This document shows, one piece after another, positions 1 to 36,209 of a stretch of DNA of 36,209 nucleotides (the stretch's first letter is position 1; each line of letters opens with the position of its first letter). The translations under genes and the position numbers were made by a program. Below the pieces are notes generated by a model. That model was not told the DNA's origin. It saw only the letters and a list, made by a program, of their open reading frames with translations, and ran no database searches. The stretch is from a bacterium (GTDB taxonomy: Bacteria; Patescibacteriota; UBA1384; DTJR01): positions 1-36,209 of the forward strand of contig JBDRAU010000027.1 of the NCBI GenBank assembly GCA_043823315.1, given 5' to 3'.

Positions 1-1
1 G

Positions 2-589
2 CCTCGGGATTTGTTGCCCAGGATTATTTTTCCCCTGGGGAATCTGACAAAGGAAGAGGTTTACTCTTTGGCTAAAAATTACGATATTTTAAAGACTTAT
101 TCCACTGTTAAACAGAGCCAGGATTTTTGTTTTCTCTCAAACGATGAATACGGGGAGTTTATAAAGAATGAAATAAAACCTGTCGCAGGTAAAATTAAAA
201 ACGATCACGGTAAAGCCCTGGGGTCTCACGAAGGCCTTAATTATTACACTCTGGGTCAACGCAAGGGCATTAAACTTGCTGGAGGGCCGTATTATGTTAT
301 TGAAAAAAAACCACCATCTACTCTGGTTGTCTCGAAAGACATCAGTTTGTCATTTAAGAAGATTGTTGTTTTAAAGCCAATTAATCTTCTATCTCAAATT
401 GAAAAGAATGAACTTGAAGTTGAAGTTAAGTCTAGATCTAGTGCAGAGCTCTTCAAAGCAAAGATCAAGATATACAGCGATCGTATTAAGCTTTTCTACT
501 CTAAACCTCACAGCACCCTTGTGCCAGGTCAAATTGCGGTTTTATACCTTAAAGAAGTCTGTCTCGGAAGCGGAGTGATAAATTTCTAG
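2..589 (+). CDS. mnmA: tRNA-specific 2-thiouridylase MnmA, C-terminal part (5' end lies upstream of the window)
   Basis: The frame is open from the window edge. The translation ...FCFL...GQRKGIKLAGGPYYV...PGQIAVLY...CLGSGVI matches the conserved central and C-terminal barrel region of MnmA/TrmU. Confidence 0.8.
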   Translation, partial: PRDLLPRIIFPLGNLTKEEVYSLAKNYDILKTYSTVKQSQDFCFLSNDEYGEFIKNEIKPVAGKIKNDHGKALGSHEGLNYYTLGQRKGIKLAGGPYYVIEKKPPSTLVVSKDISLSFKKIVVLKPINLLSQIEKNELEVEVKSRSSAELFKAKIKIYSDRIKLFYSKPHSTLVPGQIAVLYLKEVCLGSGVINF

Positions 590-1167
590 TTCTCGTTTGA
601 AAATACATAGAGGAACATTATTCCGATTAGAAGAGAGCCGATAAAGACGATCGCTGAATATTCGAGCGGTTTTGGGTAAACTGCTTTAGGGTCTGTAAAG
701 AGGGGGTCAACAATATTGATTGTTGGCTTAGGAGTCGTGCCGGCAATAATTGCTGAACCCTCGAGGACAGTAAAAATTTTTCGGCTTAATTGGTTTAATG
801 TTTCCTTGTTTTCGCTAAAAATACTTACCTGAATAACACTCGAGTCTTCGACTACAGAGGATTTTATATATTTAGTGGGATTATTAGCCAGATTGTTCGA
901 AAATTCCAGACTTGCAGATTTATAAAGTTGCTCGAGAAAAGCTCTAGTTTGAATAGAGTCAGAAATAGACTTGGTCATTGCGTCGGAGGTAAATGGCAGA
1001 TTATTGGTTGAGCTCTCGCTGGTCTTGAAGTAATAACTGAACTTGCCTCTTGCTGTATATACAGAATTATCCGTCACAAAATAAACATACGTGCCGACTG
1101 CCAACGCAAATGCAACCAGTATTACTATTAAATAGTATTTTCTAATTGAAAAATGATTTCCTTCCAA
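586..1167 (-). CDS. Wzz/PCP-like polysaccharide chain-length-determinant-type membrane protein
   Basis: 193 aa with one TM helix at each end (LIVILVAFALAVGTYVYF and AIVFIGSLLIGIMFLYVF) flanking a soluble domain. The call rests on topology and glycan-cluster context only; no strong motif was seen. Confidence 0.45.
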   Translation of the reverse strand: MEGNHFSIRKYYLIVILVAFALAVGTYVYFVTDNSVYTARGKFSYYFKTSESSTNNLPFTSDAMTKSISDSIQTRAFLEQLYKSASLEFSNNLANNPTKYIKSSVVEDSSVIQVSIFSENKETLNQLSRKIFTVLEGSAIIAGTTPKPTINIVDPLFTDPKAVYPKPLEYSAIVFIGSLLIGIMFLYVFSNEN

Positions 1168-1205
1168 TATTTCCCCTCATAAATATTGTATCAGATCACC
1201 AATGC

Positions 1206-1811
1206 CTAAAACAATAATAATCTTTTGATCGTCTTTAACAATATTATAAAATCGATAAAGAAATTGCAATTATTTGCATATTTTTCATCAATTTTAATTT
1301 TCTGGGGCAAAATAATTTGAAAGTATGTCTTATATGCATTCCTTCGACTATCGCGAAGATATTGGCTTTCGTTAATAAATTCTATTGTACTTAAACCTGT
1401 AATACCAGGCTTAAACTGGGGTAGAAGTTTACTAATTTGATAGCGTTTTTGGGCTAAAATAGGTACTTCTGGCCTTGGGCCGACAAAGCTCATCTCACCC
1501 TTCAGAACGTTTATTAATTGGGGCAGTTCGTCAAGTTTATACTTTCTCAAGAATCTTCCAAGTTTAGTGATTCTTTTATCATCCTCGAAAGTAAGAAGTG
1601 GTCCGCCAGGGCCTCTCATCGTTTTGAATTTATATATAATGAATTTTTGTCCGAGGTATCCAATGCGTTTTTGCTTAAATATGATTGGAATTCCATCGAC
1701 AACTAAGATCATCAGAGAGATGACAGTAAATATTGGCAGGCAAATAATAATTAGAAAAAACGAAAATGTAAAATCAAGCAGAGGTTTGGTAAATTTTTGG
1801 TAGAGATTCAT
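1206..1811 (-). CDS. Bacterial sugar transferase (small phosphoglycosyl transferase, WbaP/PglC type)
   Basis: N-terminal TM helix plus the family motif KLDELPQLINVLKGEMSFVGPRP. The gene sits in the glycan cluster. Confidence 0.85.
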   Translation of the reverse strand: MNLYQKFTKPLLDFTFSFFLIIICLPIFTVISLMILVVDGIPIIFKQKRIGYLGQKFIIYKFKTMRGPGGPLLTFEDDKRITKLGRFLRKYKLDELPQLINVLKGEMSFVGPRPEVPILAQKRYQISKLLPQFKPGITGLSTIEFINESQYLRDSRRNAYKTYFQIILPQKIKIDEKYANNCNFFIDFIILLKTIKRLLLF

Positions 1812-1813
1812 AT

Positions 1814-3035
1814 TTAAGTAAGTTCCGAGATAACTTGATAATACTTTTCTGCTAGGTGCTTGATACTATAATACTTTTTTACAAACTTTTGACCATTTTT
1901 ACCCATTTTTTGAAGTTCGATAGGGCTCATATTATATAATCTAATAATTGCTTTGGCGAGTTCCTCTGGTGATTCCGGTCTAATACTTATACCGCAATTT
2001 GCTTCTTTGATTAGGTTATTTTTAGCCGATGATGCGAAGATTATCGGTCTGCTGGCGGCCATATAATCAAAGATTTTGTTGGGTGGTTGACCATAAGAAT
2101 AAATTGCAGCTTTTTTTTGAGAAAATAATAAAACGTCAGATTTTCTAAGTTCTTTAAAAATCTTATTTTTAGAAATAGAATTTTTTATCATAATATTACT
2201 TAAATTCAATTTGTCTTTTAAAGCGATTATTTTCTGTCTCTCGGTTCCGTCTCCGATTATAATAAATTTTATTTTTTTATATCGTAACAACTCTTTAGCG
2301 CACTGTATTATTATTTCGAAATTTTGGGCAACCCCAATTGTTCCTGCGTACGTTATTGCAAAGTGGTTGTTTATTCCATCGGCAATCCTTTGCTTTTTAA
2401 TGAATTTTTCGGAGACTCCGTTTGAAATCCATGATATTTTTTTGAACTTACTTTAAACTTTTTTTGGGCATAGTTAGCAAAATATGGCATTAGGGAAACT
2501 ATTCTATCACTTTTTATCATCAGGATCTTTTCGATATATCTTAAATAGATGATAAATGGATTAAGCTTGTTGGCGCCGAGCTCTATTAAATTTTGCGGCC
2601 AAATGTCCCGTACTTCAAAAATGAACGGGACTTTCATAAACCTTGCTATTTTATAGGCCTGATATGAAGCTATAAGATTTGGAGAAGAGCCAATTATTAG
2701 GTCGGGTTTTATAAAGTCACTTATAATCTTTCTTAGGTTCTTGGCAAATATGAATATATTCCTAACTCTCAATATATTGTTCTTTCTATAGCGGGGAGTT
2801 TTAATCCATATAAACTTCAGGCTCTTCCCGACTTGCTCTGGGAAAACCCCCCCATTGTCATATTTTAGTGACTCTTTTTTATCAAAATTGTTGAACCCGG
2901 AAGTAAAGATTATGATGTTTAAATTTTTGCGAGTGAGTTCTTTGGCAAAGTCATAATGCCTAGTTCCTCCAGGAAGTTGCGGTGATACTGCGTATTGGTT
3001 GATGATCCAGATCGTTTTTTTATTTTTTTTGGCAT
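1814..3035 (-). pseudogene. WbuB-like GT4 glycosyltransferase split by a 1-nt frameshift in an A7 run (T7 on + strand, 2437-2443)
   Basis: The N-terminal half (KKTIWIINQYAVSPQLPGGTRHYDFAKELTRKNLNIIIFTS...) is read in the frame of ORF 2371..4164. The C-terminal half (SKFKKISWISNGVSEKF...ITYAGTIGVAQNF...KFIIIGDG...PPNKIFDYMAASRPIIF) is in the adjacent frame, open from 2452 to 1814. One extra A in the run joins them. Confidence 0.6.
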
Positions 3036-4164
3036 ATTTTTTAATTGTATTGAATAATTTTAAAGATGTTTTATTAACGTTAAACTCTTCTTTTACTCTA
3101 AGGTATGCCTTAGTGATTTTCTCGGGCTCGGGACATTTATTCAGTATCTTTTCAAGATTACTAAAGTCTTGTTTTAATACATATCCATTTTGATTGTTAA
3201 TCAGTTCGCCGGAACCTCCGACTTTTGTTATTGCCACTGGAATAGAATAAGCCATTGCTTCCATAGCTGCAACAGGTATCCCCTCGATTTTACTTGGAAG
3301 AATGAAAAGATCGAATTTTCTACTTTCGTAAAATCCGAATAACATCTTGGGGGTGACAGTTCCGAGTAACTTTATATTTCCACTCAAATTTGATCTTCTG
3401 ATCATTCTTTTTATTCTACTTTTTTCTCTTCCATCTCCGAAAATGAAGAGATTAATTTTTTTTAACTTAGCGATTCTCTCTATAAGCTCATATATTCGCT
3501 TATGCCTGATGAGTTCACCTACACAAACAATATTTATCTCCTTTGTTCGTTTTTTAATTAGCAAGATTCTTGGGATATTAACGCCAAAATGGATGATTTT
3601 TATCTTGTCTTGATCTGCTCCCAGCTTAATTGCCAGTTCTTTTCCCCAATTCGATATACTGCGCACAAATAAAGCCCGTTCTGACTTGTAAGCAAGGATG
3701 TCATTCGAAATAATATCTGCTCTATGGATGGTGAAGCTGAATGGGACTTGAGTTAATTCTGACGCAATCATTGCACAGGTAGCAGGTGTTGTACCCCAAT
3801 AGGCGTGGATGTGATCGATCTGTTCTTTTTCGATCCAATCCGTGAGCTGAAGTATTTTTGGCAAAATGTAGAGAGTATAGAAAAAGCGCTTTGGCTTTTG
3901 GATTATTGCAAGATGTAGGAAAGAATAAAAAATACGAAATGGTTTACGAATCAACTGCCCAATAAGCGCTTTGAAGTTTTTTGAGAAACAGGCTCTATAT
4001 GATAGAGCAGAAATTTTGTTTGAAGCTGTTATCTCTTTTGTTGATTTCGTGAGAGGAAAAATAAACACTTCGCACTTTAATCTGCAAATGTTTCTCAGTT
4101 CTTCTACGATATAAGTTTCCTTGCGGGAGAATGGAGCAGCAATCGTAATAAACACAATTTTCAT
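2371..4164 (-). CDS. GT4-family (group 1) glycosyltransferase, aa 1-~375, reading through without a stop into the N-terminal half of the next GT4 gene
   Basis: A 597-codon ORF. The first ~375 aa form a complete GT-B enzyme (..NIVCVGELIRHKR...LFIFGDG...FILPSKIEGIPVAAMEAMAYSIPVAITKVGGSGELI..). The remainder is a second GT4 N-terminus. Confidence 0.75.
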   Translation of the reverse strand: MKIVFITIAAPFSRKETYIVEELRNICRLKCEVFIFPLTKSTKEITASNKISALSYRACFSKNFKALIGQLIRKPFRIFYSFLHLAIIQKPKRFFYTLYILPKILQLTDWIEKEQIDHIHAYWGTTPATCAMIASELTQVPFSFTIHRADIISNDILAYKSERALFVRSISNWGKELAIKLGADQDKIKIIHFGVNIPRILLIKKRTKEINIVCVGELIRHKRIYELIERIAKLKKINLFIFGDGREKSRIKRMIRRSNLSGNIKLLGTVTPKMLFGFYESRKFDLFILPSKIEGIPVAAMEAMAYSIPVAITKVGGSGELINNQNGYVLKQDFSNLEKILNKCPEPEKITKAYLRVKEEFNVNKTSLKLFNTIKKYAKKNKKTIWIINQYAVSPQLPGGTRHYDFAKELTRKNLNIIIFTSGFNNFDKKESLKYDNGGVFPEQVGKSLKFIWIKTPRYRKNNILRVRNIFIFAKNLRKIISDFIKPDLIIGSSPNLIASYQAYKIARFMKVPFIFEVRDIWPQNLIELGANKLNPFIIYLRYIEKILMIKSDRIVSLMPYFANYAQKKFKVSSKKYHGFQTESPKNSLKSKGLPME

Positions 4165-4183
4165 AGGACTAATATACCAGAGT

Positions 4184-5431
4184 TTACGAAATGTCCAGTA
4201 CGGATATGGGTTTTTTAAATACCGGTTTGGCTACTTCGACTTCACTTTCTTTCTTCTTTTTAATTAATGTCGATCGATTGGCAATTTCAGCTACAATAAT
4301 AGCTAACCAGAAGTAATCATAATTTATGGTAAACAGAAACATACTGGAAACGAATACGCCTATAACACCTGCTTTAGCGGCTCGCGAAAAGGGCGTACTT
4401 CCCCTGATTGACACAGTTGGAATGATCACTGCGATAAGTAAAATGAAAGCGACAACGCCTCCCTCTACTAACGCCTGAATCAAAATATTATGAGCAGTTT
4501 TGTACTCTTTAGTCATCTTGTTTGACATAGACTTGAATGTTCCAAAACCATATCCGGCAAGAGGTTTATCTCGCCAAAGCTTGATTGACTCCTCCCAGAT
4601 TGGGATACGATTAGCGCTATAGCGGTCAAGTTTATCAATTTTAGCAAAACGAGACAGAAGAGTGGGATTAATGATTGCTATTGATGCGGTTGCTAATGAG
4701 AGAATGAAAACAAAGGCCAGGATTGCCTTCCTCTTTCTCTCATGCTTGAAATACAAAACTACAAGAACTATAACGAGGGCCAAAAATGCGATGAAAGCAC
4801 CGCGGGATCCGGTATAAGCCAAAGTTGAAAAAAGTATTACCGCTGCAATCAGATCAAGCAGGCTGTATTTTTTTCTTTCCACAAAGTCAACGATTAAAAA
4901 AGCGATTGGCAAAAGAAGCGTGCTGGCGATCTGGTTAGGATCTGCCCGATAGTAACCATTCGTAATGGTGGCCCTGACGAAGCTAGTTATGCCTTGTACG
5001 TAAAAAGTTGTAAAGAAGACTGCGGTCGAAAGTAAAATCCCCGAAAGGATAATAGCATGTCTGATAACCCTTTTTTCGGAATAATTGAATGGGTATGAGC
5101 TGATTATTAGCAAGAAGAAAAAGTGTTTTGAAATAAAGATGTAGTCGTAAATAGAAGCGGCTCTGTTGACTGACCAATATATGGAAAGTCCCGCCCAAAT
5201 AAAAAAAGCTACCCATGGAACGGCGGTTTTAGTTAGTTTGACCAGTCTTGGCTTGAATAGCAGATAAATAAGGATGAGGATGCTCGTAATGACAGCGGTA
5301 ATCGTGGCGTATGACACAACAACGATTATGTGAGTTGCCATAATCGCTTCGAACGGAATTAGAAGGATATAAACTATAAAAGCGTAGGTCGGTAACTTGA
5401 TCTCTTTGAGATCAAAATTCAATTCGTCCAT
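4184..5431 (-). CDS. O-antigen ligase/polymerase-like (Wzy_C family) polytopic membrane protein
   Basis: 415 aa with about 10 predicted TM segments and a central loop AYTGSRGAFIAFLALV typical of the O-antigen ligase/Wzy_C family. Glycan-cluster context. Confidence 0.65.
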   Translation of the reverse strand: MDELNFDLKEIKLPTYAFIVYILLIPFEAIMATHIIVVVSYATITAVITSILILIYLLFKPRLVKLTKTAVPWVAFFIWAGLSIYWSVNRAASIYDYIFISKHFFFLLIISSYPFNYSEKRVIRHAIILSGILLSTAVFFTTFYVQGITSFVRATITNGYYRADPNQIASTLLLPIAFLIVDFVERKKYSLLDLIAAVILFSTLAYTGSRGAFIAFLALVIVLVVLYFKHERKRKAILAFVFILSLATASIAIINPTLLSRFAKIDKLDRYSANRIPIWEESIKLWRDKPLAGYGFGTFKSMSNKMTKEYKTAHNILIQALVEGGVVAFILLIAVIIPTVSIRGSTPFSRAAKAGVIGVFVSSMFLFTINYDYFWLAIIVAEIANRSTLIKKKKESEVEVAKPVFKKPISVLDIS

Positions 5432-5465
5432 ATTTACAGGTTATCATAACTTAGATCTAAAGTCC

Positions 5466-6533
5466 CTATTGGTGCTTGGCGACCAATGCTTTAAATACCT
5501 TCTCGTACTTTTTTGTCATTATTTGTGCACTAAAATACGTTGAGGATTTTATGGAATTTTTTCTGATTTTTTGTATTTTTTTCTTATCTTGGGATTCCTT
5601 TACAAAAAGATCGGCTAAATCCTCGGGAGTCTTTCCACGATAAATAAATCCATTGTAATTATTTTTTATTAAATCCTCGGTAGCACCGGCAGGTGTAGAG
5701 AATACGGCAAGCCCCGAAGCCAGAGCTTCGATTATAACGAGTGGCATTCCTTCCCAAAAAGAGGAACTAATGTAATAATCAGATTTTTTAAAAAGTTTTG
5801 CACTATCAACATGTTTGGGGATTATTTTGACTCTGCTTTGAAGGTGTAGTTTTTTTACCTCCTTTTTAATTTTTTTCTCCAACGTTCCCTGTCCGGCAAT
5901 TATAAGTTTAAGGTTCTTGTCATGCTTCGCGATATATCCAAACGCTTTAATTAAAAAAATATGGTTTTTTTGTTTTTCTAGCCTGCCGATATTAACGATT
6001 TGTTTCACCTCTACGTTTGTCCGCGGTTTACTGAACTTATTCAATTCAATTCCATTTGCAATATTGAAATTTTCTTTTCTGCTCTGCAAGCATCTATTAA
6101 TTTTGGGTGATAAATTGACGGTATATATTTTGAAAATTATAAAGATAATTTTCCAAAAAATGGAATTAGAGTGTTTTTCAAGATCGTTGTGGATGGTTTG
6201 AACTATCCTTGGTCTATGGAAGAGTGTGCGTGCAAAGATTACATATAAAAGAGAATTCAAATTGTGGCAATGGATAATGTCAGGTTGAATTTTGTTTAAG
6301 TTATTCTTGAGACGTGTAATAAGGTTTAGATCAATACCTTTTTTCTTGTGCAAGAAAATTATATTTAAATCTTTTGGCCAGTTGTATTTTGGGCTCTTGT
6401 AAAAACAAAACAAAGTTAGATCAAATTTCGAACGATCTAGATATTTGCATATAAACTTTGTTACATTTTCTGCTCCGCCCGAATGAAGAGTAGGTATCAC
6501 TTCAACTACTTTTATTTTTCTGTCTTTTTTCAT
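5466..6533 (-). CDS. GT4-family glycosyltransferase
   Basis: N-terminal KVVEVIPTLHSGGAENV and C-terminal SSSFWEGMPLVIIEALASGLAVFSTPAGATEDLI (E-x7-E-type region) are typical of group 1 glycosyltransferases. Confidence 0.85.
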   Translation of the reverse strand: MKKDRKIKVVEVIPTLHSGGAENVTKFICKYLDRSKFDLTLFCFYKSPKYNWPKDLNIIFLHKKKGIDLNLITRLKNNLNKIQPDIIHCHNLNSLLYVIFARTLFHRPRIVQTIHNDLEKHSNSIFWKIIFIIFKIYTVNLSPKINRCLQSRKENFNIANGIELNKFSKPRTNVEVKQIVNIGRLEKQKNHIFLIKAFGYIAKHDKNLKLIIAGQGTLEKKIKKEVKKLHLQSRVKIIPKHVDSAKLFKKSDYYISSSFWEGMPLVIIEALASGLAVFSTPAGATEDLIKNNYNGFIYRGKTPEDLADLFVKESQDKKKIQKIRKNSIKSSTYFSAQIMTKKYEKVFKALVAKHQ

Positions 6534-7294
6534 AGATTAAACCACCGAGGAATTCTTTTCTTGTAACAAAGGAAGATCTTCTCGGGACGCAAACAGGATT
6601 CTTCTCTTGTTTTTCTATCTAGAGTCTTATAATAATCTAAAACTTTTACTCTGAAGCCAGATTGAAGTATGCGTTTTTTAAAATCTGCTCCATAATTTCT
6701 CACATGGTCGTGCAAAGCCATGTTTCTTTGCATCTTCTGTGGTACTTTCATAATATTTTCTTGTGTTTCAGTTTTATGTGATACTGGTACTAGAATAATT
6801 GCTAGAGAATTTGGTTTTAATACTCTGTACATTTCCTTCATCGCCTTGATGTCGTTCTTAACGTGTTCGAGTACGTGGGAACAATAAATCAGGTCGAAAG
6901 ATCCCTCTCTAAACGAGAGCTGTGTAATATCTTCGCACCGTTCAGCACGAGTTTTTCTTAAATCGGCGCTTGTGTACTTAACTGATTCATAGGACTTAAA
7001 TAGTTTTGACAGGCAGGCTTCTGGTGAAAAGTGAAGAATACTTATTTTTTTATTTTTGGGCAAAGTTTTTTCTAGAAATAAATAGATCAATCTGTGTCTT
7101 TCAAGCGATCCGCATCTGGGACATAAAGCATTTTTTCTTAGCGGGTTACCATATGATGCAAATCCTCCACACTTATATTTGCAGCATGGACATATCACGT
7201 TATTTTTTCTAATAAAAACGTTTACGGATAACCTGAATGCTATATTTGCTTTACAAGCCAGTTTTCTTATGGCTCGTTGAAAAAAATAATTCAT
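6530..7294 (-). CDS. Class I SAM-dependent methyltransferase with an N-terminal Cys4 zinc-ribbon
   Basis: CPCCKYKC...CPRCGSLERHR is followed by a methyltransferase fold (ILHFSPE..., DLIYCSHVLEHV). Its stop overlaps the start of the downstream GT by 4 nt. Confidence 0.75.
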   Translation of the reverse strand: MNYFFQRAIRKLACKANIAFRLSVNVFIRKNNVICPCCKYKCGGFASYGNPLRKNALCPRCGSLERHRLIYLFLEKTLPKNKKISILHFSPEACLSKLFKSYESVKYTSADLRKTRAERCEDITQLSFREGSFDLIYCSHVLEHVKNDIKAMKEMYRVLKPNSLAIILVPVSHKTETQENIMKVPQKMQRNMALHDHVRNYGADFKKRILQSGFRVKVLDYYKTLDRKTREESCLRPEKIFLCYKKRIPRWFNL

Positions 7295-7403
7295 AAGTGA
7301 ATATTTGATTTTAATAATGATAACATGGCTTACTATATAGTATAAAAAGTTTTATTTTTTTGAATAAGTGCTTAACTATAAGTAGTTTACTTAGATACAA
7401 AAC

Positions 7404-8198
7404 ATGAAGCAAATTGCGATAGTTGGAGTTGGTTTTGTCGGTAGCGCCCTTTTTAAACTCCTCAAGCAGAAGTTTAACGTTCTTAGATATGATCCTAGCA
7501 AGAAATTCTCTTGTTCAAAAGAGGAAGTGAATGAATGCGATGTGGTATTTTTGTGCGTTCCAACACCATTTGATTGGGTTAAAAAGGATTATGATTATAG
7601 TGCGATCGATGAGTGTTTGGGTTGGATAAAGAGGGGCAGGGTCGTGGTCATCAAGTCTACAGTTCAGCCGGGAACAACGAGGGAAGTGGCAAGAAAATAC
7701 AAACACGATATTGTATTCAATCCAGAATTTTTAAGGCAAAAATCGGCAGTTCGTGATATAAAAGGCGCCGACCGGGTAGTATTGGGAGGCAACAAAACCG
7801 ATTGTCTAAAAATATCTAGAATTTATAAAAAAGTTTATCCTCGGAAAGTGAAATATATTCATACAACTTTCGAGAGTGCCGAACTTGCAAAAATCGCAAC
7901 GAATGCATTCCTCTGCTCCAAGGTGATGTTCTGTAACGAAATTAAAAAATTTTGCGACAAAATAGATATTGACTATGATGAATTCCGAAAGGTTTGGTTT
8001 CATGATAAACGCATTGGAAAATCACATACGGAAGTTACAAAAGAGGGTGGTTTTTCCGGGGGCTGCTTCCCCAAAGATTTAAATGCTCTAATATCGAAAA
8101 TGATGAGCAGAGGGGTAGATCCTGTTTTTCAAAAAATGGTATGGAATTTAAATAGAAAGCATCGCAAAGAGTTTAGGGGTCGAAAATATGAAAGATGA
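7404..8198 (+). CDS. UDP-glucose/GDP-mannose dehydrogenase family protein, short form lacking the C-terminal UDP-binding domain
   Basis: Rossmann motif IAIVGVGFVGSAL, NPEFLR, and a catalytic-Cys region GGFSGGCFPKDLNAL. The protein is only 264 aa, where the family is usually about 390-440 aa. Confidence 0.75.
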   Translation: MKQIAIVGVGFVGSALFKLLKQKFNVLRYDPSKKFSCSKEEVNECDVVFLCVPTPFDWVKKDYDYSAIDECLGWIKRGRVVVIKSTVQPGTTREVARKYKHDIVFNPEFLRQKSAVRDIKGADRVVLGGNKTDCLKISRIYKKVYPRKVKYIHTTFESAELAKIATNAFLCSKVMFCNEIKKFCDKIDIDYDEFRKVWFHDKRIGKSHTEVTKEGGFSGGCFPKDLNALISKMMSRGVDPVFQKMVWNLNRKHRKEFRGRKYER

Positions 8199-8324
8199 TT
8201 TTTCCAAAAGATATTTCGAAAAGTTTAGCCCTAATTACTTGCTTGATAATTCTACTTTTTTGATAAATTTTTTCTTTAAACGATTTGAGGCTTTTATAGT
8301 TCTTAGGGGAAAGTAAATCGTAGT

Positions 8325-9122
8325 TTACCTTTTTTTCCCGATTACTATTAAAAATGGGCTAAATGAAATCTTATTAGTATCTATTATTAATGAAAATAGA
8401 ATTGCTAGTGAATTTGTAATTAATCTCAATGGTTTTAGGATCATAATAATGAAATTTAAGAGATTATTGTTAGTTTGGAATATTCGCGTGGGAAACATTC
8501 CATAATAGCCAGAGTATTGTATCTTGTAATCTTTAAAGAGTTTTCTATAAATATTAGGTTTCATGATTTTTAAATTATGGTATTCAAGGATTTTCCGATC
8601 AAAGATTTTTTGAATAGTGAAATTAATATTGAGGAAGTTCGGAATAATACAAATAATTAAACCGTTTTTCTTGAGTAAACTGGTATGGAGATTCAAAATT
8701 TTTTCCGGGTTTTCGAAATGTTCTATGAATCCGTTAGAGAAAATTACATCAAATTTATCTAAAGTTTTATAGTTTAAGACATCTCCGTTGAAGATATTTT
8801 TTTGCGGCAATCCGTTTATTTTAAATACTTTTCTGTTTTGCTTGTATCCCTTTGGCTCGTTTTCTATTCCATAAACTTTACAGCCAAAGAGCTTATTTAT
8901 CAGTACTAAATTTCTTCCGGGAGCTGATCCTATTTCCAAAAGAGATTGGTCTTTATTTAAGAATTTTGGAAGGATTTTGAAAAATAACTCATATTGTGAA
9001 TAACTAAAATAAATGCACTCCTTTAAAAAAATAAGAAACTTATTGTCAGGTTCCTTTTTGAGTTTAAAATTGCCAGAATGAATTTTCTCCCAGAATTTTG
9101 AAAGGTCGGAGGAGTTTTGCAT
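8325..9122 (-). CDS. Class I SAM-dependent methyltransferase
   Basis: Motif I LLEIGSAPGRN and DVIFSNGFIEHF. The tracked ORF (to 9206) runs through tRNA-Pro, so the start was moved to Met-29 (MQNSSDLSKFWEK). Confidence 0.7.
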   Translation of the reverse strand: MQNSSDLSKFWEKIHSGNFKLKKEPDNKFLIFLKECIYFSYSQYELFFKILPKFLNKDQSLLEIGSAPGRNLVLINKLFGCKVYGIENEPKGYKQNRKVFKINGLPQKNIFNGDVLNYKTLDKFDVIFSNGFIEHFENPEKILNLHTSLLKKNGLIICIIPNFLNINFTIQKIFDRKILEYHNLKIMKPNIYRKLFKDYKIQYSGYYGMFPTRIFQTNNNLLNFIIMILKPLRLITNSLAILFSLIIDTNKISFSPFLIVIGKKR

Positions 9123-9145
9123 AGCAAATTTATCTTTGAGTTTTT

Positions 9146-9221
9146 TGGTCGGAGCGGCGAGACTCGAACTCGCGACCTCAGGACCCCCAGCCCTGCGCAC
9201 TACCAACTGTGCTACGCCCCG
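9146..9221 (-). tRNA. tRNA-Pro (anticodon GGG), CCA encoded
   Basis: Minus-strand cloverleaf: CGGGGCG TA GCAC AGTTGGTA GTGC G CAGGG CTGGGGG TCCTG AGGTC GCGAG TTCGAGT CTCGC CGCTCCG A CCA (76 nt). Confidence 0.9.
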
Positions 9222-9222
9222 A

Positions 9223-9873
9223 TTATTTATTATTCTTTAGCCAAATATATACTACTTCTTTGTCGGGAGATTTCAATTCTTTTTCGATTATAAAATATTG
9301 TTCTAAAAGTTTTTTGAGTTTTGTTTCGGAAAGAGGGCTTATGTGTCCTAGGCTATACTTTTTGTCGTTGTGGTCAATTTTATGAGAGATAAATAAATGT
9401 CCACTTCGTTTTAAAACTCTTGATGTTTCGGCAATTACTTTTTGGGGGTTTTTGACGTGGTCGATCGTAGCGCACAAAAATCCCCATTCAAATTCATTAT
9501 CCCCAAAGGGTATCTGCTCTGCCGAATCTTGGATGAAAATAAGTTGATTCTTTTTGTAAGATGAGGTCTTTAAAATATCTTTTCTAAATAATGGATCCAA
9601 AACCGTATAAAGCCCGCCAGCTCGCCAATATTTACTCATCCAACCGCTACCGCCTCCGATATCGATTAAATCTCCAGAGATTTTGGTTTTTCCAATAACA
9701 TTTTCTAAATTTTTCGCCGTTAGGAAAAAATCTCGTTTGGTTACTTTTGCGTGAATAACCCAGAGCTTAAAAAGAATCTGATAAAACCACCACAAAGAGG
9801 CGTTATCTCGGCTTTTCTTTAAAAAAACATTCTTATATTTCTCTTCGTACTTATCTCTATTGATAATTTTCAT
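9223..9873 (-). CDS. Class I SAM-dependent methyltransferase
   Basis: Motif I LIDIGGGSGW and WGFLCATIDHV. The stop lies 1 nt from the 5' end of tRNA-Pro. Confidence 0.7.
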   Translation of the reverse strand: MKIINRDKYEEKYKNVFLKKSRDNASLWWFYQILFKLWVIHAKVTKRDFFLTAKNLENVIGKTKISGDLIDIGGGSGWMSKYWRAGGLYTVLDPLFRKDILKTSSYKKNQLIFIQDSAEQIPFGDNEFEWGFLCATIDHVKNPQKVIAETSRVLKRSGHLFISHKIDHNDKKYSLGHISPLSETKLKKLLEQYFIIEKELKSPDKEVVYIWLKNNK

Positions 9874-9876
9874 TTT

Positions 9877-9909
9877 AAAAACCCGCCGGGCAGATGCCCT
9901 CTAGGCGGG
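9877..9909 (-). terminator. Intrinsic-terminator-like hairpin plus U5, ending 3 nt before the ATG of the 9223..9873 gene
   Basis: Minus strand: CCCGCC-UAGA-GGGC-AUCU-GCCC-GGCGGG UUUUU AAA AUG. Confidence 0.5.
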
Positions 9910-9997
9910 AGCCCCTGCGGGCGGTGATGATTTGTTCCTGTTATTACAGGTGGGTGAGTTCAGGACTACTCCGCAGAATAGGCCGATTCGCTCTCCC
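9877..9997 (-). promoter_or_regulatory. Candidate structured cis-regulatory leader (riboswitch-like or attenuator) of the methyltransferase gene
   Basis: GC-rich ~120-nt block in an AT-rich spacer. Nested helices are GGGAG/CUCCC and CUGCGG/CCGCAG, with an internal hairpin CCUGU-AAUA-ACAGG. The 3' strand of the outer helix overlaps the 5' arm of the terminator. Confidence 0.35.
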
Positions 9998-10053
9998 TTA
10001 TATAAAATTGTTGAAACAATTATCGATCACATACACAGGGGCACTTTGATTTT

Positions 10054-10123
10054 ACCCCCACACCTATTTTTTAGCAATTGTGCACAAGTATCTTTTAAAC
10101 AATGTAGATATAGGTGTGGGGGT
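10054..10123. repeat. Perfect 14-bp inverted repeat pair (ACCCCCACACCTAT / ATAGGTGTGGGGGT) with a 42-nt spacer; an ORF-less relative of the IRs flanking the GIY-YIG remnant at 32430-32709
   Basis: Arms are at 10054-10067 and 10110-10123. They share the core CCCCCACACC with 32430-32439 and 32700-32709. Confidence 0.8.
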
Positions 10124-10133
10124 GTATCAATTT

Positions 10134-10730
10134 TTAAATTAGATGGATAATCGCATTCGACAGTGAATCACCGAGGTTAAATAAAAAGTCTGCGCCTGAT
10201 CCAAAAAGCAGTAAAAATGCAATTAGAATAAAGGGGCCATAGCGCTCGAGATTAAAATAACTTTCTTCGCTTAGGACCAGATGCCAAATTTTACTTCCAT
10301 CAAGCGGAGGAATTGGCAGGAGGTTAAATAAGGCTAATATGACGTTAATCCTGATGAGAATAGTTAGAAAACTCAAAGAGGGGATTAATCCCACGATTAC
10401 TCCCAGAATTACGGCAAAGATAAGATTTGATGCCGGTCCTGAGAGTGCGGTTAAAAAATGATCACGAGCAGGGTTTTTGAAATTATAAATGTTCACCATG
10501 ACGGGTTTAGCCCAGCCAAAAGCAGGAAGACCTGAAATAATTAGGAAAAGCGGAAGAAGGATAGTTCCAAAAAGATCTATGTGCCGCAGCGGATTAAGTG
10601 ATAACCGCCCCTCATGCTTGCTGGTGGGGTCTCCGAGCTTGTCGGCGATAAACGAATGCGCTGCTTCGTGGACCGAAAGACAGATAAAAAAAGCTATAAA
10701 CGTTAGAATGAGTGTTATTACGTTTTCCAT
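10134..10730 (-). CDS. Peptidase M50 / site-2 protease family membrane metalloprotease
   Basis: HExxH motif in a TM helix (LSVHEAAHSFIADKLGD), LNPLRHID, NLLPIPPLDGSKI. Confidence 0.85.
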   Translation of the reverse strand: MENVITLILTFIAFFICLSVHEAAHSFIADKLGDPTSKHEGRLSLNPLRHIDLFGTILLPLFLIISGLPAFGWAKPVMVNIYNFKNPARDHFLTALSGPASNLIFAVILGVIVGLIPSLSFLTILIRINVILALFNLLPIPPLDGSKIWHLVLSEESYFNLERYGPFILIAFLLLFGSGADFLFNLGDSLSNAIIHLI

Positions 10731-10811
10731 GGGGGCTATTTCATCTCTTGATAAAAGTTATTTTTATTGATATGATGTTGATCGAGTTAATCTTAATTAA
10801 AAAGAGTACAA

Positions 10812-11015
10812 ATGTCAAAGGTACAAACCAAGCATATCAGTTCAAAATTTTGCTACTTGTGTGGTAAGGGCGATACGATGAGCTTGAATCGTCCGAACTC
10901 TTTGCATAAAACAAAAAGAGTCGTAAAGCCTAATTTGCAAAAAAAGAATGGGCTTACTTTCTGTCAGAACTGTTTTAGAACTCTCAAGAAGAAAAATATA
11001 TCGATTAAGCCTTAA
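10812..11015 (+). CDS. rpmB: Ribosomal protein L28
   Basis: CYLCGKG...SLHKTKRVVKPNLQKK fits the L28 signature C-x2-CGK...TKR..PNLQ. 67 aa. Confidence 0.7.
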   Translation: MSKVQTKHISSKFCYLCGKGDTMSLNRPNSLHKTKRVVKPNLQKKNGLTFCQNCFRTLKKKNISIKP

Positions 11016-11337
11016 CAGGCGTTTCGGCTGGTTTTTCTAAGGGTTTATTTTTTTGATATTCCTTAACGGACTTTTTGTAGCAATCATCGCAAATTGCTAC
11101 TCGATCTTTTGGTGGGGGAGTAATCATGGCTGCATCCTTCTTGCAAAGTCCGCAGTGAATATAAAACATATTCTCATTTCGAAGCTTGTTTGCTTTATCT
11201 CGACAATCAGAACACTTTTGGGGCTGTTTCTTGAAGCCCTTTTTTTCGTAATACCGTTGCTCCTGCTTGCTCCAAGGAAATTCCTTTTGGCAGGTGCGAC
11301 AGGTTAAAACTTTGTCTTCTATTGTATTTTCTTCCAT
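11005..11337 (-). CDS. Zinc-ribbon domain protein (CxxC...CxxC, zf-trcl-like)
   Basis: CRTCQKEFPWSKQEQRYYEKKGFKKQPQKCSDCR plus a second Cys cluster CGLC...CDDC. The start was chosen at MEENT; the tracked ORF begins at 11391. Confidence 0.5.
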   Translation of the reverse strand: MEENTIEDKVLTCRTCQKEFPWSKQEQRYYEKKGFKKQPQKCSDCRDKANKLRNENMFYIHCGLCKKDAAMITPPPKDRVAICDDCYKKSVKEYQKNKPLEKPAETPVKA

Positions 11338-11362
11338 AAATTGTGATATTGAAGTTAGTAAC

Positions 11363-12028
11363 ATGATATCAAAAAAACAAGCCCTTATCAAAGAACTTAA
11401 ACGTTCCAGCCAACCCGTTTTAATTGCTGACGAAGGCGATTATGATTGGGGTGCTTTGATAGCTGAAAATCTACTTATAAAGCAGGAAGCTCACAATAAA
11501 TTCGAAGCCTCGGAAGGTGTTGAGATTTTAAGGGGGGTTCTAAAAGATCTCTACATGAAACCAATAAGCTCTTCTTTAAAATTGTTCGTGATAGGCTCTA
11601 CGGAGCTCCTCAAGAGAGAACAGGCCAATACGCTTCTTAAACTACTCGAGGAGCCACCCGTTTACCTTAAGGTTGTCTTAATAACAAAGAACCTCTCTAA
11701 AGTAATAGATACGATCAAATCAAGGTCGAAAATCATCATAATGCCAAAGACAAACTTACCTTACGATCGTGAAAATAGTTTTATAAACCTGCTCAGCGGT
11801 TCGTTCAAGAATTATTCGGATGAAATTGGTAAACTCGAAAGAGGCGACTTTACGAGGCTGCTTTTAAATGGTATTGAAGAAGTTAAGAAAATAATGTTAA
11901 ATAAAACTGGCCTTGATGTGCTTAAAAAAATATCCGTAGCTATCTCAAAGGTGGAAAATACAAATGTTAACTACAAGCTAGTTGCCGAAGAATTATTTAT
12001 TTATTTTAAAAGTAGAAGAGTATTATGA
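11363..12028 (+). CDS. holB: DNA polymerase III delta-prime-like clamp-loader subunit (short)
   Basis: Motif ANTLLKLLEEPPVYLKVVLIT...TIKSRS. The start was moved to MISKKQ because the upstream part of the tracked ORF overlaps the divergent gene. Confidence 0.6.
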   Translation: MISKKQALIKELKRSSQPVLIADEGDYDWGALIAENLLIKQEAHNKFEASEGVEILRGVLKDLYMKPISSSLKLFVIGSTELLKREQANTLLKLLEEPPVYLKVVLITKNLSKVIDTIKSRSKIIIMPKTNLPYDRENSFINLLSGSFKNYSDEIGKLERGDFTRLLLNGIEEVKKIMLNKTGLDVLKKISVAISKVENTNVNYKLVAEELFIYFKSRRVL

Positions 12029-12549
12029 TAATTTATCCTGCCATAATTTTGTTTTTGCTCGTTGCGGGATTTGTAATTGTTTATCGCAGGGCATATCTGG
12101 TAGAGAACGACGAAGAACTCAAAGATCAAATTACATCTGTCGACAAACAAGACAAAGTAGAAATTTCCCAAAGTGAGATAAATCCCTTTGAAGAACAGGA
12201 GGAAAATTTTACCAAGGCAGAAGAACTCTTTAAAAAGAAACAATATATTTCTGCCGAGCGATGGTATATAGAGGCGGTAAAAAAGAATCCCAAAAATGGA
12301 GTTATTTTTTCGAGATTGGCTGTAATTTATCTGGAGCAAAAAAGCTACACCGATGCGATAGATTCCCTCAAAGAAGCGCTAAAATTAAATCCTGGGAGTG
12401 CCGTAAATAATTTCAATCTTTCCTTTGCTTATAACTCGATTGGTGATTCCAAGGAAGCTGTTCTAGCTGTTAAAAAAGCAATTAAGTTAGATCCTAAAAA
12501 TAAGAAATATAAAAAGTGGCTCCAACAATTAAAGGTCAAACCGTTCTAA
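12025..12549 (+). CDS. TPR-repeat protein with an N-terminal TM helix
   Basis: IIYPAIILFLLVAGFVIVY followed by TPR-like repeats (AERWYIEAVKKNPKN, YTDAIDSLKEALKLNPGS, SKEAVLAVKKAIKLDPKN). ATGA overlap with holB. Confidence 0.7.
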   Translation: MIIYPAIILFLLVAGFVIVYRRAYLVENDEELKDQITSVDKQDKVEISQSEINPFEEQEENFTKAEELFKKKQYISAERWYIEAVKKNPKNGVIFSRLAVIYLEQKSYTDAIDSLKEALKLNPGSAVNNFNLSFAYNSIGDSKEAVLAVKKAIKLDPKNKKYKKWLQQLKVKPF

Positions 12550-12562
12550 ATCCTGCATTATC

Positions 12563-12591
12563 TTGAGTAAGACCTGTTTTTCTGTTAATAT
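12563..12591 (+). promoter_or_regulatory. Possible promoter of the tRNA cluster (TTGAGT-17-TAATAT)
   Basis: The hexamers have 17-nt spacing and lie about 35 nt upstream of the first tRNA-like sequence. Confidence 0.35.
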
Positions 12592-12624
12592 ATATTCAGT
12601 CATTTGATAGACCTTTTAAGGTTT

Positions 12625-12713
12625 GCCGATATAGCCCCGACGATCGTAGCTGTCGGGGTCCCGACCAGAGCGTCGGGACTCAGATTCCAGGGGGATCCTT
12701 CGGTTGGTAGAGT
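12625..12713 (+). other. Interrupted 5' fragment of a Thr-type tRNA (acceptor strand plus D arm) carrying GC-hairpin insertions
   Basis: GCCGATATAG | hairpins at 12635-12658 and 12659-12678 | CTCAG | 20-nt insert | TTGGTAGAGT. Compare the intact GCCGACATAGCTCAGTTGGTAGAGC at 13446. Confidence 0.5.
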
Positions 12714-12724
12714 CCTGTTTTTTT

Positions 12725-12799
12725 GCCAGCGTAGCTCAGTGGTAGAGCAGCACTTTTGTAAAGTGACGGTCGGGGGTTCGAATCCCTTCGCTGGCTCCA
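12725..12799 (+). tRNA. tRNA-Thr (anticodon UGU), CCA encoded
   Basis: GCCAGCG TA GCTC AGTGGTA GAGC A GCACT TTTGTAA AGTGA CGGTC GGGGG TTCGAAT CCCTT CGCTGGC T CCA (75 nt, with a 27:43 mismatch). Confidence 0.9.
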
Positions 12800-12945
12800 G
12801 ATTTCACCGATTGGGGCTTGCCCCAAGCGGTGAAAGATTTGGAGACACGAGAAGATTCGAAGGCCGGAGCAGCTTGGCTGCGAGGCGGGGTCGACGGCAA
12901 AATCAGCAGATTTTGACCGGTGACCAAATCCCTTCGCTGGCTCCA
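12800..12945 (+). ncRNA. tRNA-3'-linked structured element, copy 1 (novel family; ends in a second copy of tRNA-Thr(UGU) positions ~58-76 plus CCA)
   Basis: Starts GATTT directly after the CCA. It has three hairpins and the invariant blocks TCGAAGGCCG, GCGAGGCGGGGT and GTGACC, and ends in AATCCCTTCGCTGGCTCCA. Confidence 0.6.
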
Positions 12946-12964
12946 AAATGAGCTGAGTAAAAGT

Positions 12965-12998
12965 AGGTCGTCCCGCCACGGCGGGACTATCGGCTCCA
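12965..12998 (+). other. Orphan tRNA 3' fragment whose acceptor strand matches the 5' fragment at 12625
   Basis: AGGTC + hairpin GTCCCGCC-ACG-GCGGGAC (in place of a T arm) + TATCGGC T CCA. TATCGGC is the exact complement of GCCGATA at 12625-12631. Confidence 0.5.
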
Positions 12999-13006
12999 GA
13001 TGTCTT

Positions 13007-13050
13007 GCCGGGTTGGTAGAGTGGTCAATTACATCCCGCCGTGGGCGGGA
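13007..13050 (+). other. Orphan class-II-like tRNA 5' fragment (acceptor plus D arm) followed by a GC hairpin
   Basis: GCCGGGT TG GTAG AGTGGTCAA TTAC A, then TCCCGCC-GTG-GGCGGGA. No matching 3' strand (ACCCGGC) was found nearby. Confidence 0.35.
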
Positions 13051-13061
13051 CGCCTCTAAAA

Positions 13062-13328
13062 ATGTATTATACATATATATTAAAAAGTAAAATCGATGGA
13101 AGTTATTATATTGGATCAACTTCTTGCTTGAGAGAAAGGGTAGAAAGACATAATTGCAAGCATGCTGGGTATACTGCGAAAAAAGCACCTTACAAACTAG
13201 TACATTTTGAAAAATTTCTGACGCGTTCGCAGGCCGTTAGTAGAGAGAAAAAGATAAAATCATACAAAGGCGGCGAAGCATTTAGGAAATTAATTTGCTG
13301 GAGTAGCGAAGTGGTCAAACGCATCTGA
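13062..13328 (+). CDS. Small GIY-YIG nuclease family protein (URI domain); its 3' end overlaps tRNA-Tyr by 32 nt
   Basis: MYYTYILKSKIDGSYYIGSTSCLRERVERHN...KKIKSYKGGEAFRKLI shows the GIY/YIG motifs. The start was taken at Met-8 of the tracked ORF. Confidence 0.75.
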   Translation: MYYTYILKSKIDGSYYIGSTSCLRERVERHNCKHAGYTAKKAPYKLVHFEKFLTRSQAVSREKKIKSYKGGEAFRKLICWSSEVVKRI

Positions 13329-13383
13329 CTGTAAATCAGACGGCCTTGCGCCTTCGGGAGTTCGAATCTCTCCTCCAGCACCA
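13297..13383 (+). tRNA. tRNA-Tyr (anticodon GUA), long variable arm, CCA encoded
   Basis: GCTGGAG TA GCG AAGTGGTCAAA CGC A TCTGA CTGTAAA TCAGA CGGCCTTGCGCCTTC GGGAG TTCGAAT CTCTC CTCCAGC A CCA (87 nt). Confidence 0.9.
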
Positions 13384-13385
13384 TT

Positions 13386-13436
13386 GCCGATGTAACTCAG
13401 CTTGCCCCGCCCATGACAGGCGGGGTGAAGTAGAGT
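13386..13436 (+). other. Orphan Thr-type tRNA 5' fragment with a GC hairpin in the D loop
   Basis: GCCGATG TA ACTC AGC TTG [CCCCGCC-CATGACA-GGCGGGG] TGAAGTA GAGT. Its acceptor strand is complementary to CATCGGC at 13637-13643. Confidence 0.5.
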
Positions 13437-13445
13437 AAACGATAA

Positions 13446-13521
13446 GCCGACATAGCTCAGTTGGTAGAGCGCGATCATGGTAAGATTGAGGTCCGCGGTT
13501 CGAATCCGCGTGTCGGCTCCA
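13446..13521 (+). tRNA. tRNA-Thr (anticodon GGU), CCA encoded
   Basis: GCCGACA TA GCTC AGTTGGTA GAGC G CGATC ATGGTAA GATTG AGGTC CGCGG TTCGAAT CCGCG TGTCGGC T CCA (76 nt). Confidence 0.9.
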
Positions 13522-13647
13522 GATTTATTGTAAATAAATATTTGGAGACGACAGGATTCGAAGGCCGCAGCCGCGACGGCGGCGAGGCGGGGTCGAGAGA
13601 TTTGCTAGCAGGCAAATACTCGTGACCGAATCCGCTCATCGGCTCCA
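13522..13647 (+). ncRNA. tRNA-3'-linked structured element, copy 2
   Basis: Same block order as copy 1. It ends in CGAATCCGC TCA TCGGCTCCA, which differs from the adjacent tRNA at 3 acceptor positions. Confidence 0.6.
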
Positions 13648-13662
13648 TAAATAAAGAAAATT

Positions 13663-13881
13663 ATGAAAAAAATATTCTTCAATTATACATTCGGCTTGAT
13701 ATTGATCGTTGGATCGGTTGCGACCTTTGCTCAATCGTTGAATCCGACTTTTCTTGCCTCGGCCGATGCGGCAGATGTTCCCATCCTCACATCTTCGGTA
13801 GTTCTCTCTTCTGTAGGAGGAATTCTGTTTATAGGTGGGTTTCTAATTATTGTTTTTAAAGTAATGAAAGGAAAGCGTTGA
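13663..13881 (+). CDS. Small secreted/membrane protein (signal peptide plus C-terminal TM helix)
   Basis: 72 aa with an N-terminal hydrophobic segment ending AQS and a C-terminal helix GGILFIGGFLIIVF. No homolog recognised. Confidence 0.4.
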   Translation: MKKIFFNYTFGLILIVGSVATFAQSLNPTFLASADAADVPILTSSVVLSSVGGILFIGGFLIIVFKVMKGKR

Positions 13882-13882
13882 T

Positions 13883-14050
13883 ATGGCTAAAAAAGGAACA
13901 AGATTAAGTAACTTACCTCTAGAATGCAGCAAGTGTGGCAGGAGAAATTATGTATCGAGTCGCTCAAATATCCAGCCAGTTAAAAAACTCGATATGAAGA
14001 AGTTTTGCCAAAAGTGTAAGGAACATACGCAGCACAAAGAGAGTAAATAA
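13883..14050 (+). CDS. rpmG: Ribosomal protein L33 (55 aa; below the ORF-track size cutoff)
   Basis: Own translation: MAKKGTRLSNLPLECSKCGRRNYVSSRSNIQPVKKLDMKKFCQKCKEHTQHKESK. It has the two CxxC pairs and the KE(S/T)K end typical of L33, followed by tRNA-Trp as in many bacteria. Confidence 0.85.
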   Translation: MAKKGTRLSNLPLECSKCGRRNYVSSRSNIQPVKKLDMKKFCQKCKEHTQHKESK

Positions 14051-14098
14051 TTGAAAATTGGAATTTAAGAATTGAAAATTCCGCCGATAGGCGGATGT

Positions 14099-14172
14099 AG
14101 GCCCTTGGTTAAACGGTATAATGGCGGTCTCCAAAACCGCAGTCAGAGGTTCGACTCCTCTAGGGCCTGCCA
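14099..14172 (+). tRNA. tRNA-Trp (anticodon CCA), CCA end encoded
   Basis: AGGCCCT TG GTTA AACGGTA TAAT G GCGGT CTCCAAA ACCGC AGTC AGAGG TTCGACT CCTCT AGGGCCT G CCA (74 nt). Confidence 0.9.
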
Positions 14173-14315
14173 GATTTTTGCAACCACCGGAGGTGGGTGC
14201 AAAAATATTTGACGACCAAGGAGTCGAAGGCCGGAGCGAGTGAAGACGAGCGAGGCGGGGTAGCGAGTCGCGCCAGCAGGCGCGAACTTGTGACCGACTC
14301 CTCTAGGGCCTGCCA
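14173..14315 (+). ncRNA. tRNA-3'-linked structured element, copy 3
   Basis: Same block order as copies 1 and 2. It ends in CGACTCCTCTAGGGCCTGCCA, identical to the last 21 nt of tRNA-Trp. Confidence 0.6.
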
Positions 14316-14449
14316 TATGTTGAACGAGTTCCACCTTGTTGGGACGAGAGAAGACAGGTGCGTCCGGTAATTGACGCTTCTGCAATAATACGACGTAGTC
14401 GATTTTGCAGAAAGGAATACTAACCGGACCAATATGATTTTTTAACAAA

Positions 14450-17380
14450 ATGCAAAAAAATAAGTACGCTTTAGAAGAAGAGGAAATCTTAAAGTTCTGG
14501 GAGAAGAACAAGATTTTCGAGCGTTCAATTACTGAAAGACCAGAGAATAAACCATACGTTTTTTATGACGGGCCTCCTTTTGCAACCGGTCTTCCGCATT
14601 ATGGCCACATTCTATCCTCGACTGTAAAAGATGTATTTCCTCGTTACCAGACGATGAAGGGCAAGAGGGTTGATCGTCGCTGGGGCTGGGATTGTCATGG
14701 CCTGCCAATTGAAAATATTGCCGAAAAAGAACTGGGGATTAAAACCAAGAAACAAATTGAAGAATTCGGTGTCGAAAAGTTTAACGAATTTTGTCGCTCA
14801 AAGGTTTTGGAATATGCCGAAGAGTGGAAGAAAGTTATCCATCGGCTTGGCCGCTGGGCCGATATGGAAAATGCTTATAAGACGATGGACCCAAACTACA
14901 TGGAATCGGTCTGGTGGGTATTTAAAGAACTTTGGGACAAAGGCCTGATCTACGAGGGCTATCGCTCGATGCATATTTGCCCGCGCTGCGAGACGACTCT
15001 TTCACAATCCGAAGTTGCCGAGGGATATAAAGATATTAAAGATTTATCGGTTGTTGCGAAATTTCACTTAAAATCAGGACAGAAATTTGCCGATGGAAAA
15101 TACGAAATAAAAGACTCTGCTTATATTTTAGCTTGGACGACCACGCCGTGGACGTTAATTGGTAATGTTGCACTTGCGGTAGGGGAGAACATCAAATACA
15201 CTGCACTCCGAATCGATGGTAGCTTGTATATTATTGCCACTGATCGAATTGAAGATGTTTTTGCTGATCAAAAATATGAAATCGTCCACAATGATCTAGT
15301 AGGGAAAGATCTAGTCGGGCTGAAATATGAGCCACTTTTTGAAACTGATAATAAAATAGAGAATTCCAAGAATGGTTGGCAAGTCGTTCCTGCCGATTTC
15401 GTAACTACGGAAGATGGCACCGGCATTGTTCACGTTGCTCCAGCTTTTGGCGAAGATGATCTGAACTTGAGCAAGAAATTAAATTTGCCATTTATTCAGC
15501 ACATTGGCATGGATGGAATTATCAAGTCCGGATACGGTGAATTTTCAGGACTATCGGTCAAGCCAGCAGGGGATGTTCAGATAACCGATGTTGCTGTTAT
15601 GAAATATTTAGACGGCAAAAATTTACTATTCGATAAAACGCAGTATGAACATTCCTATCCGCATTGTTGGCGCTGCGAAACGCCCCTTATTAATTATGCT
15701 ACCTCGTCGTGGTTTGTTGCAGTTGAAAAAGTCAAAAATGAAGCAATTAAGTTATCCAAAGATATTGACTGGATGCCCAATCATATCAAGGATGGCCGAT
15801 TCGGTATGTGGCTTAAGGGCGCGCGCGACTGGTCAATTTCCCGTCAGCGATATTGGGCGTCAGTAATTCCGATTTGGGTGTGTGATCAAGATTCCAAGCA
15901 CCAAAAAGTTATTGGCTCTATAAAAGAGCTGGAAGATTTGTCTAGTCAAAAAGTTACCGACTTGCACAAACACATTATCGACAAAGTCGTATTTAAGTGT
16001 GATGAGTGTAGCGGAAAGATGAAACGCATTCCCGATGTTCTTGATACTTGGTTTGACTCTGGCTCGATGCCATATGCTCAAATGCATTATCCGTTTGAGC
16101 ATAAAGAAAAGTTTGAAGATAATTTCCCGGCTGAATTTATCGGGGAGGGAATTGACCAAACTCGCGCTTGGTTTTACTATTTACATATTTTATCAACAGC
16201 AATAATGCACAAGTCCGCTTACAGGAATGTTGCTGTGAATGGAATTGTCTTAGCAGAAGATGGCAAGAAGATGTCAAAGCGCTTAAACAATTATCCCGAT
16301 CCGATGAAGATTTTTGATCAGTACGGTGCCGATGCTTTGAGGTTTTATCTAATGGGCTCTACCGTTATGCAGGCCGAAAATTTATTTTTCAGCGAGCTTG
16401 AATTAAGGGAAGCGTATAACAAAGTTATAAACACCCTCAATAATATTTTGAGTTTCTACAAAATCTACAAAGGTGAAATTAAAGATGCCGAGATTGAGAA
16501 CGCTCATCTTCCGGCTATTGATAGATACATCCTTTCCCGTTTAGAATCAAGCATCGAGCAAGTTGAGGAATCGTTTACAAAATACGATAGCGTAAAGGCC
16601 TGTCGTCAGATAAGGTTATTTATAGAAGATTTCTCGGTTTGGTGGCTACGCCGCTCGCGTGAAAGATTCAGAAGCGAGCAGAAAAACGAACGTGAAATTG
16701 CAATGACGACTTTGAAATACGTTCTTTTAAAAACTTCTCAAATGATTGCACCTCTGTTGCCATTTACTGCCGAATCAATTTGGCAAGAAGTTAAGCTCGA
16801 TGACGATCCGGAAAGCGTTCATTTGAGTAATTGGCCAAAGGCAAACAAGCAAATGCTGGACGAGAATCTCGAACAAATTATGGGAAGGGCAAGAAGGGTC
16901 GTTGAAACGGGACACAGTTTAAGGCAGAAAAATTCCCTGAAAGTTCGTCAACCGCTTGCGCAAATATCCTTTGCTCCCGGCTTTGGTGACTTTGATGACG
17001 AGATAATTCCGATTATTCTCGAAGAACTAAATATCGAAAAAAGTGTTTCAAAAAACGAAATCAAAAGTCCAGATTCACTGGAGGATCACGAGCTCGAGGT
17101 TACGATCGATACAGAGATTGATGAACGTCTCCAAGGTTTAGGGGATCTGCGCGATATCATTAGGGCAATTCAAAACTTACGAAAGAATATGGATCTTTCA
17201 CCGAGCGAGAAAGTGAGCGTTATTTACTTTGCCGATGAAAAAGTGAAGAAGTTTATTGAATCAAATAATGCAGAAATCAAGTCCTCGACAAATCTTGACG
17301 AACTCTCTTGCAAAGAGACAGATCAGGAAAATAAAGTTGAAATTTCACTAGGAAGCGTTTACTTTAAAGTTCTAAAGTGA
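14450..17380 (+). CDS. ileS: Isoleucyl-tRNA synthetase
   Basis: 976 aa with a HIGH region (PPFATGLPHYGHIL), a KMSKS region (GKKMSKRL) and the editing-domain insertion typical of IleRS. Confidence 0.95.
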   Translation: MQKNKYALEEEEILKFWEKNKIFERSITERPENKPYVFYDGPPFATGLPHYGHILSSTVKDVFPRYQTMKGKRVDRRWGWDCHGLPIENIAEKELGIKTKKQIEEFGVEKFNEFCRSKVLEYAEEWKKVIHRLGRWADMENAYKTMDPNYMESVWWVFKELWDKGLIYEGYRSMHICPRCETTLSQSEVAEGYKDIKDLSVVAKFHLKSGQKFADGKYEIKDSAYILAWTTTPWTLIGNVALAVGENIKYTALRIDGSLYIIATDRIEDVFADQKYEIVHNDLVGKDLVGLKYEPLFETDNKIENSKNGWQVVPADFVTTEDGTGIVHVAPAFGEDDLNLSKKLNLPFIQHIGMDGIIKSGYGEFSGLSVKPAGDVQITDVAVMKYLDGKNLLFDKTQYEHSYPHCWRCETPLINYATSSWFVAVEKVKNEAIKLSKDIDWMPNHIKDGRFGMWLKGARDWSISRQRYWASVIPIWVCDQDSKHQKVIGSIKELEDLSSQKVTDLHKHIIDKVVFKCDECSGKMKRIPDVLDTWFDSGSMPYAQMHYPFEHKEKFEDNFPAEFIGEGIDQTRAWFYYLHILSTAIMHKSAYRNVAVNGIVLAEDGKKMSKRLNNYPDPMKIFDQYGADALRFYLMGSTVMQAENLFFSELELREAYNKVINTLNNILSFYKIYKGEIKDAEIENAHLPAIDRYILSRLESSIEQVEESFTKYDSVKACRQIRLFIEDFSVWWLRRSRERFRSEQKNEREIAMTTLKYVLLKTSQMIAPLLPFTAESIWQEVKLDDDPESVHLSNWPKANKQMLDENLEQIMGRARRVVETGHSLRQKNSLKVRQPLAQISFAPGFGDFDDEIIPIILEELNIEKSVSKNEIKSPDSLEDHELEVTIDTEIDERLQGLGDLRDIIRAIQNLRKNMDLSPSEKVSVIYFADEKVKKFIESNNAEIKSSTNLDELSCKETDQENKVEISLGSVYFKVLK

Positions 17381-18465
17381 AAACAAAATTTAAATTTTCA
17401 TATGAGTGGACTTTAATTTTAGTCCCGATATTGCTAGCAACGGGAAGCTTGGCAACTCTATATTCGATTACTAGCATAAGCGGAAAATCTTCTCTCGTTC
17501 TGGATCAGGCGATTTATTTTGGCGCATCCGTAATAATTTACCTTCTGATCTCGGCCATGGATTACAAGATTCTAAAATCACTTTCCTGGTATGGATATAT
17601 TCTAGGGATCATCCTCTTGGTCTTAGTTGAAGCTTTAGGCCAAAGCGTATTCGGCTCTACGAGATGGATCAATCTTGGTTTTTTTCAATTTCAACCGAGC
17701 GAATTGATGAAGGTTTTATACATTATATTTGCAGCTTCTTACTTTTCCTCTGGTGAAAAATTGACTTGGAGACAGTATTCCACCTTTTTTGTTTTATCAA
17801 TTTTACCTCTGCTTCTAATTCTCAAAGAACCCGATCTTGGAACCACTCTGGTAATTTTTGCGACGCTTGTAGTGTTGTTGCTATTTTTAAAACTACCTAA
17901 AAAATTTTATATAGTCTCTTTGATCGGGGCGTTGCTTCTTGCTCCGATCGGTTGGTATAATTTGAGACCTTATCAGAAAAGTCGAATCACTTCCTTCATC
18001 AACCCCGAAGCGGATCCGCGGGGAGCCGGATACAATGTTAGCCAATCCAAGATCACGGTTGGTTCGGGAGGGTTGTTCGGCAAGGGCTTTAGCGGTGCTA
18101 CGCAAAGCCAGCTGCAGTTTTTACCCGTAGCCCATGTTGATTTTATTTTTTCGGGCTGGGCTGAAGCAACCGGATTCTTAGGGTCGAGCTTGCTGGTTTT
18201 TGTATTCTGCCTTTTGATTTATAAAATTTTCACTATTGCCAGACAATCCAAGGATCGCTTTGGTTATTTATTTGCTTCAATGGCCGGCGGGCTATTAACA
18301 TTTCAAGTTTTAGTTAACATCGGAATGAACATTGGACTTATGCCTGTAACCGGGATTCCGCTCCCGCTTTTTTCATACGGCGGTACGTCAGTTATAGTCA
18401 TGACAGCTATGATCGCAATTGTTCAGAGTATATATTTAAGGCGAAAAGCCCTGAGATTTGATTAA
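17377..18465 (+). CDS. FtsW/RodA/SpoVE family peptidoglycan glycosyltransferase (SEDS)
   Basis: About 10 TM helices, with motifs FQPSELMKV, EPDLGT, and LPVAHVDFIFS..GLMPVTGIPLPLFSYGGTS. A GTG start overlaps the ileS stop. Confidence 0.85.
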   Translation: MKTKFKFSYEWTLILVPILLATGSLATLYSITSISGKSSLVLDQAIYFGASVIIYLLISAMDYKILKSLSWYGYILGIILLVLVEALGQSVFGSTRWINLGFFQFQPSELMKVLYIIFAASYFSSGEKLTWRQYSTFFVLSILPLLLILKEPDLGTTLVIFATLVVLLLFLKLPKKFYIVSLIGALLLAPIGWYNLRPYQKSRITSFINPEADPRGAGYNVSQSKITVGSGGLFGKGFSGATQSQLQFLPVAHVDFIFSGWAEATGFLGSSLLVFVFCLLIYKIFTIARQSKDRFGYLFASMAGGLLTFQVLVNIGMNIGLMPVTGIPLPLFSYGGTSVIVMTAMIAIVQSIYLRRKALRFD

Positions 18466-18514
18466 AGGTAGCCGCGAATGATTGGATTTTAAGGTTTGTG
18501 ATACTTTTGACAAG

Positions 18515-18543
18515 TTGACACCAAGAGATAAAAAGGGTAGTAT
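18515..18543 (+). promoter_or_regulatory. Possible secE-nusG promoter (TTGACA-17-TAGTAT)
   Basis: A consensus -35 hexamer with 17-nt spacing, about 30 nt upstream of secE. Confidence 0.4.
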
Positions 18544-18573
18544 ATAAACGGTTAAAACCTATATATATTTGTT

Positions 18574-18768
18574 ATGTTCAAAAAGATAGAAGATTGGTTT
18601 AAATCGATTCTGACAGAGAGCAAGGCCATTACTTGGCCGAGCCGTCACAGAGTTACCACGGATACTGCTATTGTGGTTGTTTCGTTAGTTGTAGGCGGCG
18701 CAATTCTGGCACTAATCGATTTTGGATTTTTAGAAGCTTTTAAGGCGGCAATTAGCCAAATAGGATAA
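18574..18768 (+). CDS. secE: Preprotein translocase subunit SecE
   Basis: 64 aa with ESKAITWPSRHRV plus a single TM helix, immediately upstream of nusG. Confidence 0.8.
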   Translation: MFKKIEDWFKSILTESKAITWPSRHRVTTDTAIVVVSLVVGGAILALIDFGFLEAFKAAISQIG

Positions 18769-18770
18769 AA

Positions 18771-19334
18771 ATGATCGAACAAAACAAGGGGAAATCAATC
18801 AAACAAGAAGGCAAGCGTGGTTGGTATGTAATTCATACTTATGCCGGTTACGAAGACCAAGTAGCCGAAAGTTTGAATCAAAGGGTTGAGTCAACCGGTA
18901 TGCATGATTTTATTTTTGATGTAATTGTACCTACCGAAAAGCAGATTGAGATAAAAAACGGCAAACGCCAAACTGTCGAAAAGAAAATTTTTCCCGGCTA
19001 TGTGCTGGTCGAAATGAATGTAACCGATGAGAGTTGGTATGTTGTAAGAAACACTCCCAACGTTACCGGATTTGTCGGTTTTGGTATCAGACCTACCCCA
19101 ATGTCTGAGGAAGAAATTGCCAGGATCAAAAAGAGAATGGCGATTGCTGAGCCGAAGCACAAAATTGAGTTTGAAATAGATGATTTAGTCAGAATAGTCG
19201 ACGGACCGCTTAAGGGTTTTGAGGGCAAGGTTGCCGAAATAGATGAAGAAAAAGGAAAGATAAAAGTTTCGGTAAATATGTTTGGACGAGAGACCCCGGC
19301 CAATATCGACTTTTTGCAGGCGAAAAAAGTGTAA
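18771..19334 (+). CDS. nusG: Transcription termination/antitermination factor NusG
   Basis: NGN domain (WYVIHTYAGYEDQV...FPGYVLVEM) plus KOW motif (VRIVDGPLKGFEGKVAEID). Confidence 0.95.
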   Translation: MIEQNKGKSIKQEGKRGWYVIHTYAGYEDQVAESLNQRVESTGMHDFIFDVIVPTEKQIEIKNGKRQTVEKKIFPGYVLVEMNVTDESWYVVRNTPNVTGFVGFGIRPTPMSEEEIARIKKRMAIAEPKHKIEFEIDDLVRIVDGPLKGFEGKVAEIDEEKGKIKVSVNMFGRETPANIDFLQAKKV

Positions 19335-19417
19335 GTGAATGTAAAAACTAAAAACTAAAATGGAAAATGTTAAAGGAATTTAGTAATCATTTAACCTTTA
19401 AACCTTAACATTGAAAT

Positions 19418-19843
19418 ATGGCAAAGAAAATTAAGATAAAAATCAAAATACAGGCTCCGGCAGGTAAGGCAAATCCAGCGCCGCCAATTGGTCCGGCTCT
19501 CGGACAGCATGGCGTTAATATTATGGATTTTGTCAATAAGTTTAACGAGCAAACCAGAGATATGGGCGATACTGTCGTGCCTGCAGAAATCACTATTTAC
19601 GAGGATAGAACCTTTGACTTTATTTTAAAAACTCCTCCCGCGGCCGTACTTTTGAGAAAGGCTGCCAAGATAAAAAAAGGATCTGGAACTCCGAATAAGG
19701 ACAAAGTAGGAAAAGTTTCCAAGGCTCAGGTGAAGGAAATTGCAGAGATTAAGATGGATGACCTGAATGCGACTGATGTTGATGAAGCAATGAAGATTAT
19801 CGAAGGAACTGCCCGATCAATGGGAATTGAAGTTACAAAGTAA
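19418..19843 (+). CDS. rplK: Ribosomal protein L11
   Basis: [32 protein letters not shown]...[17 protein letters not shown] is the canonical L11 sequence. Confidence 0.95.
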
Positions 19844-19865
19844 AATTTCTCTAAAATCAAAAAAA

Positions 19866-20102
19866 TGAAAAAGCCCCAGGCTTACGCCCAGGGCTTTTTC
19901 GTTTCCCTCCTTACCAGTGACTTGGCCCCCAGCTCTCCGAGGAGGGCTGAGTTTTGCACTCACCAAATTTTTAAGATGTAAGTGTGCACAAGTGTAGTAA
20001 GAAGTGTCCTCACTCCGAGACGTTGGGTGCAAGGAGGGGAAATCACCCAATCGGAGCTCGTCGTGAGGACACTTCCTCCTACAACTCCTTATTCTCAAAT
20101 AA
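19866..20102 (-). ncRNA. Candidate ~240-nt structured sRNA (unknown family) occupying the position where rplA is expected
   Basis: A consensus promoter lies upstream (20109-20137) and the bidirectional terminator downstream. A perfect 13-bp helix GAAGUGUCCUCAC/GUGAGGACACUUC (20001-20075) is extended by CUCCGA/UCGGAG and UUGGGUG/CACCCAA. No convincing ORF. Confidence 0.4.
19868..19899. terminator. Bidirectional intrinsic terminator (A5-hairpin-T5)
   Basis: AAAAAGCCCCAGGC-TTAC-GCCCAGGGCTTTTT. A 10-bp stem with two internal mismatches, with A and T runs on either side. Confidence 0.6.
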
Positions 20103-20108
20103 GAGTTC

Positions 20109-20137
20109 AGTATAGCACGAAATGGTTGTTTTGTCAA
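20109..20137 (-). promoter_or_regulatory. Consensus sigma-70-type promoter on the minus strand (TTGACA-17-TATACT)
   Basis: Plus-strand tgtcaa at 20132-20137 and agtata at 20109-20114, with an exact 17-nt spacer. Confidence 0.5.
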
Positions 20138-20291
20138 GGGATGTACTCATCCCGCAGACCCTTGCAGAAGCACCGTTCTGGTGGGGTCAAGACCCAGACT
20201 CTTCATTATTCCTTGCTATGTTGTTATACTAAAAACAGGATAAAGGCGGAGTACGAGACAAAAAAGTAATTTTTAGTTTATAATTTATATA

Positions 20292-21545
20292 GTGAAAACA
20301 AATATCAATAATTCAAAATACGCGATCGCATTCTTTCTATTTGCGGTGATTATTATTGTCTTATTTGCTCTTTACTCGCTTGATAAAATCGGAGCCGACG
20401 TAACAGGCGATGTAAAAAAAAGTATTGGATTCGATCAGGCTCGTTTTCAAATTAATCCCCAAGATTCTTGGGATGCTCCGACCAAAGTAACATTTCGATT
20501 TGCTGCAGCGAGGTATATGTTTATTGGCGAAGCAGTTGGGGGTTCAAGCGGACAGATGCAACATCCCAAGGTCACTGGCCGATTTTTCTGCAACAAGCCG
20601 TTTTTGCCAGGTTACGATTATCCAACAGGACTCTATGTTACTCCCGATGCAATTTTTCAAGATGGCGCTCCTTTTCCGCCGACCGACGTAATGGACGGGC
20701 ATAATGGGATGAGCTATACCTATTTATTGGGCGATAACTACGAAACTACATATAACAATTTCTGGTCAATGACGATCGGATCAACTTATACGACAACATG
20801 TGACTATTCTCAGCCTGGCGTCTATTGGCCGCTTTTTTATGCCGATGGCATAAGTGCGTGGTACACGCAAAAGATTGTCGTAACTTCAAATGGTGTTAAC
20901 CCGAGTGTAACAGCAACCCCTGCACCAAGTCCGAGCGCTGTCGCATCTGATGAAGTTTTGTATAAGGCTGGTTTTAGCGTTGTTGGATTTTCAAGCGCTG
21001 TGCAAACCGATGTATTTGGCAAAAACGGTTTCACCGTTTTTGCCTTCAATACAAAGGCAAAAACGTGGGACGTAATCAGTCCGTCTCGCGAATATTATTT
21101 TCAGGCAAATCAGGCTTACTACGTTTATACCGATCAAGATAAAAGTATTAAGCGTCCAGCAGTAAGCAATTCAATCACTGCGCCTGCCTTGTCTACTGGA
21201 TGGAATTTTATTTGGAGCGATTCGTATAATTATTTGTCCAGTATGTACACGAATGTATTAGATTCCCAGGGGCAGTGTTTGGCAGGGAATGTTTCACTAA
21301 GCGTCCTAAAACGCGATGAGATAATTTATAAGTGGATCTACAATGTCGTTGACGGTTCAGCCCTTGATTCCTGTAGTGCTTTTTCTCTGATCACCGGACG
21401 CGACCAGCCGTCGAGCAGTTGTTCTGACTCGCATCCGCTTTTAAACGAAGTTAGCTATGCCAAGCAAAAGTCGGGAGTCTGGGTTTATTTATGGAAAGAT
21501 AAAGCCGAGTCGTGGGCGGCGAAAAACGCCTATTCTTGCAACTAA
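20292..21545 (+). CDS. Secreted/surface-anchored hypothetical protein (N-terminal TM, Thr/Ser/Pro linker)
   Basis: 417 aa, GTG start, signal-anchor AIAFFLFAVIIIVLFALY, linker VTATPAPSPSAVAS. No homolog recognised. Confidence 0.5.
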   Translation: MKTNINNSKYAIAFFLFAVIIIVLFALYSLDKIGADVTGDVKKSIGFDQARFQINPQDSWDAPTKVTFRFAAARYMFIGEAVGGSSGQMQHPKVTGRFFCNKPFLPGYDYPTGLYVTPDAIFQDGAPFPPTDVMDGHNGMSYTYLLGDNYETTYNNFWSMTIGSTYTTTCDYSQPGVYWPLFYADGISAWYTQKIVVTSNGVNPSVTATPAPSPSAVASDEVLYKAGFSVVGFSSAVQTDVFGKNGFTVFAFNTKAKTWDVISPSREYYFQANQAYYVYTDQDKSIKRPAVSNSITAPALSTGWNFIWSDSYNYLSSMYTNVLDSQGQCLAGNVSLSVLKRDEIIYKWIYNVVDGSALDSCSAFSLITGRDQPSSSCSDSHPLLNEVSYAKQKSGVWVYLWKDKAESWAAKNAYSCN

Positions 21546-21642
21546 AATTGCCTGTTTTCGTCGTTTGTTCGGCATTGACACAAATTTAAAAAATTGGTTC
21601 AGTTCTAGTACGAGCGAGGGGAGATCACCCGGCTCTCAAAAA

Positions 21643-21665
21643 ACACTCCAAGCGGGGTGTTTTTT
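21643..21665 (+). terminator. Intrinsic terminator
   Basis: ACACTCC-AAGC-GGGGTGT followed by T6. Confidence 0.6.
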
Positions 21666-21693
21666 GTTCAAGCAGAGTCGAGAAACCACTATA

Positions 21694-22041
21694 TTGTTCG
21701 AGCCCGTCGAGAACTGCTCTCGGAGATCAAACTTTAGTTTGCTAAAAACACGATAAATCCCTGCCTGCCGGCAGGCAGGGTGGTCTCCCGTATTTGGAGT
21801 CCAGGTTTTAACCTGCTTATCACGCCGAAGCGTGGCTTCCAATATGCGGGAGCCCAAGCTTTAACTTGTATACTATCGGGATTGTTGTTTACCGCTGTCG
21901 AAGGATCTCTATGCTTTTACCCTGAGTTCCGTATGTCATTCCTGCGAAGCAGGAATCTGCGGGGGAAGCTTTGCCGGAGGATTTCTTGATATGTTATCTA
22001 TATTAATATTCTCGTGTCATCTCGAGCTTGTCGAGAGATCT
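21694..22041. repeat. Cluster of GC-rich hairpin repeats (families A, B and C, plus a 22-nt perfect palindrome at 21759-21780)
   Basis: B: TTGTTCGAGCCCGTCGAGAAC (21694-21714). C: GGAGATCAAACTTTAGTTTGC. Palindrome: CCCTGCCTGCCGGCAGGCAGGG. C+D composite at 21796-21840. A: TGTCATTCCTGCGAAGCAGGAATCT (21934-21958) and GTCATCTCGAGCTTGTCGAGAGATCT (22016-22041). Confidence 0.7.
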
Positions 22042-22081
22042 TTCTTTTGCGTTTATAAGCATTTCTCTTTAGAATTGAAAT

Positions 22082-22924
22082 ATGGAAATTTTAACTCTTA
22101 AAACGCCCGAGATTTTAAAACAAACTTCCGCGCCGGCCGAAAGACTTTACGCTATCGGAAATATTAAGCTTTTAAAAGAAAAAAATCTAATAGCGATTGT
22201 CGGCTCTCGTCGAGCGAGCGAATACGGACTTCGTAACGCCCACAGAATCTCAAAATCATTGGCCGAAGCGGGCTGTGTGATTGTTTCGGGCCTTGCCCTT
22301 GGCGTTGACGCGGCATCTCATCGGGGCGCTTTGGCAGCGGGAGAGGGCAGGACAATTGCGGTGCTTGGCAGCGCCATTAATAACTTCCAGCCCCGTACCA
22401 ACGAGGCATTGGCCAGAAAAATCCTCGAAAATGACGGATTGATTATAAGCGAATATGAAGAAGGTTCACCGACGTATGCGCCTAACTTCGTTTTTCGAAA
22501 CCGCATCATCGCCGGACTCTCAAAGGCAACCATCGTCATCGAAGCGGCCGAAAAATCTGGCGCTCTGATTACCGCTAATTTAGCAGTAGAGTATAATAGG
22601 TTGGTCTACGCTCTTCCGGGCGACGTTGATCGGCTAAACTCAAAAGGCACGAACCGTCTGATAAGTTCTGGAGCTGTTTGCTTGTCGGATCCTTCAATAA
22701 TTCTTGAGGATTTAGGGCTAGAGAAGGAAAAGCAAATCCGTCTTCCACTAAATGATCAAGAAAAAGAAATTGTTGTTGAGATCAGCAATCAGGAAATGAA
22801 TTTTGATAAAATCGTAAATCAAGTTAAAATTAGTCCATCTAAGCTTCTGGCGATTTTGCTTTCCCTCGAGCTAAAAGGAGTTATTAGAAAAGACGAAGAG
22901 GGCAGGTATTATCTTAATAAGTGA
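22082..22924 (+). CDS. dprA: DNA-processing protein DprA (Smf)
   Basis: IAIVGSRRASEYG...VIVSGLALGVDAASHRGAL...RNRIIAGLS...ESGALITA is the canonical DprA Rossmann-like domain. Confidence 0.9.
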   Translation: MEILTLKTPEILKQTSAPAERLYAIGNIKLLKEKNLIAIVGSRRASEYGLRNAHRISKSLAEAGCVIVSGLALGVDAASHRGALAAGEGRTIAVLGSAINNFQPRTNEALARKILENDGLIISEYEEGSPTYAPNFVFRNRIIAGLSKATIVIEAAEKSGALITANLAVEYNRLVYALPGDVDRLNSKGTNRLISSGAVCLSDPSIILEDLGLEKEKQIRLPLNDQEKEIVVEISNQEMNFDKIVNQVKISPSKLLAILLSLELKGVIRKDEEGRYYLNK

Positions 22925-23130
22925 AAAATGAAAAATTATTTAAATAGCTTATTATTTGAGAGAATTTTTTTTCTTCGACCTTGTGGAGAAGTTCCATGGG
23001 TTCTCGACAACCTGCCTGCCGGCAGGGCTCGAACAATAGTGTTTAAATAAAAAATTCACTGTAAAATTAAATTGAAATTGAGTAGTGATAAAGTTGACAG
23101 CGATAATTAATAAAGTAAACTTTCAAATCT

Positions 23131-25107
23131 ATGAGTAAAAATTTAGTCATTGTAGAGTCTCCGGCCAAAGCAAGTACAATCAATAAATATTTAGGAAGCG
23201 ACTATGTTGTTGCAGCTTCGTTTGGGCATATTCGCGATTTGCCTGCTTCGAAACTCGGGGTTGATACCGAGAAAAACTTTGAGCCGAGCTATATAATTCC
23301 AACCAAAAGCAAAAAAGCCGTTTCAGCTTTAAGAAAACTTGCCGAAAAAGCAGAGCTTGTTTATCTCGCGACCGACCTTGATCGCGAAGGAGAAGCTATT
23401 TCGTTTCATATAACTGAGGCTCTTGGCGAAAAAAATGAGAAACTGAAAATCAAGGGTGGAAAATATCGAAGGATTACCTTTTCGGAAATTACCAAGAGTG
23501 CAGTTACTAATGCTGTGCAAAATCCAAGAGATATAAATATGGACCTTGTTGATGCCCAGCAGGGGCGACGGGTTATTGACCGGTTGGTTGGATATAATTT
23601 AAGTCCGCTTCTCTGGAAAAAAATCTATAAAGGATTATCGGCCGGACGCGTGCAGTCGGTAGCGGTGCGCTTAGTCGTTGATCGCGAGAGGGAAATAGAA
23701 GCTTTCAAGCCCGTAGAATTCTGGTCGGTTGAAGCAGTATTTTCGCGCGATAAAAAAGAATTTTCTGGAAAATTAGTCGAAGCAGATGGCAAAGAAATTG
23801 AAAAGCTTACTGTCAAGAATGAAAAAGAAGCTGCTGAGATTTTAAAAAAGTTAGAAAATGGCAAGTATCAAGTAGTTGATCTTAAGGAGAAAGAAGAAAA
23901 ACGTCATCCCTATGCTCCGTTTACAACCTCTACCCTCCAACAAGATGCATCGAGTCGACTTGGCTTTTCGGCGAGGCAAACCATGCGACTGGCCCAGGGA
24001 CTTTACGAGTCGGGATTGATTACATACATGAGAACGGATTCTGTTAATATTTCCACCCAGGCGATTTCCGGAATGCGAAAATACATTTCCAAAAATTATC
24101 CAAAGTCTTTGCCTGATGCGCCGAGGGTTTATAAATCAAAGTCAAAAGGTGCACAAGAAGCGCACGAAGCTATTCGTCCGTCTGATGTTAACAAAACCGC
24201 CGATTCTATTTCAGGCGAACCAGGAGCCAAGAAGCTTTACGATTTAATTTGGCGCCGGGCGCTTGCCTCGCAAATGAAAGAAGCTGTTTTGGATATTGTT
24301 GAAATTAAAATTGACAACAAGGGGTTCATCTTCTCGTCGCGCGGGCAGATGATTAAATTTAAGGGTTGGATTGAGCTTTATCCTGAAAAGATTACTGAAG
24401 CGAGTCTGCCGCGCTTAGCAATAAAAGACATAGTCGATTTGAAAAAACTTGATAAATTTCAACACTTTACCGAGCCACCCGGGCGATATTCCGAGGCAAC
24501 TCTCGTCAAAGCGCTCGAGGAAAAGGGGATTGGCCGACCTTCTACTTATGCGCCAACAATCTCTACGATCCAAGATCGCGGTTATGTGATCAAAGATTCT
24601 GGACGATTGAAGCCAGAGAAAATCGGGTTTATAGTTAATGATCTTCTGGTAGAGAATTTTCCGGACATTGTCGACTACGACTTCACTGCTAAAATCGAAG
24701 AAGAACTTGACTTGGTTGCCGAGGGCAAAATCAAATGGCAGGATGTTGTTTCGGAAATATGGGTGCCGTTCAAAAAAGAGCTTGAGGGAAAAGGTGAGAA
24801 AATTGCCAAAATGGATATGGACGAAAAACTCGAGGAAAAATGTCCGCAGTGCGGCAAGAATCTGGTCATCAAGCAGTCAAAGCGCGGTAAGTTTATCGGC
24901 TGTACCGGTTTTCCCGATTGCAGGTATTTAAGAAATTTTATCGATGAAAAAACGCAAAGTAAGATCGACGAGGGCGAGGCGGCAATTAAGGGAAGAAAAT
25001 GCCCCAATTGTGATGCTGACCTTAAGATTGCCTCGGGGCGTTTCGGGCCATTTATCGGCTGCAGCGCTTATCCAAAGTGCAAGTATATAGAAAAGATAAA
25101 AAAATAA
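23131..25107 (+). CDS. topA: DNA topoisomerase I
   Basis: TOPRIM region (LVIVESPAKA...ATDLDREGEAI), active-site region GLITYMRTDS, and C-terminal Cys4 zinc ribbons (CPQCGKNL...CTGFPDC; CPNCDADL...CSAYPKC). Confidence 0.95.
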   Translation: MSKNLVIVESPAKASTINKYLGSDYVVAASFGHIRDLPASKLGVDTEKNFEPSYIIPTKSKKAVSALRKLAEKAELVYLATDLDREGEAISFHITEALGEKNEKLKIKGGKYRRITFSEITKSAVTNAVQNPRDINMDLVDAQQGRRVIDRLVGYNLSPLLWKKIYKGLSAGRVQSVAVRLVVDREREIEAFKPVEFWSVEAVFSRDKKEFSGKLVEADGKEIEKLTVKNEKEAAEILKKLENGKYQVVDLKEKEEKRHPYAPFTTSTLQQDASSRLGFSARQTMRLAQGLYESGLITYMRTDSVNISTQAISGMRKYISKNYPKSLPDAPRVYKSKSKGAQEAHEAIRPSDVNKTADSISGEPGAKKLYDLIWRRALASQMKEAVLDIVEIKIDNKGFIFSSRGQMIKFKGWIELYPEKITEASLPRLAIKDIVDLKKLDKFQHFTEPPGRYSEATLVKALEEKGIGRPSTYAPTISTIQDRGYVIKDSGRLKPEKIGFIVNDLLVENFPDIVDYDFTAKIEEELDLVAEGKIKWQDVVSEIWVPFKKELEGKGEKIAKMDMDEKLEEKCPQCGKNLVIKQSKRGKFIGCTGFPDCRYLRNFIDEKTQSKIDEGEAAIKGRKCPNCDADLKIASGRFGPFIGCSAYPKCKYIEKIKK

Positions 25108-25205
25108 TTATGAATTTTGAATTTCGAATAAATTTCGATTGTAAGATTGTTTCAAACATTCAATAAATAAAAATTCATTCGAAACTCGAAACTCGAAATT
25201 AAGTT

Positions 25206-25808
25206 ATGTCTAAATTACCTCGCAATATCAAACTAGCCATAGAGTCATTCTCCACCCTTCCTGGCATTGGCCCAAAATCTGCTGCGAGGATAGTTTTTTA
25301 TATGCTCACGAGACCCGACGAATTTGCAGGTGGGGTGGGGGAGTCAATTAGTAATTTGAAAAAAGATCTGATTATTTGTTCAACATGCTATAACTATAGT
25401 GAGGATGATCCTTGTGACATTTGCTCGTCCGATGAGCGTGACGAGTCGGTTATCTGCGTAGTCGAGGAACCGCTTGATGTGATAGCGCTCGAGCGAGCTA
25501 ATTTTAAAGGTCTCTACCATGTTTTGGGTGCGGCGATTTCTCCAATTAACGGCATTACGGCTGACGATATTCGCATAAATGAGCTTCTTGAGCGCATGAA
25601 GAAGGATTCTGATAAAATTAAAGAAGTAATATTTGCTACCAATCCTTCGCTTGAGGGTGAGGCAACGGCGCAATATATTGCTGATCGATTAAAGGGTTAT
25701 CAGTTAAAATTAACCAGGTTGGCAAGAGGGCTGCCAGTCGGCGGAGATTTGGAATACGCAGACGAGGTTACCTTGTCCCGCTCACTCGAAGGTCGAAGTG
25801 AGATATAA
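25206..25808 (+). CDS. recR: Recombination protein RecR
   Basis: HhH (LPGIGPKSAARI), a Cys4 motif (CSTCYNYSEDDPCDIC) and a Toprim domain (VCVVEEPLDV...ATNPSLEGEATA). Confidence 0.95.
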   Translation: MSKLPRNIKLAIESFSTLPGIGPKSAARIVFYMLTRPDEFAGGVGESISNLKKDLIICSTCYNYSEDDPCDICSSDERDESVICVVEEPLDVIALERANFKGLYHVLGAAISPINGITADDIRINELLERMKKDSDKIKEVIFATNPSLEGEATAQYIADRLKGYQLKLTRLARGLPVGGDLEYADEVTLSRSLEGRSEI

Positions 25809-26018
25809 TTGCAAATATAATTAATGAAGCTTGCCCCGCATAAAGCGCACGGCGTGACAGAATGTAATTCTGTAAGCCAGTAAGCTTATGTGCGGGGGAA
25901 GAGGAGAGATATGACGCTGCGCGTCATCCTGCCTGCCTGCCGTAGCCTTGGCGAAGGTAGGAGCACAGTTGAGGTCCATATTTTGTGAGCGTAGCCAGAT
26001 AAATTCAAGGAGTAAGAG

Positions 26019-26252
26019 ATGGAAGAGACAATTGAGGATGCAGCGAAGTTTTGTCCCGCATGTGGCTATGAGGGCAACGATGTAGTGTGTCCGGTTTGCA
26101 ATGAAAAGATGGAATCGCTCGACGAGGAAGTTAACCGTGTTGCCGAGCTTGAAAAGAAAAAAGATGTAACCGAGGATGCAGGGCTTGATGATGAAGTTAG
26201 TTTGGAGGAAGTAGCGAAGGAAGAAGAGAAAAGAAATAGTTCATCAAGTTAA
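26019..26252 (+). CDS. Small acidic zinc-ribbon protein
   Basis: CPACGYEGNDVVCPVCN followed by an acidic tail. AAGGAG RBS upstream. 77 aa. Confidence 0.5.
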   Translation: MEETIEDAAKFCPACGYEGNDVVCPVCNEKMESLDEEVNRVAELEKKKDVTEDAGLDDEVSLEEVAKEEEKRNSSSS

Positions 26253-26349
26253 AAAGTTCATAAAGTTCGTAAAGTATTTTAAACAACATCTTACATAGTT
26301 CCGTATCTACTTTATAAACTTTCTAACTTTAAAAACTTTATAAACTCAT

Positions 26350-27924
26350 ATGAAGATATACAACACCCTCTCTCGAACCAAGGAAGAAATTACTCCGATC
26401 TCTGGCGATGTTATTAGGATCTATTCTTGCGGTTTGACGGTTTATGACTATGCCCATATAGGGAACTTACGAAAATACATTTTCGACGACGTGCTAAAAA
26501 GAACGCTTGAATATTTTGACTATAAGGTTAAGCATATTCAGAACGTTACTGACGTTGGGCATTTAACTTCCGACGAGGATGAGGGCGAGGATAAAATTGA
26601 AAAAAGTGCCACAAGGGAGGGTAAAACTGCTTTTGAAATTGCTAAATTTTATGAGAAAGCTTTCGTTGAAGATTTAAAAAAGTTGAATATAGAATTACCG
26701 GACGAAATGCCAAAAGCAACCGAAAATATTCAAGAACAAATAGAATTAGTCAAAAAATTAGAAGAAAAAGGTTTTACATATAAAACGTCGGATGGAATTT
26801 ATTTTAATACATCTAAACTAAAAGATTATGGTAAGCTAGCCAGACTTGATATCGAGAACTTAAAAGAGGGGAGTCGGGTAGAGAAAAATCTCGAAAAGAA
26901 GAATCCAACCGACTTTGCACTCTGGAAATTGAGCCCTGATGGCGAGCGAATGGGGACTGTCCCCTCGCCGGGGACTGTCCCCGAAGCTCCGAGCGGTTCA
27001 AAACAGTTTACTTCGAGCGGAGCGAGAAGACAGATGGAGTGGCCTTCACCTTGGGGTGTGGGCTTTCCGGGCTGGCACCTCGAATGCTCTGCGATGGCGA
27101 CAAAATTTCTAGGTCAGCCGTTTGAAATTCACACCGGAGGCGTTGATCACATTGCAGTTCACCACACTAACGAAATAGCCCAAAGCGAAGCTGCTTGCGA
27201 TAAACCCTTGGCAAAATATTGGGTTCATAGCGAGCATCTTTTAGAGGACGGCCGAAAAATGGCGAAGTCGGATGGGCATTTTATTCGTCTTCAAGACTTG
27301 GAGGAAAAAGGTTACTCACCGCTTGATTATCGTTATTTATGTTTGACGGCTAGTTATCGTAGTAAGCTTGATTTTTCGTGGAAATCGTTTGATGCGGCTC
27401 GCTCCGCTCGCCGTAAAATAAATGACGCTTATAACCTAGTCTGTCATCCTGAATCTCCCCCGCGTCATCCCGAGCTTGTCGAGGGATCTGTCGCGAATGC
27501 GACATCTAACCCCTCTGTCATCCCGAGCGACGCGCAGGGGACTGTCCCCATGGGGTCTGTCCCCGAAGCGGAGTCGAGGGATCTATCATCCTTCAACAAA
27601 GCCCTCGCCGATGATCTTGATACTCCTCGAGCTCTTGCTTTCATTTTCAAAAATCTCTCTAGATTAAGCTCTGCTGAATTTGAAAAAATAGACGAAATTT
27701 TTGCAATCCTTGAAAAAATTGAGACTAAAAAAGAAGACGGAATTATTATTGAAGGTTATGCACCGCGGGAAGTTATCAAATTAGCTCTGGAGCGCCAAAA
27801 AGCTCGCGAGCAAAAGAATTTCAAAAAATCCGATGAGCTGCGTGACAAAATCTCAAAACTTGGTTTTAACATTGAAGACACCCAAGACGGACCGAAGATC
27901 TCCTCTATGTCATCCCGACCGTAG
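26350..27924 (+). CDS. cysS: Cysteinyl-tRNA synthetase carrying two in-frame insertions and a C-terminal tail derived from GC-rich repeat units
   Basis: HIGH region (YAHIGNLR), PWGVGFPGWHLECSAM, and a KMSKS-like KMAKSDG. Extra segments at about 26947-27033 and 27442-27591 consist of the hairpin repeat families found in the intergenic clusters. Confidence 0.9.
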   Translation: MKIYNTLSRTKEEITPISGDVIRIYSCGLTVYDYAHIGNLRKYIFDDVLKRTLEYFDYKVKHIQNVTDVGHLTSDEDEGEDKIEKSATREGKTAFEIAKFYEKAFVEDLKKLNIELPDEMPKATENIQEQIELVKKLEEKGFTYKTSDGIYFNTSKLKDYGKLARLDIENLKEGSRVEKNLEKKNPTDFALWKLSPDGERMGTVPSPGTVPEAPSGSKQFTSSGARRQMEWPSPWGVGFPGWHLECSAMATKFLGQPFEIHTGGVDHIAVHHTNEIAQSEAACDKPLAKYWVHSEHLLEDGRKMAKSDGHFIRLQDLEEKGYSPLDYRYLCLTASYRSKLDFSWKSFDAARSARRKINDAYNLVCHPESPPRHPELVEGSVANATSNPSVIPSDAQGTVPMGSVPEAESRDLSSFNKALADDLDTPRALAFIFKNLSRLSSAEFEKIDEIFAILEKIETKKEDGIIIEGYAPREVIKLALERQKAREQKNFKKSDELRDKISKLGFNIEDTQDGPKISSMSSRP

Positions 27925-28331
27925 TGGAGGGATCTGGTATGTCATTACGCCCCCGAGCTTTGTGTCATTGCGAGCCAGGCGAAGCAATCTCATAATACTG
28001 TTCGAGCTTGTCGAGAACTTCCCTCGGAGCCCAAGCTTCAGCTTGTTTTTGTTCGGAGCCCAGGTTTTAACCTGTTTCTCACACTAAAGTGTGTTTTCCT
28101 GTCTTTTGCGGAGCCCAAGCTTTAGCTTGTTTTTTTTCTTCGAGCACGAGTTTTATGTCATTGCGCGGTTTGCGAGAGCTTTTGCGAGGTGGAATCGCAA
28201 AATTCCTAAGCGCAAACCTAATCGGAAGCGCGGCAATCTGGTTTGTCATCCTGAACTGACCCTCCTGGCATCCTCGAGCCGGAAGAATTCCGACAACTTG
28301 TCCCGCACCGGATGCGGGATCGGGGATCTAG
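27908..28331. repeat. Cluster of GC-rich hairpin repeats (families A, B, C and the C+D composite) downstream of and overlapping the end of cysS
   Basis: A units start at 27908, 27939, 27962, 28155 and 28243. B unit at 28000-28018. C units at 28026 and 28109. C+D composite at 28055-28099. Confidence 0.7.
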
Positions 28332-28363
28332 ATATTCGAAATTAGAATTTTAAATTTAACTAA

Positions 28364-28390
28364 AAAAGGACCCTTGCGGATCCTTTTTTA
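28364..28390. terminator. Bidirectional terminator-like hairpin between the convergent cysS region and the RRM gene
   Basis: AAAAAAGGACCCTTGCGGATCCTTTTTT. Confidence 0.5.
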
Positions 28391-28397
28391 GTTGCTG

Positions 28398-28667
28398 TTA
28401 CTCTCTTTCTCTAGGAGCACGTGCGATGTTGACCTTAAGAGGTCTTCCATCCATGTCTTTCCCGTCGAGATCTTTCACAGCTTTATCGGCCAATTCGTCG
28501 GTTCCCATTGTGACGAAACCGAAACCTTTTGATCTTCCTGACATTTTGTCAGTAATGACCACGGAATCAGTAACTTCACCTACTTCTGAAAAAAGAGTTT
28601 TTAACTCTTCTGCAGTAGCAGAATATGGCAAGTTGCCAACGTATAGCCTATTTTTCTGTTCTTCCAT
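28398..28667 (-). CDS. RRM-type RNA-binding protein (RNP-1/RNP-2)
   Basis: RNP-2 LYVGNL and RNP-1 KGFGFVTM. 89 aa. Confidence 0.9.
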   Translation of the reverse strand: MEEQKNRLYVGNLPYSATAEELKTLFSEVGEVTDSVVITDKMSGRSKGFGFVTMGTDELADKAVKDLDGKDMDGRPLKVNIARAPRERE

Positions 28668-28820
28668 CTTGTTTGGCCCGTCTGACTCTCTTGCGATTTG
28701 TCTGATCGGGCTTCCTTAGATCTTATTGCCCCGTCTACCATTTTAAAAAAATAGTCGGGGACTTGTTCGACCCGTTTGAATTCCTCGGGCTATTCACCAA
28801 CGAGTCTCCAAACTGCATAT

Positions 28821-28849
28821 AGTATACCATATCTACCCTTTAAAGTCAA
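28821..28849 (-). promoter_or_regulatory. Near-consensus promoter of the RRM gene (TTGACT-17-TATACT), implying a ~145-nt 5' UTR
   Basis: Plus-strand agtcaa at 28844-28849 and agtata at 28821-28826, with a 17-nt spacer. Confidence 0.5.
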
Positions 28850-28874
28850 TATGGTATAACCTTATCCCGCAAAC

Positions 28875-29272
28875 CCTCCGCGTCATCCCTAACCAAACCC
28901 CTCTGTCATCCTGAACTCGTTTCAGGATCCAGAGAAACCGTCCTCCGCATTTTTTGCTATAATCGCCTCAAGTATGGCATCGACATCCCTCTGTCATCCC
29001 GCACTTGATGCGGGATCTAGTATATAAAAAATCGCCATGAGGCGATTCTTATAATCATATTGTTCGAGCCCTGCCTGCCGGCAGCAGGTCGTCGAGAACC
29101 CGCAAACCCACAATTATTATTGTTCGAGCTTGTCGAGAACCACCCTCGGAGCCCAGGTTTTAACCTGTTTCTCACGATAAATTGTGTTCTCCGGTATGGA
29201 GTCCAAACTTCAGTTTGGTAAATACGATAAATAATGGCCTCCAAAACAAATGGAGCTCAAACTTTAGTTTGC
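28875..29272. repeat. Cluster of GC-rich hairpin repeats (families A, B, C and the C+D composite)
   Basis: A: TGTCATCCTGAACTCGTTTCAGGATCC (about 28903) and TGTCATCCCGCACTTGATGCGGGATCTAG (28992-29020). B at 29051-29099 (with the CCTGCCTGCCGGCAG insert) and 29121-29140. C+D composite at 29148-29192. C units at about 29197 and 29251. Confidence 0.7.
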
Positions 29273-29316
29273 GAACATTTGACACAGCTAAAATACCCGC
29301 CTAAAATGTAAATACT

Positions 29317-29619
29317 ATGAAAAAGAAAAGTGATGTAACGTTAGATGAAGTACTAGAGGCTGTAAACAACGGTTTTACCGGTGTTCAGGAACAAATCAAT
29401 GACCTCAAGACCGATATTTTTGGTCTCAAGACCGATGTTTCCGGCCTCAAGACCGATGTCGGTGGGCTGAAACACGATATGGTTTGGGTAAAAGATACAT
29501 TGGAAAAACACACTACTATGCTCAAACGCCTCGACGAAGAGCGTATATTCACCTTAAATTATGTTAAGCGTCTTGAAAAAGAAATTGCTTTCATCAAAAA
29601 GCATCTCAAGATAGCGTAG
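29317..29619 (+). CDS. Small coiled-coil protein with four tandem heptads (LKTDIFG LKTDVSG LKTDVGG LKHDMVW)
   Basis: 100 aa. 21-nt DNA repeats span about 29404-29487. No homolog recognised. Confidence 0.55.
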   Translation: MKKKSDVTLDEVLEAVNNGFTGVQEQINDLKTDIFGLKTDVSGLKTDVGGLKHDMVWVKDTLEKHTTMLKRLDEERIFTLNYVKRLEKEIAFIKKHLKIA

Positions 29620-29686
29620 AATTCCGTGTCATCCCGCACTTGATGCGGGATCTAGCGAATACAAAAATCGCCACAAAGCGATTTTT

Positions 29687-29695
29687 TGCTATAAT
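29687..29695 (+). promoter_or_regulatory. Extended -10 promoter element (TGcTATAAT) placed so that transcription would start at or next to the ATG of the NYN gene (leaderless)
   Basis: TG at 29687-29688, TATAAT at 29690-29695, ATG at 29702. No SD sequence lies in between. Confidence 0.4.
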
Positions 29696-29701
29696 TACTA
29701 T

Positions 29702-30244
29702 ATGCGAACAAAAAGCAAACTTTCTGCTCAAAGCCCAAAACCCAATAATTATGCTTTCATTGACGGGCAAAATGTAAATTTGGCTATTCGGGATTTGGGC
29801 TGGAAGTTGGATTTCAAAAGATTTCGGGTTTATCTCAAAGAGAAATATAATGTTGAAAAGGCTTATTATTTTATCGGTTATGTCGAGGGAAATGAAATTT
29901 TATATCAATCACTTCAGGAATATGGCTATATTTGCATCTTTAAGCCGACGCTGGCGGGTCCTGACGGCAAAATCAAGGGCAACTGTGATGCTGAGCTGGT
30001 TTTGCACACCATGATCGAATATCCAAATTATAATCAGGCGGTAATAGCTAGCGGAGATGGCGACTTTGCATGTCTTGTTGAATATTTAATCGAAAAAGAT
30101 AAGCTCAGAACTGTCTTAGCTCCAAATTTTAAAAAAAGCTCATGGCTTTTACGCCGTGTGGCACAGGATAGGTATATAGCTTTTATGAATAATCTGAGGC
30201 AAAAGTTGGAGTTAAAAGATAAAAAAAAGAAAAAGGTTCCCTAA
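29702..30244 (+). CDS. NYN/LabA-like (PIN-fold) domain protein
   Basis: YAFIDGQNVNLAI...AYYFIGY...GNCDAELVLHTM...AVIASGDGDFACLVEYL matches the LabA/NYN (DUF88) acidic-residue pattern. Confidence 0.8.
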   Translation: MRTKSKLSAQSPKPNNYAFIDGQNVNLAIRDLGWKLDFKRFRVYLKEKYNVEKAYYFIGYVEGNEILYQSLQEYGYICIFKPTLAGPDGKIKGNCDAELVLHTMIEYPNYNQAVIASGDGDFACLVEYLIEKDKLRTVLAPNFKKSSWLLRRVAQDRYIAFMNNLRQKLELKDKKKKKVP

Positions 30245-30298
30245 GGACGAACCTTTCAGAAACCTTTCTCATGGTGATCTTACAGTAAGTATATCCCA

Positions 30299-30327
30299 TT
30301 GACAAACGGGTGTCAAGGTGGTATATT
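30299..30327 (+). promoter_or_regulatory. Consensus promoter (TTGACA-17-TATATT) at the left edge of the high-GC cassette
   Basis: TTGACA at 30299-30304, a 17-nt spacer, and TATATT at 30322-30327. Confidence 0.55.
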
Positions 30328-30333
30328 GGAGCG

Positions 30334-30512
30334 CTGTATTCGTACAGCTTGACCCCGATCGCGGGGTAGCTACATCCCCACACTCTTTGAGAGTGTAGGG
30401 GATAGGGACAACCGCTCTTGCCACGTTTGACGTGGTTAGCGGCCCCGCGGATCTACAGATCCCTCCGTAGCCTACGAGGCGAAGGGGGATGTACATTGAG
30501 GAGGTGGCCAAA
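30334..30512 (+). ncRNA. Long, highly structured 5' leader (or separate ncRNA) preceding the high-GC ORF
   Basis: Hairpins: GCUGUA-UUCG-UACAGC (30333-30348), ACCCCG-AUCG-CGGGGU (30352-30367), AUCCCCACACUCU..AGAGUGUAGGGGAU (30374-30403), CCACG-UUUGA-CGUGG (30421-30435) and GGAUCU-AC-AGAUCC (30449-30462). Possible closing helix GGAGCG/CGCUCU. Confidence 0.4.
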
Positions 30513-31349
30513 ATGGCCAAAGAACATAAGCCGTTTCTGCCGCAGACCCTTTGGGGCAAGATCGGAACGTGCGCTTTGGCGCTTCCGGTCCTTTTCCTTG
30601 TCCTGGTGGCATCGTTGGTCATCAGTGGGAGAGTGAGCCAGGGGCGCTTCGGACTTGCGGTGAGTCGTGGTAACTCGCTCTCCGGGTATATTCCCGAGGG
30701 CAGTATGGTCATGACGCTTCCGCTCCCACCGCGGGAGGGCAGTTACGTCACTGCGATGACAGAACTTCCCGATGACACCAGGGACACGACATCCGACGAC
30801 CGCAAACGCAAGCTTTCGGTCAAGTGGTACGACGGCACTCGCCTGGTGTCTACGGACTCACCCGAGTGCTATTCGAATTACGAGTACCGCGGGCGTGTTG
30901 TGGCGTGGTTCCCGACGCAGGAGTGGTTCCCATGGATGAACACGGGGGCTCAGAAGCCTATTCATATCCAAGACCAAGCAGAGCGCGACAGAGCCAATGA
31001 CAAGGGGAAGATTGCTGGGGTCTGGCAAGACGTCAATGAGAAGTGGGTCAAAGCAAATTGCCGCCGGATGACGCTCAAGCCCGACAAGGACGGCAAGTTT
31101 AACCTCGGCGGTAAGCGCCAGGTTTTCTGGGTTCAAGTGCAGGGGAAGCCAAGTACGACTGTTGACGCTGGTCTAGATAGTGACCTGCTATCACATATGG
31201 CTTCTATCTCGCCGTCCGGGGAACCTGGGTCGCTTATACCAGCATCGAAGATCCCTGTTCCATGTAGCGTGATCAAAGCGCGGATTGAAAGGGGACCGAG
31301 GAACCTGTCGCTCCCAACGGGCGTGACGGTTGTAGTGTGGTATAAGTGA
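30513..31349 (+). CDS. Membrane-anchored hypothetical protein in a high-GC cassette; N-terminal part weakly resembles an S24/S26 (LexA/signal-peptidase) fold
   Basis: GAGGAGG (30498-30504) lies 8 nt before the ATG at 30513; the tracked ORF starts at 30489. TM helix CALALPVLFLVLVASLVI, then GNSLSGYIPEGSMV...GSYVTA...LSVKWY...RGRVVAWF, similar to the G-x-SM-x-P..GD..V..KR..G.VV pattern (weak). Confidence 0.55.
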   Translation: MAKEHKPFLPQTLWGKIGTCALALPVLFLVLVASLVISGRVSQGRFGLAVSRGNSLSGYIPEGSMVMTLPLPPREGSYVTAMTELPDDTRDTTSDDRKRKLSVKWYDGTRLVSTDSPECYSNYEYRGRVVAWFPTQEWFPWMNTGAQKPIHIQDQAERDRANDKGKIAGVWQDVNEKWVKANCRRMTLKPDKDGKFNLGGKRQVFWVQVQGKPSTTVDAGLDSDLLSHMASISPSGEPGSLIPASKIPVPCSVIKARIERGPRNLSLPTGVTVVVWYK

Positions 31350-31375
31350 ATTGCATCAGTGATGTTGACGTCAGG

Positions 31376-31407
31376 GGTCGGTGGCTAATTGCACCGACCT
31401 TTTTTTT
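31376..31407 (+). terminator. Intrinsic terminator closing the high-GC cassette
   Basis: GGTCGGTG-GCTAATTG-CACCGACC followed by T8. Confidence 0.75.
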
Positions 31408-31450
31408 ACCGATCTTGTCTTATATAGTATAATAAAAATAAAGGGATAAA

Positions 31451-32413
31451 TTGAAAAAAATAAATGGGAAAATTTATCTTATTGTATTAGCGATTCTTGT
31501 CGTTGGAGTTTTTGTTGGTTCTTATTTTGCCCTTTTCCCTTCTCGCCAAGATACATCAAGAACTTCTGCTACCAGTGAGAGTAAAACGATTACTAGCGAA
31601 GCTGAATGGGAACAAGGTACTCTTGTTTCTATAGACTCAACTACCACAGCTGGTTCAATACGGATGTCTGACGCAACCAAAGGTCGTTACCTGGTTGCTG
31701 ACGACAGCCCCGTCTTCGATTCGAGCGCTCAATATATGGCTGATGATGATACCAGTACTAGTACAGACATCCTTATTCCAGCCATCTATTATTTAGCTGT
31801 GGATTTTCTTGGGCCAGAAAATGTTACTTCGGTCAAATGGTTTACGACACGTCTTGCAGGTGATGAAACGGCTCGAATTGACTACTACAACGGATCTTCT
31901 TGGGTGGCGATAGCGGACGTATCGGCTTGGGGTGTCTATCAAACCGAGAGTGTCTCAATCACAGCAACTAAAATTCGCGCAGTTCTCACCGGTGGAACAG
32001 AAAGAATGGCTGTCAACGAACTCCAAGCGTTTAACGGTACTGATAAGCTGTATAATTTTTCTTCTGCCACCCACACCACCGGCGCTACCCAAATAGACGG
32101 AGGAGAGAACTTCTGGAGCTGGGAGGGGTTTACGCCAACAGATTCAAAACCAGCTAACACTTCAATAACGTATCGTTATCGTACCTCCACCGACGGAGCT
32201 ACCTGGACTAGTTGGGTAGGTGATATTGGATCAGTAACCTCAAGAACTGGAGATGATTCCAACGACCCCACTCTTTACCGTTACCTTCAAGTCGAAGCCA
32301 CCCTAGCTAACACCGATGGAGCATCAACTCCCACCATCGACGCTTATGATATCGACTACCATACGGAGGTCAAGCCGACTAAGCCAGTGGCGCAGACCGC
32401 AGTAGCTCAATAA
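31451..32413 (+). CDS. Secreted/surface hypothetical protein (TTG start, N-terminal TM), possibly with a discoidin/F5-8-type-C-like sugar-binding domain
   Basis: Signal-anchor IYLIVLAILVVGVFVGSYFALF. The segment VTSVKWFTT...IDYYNGSSWVAIADV...ATKIRAVLTGG...AVNELQAF resembles galactose-binding-like domains (weak). Confidence 0.5.
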   Translation: MKKINGKIYLIVLAILVVGVFVGSYFALFPSRQDTSRTSATSESKTITSEAEWEQGTLVSIDSTTTAGSIRMSDATKGRYLVADDSPVFDSSAQYMADDDTSTSTDILIPAIYYLAVDFLGPENVTSVKWFTTRLAGDETARIDYYNGSSWVAIADVSAWGVYQTESVSITATKIRAVLTGGTERMAVNELQAFNGTDKLYNFSSATHTTGATQIDGGENFWSWEGFTPTDSKPANTSITYRYRTSTDGATWTSWVGDIGSVTSRTGDDSNDPTLYRYLQVEATLANTDGASTPTIDAYDIDYHTEVKPTKPVAQTAVAQ

Positions 32414-32429
32414 TCGATTATCACATTCA

Positions 32430-32709
32430 CCCCCACACCAAATGAATTAAGTTTACGTACTCAAGAGCAAACTAGATAACGACTTATATATTGGTTTAAC
32501 AAAGGACCTGAAGAAACGGATTTGTTTACACAACGCAGGCAGAGTAAAATCAACTGCTGAGCGTAGACCGTTAGAGCTAGTTTACTGTGAAATTTACAAA
32601 TCCGAACAAGACGCTAGGCGAAGAGAGCATAATCTTAAATTGAGAAGTAGAGCCTTTATTCAATTAAAAAAGAGAATTATAAATAGCGTCTTGTAATTTG
32701 GTGTGGGGG
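32430..32709 (+). mobile_element. Compact IR-bracketed GIY-YIG cassette (280 bp)
   Basis: 14-bp perfect inverted repeats CCCCCACACCAAAT (32430-32443) and ATTTGGTGTGGGGG (32696-32709) overlap the ATG and the stop codon of the enclosed ORF. Confidence 0.5.
32442..32696 (+). pseudogene. GIY-YIG nuclease family gene with an in-frame TAA at codon 3
   Basis: Own translation: ATG AAT TAA, then VYVLKSKLDNDLYIGLTKDLKKRICLHNAGRVKSTAERRPLELVYCEIYKSEQDARRREHNLKLRSRAFIQLKKRIINSVL*. No ATG/GTG/TTG start lies after the stop, so it is absent from the ORF track. Confidence 0.6.
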
Positions 32710-32791
32710 CAAGTCAAACCCTCCAAACCCACCGCTCAAACCGCAGTCGCGCAATAAGAACAATCGTACTATTTTAGAAATTTTATTCCTT

Positions 32792-32821
32792 GCGCTTTTT
32801 ATACGATCGTATAAAAAGCGC
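32792..32821. repeat. Perfect 30-nt palindrome GCGCTTTTTATACGA|TCGTATAAAAAGCGC, operator-like, overlapping the -35 region upstream of the PaaX-like gene
   Basis: Exact dyad. TATAAT lies at 32830-32835, an AAGGAG RBS follows, and the ATG is at 32852. Confidence 0.85.
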
Positions 32822-32851
32822 AAAAAGGATATAATTAGATAGAAGGAGAAA

Positions 32852-33433
32852 ATGAGTAAAAATATTAGAATTCCAAGACATGAAAAAACAGTATTTGCAG
32901 AAATTGCGAAGGCTGTTTTGAAATTCGCAATTCTGGGATTGGCTGTTGGCATTGTTCTTACTTCTCCGACGGGTTTATCGAGGATGATTCCCGAGCTTGC
33001 AACACTCCGCAAAAAACATGGTGATAAAGTTGTCGATAAGTCGCTTAATAAGATATTTAAAGATCGTTTTGTGAGGGTTATTCACAAAAAAAATACTACC
33101 ACTCTAAAAATCACAGAAAAGGGGAGAACAAAATTAGTAAATTTCGACATTGATACTATTAAGATTAAATCTAGCAAGTGGGATGGAAAGTGGAAGTTTG
33201 TAATTTTCGATATCCCGGAAAAAAGTCGCATCGCACGAGACGTTTTGCGACGGAAGTTAAAAGAAATCGGATTTGTACAATTACAAAAAAGTGTTTGGGT
33301 ATCTCCATATGAGTGCGAAGATGAGATCGCATTTATCGCTTCTGTTTACGAGGTGGAGAGGTATGTTAATTATATCGTTGCTTTAAAGGTTGATCACGAG
33401 CAATATTTAAAATCAAAATTTGACCTAATCTAG
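32852..33433 (+). CDS. PaaX-like protein (N-terminal TM helix plus PaaX/Cas2-like ferredoxin-fold region)
   Basis: KWDGKWKFVIFDIPEKSRIARDVLRRKLKEIGFVQLQKSVWVSPYE matches the W.G.W..v.y.IPE..R..RD.LR..L...GF..L...VW.SP signature of PaaX-family proteins. Confidence 0.5.
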   Translation: MSKNIRIPRHEKTVFAEIAKAVLKFAILGLAVGIVLTSPTGLSRMIPELATLRKKHGDKVVDKSLNKIFKDRFVRVIHKKNTTTLKITEKGRTKLVNFDIDTIKIKSSKWDGKWKFVIFDIPEKSRIARDVLRRKLKEIGFVQLQKSVWVSPYECEDEIAFIASVYEVERYVNYIVALKVDHEQYLKSKFDLI

Positions 33434-33444
33434 AAATCAATCTT

Positions 33445-33474
33445 GCGCTTTTCTTACGATCGTACAAAAAGCGA
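33445..33474. repeat. Second, imperfect copy of the 30-nt palindrome (GCGCTTTTCTTACGATCGTACAAAAAGCGA)
   Basis: 26 of 30 positions are identical to 32792-32821. It lies 12 nt after the stop of the PaaX-like gene. Confidence 0.8.
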
Positions 33475-33657
33475 CAGGTAGATCTAGGTTGCAGTGTTGT
33501 TCAAAATTCGTGTTTTCTGGCTTCGTATTGTATAAGGCAGTGTTGCAATAAGCTATAATGAATATAAGAAAATTTGATAAATGGCTAAATTAATATTATG
33601 AGGATTGGTCAAGATTTCAGCCACATAGTTTTTGTTGAAAAATTTAAAAAGACCCTG

Positions 33658-36209
33658 ATGAAATTGCCCCGAATAAATAAAAAGGTTTTTTCTCGTCGAA
33701 CTGGTACTCTGGTTGCTATCTTAGTAATAATAATCAGCGCCGTAATTTTAATCTTAAAGAACCAAATTTTTGCCGATGTACAGGCGTTTCCAGAATGTAC
33801 AAGCACAAATCCATACACCGTCAAAGCGGGCAAACAAATATATATGGACAGGGAAATTGAGAAACCGACTAATTTTCCGGGAGTGCCACAAAATTATTTG
33901 GTCAGAATTTCCCGCGACGTGGTCAAGAGAGAGCTTGGGGATTTTGCAAATACAAAGACGATTGTATGCTACAAAAAGAGTGGCGTGCTGGTTCAAATCC
34001 CAAGTTTTGTGGAGTCGGGTGAGATTTGGTTCCAAATTCAAGATGATATTTCCCAAAACAGCGAAGCCCAATACTACATCTCAAAAACTACAGACGAGTC
34101 GAAAAAACTAAATCTAGTTAATTCGACAGATATTGAGTCCCATCCTTTTAAGTCCGAGAGCTCGTTCAGTAATCCGGTCCCATCAACTGAAAATACATAC
34201 TGGCGTAAAGTTCTCTGGAATGGCTCGGTCAGTGCTGATTTTTTCCCAACGAATGATGTAAGCCCGGGAGGAAACGACACATTGGTGACCAAGAATTTTA
34301 AAGGACAACTCGACCCGGCAACGACTGGCTGGAGCACTTTCTTAAACAGTAAACCGATAGAGTATGACCCTGCAATTAACGCCGCGCAAAAGGGAACCTA
34401 CCTGCTTACCGTGGGATGGGCAAAGTTTGCAAATGTAAAAGTGCCGAGGGAAAACAACCTGGCTATGAAATATGGCTTCGACGCCACCGTCAGAAATTAC
34501 GCTTATAAAGACGGGGCTTGGGTAGGTTATAATGTACTGAGAGTCTCAGATAGTGTAAACACCGGCTGGGAACGATATCAAACTTCGATCATTCTTCGTG
34601 ACGATAAAATGAATGTGTCTGTTTTTTCCGATACTCATAATTTGCTCTCGGGCGAGATAAGCTATTCGAGTTTCAAATTCATCAAGAACATCAAAGCTCC
34701 ACGCGAGCTCAAACAAACAGTATCAGTGGCGGGGAAAAGTACTACTGTCGAATGGCGTGAAAACATGGTCAAATATTTTGGCAATACTATAATCACTCCT
34801 CGCTCCACAACTAATTATCCCGGGAGTGCTTTCAAACTGGATAAATCAACTAAGCTTTTCGTAACTAATAACTTCCCTGATTATTACAAAGACCACTTTG
34901 ACGGGGAATCACTCATTGTAACTAAAAAGCTGCAAAGCGTAATTAAACAAAGCCATAATTTCGATATTTCCCTGTCGGAAATAAAAGGCTTCTCAGCCGA
35001 TCGAGCAATTATTGTTGGGGATCTAGAAAATGAGCAGTTTAGAAATTTTGCCTACACCCTTCGCCCTGACATTAAAAACATGATTTTTCAAAAAGAAGGT
35101 TTTAGGATTTTCGTTGGCGAAAAATATATCCTAGCTGTTGGCAAAGACATGGTTGGCAGTTATTATGCCTCGTTGCGATTGGCGGATTTGTTTCTCGGTC
35201 AGTCAACCATTTCTCAGCGCATGGAGGAAGACTACGCGGATAATTCATTTAGAAACATGCCATCGTGGAACATAACTCAGCGCGAGCATGTATTGCAAAA
35301 CGTTAAAGACGACATTAGTCGAATTTCCGAACAGCGTTATAATTTTTATACTGTAAATAGCACCTATGAGTTTTTATATATCGGCGAGGTCTATGATAAG
35401 GATGGCAAAAATGCACGAAGGGACATGATGGTGGATATATTCTCATACGCGAGAAAGTACTTCATGGAGCCGATCGCCTCAAGCTTCTCGTTTGGCTATA
35501 ACTTCGGTCTAACGCCTCAAAACCTAACCTATAAAACCAGAACGGTTACCGTGCTCGAAAGCCGATCGGGACAGTTCGCTCTTAACCTTACTCGAAAATT
35601 TACCGACGAGGACCGCGCAGGAGAAAATCCGACAGATATTCCGCTTATTGTTAAAAATCTTTCCGACACGACGACTTATAAGGAGGGGAGCGACTATTCT
35701 ATCGAATACAAGCAAAAATCGACAACCGATACATCAAAAGCATACTTTATAAATCTATTGCCGAGTTCTTTTATTCAGCCAAACCTGTTTGATCTCACGG
35801 TTGTTCTCAAAGACGGTCAGCAGAAAAATATTCAGTTTCTACACAGTGGAACTACCGCACCCTCTTTAAGTGAGAAGCTTACCTCTGAGCCGGTTGAGCT
35901 CTGGAACAAAAATAAGACTGTTCAATACGGGCGGATTGCTGGCAAGACTACCGGTGGTTACAATATCGATGGATCGGAAAAGAGCTGGAAGATTTCGATA
36001 CCATTTGCCTCCGATATTAAACCGGTTTCATATAAGCTCCACATGACATATAACGGAGAGGAAGCTGGATTCAACAAGAGTAACAGATTAACATCAAAGT
36101 ATGCACGCGGGATAGCAACTACCGGAATTGATAATGCCATTAAATATTTGAAGCCTAAATATATTCATATTAACAATGATGAGGTAACTGGTGTTGGCAC
36201 TGATTATCG
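33658..36209 (+). CDS. Large secreted/surface protein, partial (>850 aa, runs off the window); possibly glycoside-hydrolase-like
   Basis: Own translation shows an uninterrupted frame from the ATG at 33658 to the window end. It is not in the ORF track because no stop is present. Signal-anchor GTLVAILVIIISAVILIL. The segment EGFRIFVGEKYILAVGKDMVGSYYASLRLADLF resembles the N-terminal domain preceding GH20/GH84-type catalytic barrels (weak). Confidence 0.6.
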   Translation, partial: MKLPRINKKVFSRRTGTLVAILVIIISAVILILKNQIFADVQAFPECTSTNPYTVKAGKQIYMDREIEKPTNFPGVPQNYLVRISRDVVKRELGDFANTKTIVCYKKSGVLVQIPSFVESGEIWFQIQDDISQNSEAQYYISKTTDESKKLNLVNSTDIESHPFKSESSFSNPVPSTENTYWRKVLWNGSVSADFFPTNDVSPGGNDTLVTKNFKGQLDPATTGWSTFLNSKPIEYDPAINAAQKGTYLLTVGWAKFANVKVPRENNLAMKYGFDATVRNYAYKDGAWVGYNVLRVSDSVNTGWERYQTSIILRDDKMNVSVFSDTHNLLSGEISYSSFKFIKNIKAPRELKQTVSVAGKSTTVEWRENMVKYFGNTIITPRSTTNYPGSAFKLDKSTKLFVTNNFPDYYKDHFDGESLIVTKKLQSVIKQSHNFDISLSEIKGFSADRAIIVGDLENEQFRNFAYTLRPDIKNMIFQKEGFRIFVGEKYILAVGKDMVGSYYASLRLADLFLGQSTISQRMEEDYADNSFRNMPSWNITQREHVLQNVKDDISRISEQRYNFYTVNSTYEFLYIGEVYDKDGKNARRDMMVDIFSYARKYFMEPIASSFSFGYNFGLTPQNLTYKTRTVTVLESRSGQFALNLTRKFTDEDRAGENPTDIPLIVKNLSDTTTYKEGSDYSIEYKQKSTTDTSKAYFINLLPSSFIQPNLFDLTVVLKDGQQKNIQFLHSGTTAPSLSEKLTSEPVELWNKNKTVQYGRIAGKTTGGYNIDGSEKSWKISIPFASDIKPVSYKLHMTYNGEEAGFNKSNRLTSKYARGIATTGIDNAIKYLKPKYIHINNDEVTGVGTDY

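Follow-up and report, generated by a model that had tools for sequence, protein, structure and literature searches.

Nested tRNA gene replacements and a recurrent three-way-junction element in a Candidatus Berkelbacteria tRNA cluster

Split and permuted tRNA genes occur in Nanoarchaeota and red algae. Rickettsia palindromic elements and REP-like MITEs are short palindromic insertions, and in OMEGA guide RNAs (the omega-RNAs of TnpB and IscB), which derive from transposons, a structured scaffold precedes some 20 nt taken from the adjoining target. In genomic islands of the Islander type, which are integrated in tRNA and tmRNA genes by a tyrosine integrase, the target gene is rebuilt and the piece it displaces persists as a direct repeat that marks where the insert ends (PMC4383910); an example of integration at an attB site in the T loop has been described (PMC1762012). 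Phage T4 SegB is a free-standing GIY-YIG homing endonuclease encoded in a tRNA gene cluster (PMC2330249).

Here we analysed a 36,209-nt stretch of DNA (the window) from a Candidatus Berkelbacteria genome. With a probability of roughly three in four, we read its tRNA region as selfish insertions piled into a once simple Thr-Tyr-Thr ... L33-Trp cluster. The inserted DNA is of three kinds: a tRNA gene plus an element of ~90–150 nt, a GIY-YIG gene fused to a new tRNA-Tyr, and GC palindromes (Table 1). A sequence-only reading of this DNA had described two pairs of broken tRNA-Thr halves (A and B) with matching acceptor strands around intact tRNA genes. All of its sequence statements on the two pairs were confirmed at their coordinates, and ARAGORN and Rfam call four intact tRNA genes, Thr(UGU), Tyr, Thr(GGU), and Trp.

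Table 1. Features of the tRNA region, in window coordinates.
Feature	Position	Strand	Basis
5′ relic of old tRNA-Thr(UGU), GCCGATA type	12625..12724	+	alignment with intact L117 tRNA-Thr(UGU)
Intact replacement tRNA-Thr(UGU), GCCAGCG type	12725..12799	+	ARAGORN; Rfam 66.8 bits
Element 1	12800..12945	+	model R1 73 bits, E 1.8e-20
3′ relic of old tRNA-Thr(UGU)	12957..12998	+	33 identical columns vs L117 tRNA-Thr(UGU)
5′ relic of old tRNA-Tyr, GCCGGGT type	13007..13056	+	L117 tRNA-Tyr identity 24/27
GIY-YIG nuclease ORF, 88 aa from ATG	13062..13328	+	Pfam PF01541, E 9.3e-15
Intact replacement tRNA-Tyr(GUA), GCTGGAG type	13297..13383	+	ARAGORN; Rfam 63.9 bits
5′ relic of old tRNA-Thr(GGU), GCCGATG type	13386..13445	+	23/24 vs intact L124 tRNA-Thr(GGU)
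Intact replacement tRNA-Thr(GGU), GCCGACA type	13446..13521	+	ARAGORN; Rfam 64.7 bits
Element 2	13522..13647	+	model R1 76.2 bits
tRNA-Trp (14099-14172) + element 3 (14173-14315)	14099..14315	+	model R1 79.1 bits

The 5′ relic of pair A opens with GCCGATATAG (nt 1-10; 12625-12634), directly followed by two back-to-back GC hairpins (12635-12658 and 12659-12678), CTCAG (nt 11-15; 12679-12683), a 20-nt insert (12684-12703), and nt 16 to ~33, of which TTGGTAGAGT occupies 12704-12713. It stops within the anticodon loop (CCTGTTTT). With the inserts removed, 31 alignment columns are identical to the intact tRNA-Thr(UGU) of L117, a relative with 94% amino acid identity, and the upstream flank is syntenic. 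The 3′ relic comprises the 3′ side of the anticodon loop and stem, a variable loop (AGGTC), the hairpin GTCCCGC-CACG-GCGGGAC (12970-12987) in the place of the T arm, and TATCGGC-T-CCA (12988-12998), the exact complement of the 5′ acceptor strand. An 8-nt spacer then leads to the start of the tRNA-Tyr piece, as in L117 (GATGTCTT vs. GACGTCTT). Enclosed by these relics, the new tRNA-Thr(UGU) is the inner gene of a cassette inside the old gene's anticodon loop; its GCCAGCG type recurs with the same element in L118 and alone in L125 and L126.

Pair B begins with GCCGATGTAACTCAGC..CCCCGCC..GGCGGGG..GTAGAGTA (13386-13437), that is, nt 1-16, a D-loop insert with a GC hairpin (13405-13425), and GTAGAGTA up to nt 26, followed by the linker AACGATAA. 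Homologous fragment-plus-hairpin modules are found in L117 and L125. The intact gene between the halves has the acceptor GCCGACA/TGTCGGC, and the 3′ side, CATCGGC-T-CCA (13637-13647), lies in the tail of element 2. This tail, CGAATCCGCTCATCGGCTCCA (13627-13647), is what remains of the old Thr(GGU) at its 3′ end: it matches the tRNA-Thr(GGU) of L124 at 21/21 positions and the adjacent tRNA at 18/21. All that the old gene retains is nt 1-26 before, and nt 56-76 after, the new Thr(GGU) and element 2. The new Thr(GGU) is identical in L117 and there has no element behind it; element 2 may have been lost in L117 instead of gained in the window.

Relatives, aligned on a TPR gene as synteny anchor, have uninterrupted progenitors at the same sites: Thr(UGU) in L117 and L120, Thr(GGU) in L124, and Tyr in all relatives examined. 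Where the window has the pair A halves and the Tyr piece, L117 has an intact GCCGATA-type Thr(UGU), the 8-nt spacer, and an intact GCCGGGT-type Tyr; L124 has an intact Thr(GGU), GCCGATG..CATCGGCTCCA, and L121 has a clean Thr-Tyr-Thr...L33-Trp cluster, free of fragments and elements. Fragments and flanks alike can be aligned base by base with the relatives' intact tRNAs at the same position, which bears out the earlier judgement that the matches exceed chance. Because syntenic relatives hold intact genes at the positions of the halves, the matching acceptor strands are inherited. The broken halves are shown to be the displaced ends of resident tRNA genes split by incoming replacement genes for the same tRNA, and their matching acceptor strands the remains of one former gene, not a selected pairing. 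The anticodon loop of the old Thr(UGU) was split by a cassette of the new Thr(UGU), element 1, and its tail, and the old Thr(GGU) by the new Thr(GGU) and element 2. Nested replacement also occurs in L042 (a new tRNA-Ile within the anticodon loop of the old one), in L124 (Thr(GGU)), and in L118 (tRNA-Trp, with 13-nt terminal inverted repeats); pair A and all three of these have anticodon-loop junctions. For annotation, this means that fragments with perfectly matching acceptor strands can be history alone. CPR tRNA clusters appear as battlegrounds in which whole replacement genes nest within older ones.

The third orphan 5′ piece of the sequence-only reading (13007-13033) is real and is indeed followed by a hairpin; it is not Thr-type, being nt 1-27 of a tRNA-Tyr that matches that of L117 at 24/27 positions and the window's own tRNA-Tyr at 19/27. 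The 17-nt GC hairpin behind it (13034-13050) stands exactly in place of the 17-nt anticodon arm, and CGCCTC, the start of the variable arm, follows. Downstream lies the small GIY-YIG gene (PF01541 at 55.1 bits, cut-off 22.6), whose stop codon falls within the new tRNA-Tyr; the GCTGGAG type of this tRNA differs from the GCCGGGT type found in all relatives examined. Of the old Tyr, nt 1-27 are kept upstream of this fused cassette. The order of tRNA 5′ fragment, GC hairpin, GIY-YIG ORF, and intact tRNA is repeated in 10 metagenome contigs. As with T4 SegB, a small GIY-YIG gene directly adjoins a tRNA gene within a tRNA cluster and goes along with replacement of the adjacent allele, and the layout recurs in many contigs. 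Unlike SegB, this putative homing nuclease is encoded on the chromosome of CPR bacteria rather than by a phage, and upstream its cassette leaves behind a tRNA 5′ fragment that is duplicated or foreign. The divergence of old and new tRNA-Tyr over the fragment (19/27) offers indirect evidence that the nuclease would cut alleles without the cassette and spare its own.

The GC-rich palindromes in the dead tRNA pieces are a widespread MITE-like family, short, gene-less, and mobile. The five YCCCGNC..GNCGGGR hairpins in the 36-kb window all fall within 12635-13425, and seven-bp GC hairpins number six against 0.28 expected from shuffles. The double hairpin (CCCCGAC..GTCGGGG TCCCGAC..GTCGGGA) occurs in at least 120 metagenome contigs, where its sites include intergenic DNA, RNA-gene fragments (among them tRNA fragments), and apparent coding sequence (dnaK-like); it has a strong preference for the position after TAG, corresponding to U8-A9-G10 of tRNA genes. 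It shares with Rickettsia palindromic elements and REP-like MITEs its small size, palindromic and non-coding nature, high copy number, and varied, unrelated insertion sites; it differs from both in sequence family, in the TAG preference, and in the window's single GC hairpins, which replace whole tRNA arms of equal length. We also considered the double hairpin as the left end of the element found 3′ of tRNAs and rejected this, since it has many unrelated contexts and the hairpin-adjacent tRNAs in metagenomes lacked the strict core (scored as an exact pattern match within 300 nt downstream, which diverged copies would escape).

The three-way-junction element lies 3′ of tRNA or tmRNA genes, on the tRNA sense strand. 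Its core has a first junction strand GAAG (J1), a GCC/GGC helix with tandem G.A pairs and a hairpin (P3), a second junction strand GG (J2), and the long hairpin P4, in which a bulged A is invariant. Helix P2 closes the junction, its 5′ strand (5′-..A-N′-UCG) pairing with T-loop positions 56-62 of a copy of the tRNA end. This copy, of the last 19-21 nt of the tRNA (positions 56–76), forms the end of the element and in many loci is exact, starting from C56. Elements 1 and 2 begin with GATTT and a hairpin (variable in element 1, 12802-12835; AT in element 2) before ATTTGGAGAC. Their cores run from the P2 5′ strand to GTGACC at 12853-12859 and 12920-12925 in element 1 and at 13554-13560 and 13622-13627 in element 2; the tail of element 1 (12925-12945) holds an exact copy of the last 19 nt of its tRNA. 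MFE folding recovered P3 and P4 in element 1 and the three-way junction in element 2 (z -2.9). These two elements, taken for granted in the sequence-only reading, are to us the most interesting object of the region. A third, beyond the span of that reading, belongs to the same family (P2 5′ strand 14220-14226, GTGACC 14290-14295), with a tail (14295-14315) that is an exact 21-nt copy of the tRNA-Trp 3′ end; its site is empty in L124 and holds a variant copy in L120. In a scan of 12.5-14.5 kb, neither terminators nor promoters rose above shuffled expectation.

Among 116 pattern hits, 82 are genuine CPR loci, most of them from metagenome assemblies, in which repeats may be misassembled (an N gap is present in L082). 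Among the hits, matches are confined to Patescibacteria/CPR, with Saccharibacteria, Paceibacteria, Berkelbacteria, and other groups represented. A same-strand tRNA gene, of some 15 types, lies at most 260 nt upstream in 65 of 87 copies, and at least five of the remaining copies stand behind tmRNA genes. As a measure of covariation, 90.2% of cells are paired against 75.2% in shuffles, with 362 double changes against 114, and at most 44% are paired when the register is slid. The P2 nucleotide facing T-loop position N59 is complementary in 58 of 65 loci. P3 and P4 vary in length by non-multiples of three (87-146 nt), which together with the covarying stems argues against protein coding on the minus strand, even though all three window copies are open there. 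No Rfam 15 model matched the core, even at E<=10, in the window region or in a Saccharibacteria copy (L017), where only tRNA hits reached the gathering score; the models included hammerhead, twister, pistol, hatchet, HDV-like, tmRNA, T-box, and HEARO. By inspection, the conserved junction strands also do not fit the core of a hammerhead, hairpin, HDV-like, or twister ribozyme, and the hammerhead motifs CUGANGA and GAAA plus UH are absent from them. No description of the element was found in the literature searched.

Several origins of the element were considered and set aside. An autonomous version or a linked mobility gene was sought in clustered ORFs within 2.5 kb of 83 loci: neither recombinases nor reverse transcriptases are enriched, the recurrent neighbours are housekeeping genes, and GIY-YIG genes lie near three loci only. 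Elements of 125-150 nt contain no ORF, hence no integrase. A phage origin is disfavoured by the lack of matches in IMG/VR viral contigs, and tRNA-primed cDNA by the observation that where tRNA genes lack CCA, the junction and tail lack it as well. The sequence preceding the core showed no relic of the tRNA body (identity 4.62 of 12, vs. 4.56 with shuffled partners) and no long antisense to the acceptor strand (3.72 vs. 3.50 of 12).

The likeness to integrase islands lies in several features. Insertion affects tRNA and tmRNA genes, with junctions in either the T loop (T55|C56) or the anticodon loop; the gene is rebuilt, and exact repeats of 19-21 nt are left, the tail of element 2 coming from the old resident gene. 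In contrast to those islands, which span kilobases, the inserts here measure 90-150 nt in the case of the element and a few hundred nt in that of the tRNA cassettes, there is no integrase gene inside or near the element, the element carries a conserved, covarying RNA-like fold, and nested cases bring whole replacement tRNA genes rather than the 3′ part alone. The element also resembles OMEGA RNAs, with a conserved structured scaffold at its right end followed by ~20 nt equal to the target. It differs from them in having no TnpB or IscB gene nearby and in that its “guide” is paired to its own 5′ strand, the rebuilt tRNA itself being the would-be target. Because no mobility gene is enriched near the 83 loci, the manner of spreading can only be inferred. 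By analogy with tRNA-targeting islands, in which the gene is rebuilt and the displaced 3′ fragment left behind, the element, having no protein gene, would spread through recombination over the stretch between the T loop and the 3′ end of tRNA and tmRNA genes, and selection would act on its RNA, or folded single-strand, structure. At some loci the trailer after the tRNA is duplicated as well (L062, L030), and the tail sometimes derives from a tRNA other than the neighbour (L030, L103); therefore neither a simple “carried tail” nor a simple “displaced tail” model covers all cases.

Two functions had been proposed for the halves themselves, as long-range processing stems or as split-tRNA parts, next to scars of repeated insertion or gene conversion. 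The uninterrupted progenitors in relatives favour the scars, and the idea that the outer halves and the inner tRNA form a functional nested RNA of either kind is in our view scarcely credible. It could appeal to the exact 7-nt complements in two pairs and to L029 and L034, where a 5′ fragment with a GC hairpin, an intact tRNA, and an element with its tail recur. Yet L117 and L124 have single intact genes instead of halves, and no complementary 3′ strand lies within 900 nt of the homologous 5′ fragments in L117 (GCCAGCG), L118 (GCCGATA; the 3′ half of the old gene is gone), and L125 (GCCGAGA); the pairing is therefore not conserved. Upstream 5′ fragments accompany only 6 of 60 element-bearing tRNAs, and the GC double hairpin behaves as an insertion element of general occurrence, found in unrelated contexts. 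As in split and permuted tRNA genes, separate DNA segments hold 5′ and 3′ tRNA parts with complementary acceptor strands; unlike them, the halves lack conservation, bracket an intact gene for the same tRNA, and are incomplete, pair A lacking most of the anticodon arm and having a GC hairpin for a T arm, pair B lacking nt 27-55. An origin without mobile elements, in which local tandem tRNA duplication followed by random decay and slippage made the fragments and repeats, is very improbable. tRNA arrays do duplicate, and inner and outer copies are near-identical in L029 and L034, but in the window the two are of different types (GCCAGCG/GCCGATA, GCCGACA/GCCGATG, and GCTGGAG/GCCGGGT). Moreover, breakpoints recur at the anticodon loop, nt 26/27, and T55|C56, one cassette includes a nuclease gene, and the same ~90-nt core is found in separately named CPR groups, with ~15 tRNA types and tmRNA.

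As to the element, we would guess first at a selfish one that lacks a protein and targets the T loop, with selection acting on its RNA fold. A rival that we hold unlikely makes it a host-useful cis-acting RNA rather than a parasite, for instance a module that processes tRNA and tmRNA 3′ ends or switches their maturation: a segment on the 5′ side of the core would pair either with the T loop and T stem of the real tRNA, causing misfolding, or with the decoy copy, closing the junction, and a ligand or protein on the conserved junction would choose between them, the broken halves still being debris. The wobble counts (174 G.U vs. 47 A.C) favour the sense strand and suggest RNA, and the invariant junction nucleotides and strong covariation are in keeping with this. 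The P2 strand is fitted to each tRNA, with a median of 7 contiguous bp to its own tRNA and 3 with swapped partners, and in decayed tails (L057, L085, L120) the P2 part alone is kept. Copies at the same tRNA show compensatory changes, GCC/GGC becoming GAC/GUC in L118 and GGC/GCC in L120, with a P4 pair changing from G:C to A:U between the window and L118. This points to selection on the structure in place, with which a host-useful RNA agrees no less well than a purely selfish element. Against host use, the distribution among close Berkelbacteria is patchy, a given tRNA being followed by the element in one genome but not in another. In addition, L125 and L126 have truncated or degenerate copies, complementarity to the tRNA is confined to P2, and many copies stand behind terminator-like hairpins.

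Tentatively, the three-way-junction element may represent a new class of functional nucleic-acid structure, either a homing device or a maturation switch. As a homing device, it may be an RNA or folded single-strand attachment site by which a ~130-nt protein-less element homes to the T loop of nearly any tRNA or tmRNA, possibly through pairing of its 5′ strand with T-loop positions 56-62; if mobile, it would be among the smallest site-specific elements known, working without a protein of its own. As a switch, it may act Patescibacteria-wide, decoy pairing controlling tRNA and tmRNA 3′ maturation, and would constitute a new control of tRNA supply in minimal-genome bacteria. Under either function it would amount to a structured RNA family linked to the tRNA elbow that is both widespread and undescribed. 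Saccharibacteria are presented in one account as now culturable and naturally transformable (PMC10187176), which would make the mobile and regulatory ideas directly testable. The copies in this group form a subfamily with an extra 5′ hairpin (GCAAACUGCUUUGC).

The broken tRNA halves, GC hairpins and complementary acceptor strands described in the sequence-only reading match the window sequence exactly. That reading had also proposed comparing syntenic clusters. The TPR protein gene just upstream of the cluster (12025-12549) has homologues named Candidatus Berkelbacteria, and by fetching the contigs that encode them we obtained eight usable syntenic loci. One relative (L121; 57% TPR amino acid identity) has a clean cluster, comprising Thr(UGU), 7 nt, Tyr, ~80 nt, Thr(GGU), a membrane protein, L33, Trp and ileS, with no tRNA fragments. 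Two others have intact genes where the window has halves. L117 (94% identity) encodes an intact tRNA-Thr(UGU), GCCGATATAGCTCAGTGGCAGAGCAACTGTTTTGTAAACAGTAGGTCGTCAGTTCGAATCTGACTATCGGCTCCA, followed by GACGTCTT and an intact tRNA-Tyr (GCCGGGTTGGCAGAGTGGTCAATTGCA...), and L124 (65% identity) encodes an intact tRNA-Thr(GGU), GCCGATGTAACTCAGCTGGTAGAGTAACTCC...CCGCTCATCGGCTCCA.

Coordinates of tRNA relics, intact tRNA genes and the nuclease gene in the window
Feature	Position	Strand	Description	Basis
Pair A, 5' side	12625-12634; 12635-12658; 12659-12678	+	GCCGATATAG; two back-to-back GC hairpins; then CTCAG, 20-nt insert, TTGGTAGAGT	window sequence
Pair A, 3' side	12970-12987; 12988-12998	+	AGGTC, then GC hairpin; TATCGGC-T-CCA; 363 nt downstream of 5' side	window sequence
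Pair B	13386-13437; 13637-13647	+	GCCGATGTAACTCAGC..hairpin..GTAGAGTA; CATCGGC-T-CCA	window sequence
tRNA-Thr(UGU), intact	12725-12799	+		ARAGORN, Rfam
GIY-YIG nuclease gene	13062-13328	+	stop codon inside new tRNA-Tyr	Pfam, E 9.3e-15
tRNA-Tyr, intact	13297-13383	+		ARAGORN, Rfam
tRNA-Thr(GGU), intact	13446-13521	+		ARAGORN, Rfam
tRNA-Trp, intact	14099-14172	+		ARAGORN, Rfam

Pair A, the remnants of a GCCGATA-type tRNA-Thr(UGU), has flanks, spacer (GATGTCTT in the window) and gene ends in common with L117, the gene being split in the window. With inserts removed, the 5' and 3' relics share 31 and 33 aligned positions, respectively, with the L117 gene. The break point is the anticodon loop (CCTGTTTT on the left, GTAAAAGTAGGTC on the right), and the intervening DNA consists of a different, GCCAGCG-type tRNA-Thr(UGU), element 1 (see below) and ~11 nt. 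The 5' piece of pair B matches the L124 Thr(GGU) gene at 23/24 positions (18/24 for the adjacent intact window tRNA) and the final 21 nt of element 2 agree with that gene throughout (21/21, vs 18/21 for the adjacent tRNA); thus, pair B represents nt 1-26 and 56-76 of an older, GCCGATG-type Thr(GGU). The third orphan piece (13007-13033) is indeed a 5' tRNA piece, although not of Thr type: it is the start of a tRNA-Tyr (24/27 to the old Tyr vs 19/27 to the window's own). Because the halves map onto single intact genes of relatives, their complementary acceptor strands are inherited, one former gene per pair. Relatives with intact progenitor genes at the same site bear out the suggestion that these are scars of insertion or gene conversion in a tRNA array.

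The complementarity had also raised the possibilities of long-range, stalk-like processing stems and of split-tRNA-like halves. No heptamer complementary to the homologous 5' fragments in L117 (GCCAGCG...), L118 (GCCGATATAT...) and L125 (GCCGAGA...) lies within 900 nt of them, and L118 has lost the 3' half of pair A with the inner tRNA and its element still present. In other CPR genomes, a 5' fragment is recognisable upstream of just 6 of 60 element-bearing tRNAs. Selection does not keep the halves paired, which removes both functional readings; the fragments are scars.

Three kinds of insert did the splitting: replacement tRNA cassettes, a GIY-YIG nuclease gene and GC palindromes. Nesting of a new gene inside an old gene for the same tRNA is recurrent. 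For example, in L042 a new tRNA-Ile with a 13-nt inverted repeat on its flanks interrupts the anticodon loop of the old tRNA-Ile, and in L124 a GCCCACG-type gene has a new Thr(GGU) in its anticodon loop. In L118 (6680-6860), a new tRNA-Trp between perfect 13-nt terminal inverted repeats (TCCCTCACCCTTA/TAAGGGTGAGGGA) takes the place of nt 37-55 of the old tRNA-Trp, which restarts exactly at T-loop C56. The order tRNA 5' fragment, GC hairpin, GIY-YIG ORF and intact tRNA also occurs in ten metagenome contigs. Nuclease-like genes abut tRNA genes in two relatives as well: a 221-aa ORF with weak HTH matches only (L117, 1942-2666) ends inside a different-type tRNA-Trp, and a PD-(D/E)XK ORF (PDDEXK_5, E 7.5e-19; L120, 4730-5195) stops 4 nt short of tRNA-Tyr.

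Dead tRNA pieces contain all five YCCCGNC..GNCGGGR hairpins found in the window. Two stand in for whole tRNA arms of about equal size, with the flanking stem-end bases retained: an 18-nt hairpin (GTCCCGCCACGGCGGGAC, 12970-12987) replaces the 17-nt old Thr T arm (GTCAGTTCGAATCTGAC), and a 17-nt hairpin (13034-13050) replaces the 17-nt old Tyr anticodon arm. Cassettes like the L118 tRNA-Trp with its inverted repeats may, once emptied, have given rise to the GC hairpins. The double hairpin of pair A (12635-12678; CCCCGAC..GTCGGGG TCCCGAC N4-8 GTCGGGA) has copies in at least 120 metagenome contigs (L127-L246). Among the matches listed, it occurs in intergenic DNA, tRNA 5' fragments (between G10 and C11) and apparent dnaK coding sequence (L148, L149), usually preceded by TAG, AAG or TAA; about 30 of these copies, counted by our reading of the listed flanks, follow the TAG (U8-A9-G10) of a tRNA 5' fragment with an intact copy just downstream. 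The double hairpin behaves as a MITE-like, widespread palindromic insertion element, and insertion at the G10/C11 site of an intact tRNA gene would presumably inactivate the gene.

Two features are of greater interest than the fragments themselves: tRNA genes are replaced in a nested manner, and an undescribed element, present CPR-wide, is linked to the 3' ends of tRNAs and tmRNAs. In the window, the genes for Thr(UGU), Thr(GGU) and Trp are each directly followed by GATTT and a variable hairpin; a short stretch of conserved sequence then precedes a core that ends in a copy (the tail) of the last 19-21 nt of the tRNA (elements 1, 2 and 3). A scan for TCGAAGGCCG-N8-32-GCGAGGCGGGGT in one genome per species returned 116 loci. 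Of these, 82 are genuine copies; the others were rejected as chance matches in GC-rich genomes, without the GTGACC end. Among the matches listed (80 of 116), genuine copies come from Patescibacteria/CPR groups (Saccharibacteria, Paceibacteria, Nomurabacteria, Kaiserbacteria, Berkelbacteria and WS2) or unclassified MAGs. No copy was found in IMG/VR viral contigs, and neither an Rfam family nor another described RNA family matches the element.

A same-strand tRNA (Leu, Gly, Arg, Asp, Phe, Val, Glu, Trp, Met, Ile, Pro, Ser, Lys, His or Thr) lies within 260 nt upstream of 65 of 87 element copies. Among the other 22, five are located downstream of confirmed tmRNA genes, several run into a contig end or have a tRNA/tmRNA 3' end visible upstream, and a few have no recognisable partner upstream. 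The tail starts at C56 and runs to the gene end as encoded, with CCA only where the tRNA gene encodes it, which argues for an origin at the DNA or primary-transcript level. In L062 (4578-4830) and L030 (minus strand, 980-1200), the flanking repeat reaches past the tRNA/tmRNA end and takes in a downstream hairpin. Some tails come from a different tRNA than the neighbour (Arg-like at a Val gene in L030; Gly-UCC-like at Gly-GCC in L103). An N run between two identical copies in L082 (minus strand, ~1090-1200) suggests that tandem elements are hard for assemblers, and some MAG contexts may be unreliable.

The element folds as a three-way junction. Helix P2 pairs 5'-(T-stem-like)-A-N'-UCG with C56-G57-A58-N59-U60-(T-stem 3' strand). 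Junction strand J1 (GAAG) leads to the P3 arm, a GCC/GGC helix, bulged G and tandem G.A pairs followed by hairpin P3, and J2 (GG) to P4, which consists of GGUCG/UGACC with an invariant G.U, 4 bp, an invariant bulged A and ~6 bp, its loop often being AGCAG. RNAalifold recovered the GCC/GGC helix, the P3 base and P4. Across 74 sequences, 90.2% of cells are paired (75.2% in shuffles; at most 44% in slid registers) and 362 cells have changes on both sides (114 in shuffles). The P2 pair opposite N59 is A-U in 33 cases, U-A in 13, C-G in 8 and G-C in 7, and in 58/65 loci UCG is directly preceded by A and then the complement of N59. In single-sequence MFE folds, all three window copies form hairpins P3 and P4, and elements 2 and 3 form the full junction with P2 closure. 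The excess of G.U over A.C (174 vs 47) indicates that it is the tRNA-sense strand that folds. A covariance model (R1) matches 3 copies in the window, 8 in Berkelbacteria relatives and 109 in the 82 loci. A Saccharibacteria subfamily (L003, L010, L062, L069, L073, L106, L107) has an extra hairpin with conserved loop GCAAACUGCUUUGC directly 5' of P2; thus, the functional unit may be larger than the junction.

The element is tied to the part of tRNA and tmRNA genes that runs from the T loop to the 3' end, and in pair B the tail of element 2 is the 3' end of the old resident gene. Its presence is patchy among close relatives: it occurs at Thr(UGU) in L118, Tyr and Trp in L120, Thr(GGU) in L122, and Tyr (with a variant at Trp) in L125, copies in L126 are truncated or degenerate, and L117, L121 and L124 have it at no site. 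Within 2.5 kb of 83 loci, we identified no ORF or mobility gene travelling with it. We propose that the element would spread by recombination across the shared T-loop/3' segment, the same logic as in tRNA-targeting islands, where the gene is rebuilt and a displaced fragment is left (PMC4383910). It may arrive on DNA taken up by naturally competent hosts. Copies at the same tRNA differ by compensatory changes (GCC/GGC to GAC/GUC in L118 and to GGC/GCC in L120; a P4 pair from G:C to A:U), and decayed tails retain the P2 part alone; both features indicate that the structure is under selection in place. A regulatory or processing role is therefore kept as a serious rival to spread by recombination, albeit one that we consider rather unlikely. 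The fold could operate as RNA (ribozyme, guide or protein binder), or a single strand folded in this way could serve as an attachment site.

Compared with known systems, the debris pattern is like that of tRNA-integrating islands, but the element differs in having no integrase and in its size. The GIY-YIG gene with its tRNA cassette resembles phage T4 SegB (PMC2330249), and the GC hairpins resemble Rickettsia palindromic elements. The element's scaffold and ~20-nt target copy superficially recall OMEGA guide RNAs, but it has no nuclease gene.

Small hairpins with covarying stems and a conserved GGTGGAA or AGTGGAA loop (L042, 6040-6130; L125, 5790-5830; L126, 4700-4740) occur within variant elements and in the junk DNA surrounding nested tRNAs, and may be another small repeat family. 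The ileS leader of the window (14330-14440) carries the motif CTGCAATAA...TTTTGCAGAAAGGAA. A dead tRNA in L124 (2590-2660) has a segment of ~75 nt resembling this sequence inserted in its variable-loop region. The sequence may represent a regulatory leader or one more mobile piece.

Follow-up and report, generated by a model that had tools for sequence, protein, structure and literature searches.

Guide-bearing structured elements behind tRNA genes of Patescibacteria: a candidate family of ORF-less insertion elements

Closest described systems

The elements e14 and phage 21 insert at icd, a protein-gene 3′ end, and integration at tRNA and tmRNA genes, with the T-loop as a sublocation, was reportedly described by Williams in 2002. 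Integrative elements use the 3′ ends of tRNA, tmRNA and protein genes as targets (PMC9897764). They leave the host gene complete and its displaced 3′ fragment as a direct repeat, and the same arrangement is seen in the structured element described here, which occurs three times in a bacterial stretch of 36,209 nt (JBDRAU010000027.1:1-36209 of GCA_043823315.1; hereafter the window) and gives 137 covariance-model matches. Both also share tRNA and tmRNA targets, a breakpoint in the T-loop, and stacked displaced ends from successive insertions, as at locus L045. The element is nevertheless only 75–150 nt long and lacks an integrase or any ORF, whereas integrative elements measure kilobases; it neither encodes nor adjoins an integrase. 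At its right end lies an RNA-type three-way junction, conserved across the phylum, whose internal guide covaries with the target, and a single family is found behind more than 30 different tRNAs, both unlike integrative elements.

Group I introns likewise carry a short guide beside the core that pairs with the junction sequence (P1/P10); in the element, a GAA can pair with UUC at tRNA positions 54–56, so that the junction between C56 and R57 would lie inside a P1-like helix. Engineered trans-splicing ribozymes consist of a guide, a core and then an attached 3′ exon, and the element has its guide, core and ‘3′ exon’ in this order. However, group I introns are at least 200 nt long, with a P3–P8 core and a G-binding site, whereas the element core is about 66 nt and matches no group I model. 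The last nucleotide before the element junction is C rather than the omega-G of group I, and the upstream junction nucleotide is a C paired with G rather than the U of a U.G wobble. At none of the 137 matches is a gene interrupted and not otherwise complete, as it would be by a self-splicing intron. The upstream tRNA is complete at every locus with a nearby tRNA apart from the decayed loci L114 and L018, and no locus among the 137 keeps the downstream but not the upstream 3′ end. With an upstream 3′ end always present, splicing is required at no locus, and since that end is never lost alone, efficient splicing is unlikely.

Strand-specific structured ends and many ORF-less copies are also features of IS200/IS605 transposons, PATEs and the omega RNAs of TnpB and IscB. 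Base pairing helps to define the cleavage or junction site in IS200/IS605-type elements too, and omega RNAs place a scaffold before ~20 nt of flanking target, as the element does. The element, in contrast, duplicates the target 3′ end, which IS200/IS605-type transposons do not; TnpA, TnpB and IscB are absent from the ~105 loci surveyed, Rfam gives no match, and the flanking 20 nt are predicted to pair with an internal anti-sequence. Classical MITEs have terminal inverted repeats and a fixed short target duplication, whereas here the repeat is bounded by the gene and the left end is variable. The 4227 models of Rfam 15, among which known self-cleaving ribozymes, group I and II introns, tmRNA, T-boxes and transposon-associated RNAs should be represented, were run over the window, and only tRNA passes its gathering score. 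Even at E ≤ 10, positions 12600–14450 give chance-level matches only (mir-576, for example, reaches 25 bits where its gathering score is 99), none of them on the core, in agreement with the preliminary description, which had recognised no known family. The literature on tRNA-associated RNAs, ribozymes, introns and mobile elements of CPR bacteria likewise yielded no description of it. The structured element is apparently undescribed so far.

Three copies in one window

The three elements had been placed immediately behind three tRNA genes, at 12800–12945, 13522–13647 and 14173–14315 (146, 126 and 143 nt), and both coordinates and lengths proved correct. All features lie on the + strand, and the host genes were called by ARAGORN and by the Rfam tRNA model. 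The first host gene, tRNA-Thr(UGU), spans 12725–12799 (66.8 bits with Rfam), its positions 57–76 occupying 12780–12799 as the upstream copy of the repeat. The spacer that follows (12800–12851) contains GATTT, a hairpin UUUCACCG..CGGUGAAA, the anti-NCCA sequence UUGGAG (complement of CUCCA) and a linker. The guide AAGAUUC (12852–12858), the 5′ strand of helix P1, pairs with the start of the repeat from 12926 onward in both the covariance-model alignment and the fold. The core (12859–12925) comprises J1/2 GAAG, P2 (12863–12886; closed by GCC/GGC, with a bulged G, tandem G.A and the stem GCAGC/GCUGC), J2/3 GG, and P3 (12889–12925; GGUCG../..GUGACC, with a bulged A and the loop CAGCAG). The downstream repeat (12926–12945) covers tRNA positions 57–76 including CCA and shares 19 of its 20 nt with the tRNA.

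The second copy follows tRNA-Thr(GGU) (13446–13521). Its spacer (13522–13553) holds GATTT, a weak AT hairpin, the anti-NCCA sequence AUAUUUGGAGAC and a linker, and its guide GGAUUC (13554–13559), again the 5′ strand of P1, pairs with GAAUCC at 13628–13633. The core (13560–13627; 77.3 bits) has the P2 stem GCCGC/GCGGC and the P3 loop UAGCAG. The repeat (13628–13647) corresponds to positions 57–76 of another tRNA-Thr allele (GAATCCGCTCATCGGCTCCA) and differs from the adjacent tRNA at three positions; its acceptor strand CATCGGC fits a 5′ fragment, GCCGATG at 13386, and not the present tRNA-Thr(GGU). The third copy stands behind tRNA-Trp(CCA) (14099–14172), with a spacer (14173–14219) made of GATTT, a long hairpin UUUUUGCAACCACC..GGUGGGUGCAAAAA and AUAUUUGACGACCAA. 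Its guide GGAGUC (14220–14225; P1 5′ strand) pairs with GACUCC at 14296–14301, its core (14226–14295; 74.8 bits) has a P2 stem with internal GA, a P3 stem UCGCGC/GCGCGA and the loop CAGCAG, and its repeat (14296–14315) is identical to tRNA-Trp positions 57–76, including CCA, at 20 of 20 nt.

A covariance model built from other genomes only, and run with filters off, recovers all three copies at 67–77 bits (E = 2e-24 to 6e-21). The next-best match in the window scores 8.4 bits, so tRNA-Tyr and tRNA-Pro lack the element, as had been noted. The alignment also retrieves the ten blocks first described, in the same order in all three copies, and the matches between repeat and adjacent tRNA of 19 nt for Thr-UGU and 20–21 nt for Trp. 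The pattern GAAGGCCG-N8-30-GAGGCGGGGT-N20-45-GTGACC occurs three times in the window against 0.00 expected (100 shuffles). Folding the copies as single sequences gives z-scores of -4.2 to -4.7 and recovers P2 and P3 in each, P1 only in copies 1 and 2. The spacers and stems of the three copies are wholly different, so none was recently copied from another. Exact protein matches to the window come from the same genome only, and an IleRS scan of metagenomes for relatives of the window gave, besides a single identical contig, 79 loci that are distant and not syntenic.

Fold, targets and distribution

The conserved part is a three-way junction of P1, P2 and P3, in which P1 is formed by a guide of 6–8 nt paired with tRNA positions 57–64 of the downstream repeat. 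About 13 unpaired nucleotides are near-invariant and cluster at the junction. The core, with its two hairpins, is 55–92 nt long (about 66 nt), the minimal unit is ~75 nt, and typical copies reach 100–150 nt; in the minimal copies L105 and L111, the guide lies immediately behind the tRNA. Compensatory changes had led to the proposal of a selected fold, and the larger alignments substantiate it. In the seed of 27 sequences, pairing extends to 94% of cells and double changes to 19 of the 30 pairs, a level reached by none of 500 shuffles. Covariation holds in a larger set as well: the 135 distinct matches of model R1 are 92.1% paired, against 68.0% when shuffled and no more than 44.5% once the partners are shifted by sliding, and 28 of the 30 pairs covary, all eight guide/target pairs included. 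The invariant blocks TCGAAGGCCG, GCGAGGCGGGGT and GTGACC are present as first described. As a refinement, GGUCG, 3′ of the second invariant block, pairs with YGUGACC, so that GTGACC, together with part of GCGAGGCGGGGT, closes the third helix at its base and is not a single-stranded linker.

Strand and junction are equally constrained. Position 5 of P3 is G.U in 132 of 135 sequences, which places the structure on the tRNA strand, and G.U is frequent in variable stems as well (one pair, for example, has 59 G.U and 49 G-C). The nucleotide before the junction is C, also in 132 of 135, and both junctions read NNC|R, namely UUC|GA within the T-loop and ACC|GA where the element ends; the GAA behind the guide is complementary to UUC 54–56. 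P2 resembles a kink-turn: in the order GCC-G-GA..stem..GA-GGC, a G-C stem and its bulge are followed by tandem sheared G.A/A.G and a second stem, and the U4 kink-turn has the flanks GCC-AAU-GA..GA-GGC. With a bulge of 1 nt rather than the 3 nt of U4, the likeness is a lead given by sequence pattern, and we know of no L7Ae-type partner in these bacteria.

Downstream of a tRNA or tmRNA, within 130 nt, begin 106 of the 137 matches, and seven more are second units of tandem arrays. Among the host genes are tmRNA and tRNAs of no fewer than 33 anticodon classes. The repeat begins exactly at R57 and stops at the tRNA 3′ end: identity between its two copies is 0.91–1.0 over positions 57–65, 0.84–0.92 over 66–73 and 0.63 at 75–76, then drops to ~0.3–0.45. 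That the acceptor part stays 84–92% identical to the tRNA, with no obvious need to, hints at a function of the repeat beyond debris. The repeat usually measures 18–20 nt, with 60 nt reached in L008; gene features delimit it, and the left boundary of the element varies. About 90% of loci carry the duplication from position 57 to the gene end; the other ~10% have an intact core and no repeat. One target is a protein gene: in L045 and L058 the element lies directly behind the stop codon of topA, and the last ~22 codons of topA recur once or twice behind it in diverged form. One topA guide, UGUUUUU, pairs with its target AAAAACA, and the closing pairs of P2 covary there too.

In a collection of species genomes, a 24-base pattern of the element was found in at least 119 stretches, nearly all from Patescibacteria, a CPR range that rests on these collection matches rather than on the window itself and takes MAG taxon labels as deposited. 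The same pattern has no match among 2.9 million viral contigs, so the element is not phage-borne. Copies at different targets are related: in different genomes, cores at least 90% identical stand behind tmRNA and behind tRNAs for Gly, Glu, Leu, Val, Ser and Arg, and their spacers are unrelated. Presence and absence are polymorphic. A syntenic Leu-Val-Phe-Met-Gly cluster in three MAGs of Moraniibacteriota has the element behind Leu in one and behind Val in two, these copies being identical in P0 and nearly so in P2, with the native intergenic spacer resuming after the repeat. Tandem arrays occur in L014 and L005. Occurrence is patchy, with the element behind 108 of 230 tRNAs in element-bearing loci and behind none of the six tRNAs in the 79 ileS-relative loci. 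In place, the core is strikingly conserved, L051 and L100 differing at 2 nt, a conservation that could equally mean selection at host level.

No protein gene accompanies the element. ORF clustering found no family enriched within 2.5 kb, the maximum being 10 of ~105 loci and all housekeeping, and no recombinase or transposase lies within that distance at any of the ~105 loci except in unrelated nested serine-recombinase islands. The islands in question, at L028, L012 and L081, inserted separately into these loci and have a tRNA-end remnant of their own. The loci examined contain no ORF-bearing autonomous copy or excision product, and no near-identical strain was found to supply a strictly orthologous empty site.

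Proposed guide-directed insertion and its alternatives

Three possibilities had been offered in the preliminary description, and the best fit among them is a non-autonomous element whose targets are tRNA 3′ ends, duplicated over ~20 nt, backed by shared cores at different tRNAs, cluster polymorphism, tandem arrays and the topA target. We propose a family of ORF-less, guide-targeted insertion elements that leave the 3′ end of the host gene intact, a reading that we regard as an even call. Against it count the missing autonomous copies, excision products and empty sites, the complete divergence of spacers and stems among the three window copies, the in-place conservation of the core, the high identity of the repeat's acceptor part to the tRNA, and the terminator-like hairpins that precede the core at some loci. 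Its functional part would be the RNA-type three-way junction behind a 6–8 nt guide complementary to the sequence right after the element. Because the guide in tRNA and tmRNA genes complements the T-loop from position 57 onward, it would set the insertion point between C56 and R57. The gene 3′ end, from 57 to its last nucleotide, stands on both sides of the element, so the upstream gene is complete and the insertion would be harmless to it; the old or duplicated 3′ end would persist downstream as a fragment held in P1. The upstream 3′ end might be brought by the element or duplicated from the target, and the apparent target duplication could be a substitute 3′ end carried by the element. The element would spread between tRNA genes and between genomes, its guide being retargeted on the way, and would move autonomously or through a factor encoded elsewhere. 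Strand exchange at NNC|R could proceed by RNA chemistry, as a transesterification resembling reverse splicing, or by protein-catalysed DNA recombination on the folded strand. If so, CPR bacteria carry an unrecorded non-coding element, often on about half of a region's tRNA genes, that combines a phylum-wide conserved RNA fold with a retargetable guide and harmless insertion into essential genes. It would be a compact natural case of guide-programmed insertion at a defined nucleotide and would explain many tRNA-fragment ‘pseudogenes’ in CPR annotations. The family would then be a new one, and possibly a new class of ribozyme or of RNA-guided recombination substrate, among the few protein-less mobile RNAs.

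A bolder version, which we consider rather unlikely, sees in the core an intron-like mobile RNA, a transesterifying ribozyme of a new and very small (~70 nt) class. The guide and GAA would dock on UUC|R57–64 of the T-loop or on another matching site, the RNA would exchange strands between UUC|R and the ACC|R with which it ends, and the element would thus join to, or exchange, the 3′ part of tRNAs, tmRNA or mRNAs, entering the genome as an insertion that bears a spare 3′ end. In a milder form, it may be a natural cartridge for 3′-end replacement, a kind of RNA repair.

A host-beneficial, cis-acting trailer that self-cleaves, recruits an RNase (P, Z or another) for 3′ maturation or clamps the NCCA end would account for the constant placement on the tRNA strand directly behind tRNA or tmRNA, for the strong in-place conservation of the core, and for an exact 5-nt complement of N72–N76 (UGGN-type), which 19% of loci but 2.6% of controls have immediately 5′ of the guide (p = 2e-10). 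NCCA is bound by RNase P RNA and by T-boxes, of which this motif is reminiscent, and no terminator is predicted between tRNA and element in the window. Even as such a trailer, the element would rank among the most widespread unassigned structured RNAs of a major bacterial radiation. We nevertheless find this account rather unlikely: only some tRNAs bear the element, in a set that varies between related genomes, the topA copies with their duplicated coding end speak against a tRNA-specific processing role, known self-cleaving ribozyme models give no match, and processing needs no duplication of positions 57–76. Terminator-like hairpins between tRNA and core, in 33 of 90 loci, also count against it and would limit co-transcription of the core. 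The same hairpins fit a DNA recombination site, in which a folded single strand or att arm would serve a recombinase encoded elsewhere (tyrosine/Xer-type or HUH) with no role for RNA. The guide:repeat duplex would then mimic the double-stranded T-loop target, much as the CTX phage hairpin mimics dif, and the guide with its GAA is indeed the bottom-strand sequence of TTCGAATCC; the shared NNC|R junctions also agree. The order of complete gene, element and displaced 3′ fragment is integrase-type geometry (PMC9897764). This explanation is unlikely, however, given the near-invariant G.U, the many G.U pairs in variable stems and the RNA-typical tandem sheared G.A by a bulged G, besides the lack of an own recombinase or transposase within 2.5 kb at ~105 loci and of copies in 2.9 million viral contigs.

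The layout of a scaffold followed by ~20 nt of flanking target, with the junction fixed behind GUGACC, together with strand specificity and many copies per genome, recalls an omega- or bridge-RNA-like guide, whose 18–20 nt repeat would act as the spacer that leads a protein encoded elsewhere to tRNA genes. An occupied site, however, retains the full target (GGTTC plus 57–76), which would expose the locus to its own nuclease; in the predicted structure the ‘spacer’ pairs with the internal guide and the anti-NCCA motif, and it is missing in the loci without a repeat. TnpB, IscB or IS110 genes are adjacent at none of the ~105 loci, and Rfam is silent although omega-RNA-type models should be included, all of which makes such a scaffold very unlikely. 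A tRNA-like small RNA, an acceptor/T-arm minihelix mimic with its own CCA that serves as decoy or substrate for tRNA-binding enzymes, is more improbable still. It would suit the stop of the repeat at the mature 3′ end, predicted folds in which the whole repeat pairs with an extended guide, and a subfamily with a copy of the acceptor 5′ strand (GCGGGAT in L005, for example) and a P0 hairpin upstream of the guide. Acceptor mimics are nevertheless found in only ~11% of loci against 5% of controls, with a small overall gain in complementarity, CCA is not in excess in the repeat relative to the gene (24 and 20 of 86), and the topA copies do not fit. The earlier idea of a module with its own CCA end is weakened accordingly, by the ~10% of loci that have lost the repeat and by a CCA that is predicted to be paired rather than free.

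Several further candidates were set aside. A general acceptor-stem mimic is confined to the one subfamily, and kissing between a CUGC loop of P0 and the GCAG loops is inconsistent across members. An RNA origin of the repeat was rejected, the CCA counts showing no significant asymmetry. Upstream 5′ tRNA fragments are not enriched (8 of 102 element-bearing against 7 of 121 tRNAs) and were dropped as products of the same event. The GIY-YIG gene of the window does not recur across loci and was rejected as a partner of the element; five loci with more than 400 nt between tRNA and core, considered as cargo-bearing or autonomous copies, proved to be nested insertions of other islands. L114 and L018, considered as stand-alone genes with their own promoter, are decaying loci, since what resembled a promoter belongs to a decayed tRNA-Gly, as its D-arm.

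Anatomy and fold of the element

The preliminary description placed three structured segments of 146, 126 and 143 nt directly 3' of the encoded CCA of tRNA-Thr(UGU), tRNA-Thr(GGU) and tRNA-Trp. This observation is confirmed: ARAGORN and Rfam both call the tRNA genes (12725-12799, 13446-13521 and 14099-14172, all on the forward strand), and the segments (copies 1-3; 12800-12945, 13522-13647 and 14173-14315) have the position, lengths and block order described. The window has three occurrences of a 24-base pattern drawn from the invariant blocks, where 0.00 are expected, and R1, a covariance model built only from other genomes and run here with filters off, scores the three copies at 67-77 bits. 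The next match in the window reaches just 8.4 bits; tRNA-Tyr (13297-13383, forward strand) and tRNA-Pro (9146-9221, reverse strand), called by the same two tools, therefore lack the element, as had also been claimed.

The core of the element is a three-way junction of helices P1, P2 and P3, separated from the host tRNA by a variable spacer of 0 to ~110 nt; at two loci (L105 and L111), the spacer is absent and the guide follows the tRNA at once. The guide, 6-8 nt long, leads into J1/2 (GAAG) and P2, which is built of GCC/GGC closing pairs, a bulged G, tandem G.A/A.G pairs and then a variable stem-loop. J2/3 (GG) connects P2 to P3, in which GGUCG... pairs with ...YGUGACC around a bulged A, the commonest P3 class having 15 bp and a YAGCAG loop. 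Directly 3' of P3 lies the repeat, a second copy of host tRNA positions ~57-76; P1 forms between its first 6-8 nt and the guide. Single-sequence folds of the window copies give z-scores of -4.2 to -4.7 and recover P2 and P3, with P1 recovered in copies 1 and 2; the remainder of the repeat, down to CUCCA, pairs in these folds with an imperfect 'extended guide' UGGAG....

Comparative evidence corroborates this fold. In an ungapped seed alignment of 27 sequences, independent of R1, 94.3% of cells are paired and 19 of the 30 pairs show double-sided changes, which none of 500 shuffles equalled. Among 135 distinct R1 matches from 100 sources, 92.1% of cells are paired, versus 68.0% in shuffles and at most 44.5% with slid partners, and covariation is seen at 28 of the 30 pairs, all eight of P1 among them; this larger alignment was fitted to R1 and is thereby biased towards the structure. 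The fifth P3 pair is G.U in 132 of the 135 sequences, and at the seventh G.U is as frequent as G-C, which assigns the structure to the tRNA strand and gives it an RNA-like look. Unpaired yet almost invariant are the G-A-A-G of J1/2, the bulged G plus G-A and G-A of P2, the G-G of J2/3, and the bulged A. Immediately 5' of the guide, 19% of loci carry an exact complement of tRNA positions 72-76, versus 2.6% of controls (p = 2e-10).

There are at least two structural subfamilies. One, which includes the window copies, has a short P2 and a 28-nt P3 with an AGCAG loop; the other has an additional P0 hairpin (CUGC loop), a long P2 and a short P3. In spacers of the P0 subfamily, the motif GAACGAAGUGA recurs directly after the tRNA end (loci L005, L009, L022, L034, L036, L092 and L116). 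Since AACGAAUGAAG-like strings also follow element-free tRNAs (L101, L036), this motif may be a native trailer signal.

The downstream repeat at tRNA genes and at topA

The sequence after GUGACC starts at T-loop position 57 in nearly all tRNA loci. Across 76 loci, repeat identity to the upstream tRNA is 0.91-1.0 at positions 57-65, 0.84-0.92 at positions 66-73, 0.83 at position 74 and 0.63 at positions 75-76, and it falls to background (about 0.3-0.45) beyond 76. Identity extends 6-40 nt beyond the tRNA in ~12% of loci, and in one (L008) it continues through the terminator; in ~10% the core is intact and the repeat is shortened or missing. No locus with the downstream 3' end alone was seen, and no excess of encoded CCA in the repeat over the gene was found. 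In many Saccharibacteria loci, most tRNA genes read N73-C-A, not N73-C-C-A, in gene and repeat alike, a single C following the discriminator in 51 of 86. Two loci of one GC-rich Paceibacterota MAG (L114 and L018) combine a tRNA remnant, a shortened upstream 3' end and an intact core, without a downstream repeat. These are decayed loci, in which the sole partner of the guide is the upstream UUCGAUUCC; complementarity between UUCGAUUCC(CC) and (GG)GGAAUCGAA is complete.

At two loci, the element stands at the 3' end of topA, the topoisomerase I gene (L045, minus strand, with R1 matches at plus-strand coordinates 4398-4483 and 4578-4681; L058, 7295-7374, plus strand). In both, the topA stop codon is immediately followed by the element and then by a second, diverged copy of the last ~22 topA codons, with a third copy in L045; the extra 3' ends start at AAAAACAATCC. 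The guide of L045 unit 1, UGUUUUU, pairs with AAAAACA, and the P2 closing pairs covary at the topA copies (GAC/GUC and AAC/GUU). The older unit, common to both loci, has lost guide/target complementarity. Most differences between the extra and functional topA ends are synonymous, an AGT/TCA serine switch among them, which, in these small numbers, suggests that the extra ends evolved as coding sequence in different lineages. With topA beside tRNA and tmRNA genes, the rule is therefore general: the guide defines where, close to a gene's 3' end, the element lies, and that 3' end is found on both sides of it.

Distribution, mobility and possible mechanism

In a one-genome-per-species collection, at least 119 stretches match the pattern. 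About 105 of the matches listed are real, and the others are chance matches in GC-rich genomes without a nearby tRNA; 2.9 million viral contigs yielded no match. By record title, the real matches come from Saccharibacteria, Paceibacterota/Parcubacteria, Berkelbacteria, Moraniibacteriota, Peribacteraceae, WS2, Kaiser-, Nomura-, Adler- and Campbellbacteria, and unclassified Patescibacteria. Of 137 R1 matches listed, 106 begin within 130 nt downstream of a same-strand tRNA or tmRNA, and 7 more are second units in tandem arrays. The host tRNAs span at least 33 anticodon classes, and tmRNA is the upstream gene at three loci. In element-bearing loci, a biased sample, 108 of 230 tRNAs carry the element; around ileS of relatives (79 metagenome loci, 57-73% identity), none of six tRNAs does.

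The element is a structured, strand-specific, guide-bearing module that has moved among genes. Cores at least 90% identical occur in different genomes downstream of tmRNA and of tRNAs for Gly, Glu, Leu, Val, Ser and Arg, their spacers being unrelated. Three Moraniibacteriota MAGs (L034, L036 and L101) have a common cluster Leu(GAG)-Val(UAC)-Phe-Met-Gly, where L034 bears the element after Leu with Val empty, and L036 and L101 bear it after Val with Leu empty. P0 is the same in the L034 and L036 elements and P2 nearly so, but their guides differ (GAGGAC versus AGGGAC); in this cluster, the repeat is followed by the native intergenic spacer of ~41-47 nt. Tandem arrays consist of identical units (L014) or of two different subtypes (L005). 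Two loci behind tRNA-Gly(GCC), L051 and L100, have cores differing by 2 nt and spacers of 27 and 67 nt, and just one has the repeat. The 3' ~50 nt of their tRNAs are identical and the MAGs are labelled Saccharibacteria and Paceibacterota, a likeness that reflects either horizontal transfer of tRNA plus element or a binning or labelling problem.

Within 2.5 kb of the element, the loci listed show no enriched protein family. Four loci contain large serine recombinases, which are part of separate islands inserted between tRNA and element. The islands (L028, 3184-4791; L012; L081; L101) form one family located at the very 3' terminus of tRNAs; their right ends resemble one another (..CGTTCGAAC..), a short remnant of the tRNA end is left behind, and the start of the element's spacer may be part of what they target. 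In another locus, L021, an element copy (4422-4511) has P1 as a self-contained hairpin (UUGAUUUCC..GGAAAUCAA) and UU:AA instead of UUC:GAA. It lies within the D-loop of a tRNA-Ser 5' fragment, ~170 nt upstream of a complete tRNA-Ser that bears a normal copy.

The right end of the element abuts the first nucleotide of the sequence paired by its guide. Two junctions have one form, UUC|R57 in the T-loop and ACC|R57 at the element end. The trinucleotides before them can pair with invariant ones of the element (UUC with GAA of J1/2, ACC with GGU at the P3 base), and the sequence 3' of either junction pairs with the guide. This symmetry is what strand exchange between the T-loop and element-end sites would need. 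Such an exchange could proceed by RNA transesterification, as in group I P1/P10 and reverse splicing, or through an Xer/CTX-like or HUH-like protein that acts on folded DNA; the symmetry fits either. The tandem G.A motif and the G.U pairs speak for RNA; terminator-like hairpins in a third of spacers, together with the lack of any splicing-dependent locus, argue against efficient splicing. We therefore read the element as an ORF-less, guide-targeted insertion element that preserves the 3' end of its host gene, and we give this reading an even chance of being correct.

Known systems resemble the element in part. Integrative elements at tRNA/tmRNA sites (PMC9897764) and at icd-type sites have the same insertion geometry but differ in size and in having an integrase. 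Group I introns and trans-splicing ribozymes have the same guide logic, whereas their core and terminal G are absent here. Omega RNAs likewise consist of a scaffold followed by ~20 nt of flank; unlike the element, they have associated genes and their target is not duplicated. Membership tests place the element in none of these classes. No Rfam family describes it, and no description was found in the openly accessible literature searched.

Genomic context of the three copies

The neighbouring genes are housekeeping genes (MnmA, glycosyltransferases, HolB-like, TPR, L33, IleRS, FtsW, NusG, DprA, TopA, RecR, CysRS and NYN), and the window holds no transposase, reverse transcriptase or integrase. 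Besides tRNAs, 12600-13450 contains tRNA fragments, small GC-rich hairpins and a GIY-YIG gene. Upstream of tRNA-Thr(UGU), a 5' tRNA fragment with acceptor strand and D-arm (GCCGATATAGC..TCAG..GTTGGTAGAGT; 12625-12713) is broken up by GC-rich hairpins, and a matching 3' fragment (TATCGGCTCCA; 12988-12998) lies downstream of copy 1. GCCGATA of the former and TATCGGC of the latter would give a perfect 7-bp acceptor stem, and the two fragments look like an older tRNA-Thr gene that later insertions have divided. A second 5' fragment (GCCGATGTAACTCAG, a hairpin and GTAGAGT; 13386-13436) is found just upstream of tRNA-Thr(GGU). Because its acceptor strand pairs perfectly with the copy 2 repeat (CATCGGC) rather than with the tRNA now in place (GCCGACA/TGTCGGC), the present tRNA-Thr(GGU) and its element seem to have taken over the central part of an older allele. 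In general, element-bearing tRNAs show no enrichment of 5' fragments upstream.

The small GIY-YIG nuclease gene (13065-13328; Pfam E 3e-14) lies between the tRNA-Thr(UGU) element and tRNA-Tyr, its end overlapping the tRNA-Tyr start. It does not recur beside the element in other loci and is reminiscent of GIY-YIG genes that stand alone in the tRNA clusters of phages. Short GC-rich hairpins of the form (G)UCCCGCC-NNN-GGCGGGAC or CCCGAC..GUCGGG are scattered among the tRNA fragments (12630-12680, 12963-12987, 13035-13056 and 13405-13428), and the CCCGCC..GGCGGG hairpin is also the P2 stem of the elements in three other loci (L047, L096 and L097).

Follow-up and report, generated by a model that had tools for sequence, protein, structure and literature searches.

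The window analysed here is a stretch of 36,209 nt corresponding to contig C27 of an 805-kb genome in 89 contigs with a G+C content of 42.5%. It contains a 280-bp cassette (cassette 1), in which two arms at 32430-32443 and 32696-32709 enclose a GIY-YIG ORF, and an element elsewhere which has the same termini and no ORF. The features referred to below are as follows:

31451-32413, + strand: host gene for a 320-aa protein with a predicted membrane anchor, no Pfam domain and a C-terminal domain common to many paralogues
32366-32429, + strand: segment imported with cassette 1, in which a divergent sequence replaces the final 16 codons and stop of the host gene (32366-32413) and is followed by a 16-nt spacer
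32430-32443, + strand: left terminal inverted repeat, CCCCCACACCAAAT, overlapping the ATG at 32442
32442-32696, + strand: putative GIY-YIG nuclease pseudogene of 84 codons (translation MN*VYVLKS..., PF01541, family alignment)
32696-32709, + strand: right terminal inverted repeat, ATTTGGTGTGGGGG, the exact complement of the left arm, overlapping the TAA stop at 32694-32696
32710-32757, + strand: native 3' end of the host gene, now displaced, QVKPSKPTAQTAVAQ and a stop, out of frame and beginning directly after the right arm
9907-10045, - strand: candidate 6S RNA gene (RF00013, 30 bits, E = 1.4e-4, below the gathering score of 46.4)
10055-10122, no strand assigned: ORF-less hairpin element of 68 bp with the same termini, a 14-bp stem if the flanking A/T is counted and a 42-nt loop

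When we re-read the sequence, the four arms and their overlap with the ATG and the TAA stop were exactly as the initial annotation had described them. The cassette 1 ORF matches PF01541 (E = 1.9e-14), which was the sole domain found in a Pfam search; it is the only ORF of the cassette, and no member of a recognised transposase class (DDE, HUH, serine, tyrosine) is encoded there. Codon 3 of this ORF (32448-32450) is TAA at a position where the family has a near-invariant tyrosine, kept in at least 90% of homologues (alignment of 40 homologues, 84 residues long), and it differs from TAT or TAC by one base. The in-frame stop had already been pointed out, and it is real, since the whole cassette including the TAA is identical in an independent public assembly (GCA_043824275.1, locus L043) of a strain which is 98.4% identical. 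All 23 of the 23 other invariant family positions are intact, including the GIY and YIG tyrosines, R26, H30 and E62, and the closest protein among 5.8 billion sequences searched is only 76% identical. We read the ORF as a young pseudogene, recently inactivated by a single Tyr-to-stop change. Two explanations had been offered for the premature stop, a dead copy or expression from a non-canonical start, and it is the former which the sequence favours; rescue by an alternative start or by recoding was rejected, since neither ATG, GTG nor TTG occurs in frame close to codon 3 and the neighbouring genes stop at TAA normally.

Cassette 1 is identical in both available strains, with no within-species polymorphism among these two. 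We considered this low divergence as a sign of recent arrival and rejected it, as the strains differ in a few clustered patches only and the whole region from 30.6 to 33.6 kb is nearly identical. The patches in question lie at 30315-30614 and 34215-35414, with 19 differences in 300 nt at 30.3 kb and approximately 58 in the gene for a PA14 protein, while the 3 kb around cassette 1 contain 2 differences; the confinement of differences to patches suggests a recombination mosaic.

The displaced 3' end of the host gene had been overlooked in the initial annotation. As a reference for this gene end we used a paralogous module 11 kb downstream, in which a surface-protein gene precedes a PaaX-like gene and no cassette is present. 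The host gene is 77–97% identical to this reference per 30-nt window up to about position 32350 and about 86% identical just upstream of 32366, and over its last 60 nt identity falls to 67%. The 48 nt which follow the right arm are a near-copy of the host gene's present end, EVKPTKPVAQTAVAQ and a stop. We take this remnant to be the native end because it is nearer to the paralogue (42/48 matches) than the in-frame copy is (31/48), and the intergenic sequence 3' of the remnant is also homologous to the paralogous module. The differences between remnant and in-frame copy are mostly synonymous, which implies that the two ends diverged as coding genes before being joined; a target duplication which decayed in place was ruled out as the source of the remnant for the same reason. 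It is evident from these comparisons that about 345 nt were imported as one piece, comprising the replacement end, its stop, the 16-nt spacer and the cassette, and that replacement of the last 16 codons kept the host protein whole while the native end was left behind as a remnant.

We infer that such a displaced 3' end marks a homing-like transfer between alleles in which the right-hand junction falls precisely where the repeat ends. In a screen of 47 cassettes a second clear case was found, in an unrelated host gene of a Patescibacteria MAG (L122), where CCWIGCIHRKDKAISR, running on to a stop, precedes the cassette and CCWIGCVHRRDKPLSR, also running on to a stop, lies directly after the right arm. 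No cassette was present at those homologous or paralogous host-gene ends that we examined. It should be noted that the paralogous gene has a CACACC just before the point at which the remnant starts, which resembles the core of the inverted repeat (IR), arises from His-Thr codons and may be a coincidence.

With at most one mismatch allowed, we counted 6 copies of the 10-nt IR core in the window, where 0.71 would be expected, and 0 of 100 shuffles reached 6. A genome-wide search had been proposed as a check on whether the core exists beyond the two loci, and it does, with 19 matches in this genome, mostly in pairs of ACCCCCACACC and GGTGTGGGGGT, and enrichment in several other genomes. Pairs which enclose 42–84 nt and no ORF are located at C6:5263, C11:18281, C27:10055, C30:5143 and C44:19998; together with degenerate core pairs on contigs C13, C81 and C82, there are at least 8 ORF-less pairs here. 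Among 61 related genomes the core was counted 19 (own genome), 18, 13, 22 and 15 times in five genomes and 0–6 times in the rest, with the reversed pattern as a control giving 0–5 per genome; the sister species has 1 match vs 19 here. Motif and gene co-occur, in that a homologue at least 60% identical was found in three genomes only (G000, G006 and G009) and all three are motif-rich (hypergeometric P ~3e-4, by hand arithmetic). Two further genomes, G039 and G043, are rich in the motif but have no close homologue, the latter being only 79% complete.

The arms of the 68-bp element are ACCCCCACACCTAT at 10054-10067 and ATAGGTGTGGGGGT at 10110-10123, and its predicted DNA fold has an energy of -15.6 kcal/mol (z = -4.3). 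It lies 10 nt beyond the stop codon of an M50-like peptidase gene (- strand) and approximately 10 nt upstream of the candidate 6S RNA, in the promoter region of this RNA gene, and splits the promoter. Empty sites in relatives, which it had been suggested to look for, do exist: the hairpin element is missing from six relatives (the sister species among them) in which the peptidase gene, a TGnTATAAT-like promoter and the conserved RNA are all present, and four relatives lack an insertion at the yqeY site described below. The flanks of the 10055 element on the - strand are TACA and TAAA, matching at 3/4 positions, and in silico removal of the element with one TAAA copy produces TTGATAAAAT, a plausible extended -10 box. 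The element may itself supply a TTGCTA -35 box for the candidate 6S RNA, 17 nt upstream of TAAAAT.

We also examined how far the cassette is distributed. Homologues of the 84-aa protein at 55–77% identity were found in many Patescibacteria lineages, Omnitrophota, Margulisiibacteriota, Planctomycetota, Elusimicrobia, Cloacimonadota and one Bathyarchaeia MAG. We fetched 80 loci, of which 77 were scorable for IRs (from Patescibacteria, Omnitrophota, Planctomycetota, Margulisiibacteriota and further groups), and in 48 of the 77 a perfect IR of at least 12 bp frames the homologous ORF, nearly all of these beginning ACCCCCACACC. It was possible to delimit 46 cassettes of 282–345 bp each, with a median stem of 19 bp when single mismatches are allowed and a terminal IR consensus of ACCCCCACACCAAT; some relatives have other arms (CCCGTTAGAGATA in G009, CCCCTCACCCTTCAACCA in G020). 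The conserved ends thus travel with the gene across phyla, and since the arms frame homologous genes in so many of them, they are a conserved part of a gene-plus-ends unit and not a local accident. The best cassette pairs in unrelated flanks are 80–88% identical, the two cassettes of this genome are only 63% identical in DNA and no near-identical copies at different sites were found, which offers no sign of recent transposition.

Among PDB sequences, the UPF0213 proteins 1zg2 (E = 4.6e-11) and 1ywl are nearest to the nuclease, with SLX1 next, and a search of NCBIfam gave no useful family (TIGR01453, 22 bits vs a cut-off of 56). We found no description of such cassettes in a full-text search of the literature, and this is apparently a very widespread, undescribed family of cassettes of approximately 280–300 bp with one 84-aa GIY-YIG gene (UPF0213/Ssn-like) between conserved ends. 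In two other genomes (L035 and L142), cassettes of this family directly adjoin the GAGGAAAGTCC region of what appears to be an RNase P RNA gene. Small GIY-YIG genes in related genomes (L016, L027 and L042) adjoin tRNA genes, and a partial copy of the 5' part of the tRNA lies on the far side of the nuclease gene.

ORF-less pairs in G006, G009, G043, G039 and G004 enclose 6–144 nt, many of these units being approximately 100 bp overall, and the overall length of ORF-less units ranges from 26 to 164 bp. We found perfect 4-nt direct flanks of the type TNNA (TTGA, TCAA, TAAA, TTTA, TGGA) at 16/27 ORF-less elements (P < 1e-4, also under within-genome permutation) and inverted flanks at 0 of these 27. 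The ORF cassettes have perfect 4-nt direct flanks in 9/46 cases vs 3 expected (permutation test: P = 0.0016). As regards the target-site duplications which it had been recommended to look for, the signal is thus weaker for the ORF cassettes than for the ORF-less elements, and cassette 1 itself has no direct flank repeat (TTCA to the left, CAAG to the right). These permutation tests, the shuffle test and the occurrence of the same ends around the same gene across phyla make it hardly credible that the repeats match by chance or are ordinary terminator hairpins common to unrelated genes, an objection which had been raised from the beginning and for which the intergenic position of the elements speaks, and nothing further.

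A direct flank repeat of 4 bp is typical of cut-and-paste DDE elements, and the ORF-less elements might on this ground be ordinary MITEs moved by a conventional transposase in trans, with the GIY-YIG gene as mere cargo between such ends. We regard this as improbable, given that no conventional transposase gene was present between distant motif pairs in the regions fetched (a search which was not exhaustive), that the ends are conserved with one and the same gene across phyla and that motif abundance tracks the nuclease gene. Genomes of this kind, of 0.5–1 Mb, are also poor in insertion sequences.

Some ORF-less copies within G006, and some within G009, visibly share interiors. The ORF-less elements of this genome have only their ends in common, with no interior similarity to each other or to either cassette, and we rejected them as deletion derivatives of the cassette on this basis. 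The initial annotation had seen in the two loci of the window an autonomous/miniature pair. What stands of this is that the same termini bound ORF-bearing and ORF-less units and that both are insertions relative to related genomes, but the interior of the 68-bp element is unlike that of the cassettes, and it is no MITE-type miniature of them.

A combined tblastn and Pfam search identified seven small GIY-YIG genes in this genome. The closest paralogue of the cassette 1 ORF, on contig C83, is 64% identical, has an intact ATG and is framed by ATCCCCACACCAAT and its complement (cassette 2); its protein is identical in GCA_043824275.1. C83 directly follows the window in the better assembly (GCA_043824275.1), which places the intact cassette 2 5.3 kb downstream of cassette 1 and directly before the yqeY ATG, in the gene order 320-aa protein, cassette 1, PaaX-like gene, 1451-aa PA14 protein, 61-aa ORF, cassette 2, YqeY, YbeY, FtsA and FtsZ. 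There is no direct flank repeat at cassette 2. The yqeY site is empty in G002, G003, G004 and G006, where the upstream small ORF abuts the ATG with nothing between, and in the sister species (G001) it holds a 115-nt ORF-less hairpin with different arms (CCCCGTTAGAGAC). The PaaX-like gene between the two cassettes (32852-33433) is bracketed by perfect palindromes at 32788-32830 and 33436-33478 which are centred on CGATCG (GCGCTTTTTATACGATCGTATAAAAAGCGC), and a paralogous PaaX-like gene in L043 has the same palindrome centre with different arms (TTACCACCTACTGCCGATCGGCAGTAGGTGGTAA); these palindromes are possibly operators specific to each PaaX-like paralogue.

Three other paralogues (on C74, C32 and C72) are also framed by inverted repeats, of other sequences. 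The first of these (C74:370-690) is enclosed by a perfect 20-bp IR (TCCAGCACCACTTTATGCTT) and occupies the 16S-23S spacer, where it follows closely on the 3' end of the 16S rRNA gene, and the second is flanked by GTCATTGCGAGG hairpins. In the third (C72:4126-4905), a GIY-YIG module of approximately 95 codons lies in frame within a Fic/Doc gene and splits its active-site motif exactly at HPFQN/GNKR; the module has imperfect inverted repeats at its edges, and its removal lifts the Fic score from 28.9 to 47.4 bits. All 41 of the 41 related genomes searched contain small GIY-YIG genes, with 1–10 per genome. Another GIY-YIG gene (13062-13262) was observed within the tRNA array of the window, in which a structured repeat of approximately 90 nt follows three tRNA genes (12797-12950, 13519-13650 and 14170-14320), with a further copy on C31. 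This repeat is closed by the stem GGATTCG...CGAATCC and contains a conserved GCGAGGCGGGGTCGA together with an inner hairpin, whose AGCAG loop is constant and is surrounded by compensatory changes; Rfam gave no match for it.

The paralogue between 20-bp arms in the 16S-23S spacer, the overlap of the left arm with the ATG and a G-run in the right arm which lies 3–8 nt before the next gene's ATG in many loci would all suit an IR which acts mainly in RNA, as an mRNA stem hiding the nuclease start codon, an RNase III site or a terminator, the DNA being immobile. This is very improbable: stem mismatches compatible with G.U pairing are not in excess on the sense strand (8 vs 7), no T-run follows the stem, loops span from 6 to about 260 nt, and the empty sites, the direct flanks and the displaced 3' end would be left unexplained.

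We favour, with a probability of approximately 60%, the explanation that 32430-32709 is a recently inactivated member of a widespread family of GIY-YIG cassettes, accompanied by independently inserting ORF-less companions which have the same termini and usually 4-bp TNNA flanks, the spread of the family presumably being driven by the nuclease. To our knowledge no hydrolytic nuclease of 84 aa is known for strand transfer, which counts against this explanation. The low identity of the two cassettes here, their missing direct flank repeats, the unrelated interiors of the ORF-less elements and the identity of cassette 1 in both strains weigh against it as well. In the mechanism that we propose, the two cassette arms would pair when the DNA is single-stranded, and the encoded nuclease would recognise the hairpin made by its own ends and cut at the hairpin foot, as Ssn does at SRM hairpins; it is because of this precedent (Chenal et al. 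2025) that we infer hairpin cutting. The cut at the hairpin foot would then drive copying or insertion of the cassette. Between alleles the unit would spread in a homing-like manner, by homologous recombination on its left side, while on its right side the junction would fall precisely at the arm. Because of its TAA codon, cassette 1 would be non-autonomous, and the intact cassette 2 could supply the nuclease in trans.

The same components could instead form a domesticated nuclease-and-repeat system which serves the host, for example by limiting or directing the recombination of incoming ssDNA around variable surface-protein genes. This would fit the Ssn precedent, including repeats clustered around membrane-protein genes (PMC11893778), and the position of cassettes 1 and 2, which bracket the PaaX-like gene and the 1451-aa PA14 surface-protein gene, the latter holding most of the differences between the strains. 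The ORF-less termini are also perfectly conserved while their interiors have fully diverged, implying selection on the ends. We nevertheless consider domestication unlikely. The distribution is patchy and does not follow phylogeny (as in the sister species, with its single motif), the nuclease gene is 60–77% identical across phyla, the cassette 1 copy is a pseudogene and insertions are found in a promoter, before a start codon and within a Doc toxin gene.

Movement of the cassette by its own nuclease, as the preferred explanation supposes, would make it a minimal mobile element, using chemistry which is not known for prokaryotic transposition, and would account for the abundance of small GIY-YIG genes in ultra-small bacteria. 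We offer only tentatively the stronger proposal that the unit of approximately 285 bp is an autonomous mobile element whose sole protein is a structure-guided nuclease acting on the hairpin of its own ends; it might then be the smallest self-contained mobile DNA known, outside the recognised transposase classes, spreading across bacterial phyla and protecting host genes by means of replacement gene ends. Annotation is disturbed where cassettes or the gene-less units lie within promoters or genes or just ahead of start codons, as happens in this genome at the candidate 6S RNA gene, the Doc toxin gene and a gene end. Each pair of nuclease and hairpin is in addition a candidate sequence- or structure-specific DNA-cutting tool, as has been argued for the Ssn enzymes.

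We compared the cassettes and their companions to known systems. They are similar to bacterial MITEs such as the Correia elements in being short, with terminal inverted repeats, short direct flanks and insertion in intergenic or promoter regions. Unlike for those, no parent IS with a recognised transposase was found and the interiors are not conserved within this genome. With IS200/IS605 and REP/RAYT they share hairpin repeats, a plausible single-strand mechanism and a small gene with many gene-less repeats; however, they lack an HUH (Y1) transposase and have 4-bp direct flanks, and their two ends pair together where in those systems each end forms a subterminal hairpin of its own.

The Seg/Tev-type GIY-YIG homing endonucleases have a catalytic and a DNA-binding domain in approximately 200–250 aa, whereas the protein here has only 84 aa. 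As regards the presence/absence and co-conversion expected of that type, our comparison, which covered paralogous and orthologous sites, showed empty sites of both kinds and a divergent 3' end that had been imported along with the cassette. A GIY-YIG ORF in the atp6 gene of Allomyces macrogynus is reportedly a free-standing homing gene which carries a replacement for the 3' end of its target gene (Paquin et al. 1994 are said to have described it). The likeness to such genes lies in the divergent foreign C-terminal codons, in frame before the nuclease gene, and the native end as a downstream remnant; the differences are a bacterial chromosome in place of a mitochondrion, a nuclease without a DNA-binding domain, and conserved inverted ends with gene-less companions.

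The closest published analogue of the cassette family is Ssn/SRM, although the architecture differs. Ssn enzymes are single-domain GIY-YIG enzymes (CDD cd10448), including SsnA of Neisseria meningitidis, which cut only ssDNA, next to hairpin repeats flanking their own genes, and which also accept a stem assembled from two separate oligos (Chenal et al., Nat Commun 2025; PMC11893778). The NTS-ssnA-NTS layout was termed IS-like by its authors, and the role proposed for SsnA/NTS in Neisseria is to limit or direct the recombination of incoming ssDNA (PMC11893778). The view that it is unusual for a GIY-YIG gene to be bounded by inverted repeats, expressed in the initial annotation, is outdated in light of these hairpin-repeat-flanked single-domain genes. 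The two systems are alike in having a single-domain GIY-YIG protein of about 85–95 aa (here 84 codons, PF01541 only), a cognate hairpin-forming repeat on both sides of the gene and many ORF-less copies of the repeat in the same genome, co-occurring with the gene.

They differ in that each flank of a cassette is half a hairpin and the arms pair across the whole gene, forming one long-range IR in contrast to the self-contained hairpins of SRM (of the CGTCATTCCCGCG...GCGGGAATC type). The repeat sequence of the cassettes is also unrelated to SRM, symmetric and without an orienting 5' extension, and the ORF-less copies here have 6–144-nt loops and 4-bp direct flanks. The protein subfamily is different as well, the cassette 1 protein being approximately 34% identical over 68 aa to an SRM-flanked paralogue and having UPF0213 proteins as its nearest solved relatives. 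SRM-type flanks were found on other paralogues (C32, L028 and L030), and canonical SRM-like hairpins (GTCATCCCG...CGGGATC) and GIY-YIG genes of the C32 type are also present in this genome. In the window, SRM/NTS-like hairpins (GTCATCCCG...CGGGATC and variants) are clustered at 27440-29660 and 21690-22050, without exception on the + strand, and are mixed with the short hairpin repeats CGGAGCCCAAGCTTnAGCTTG and GTTCGAGCTTGTCGAGAAC, and the Ssn-type class thus coexists here with the CCCCCACACC class.
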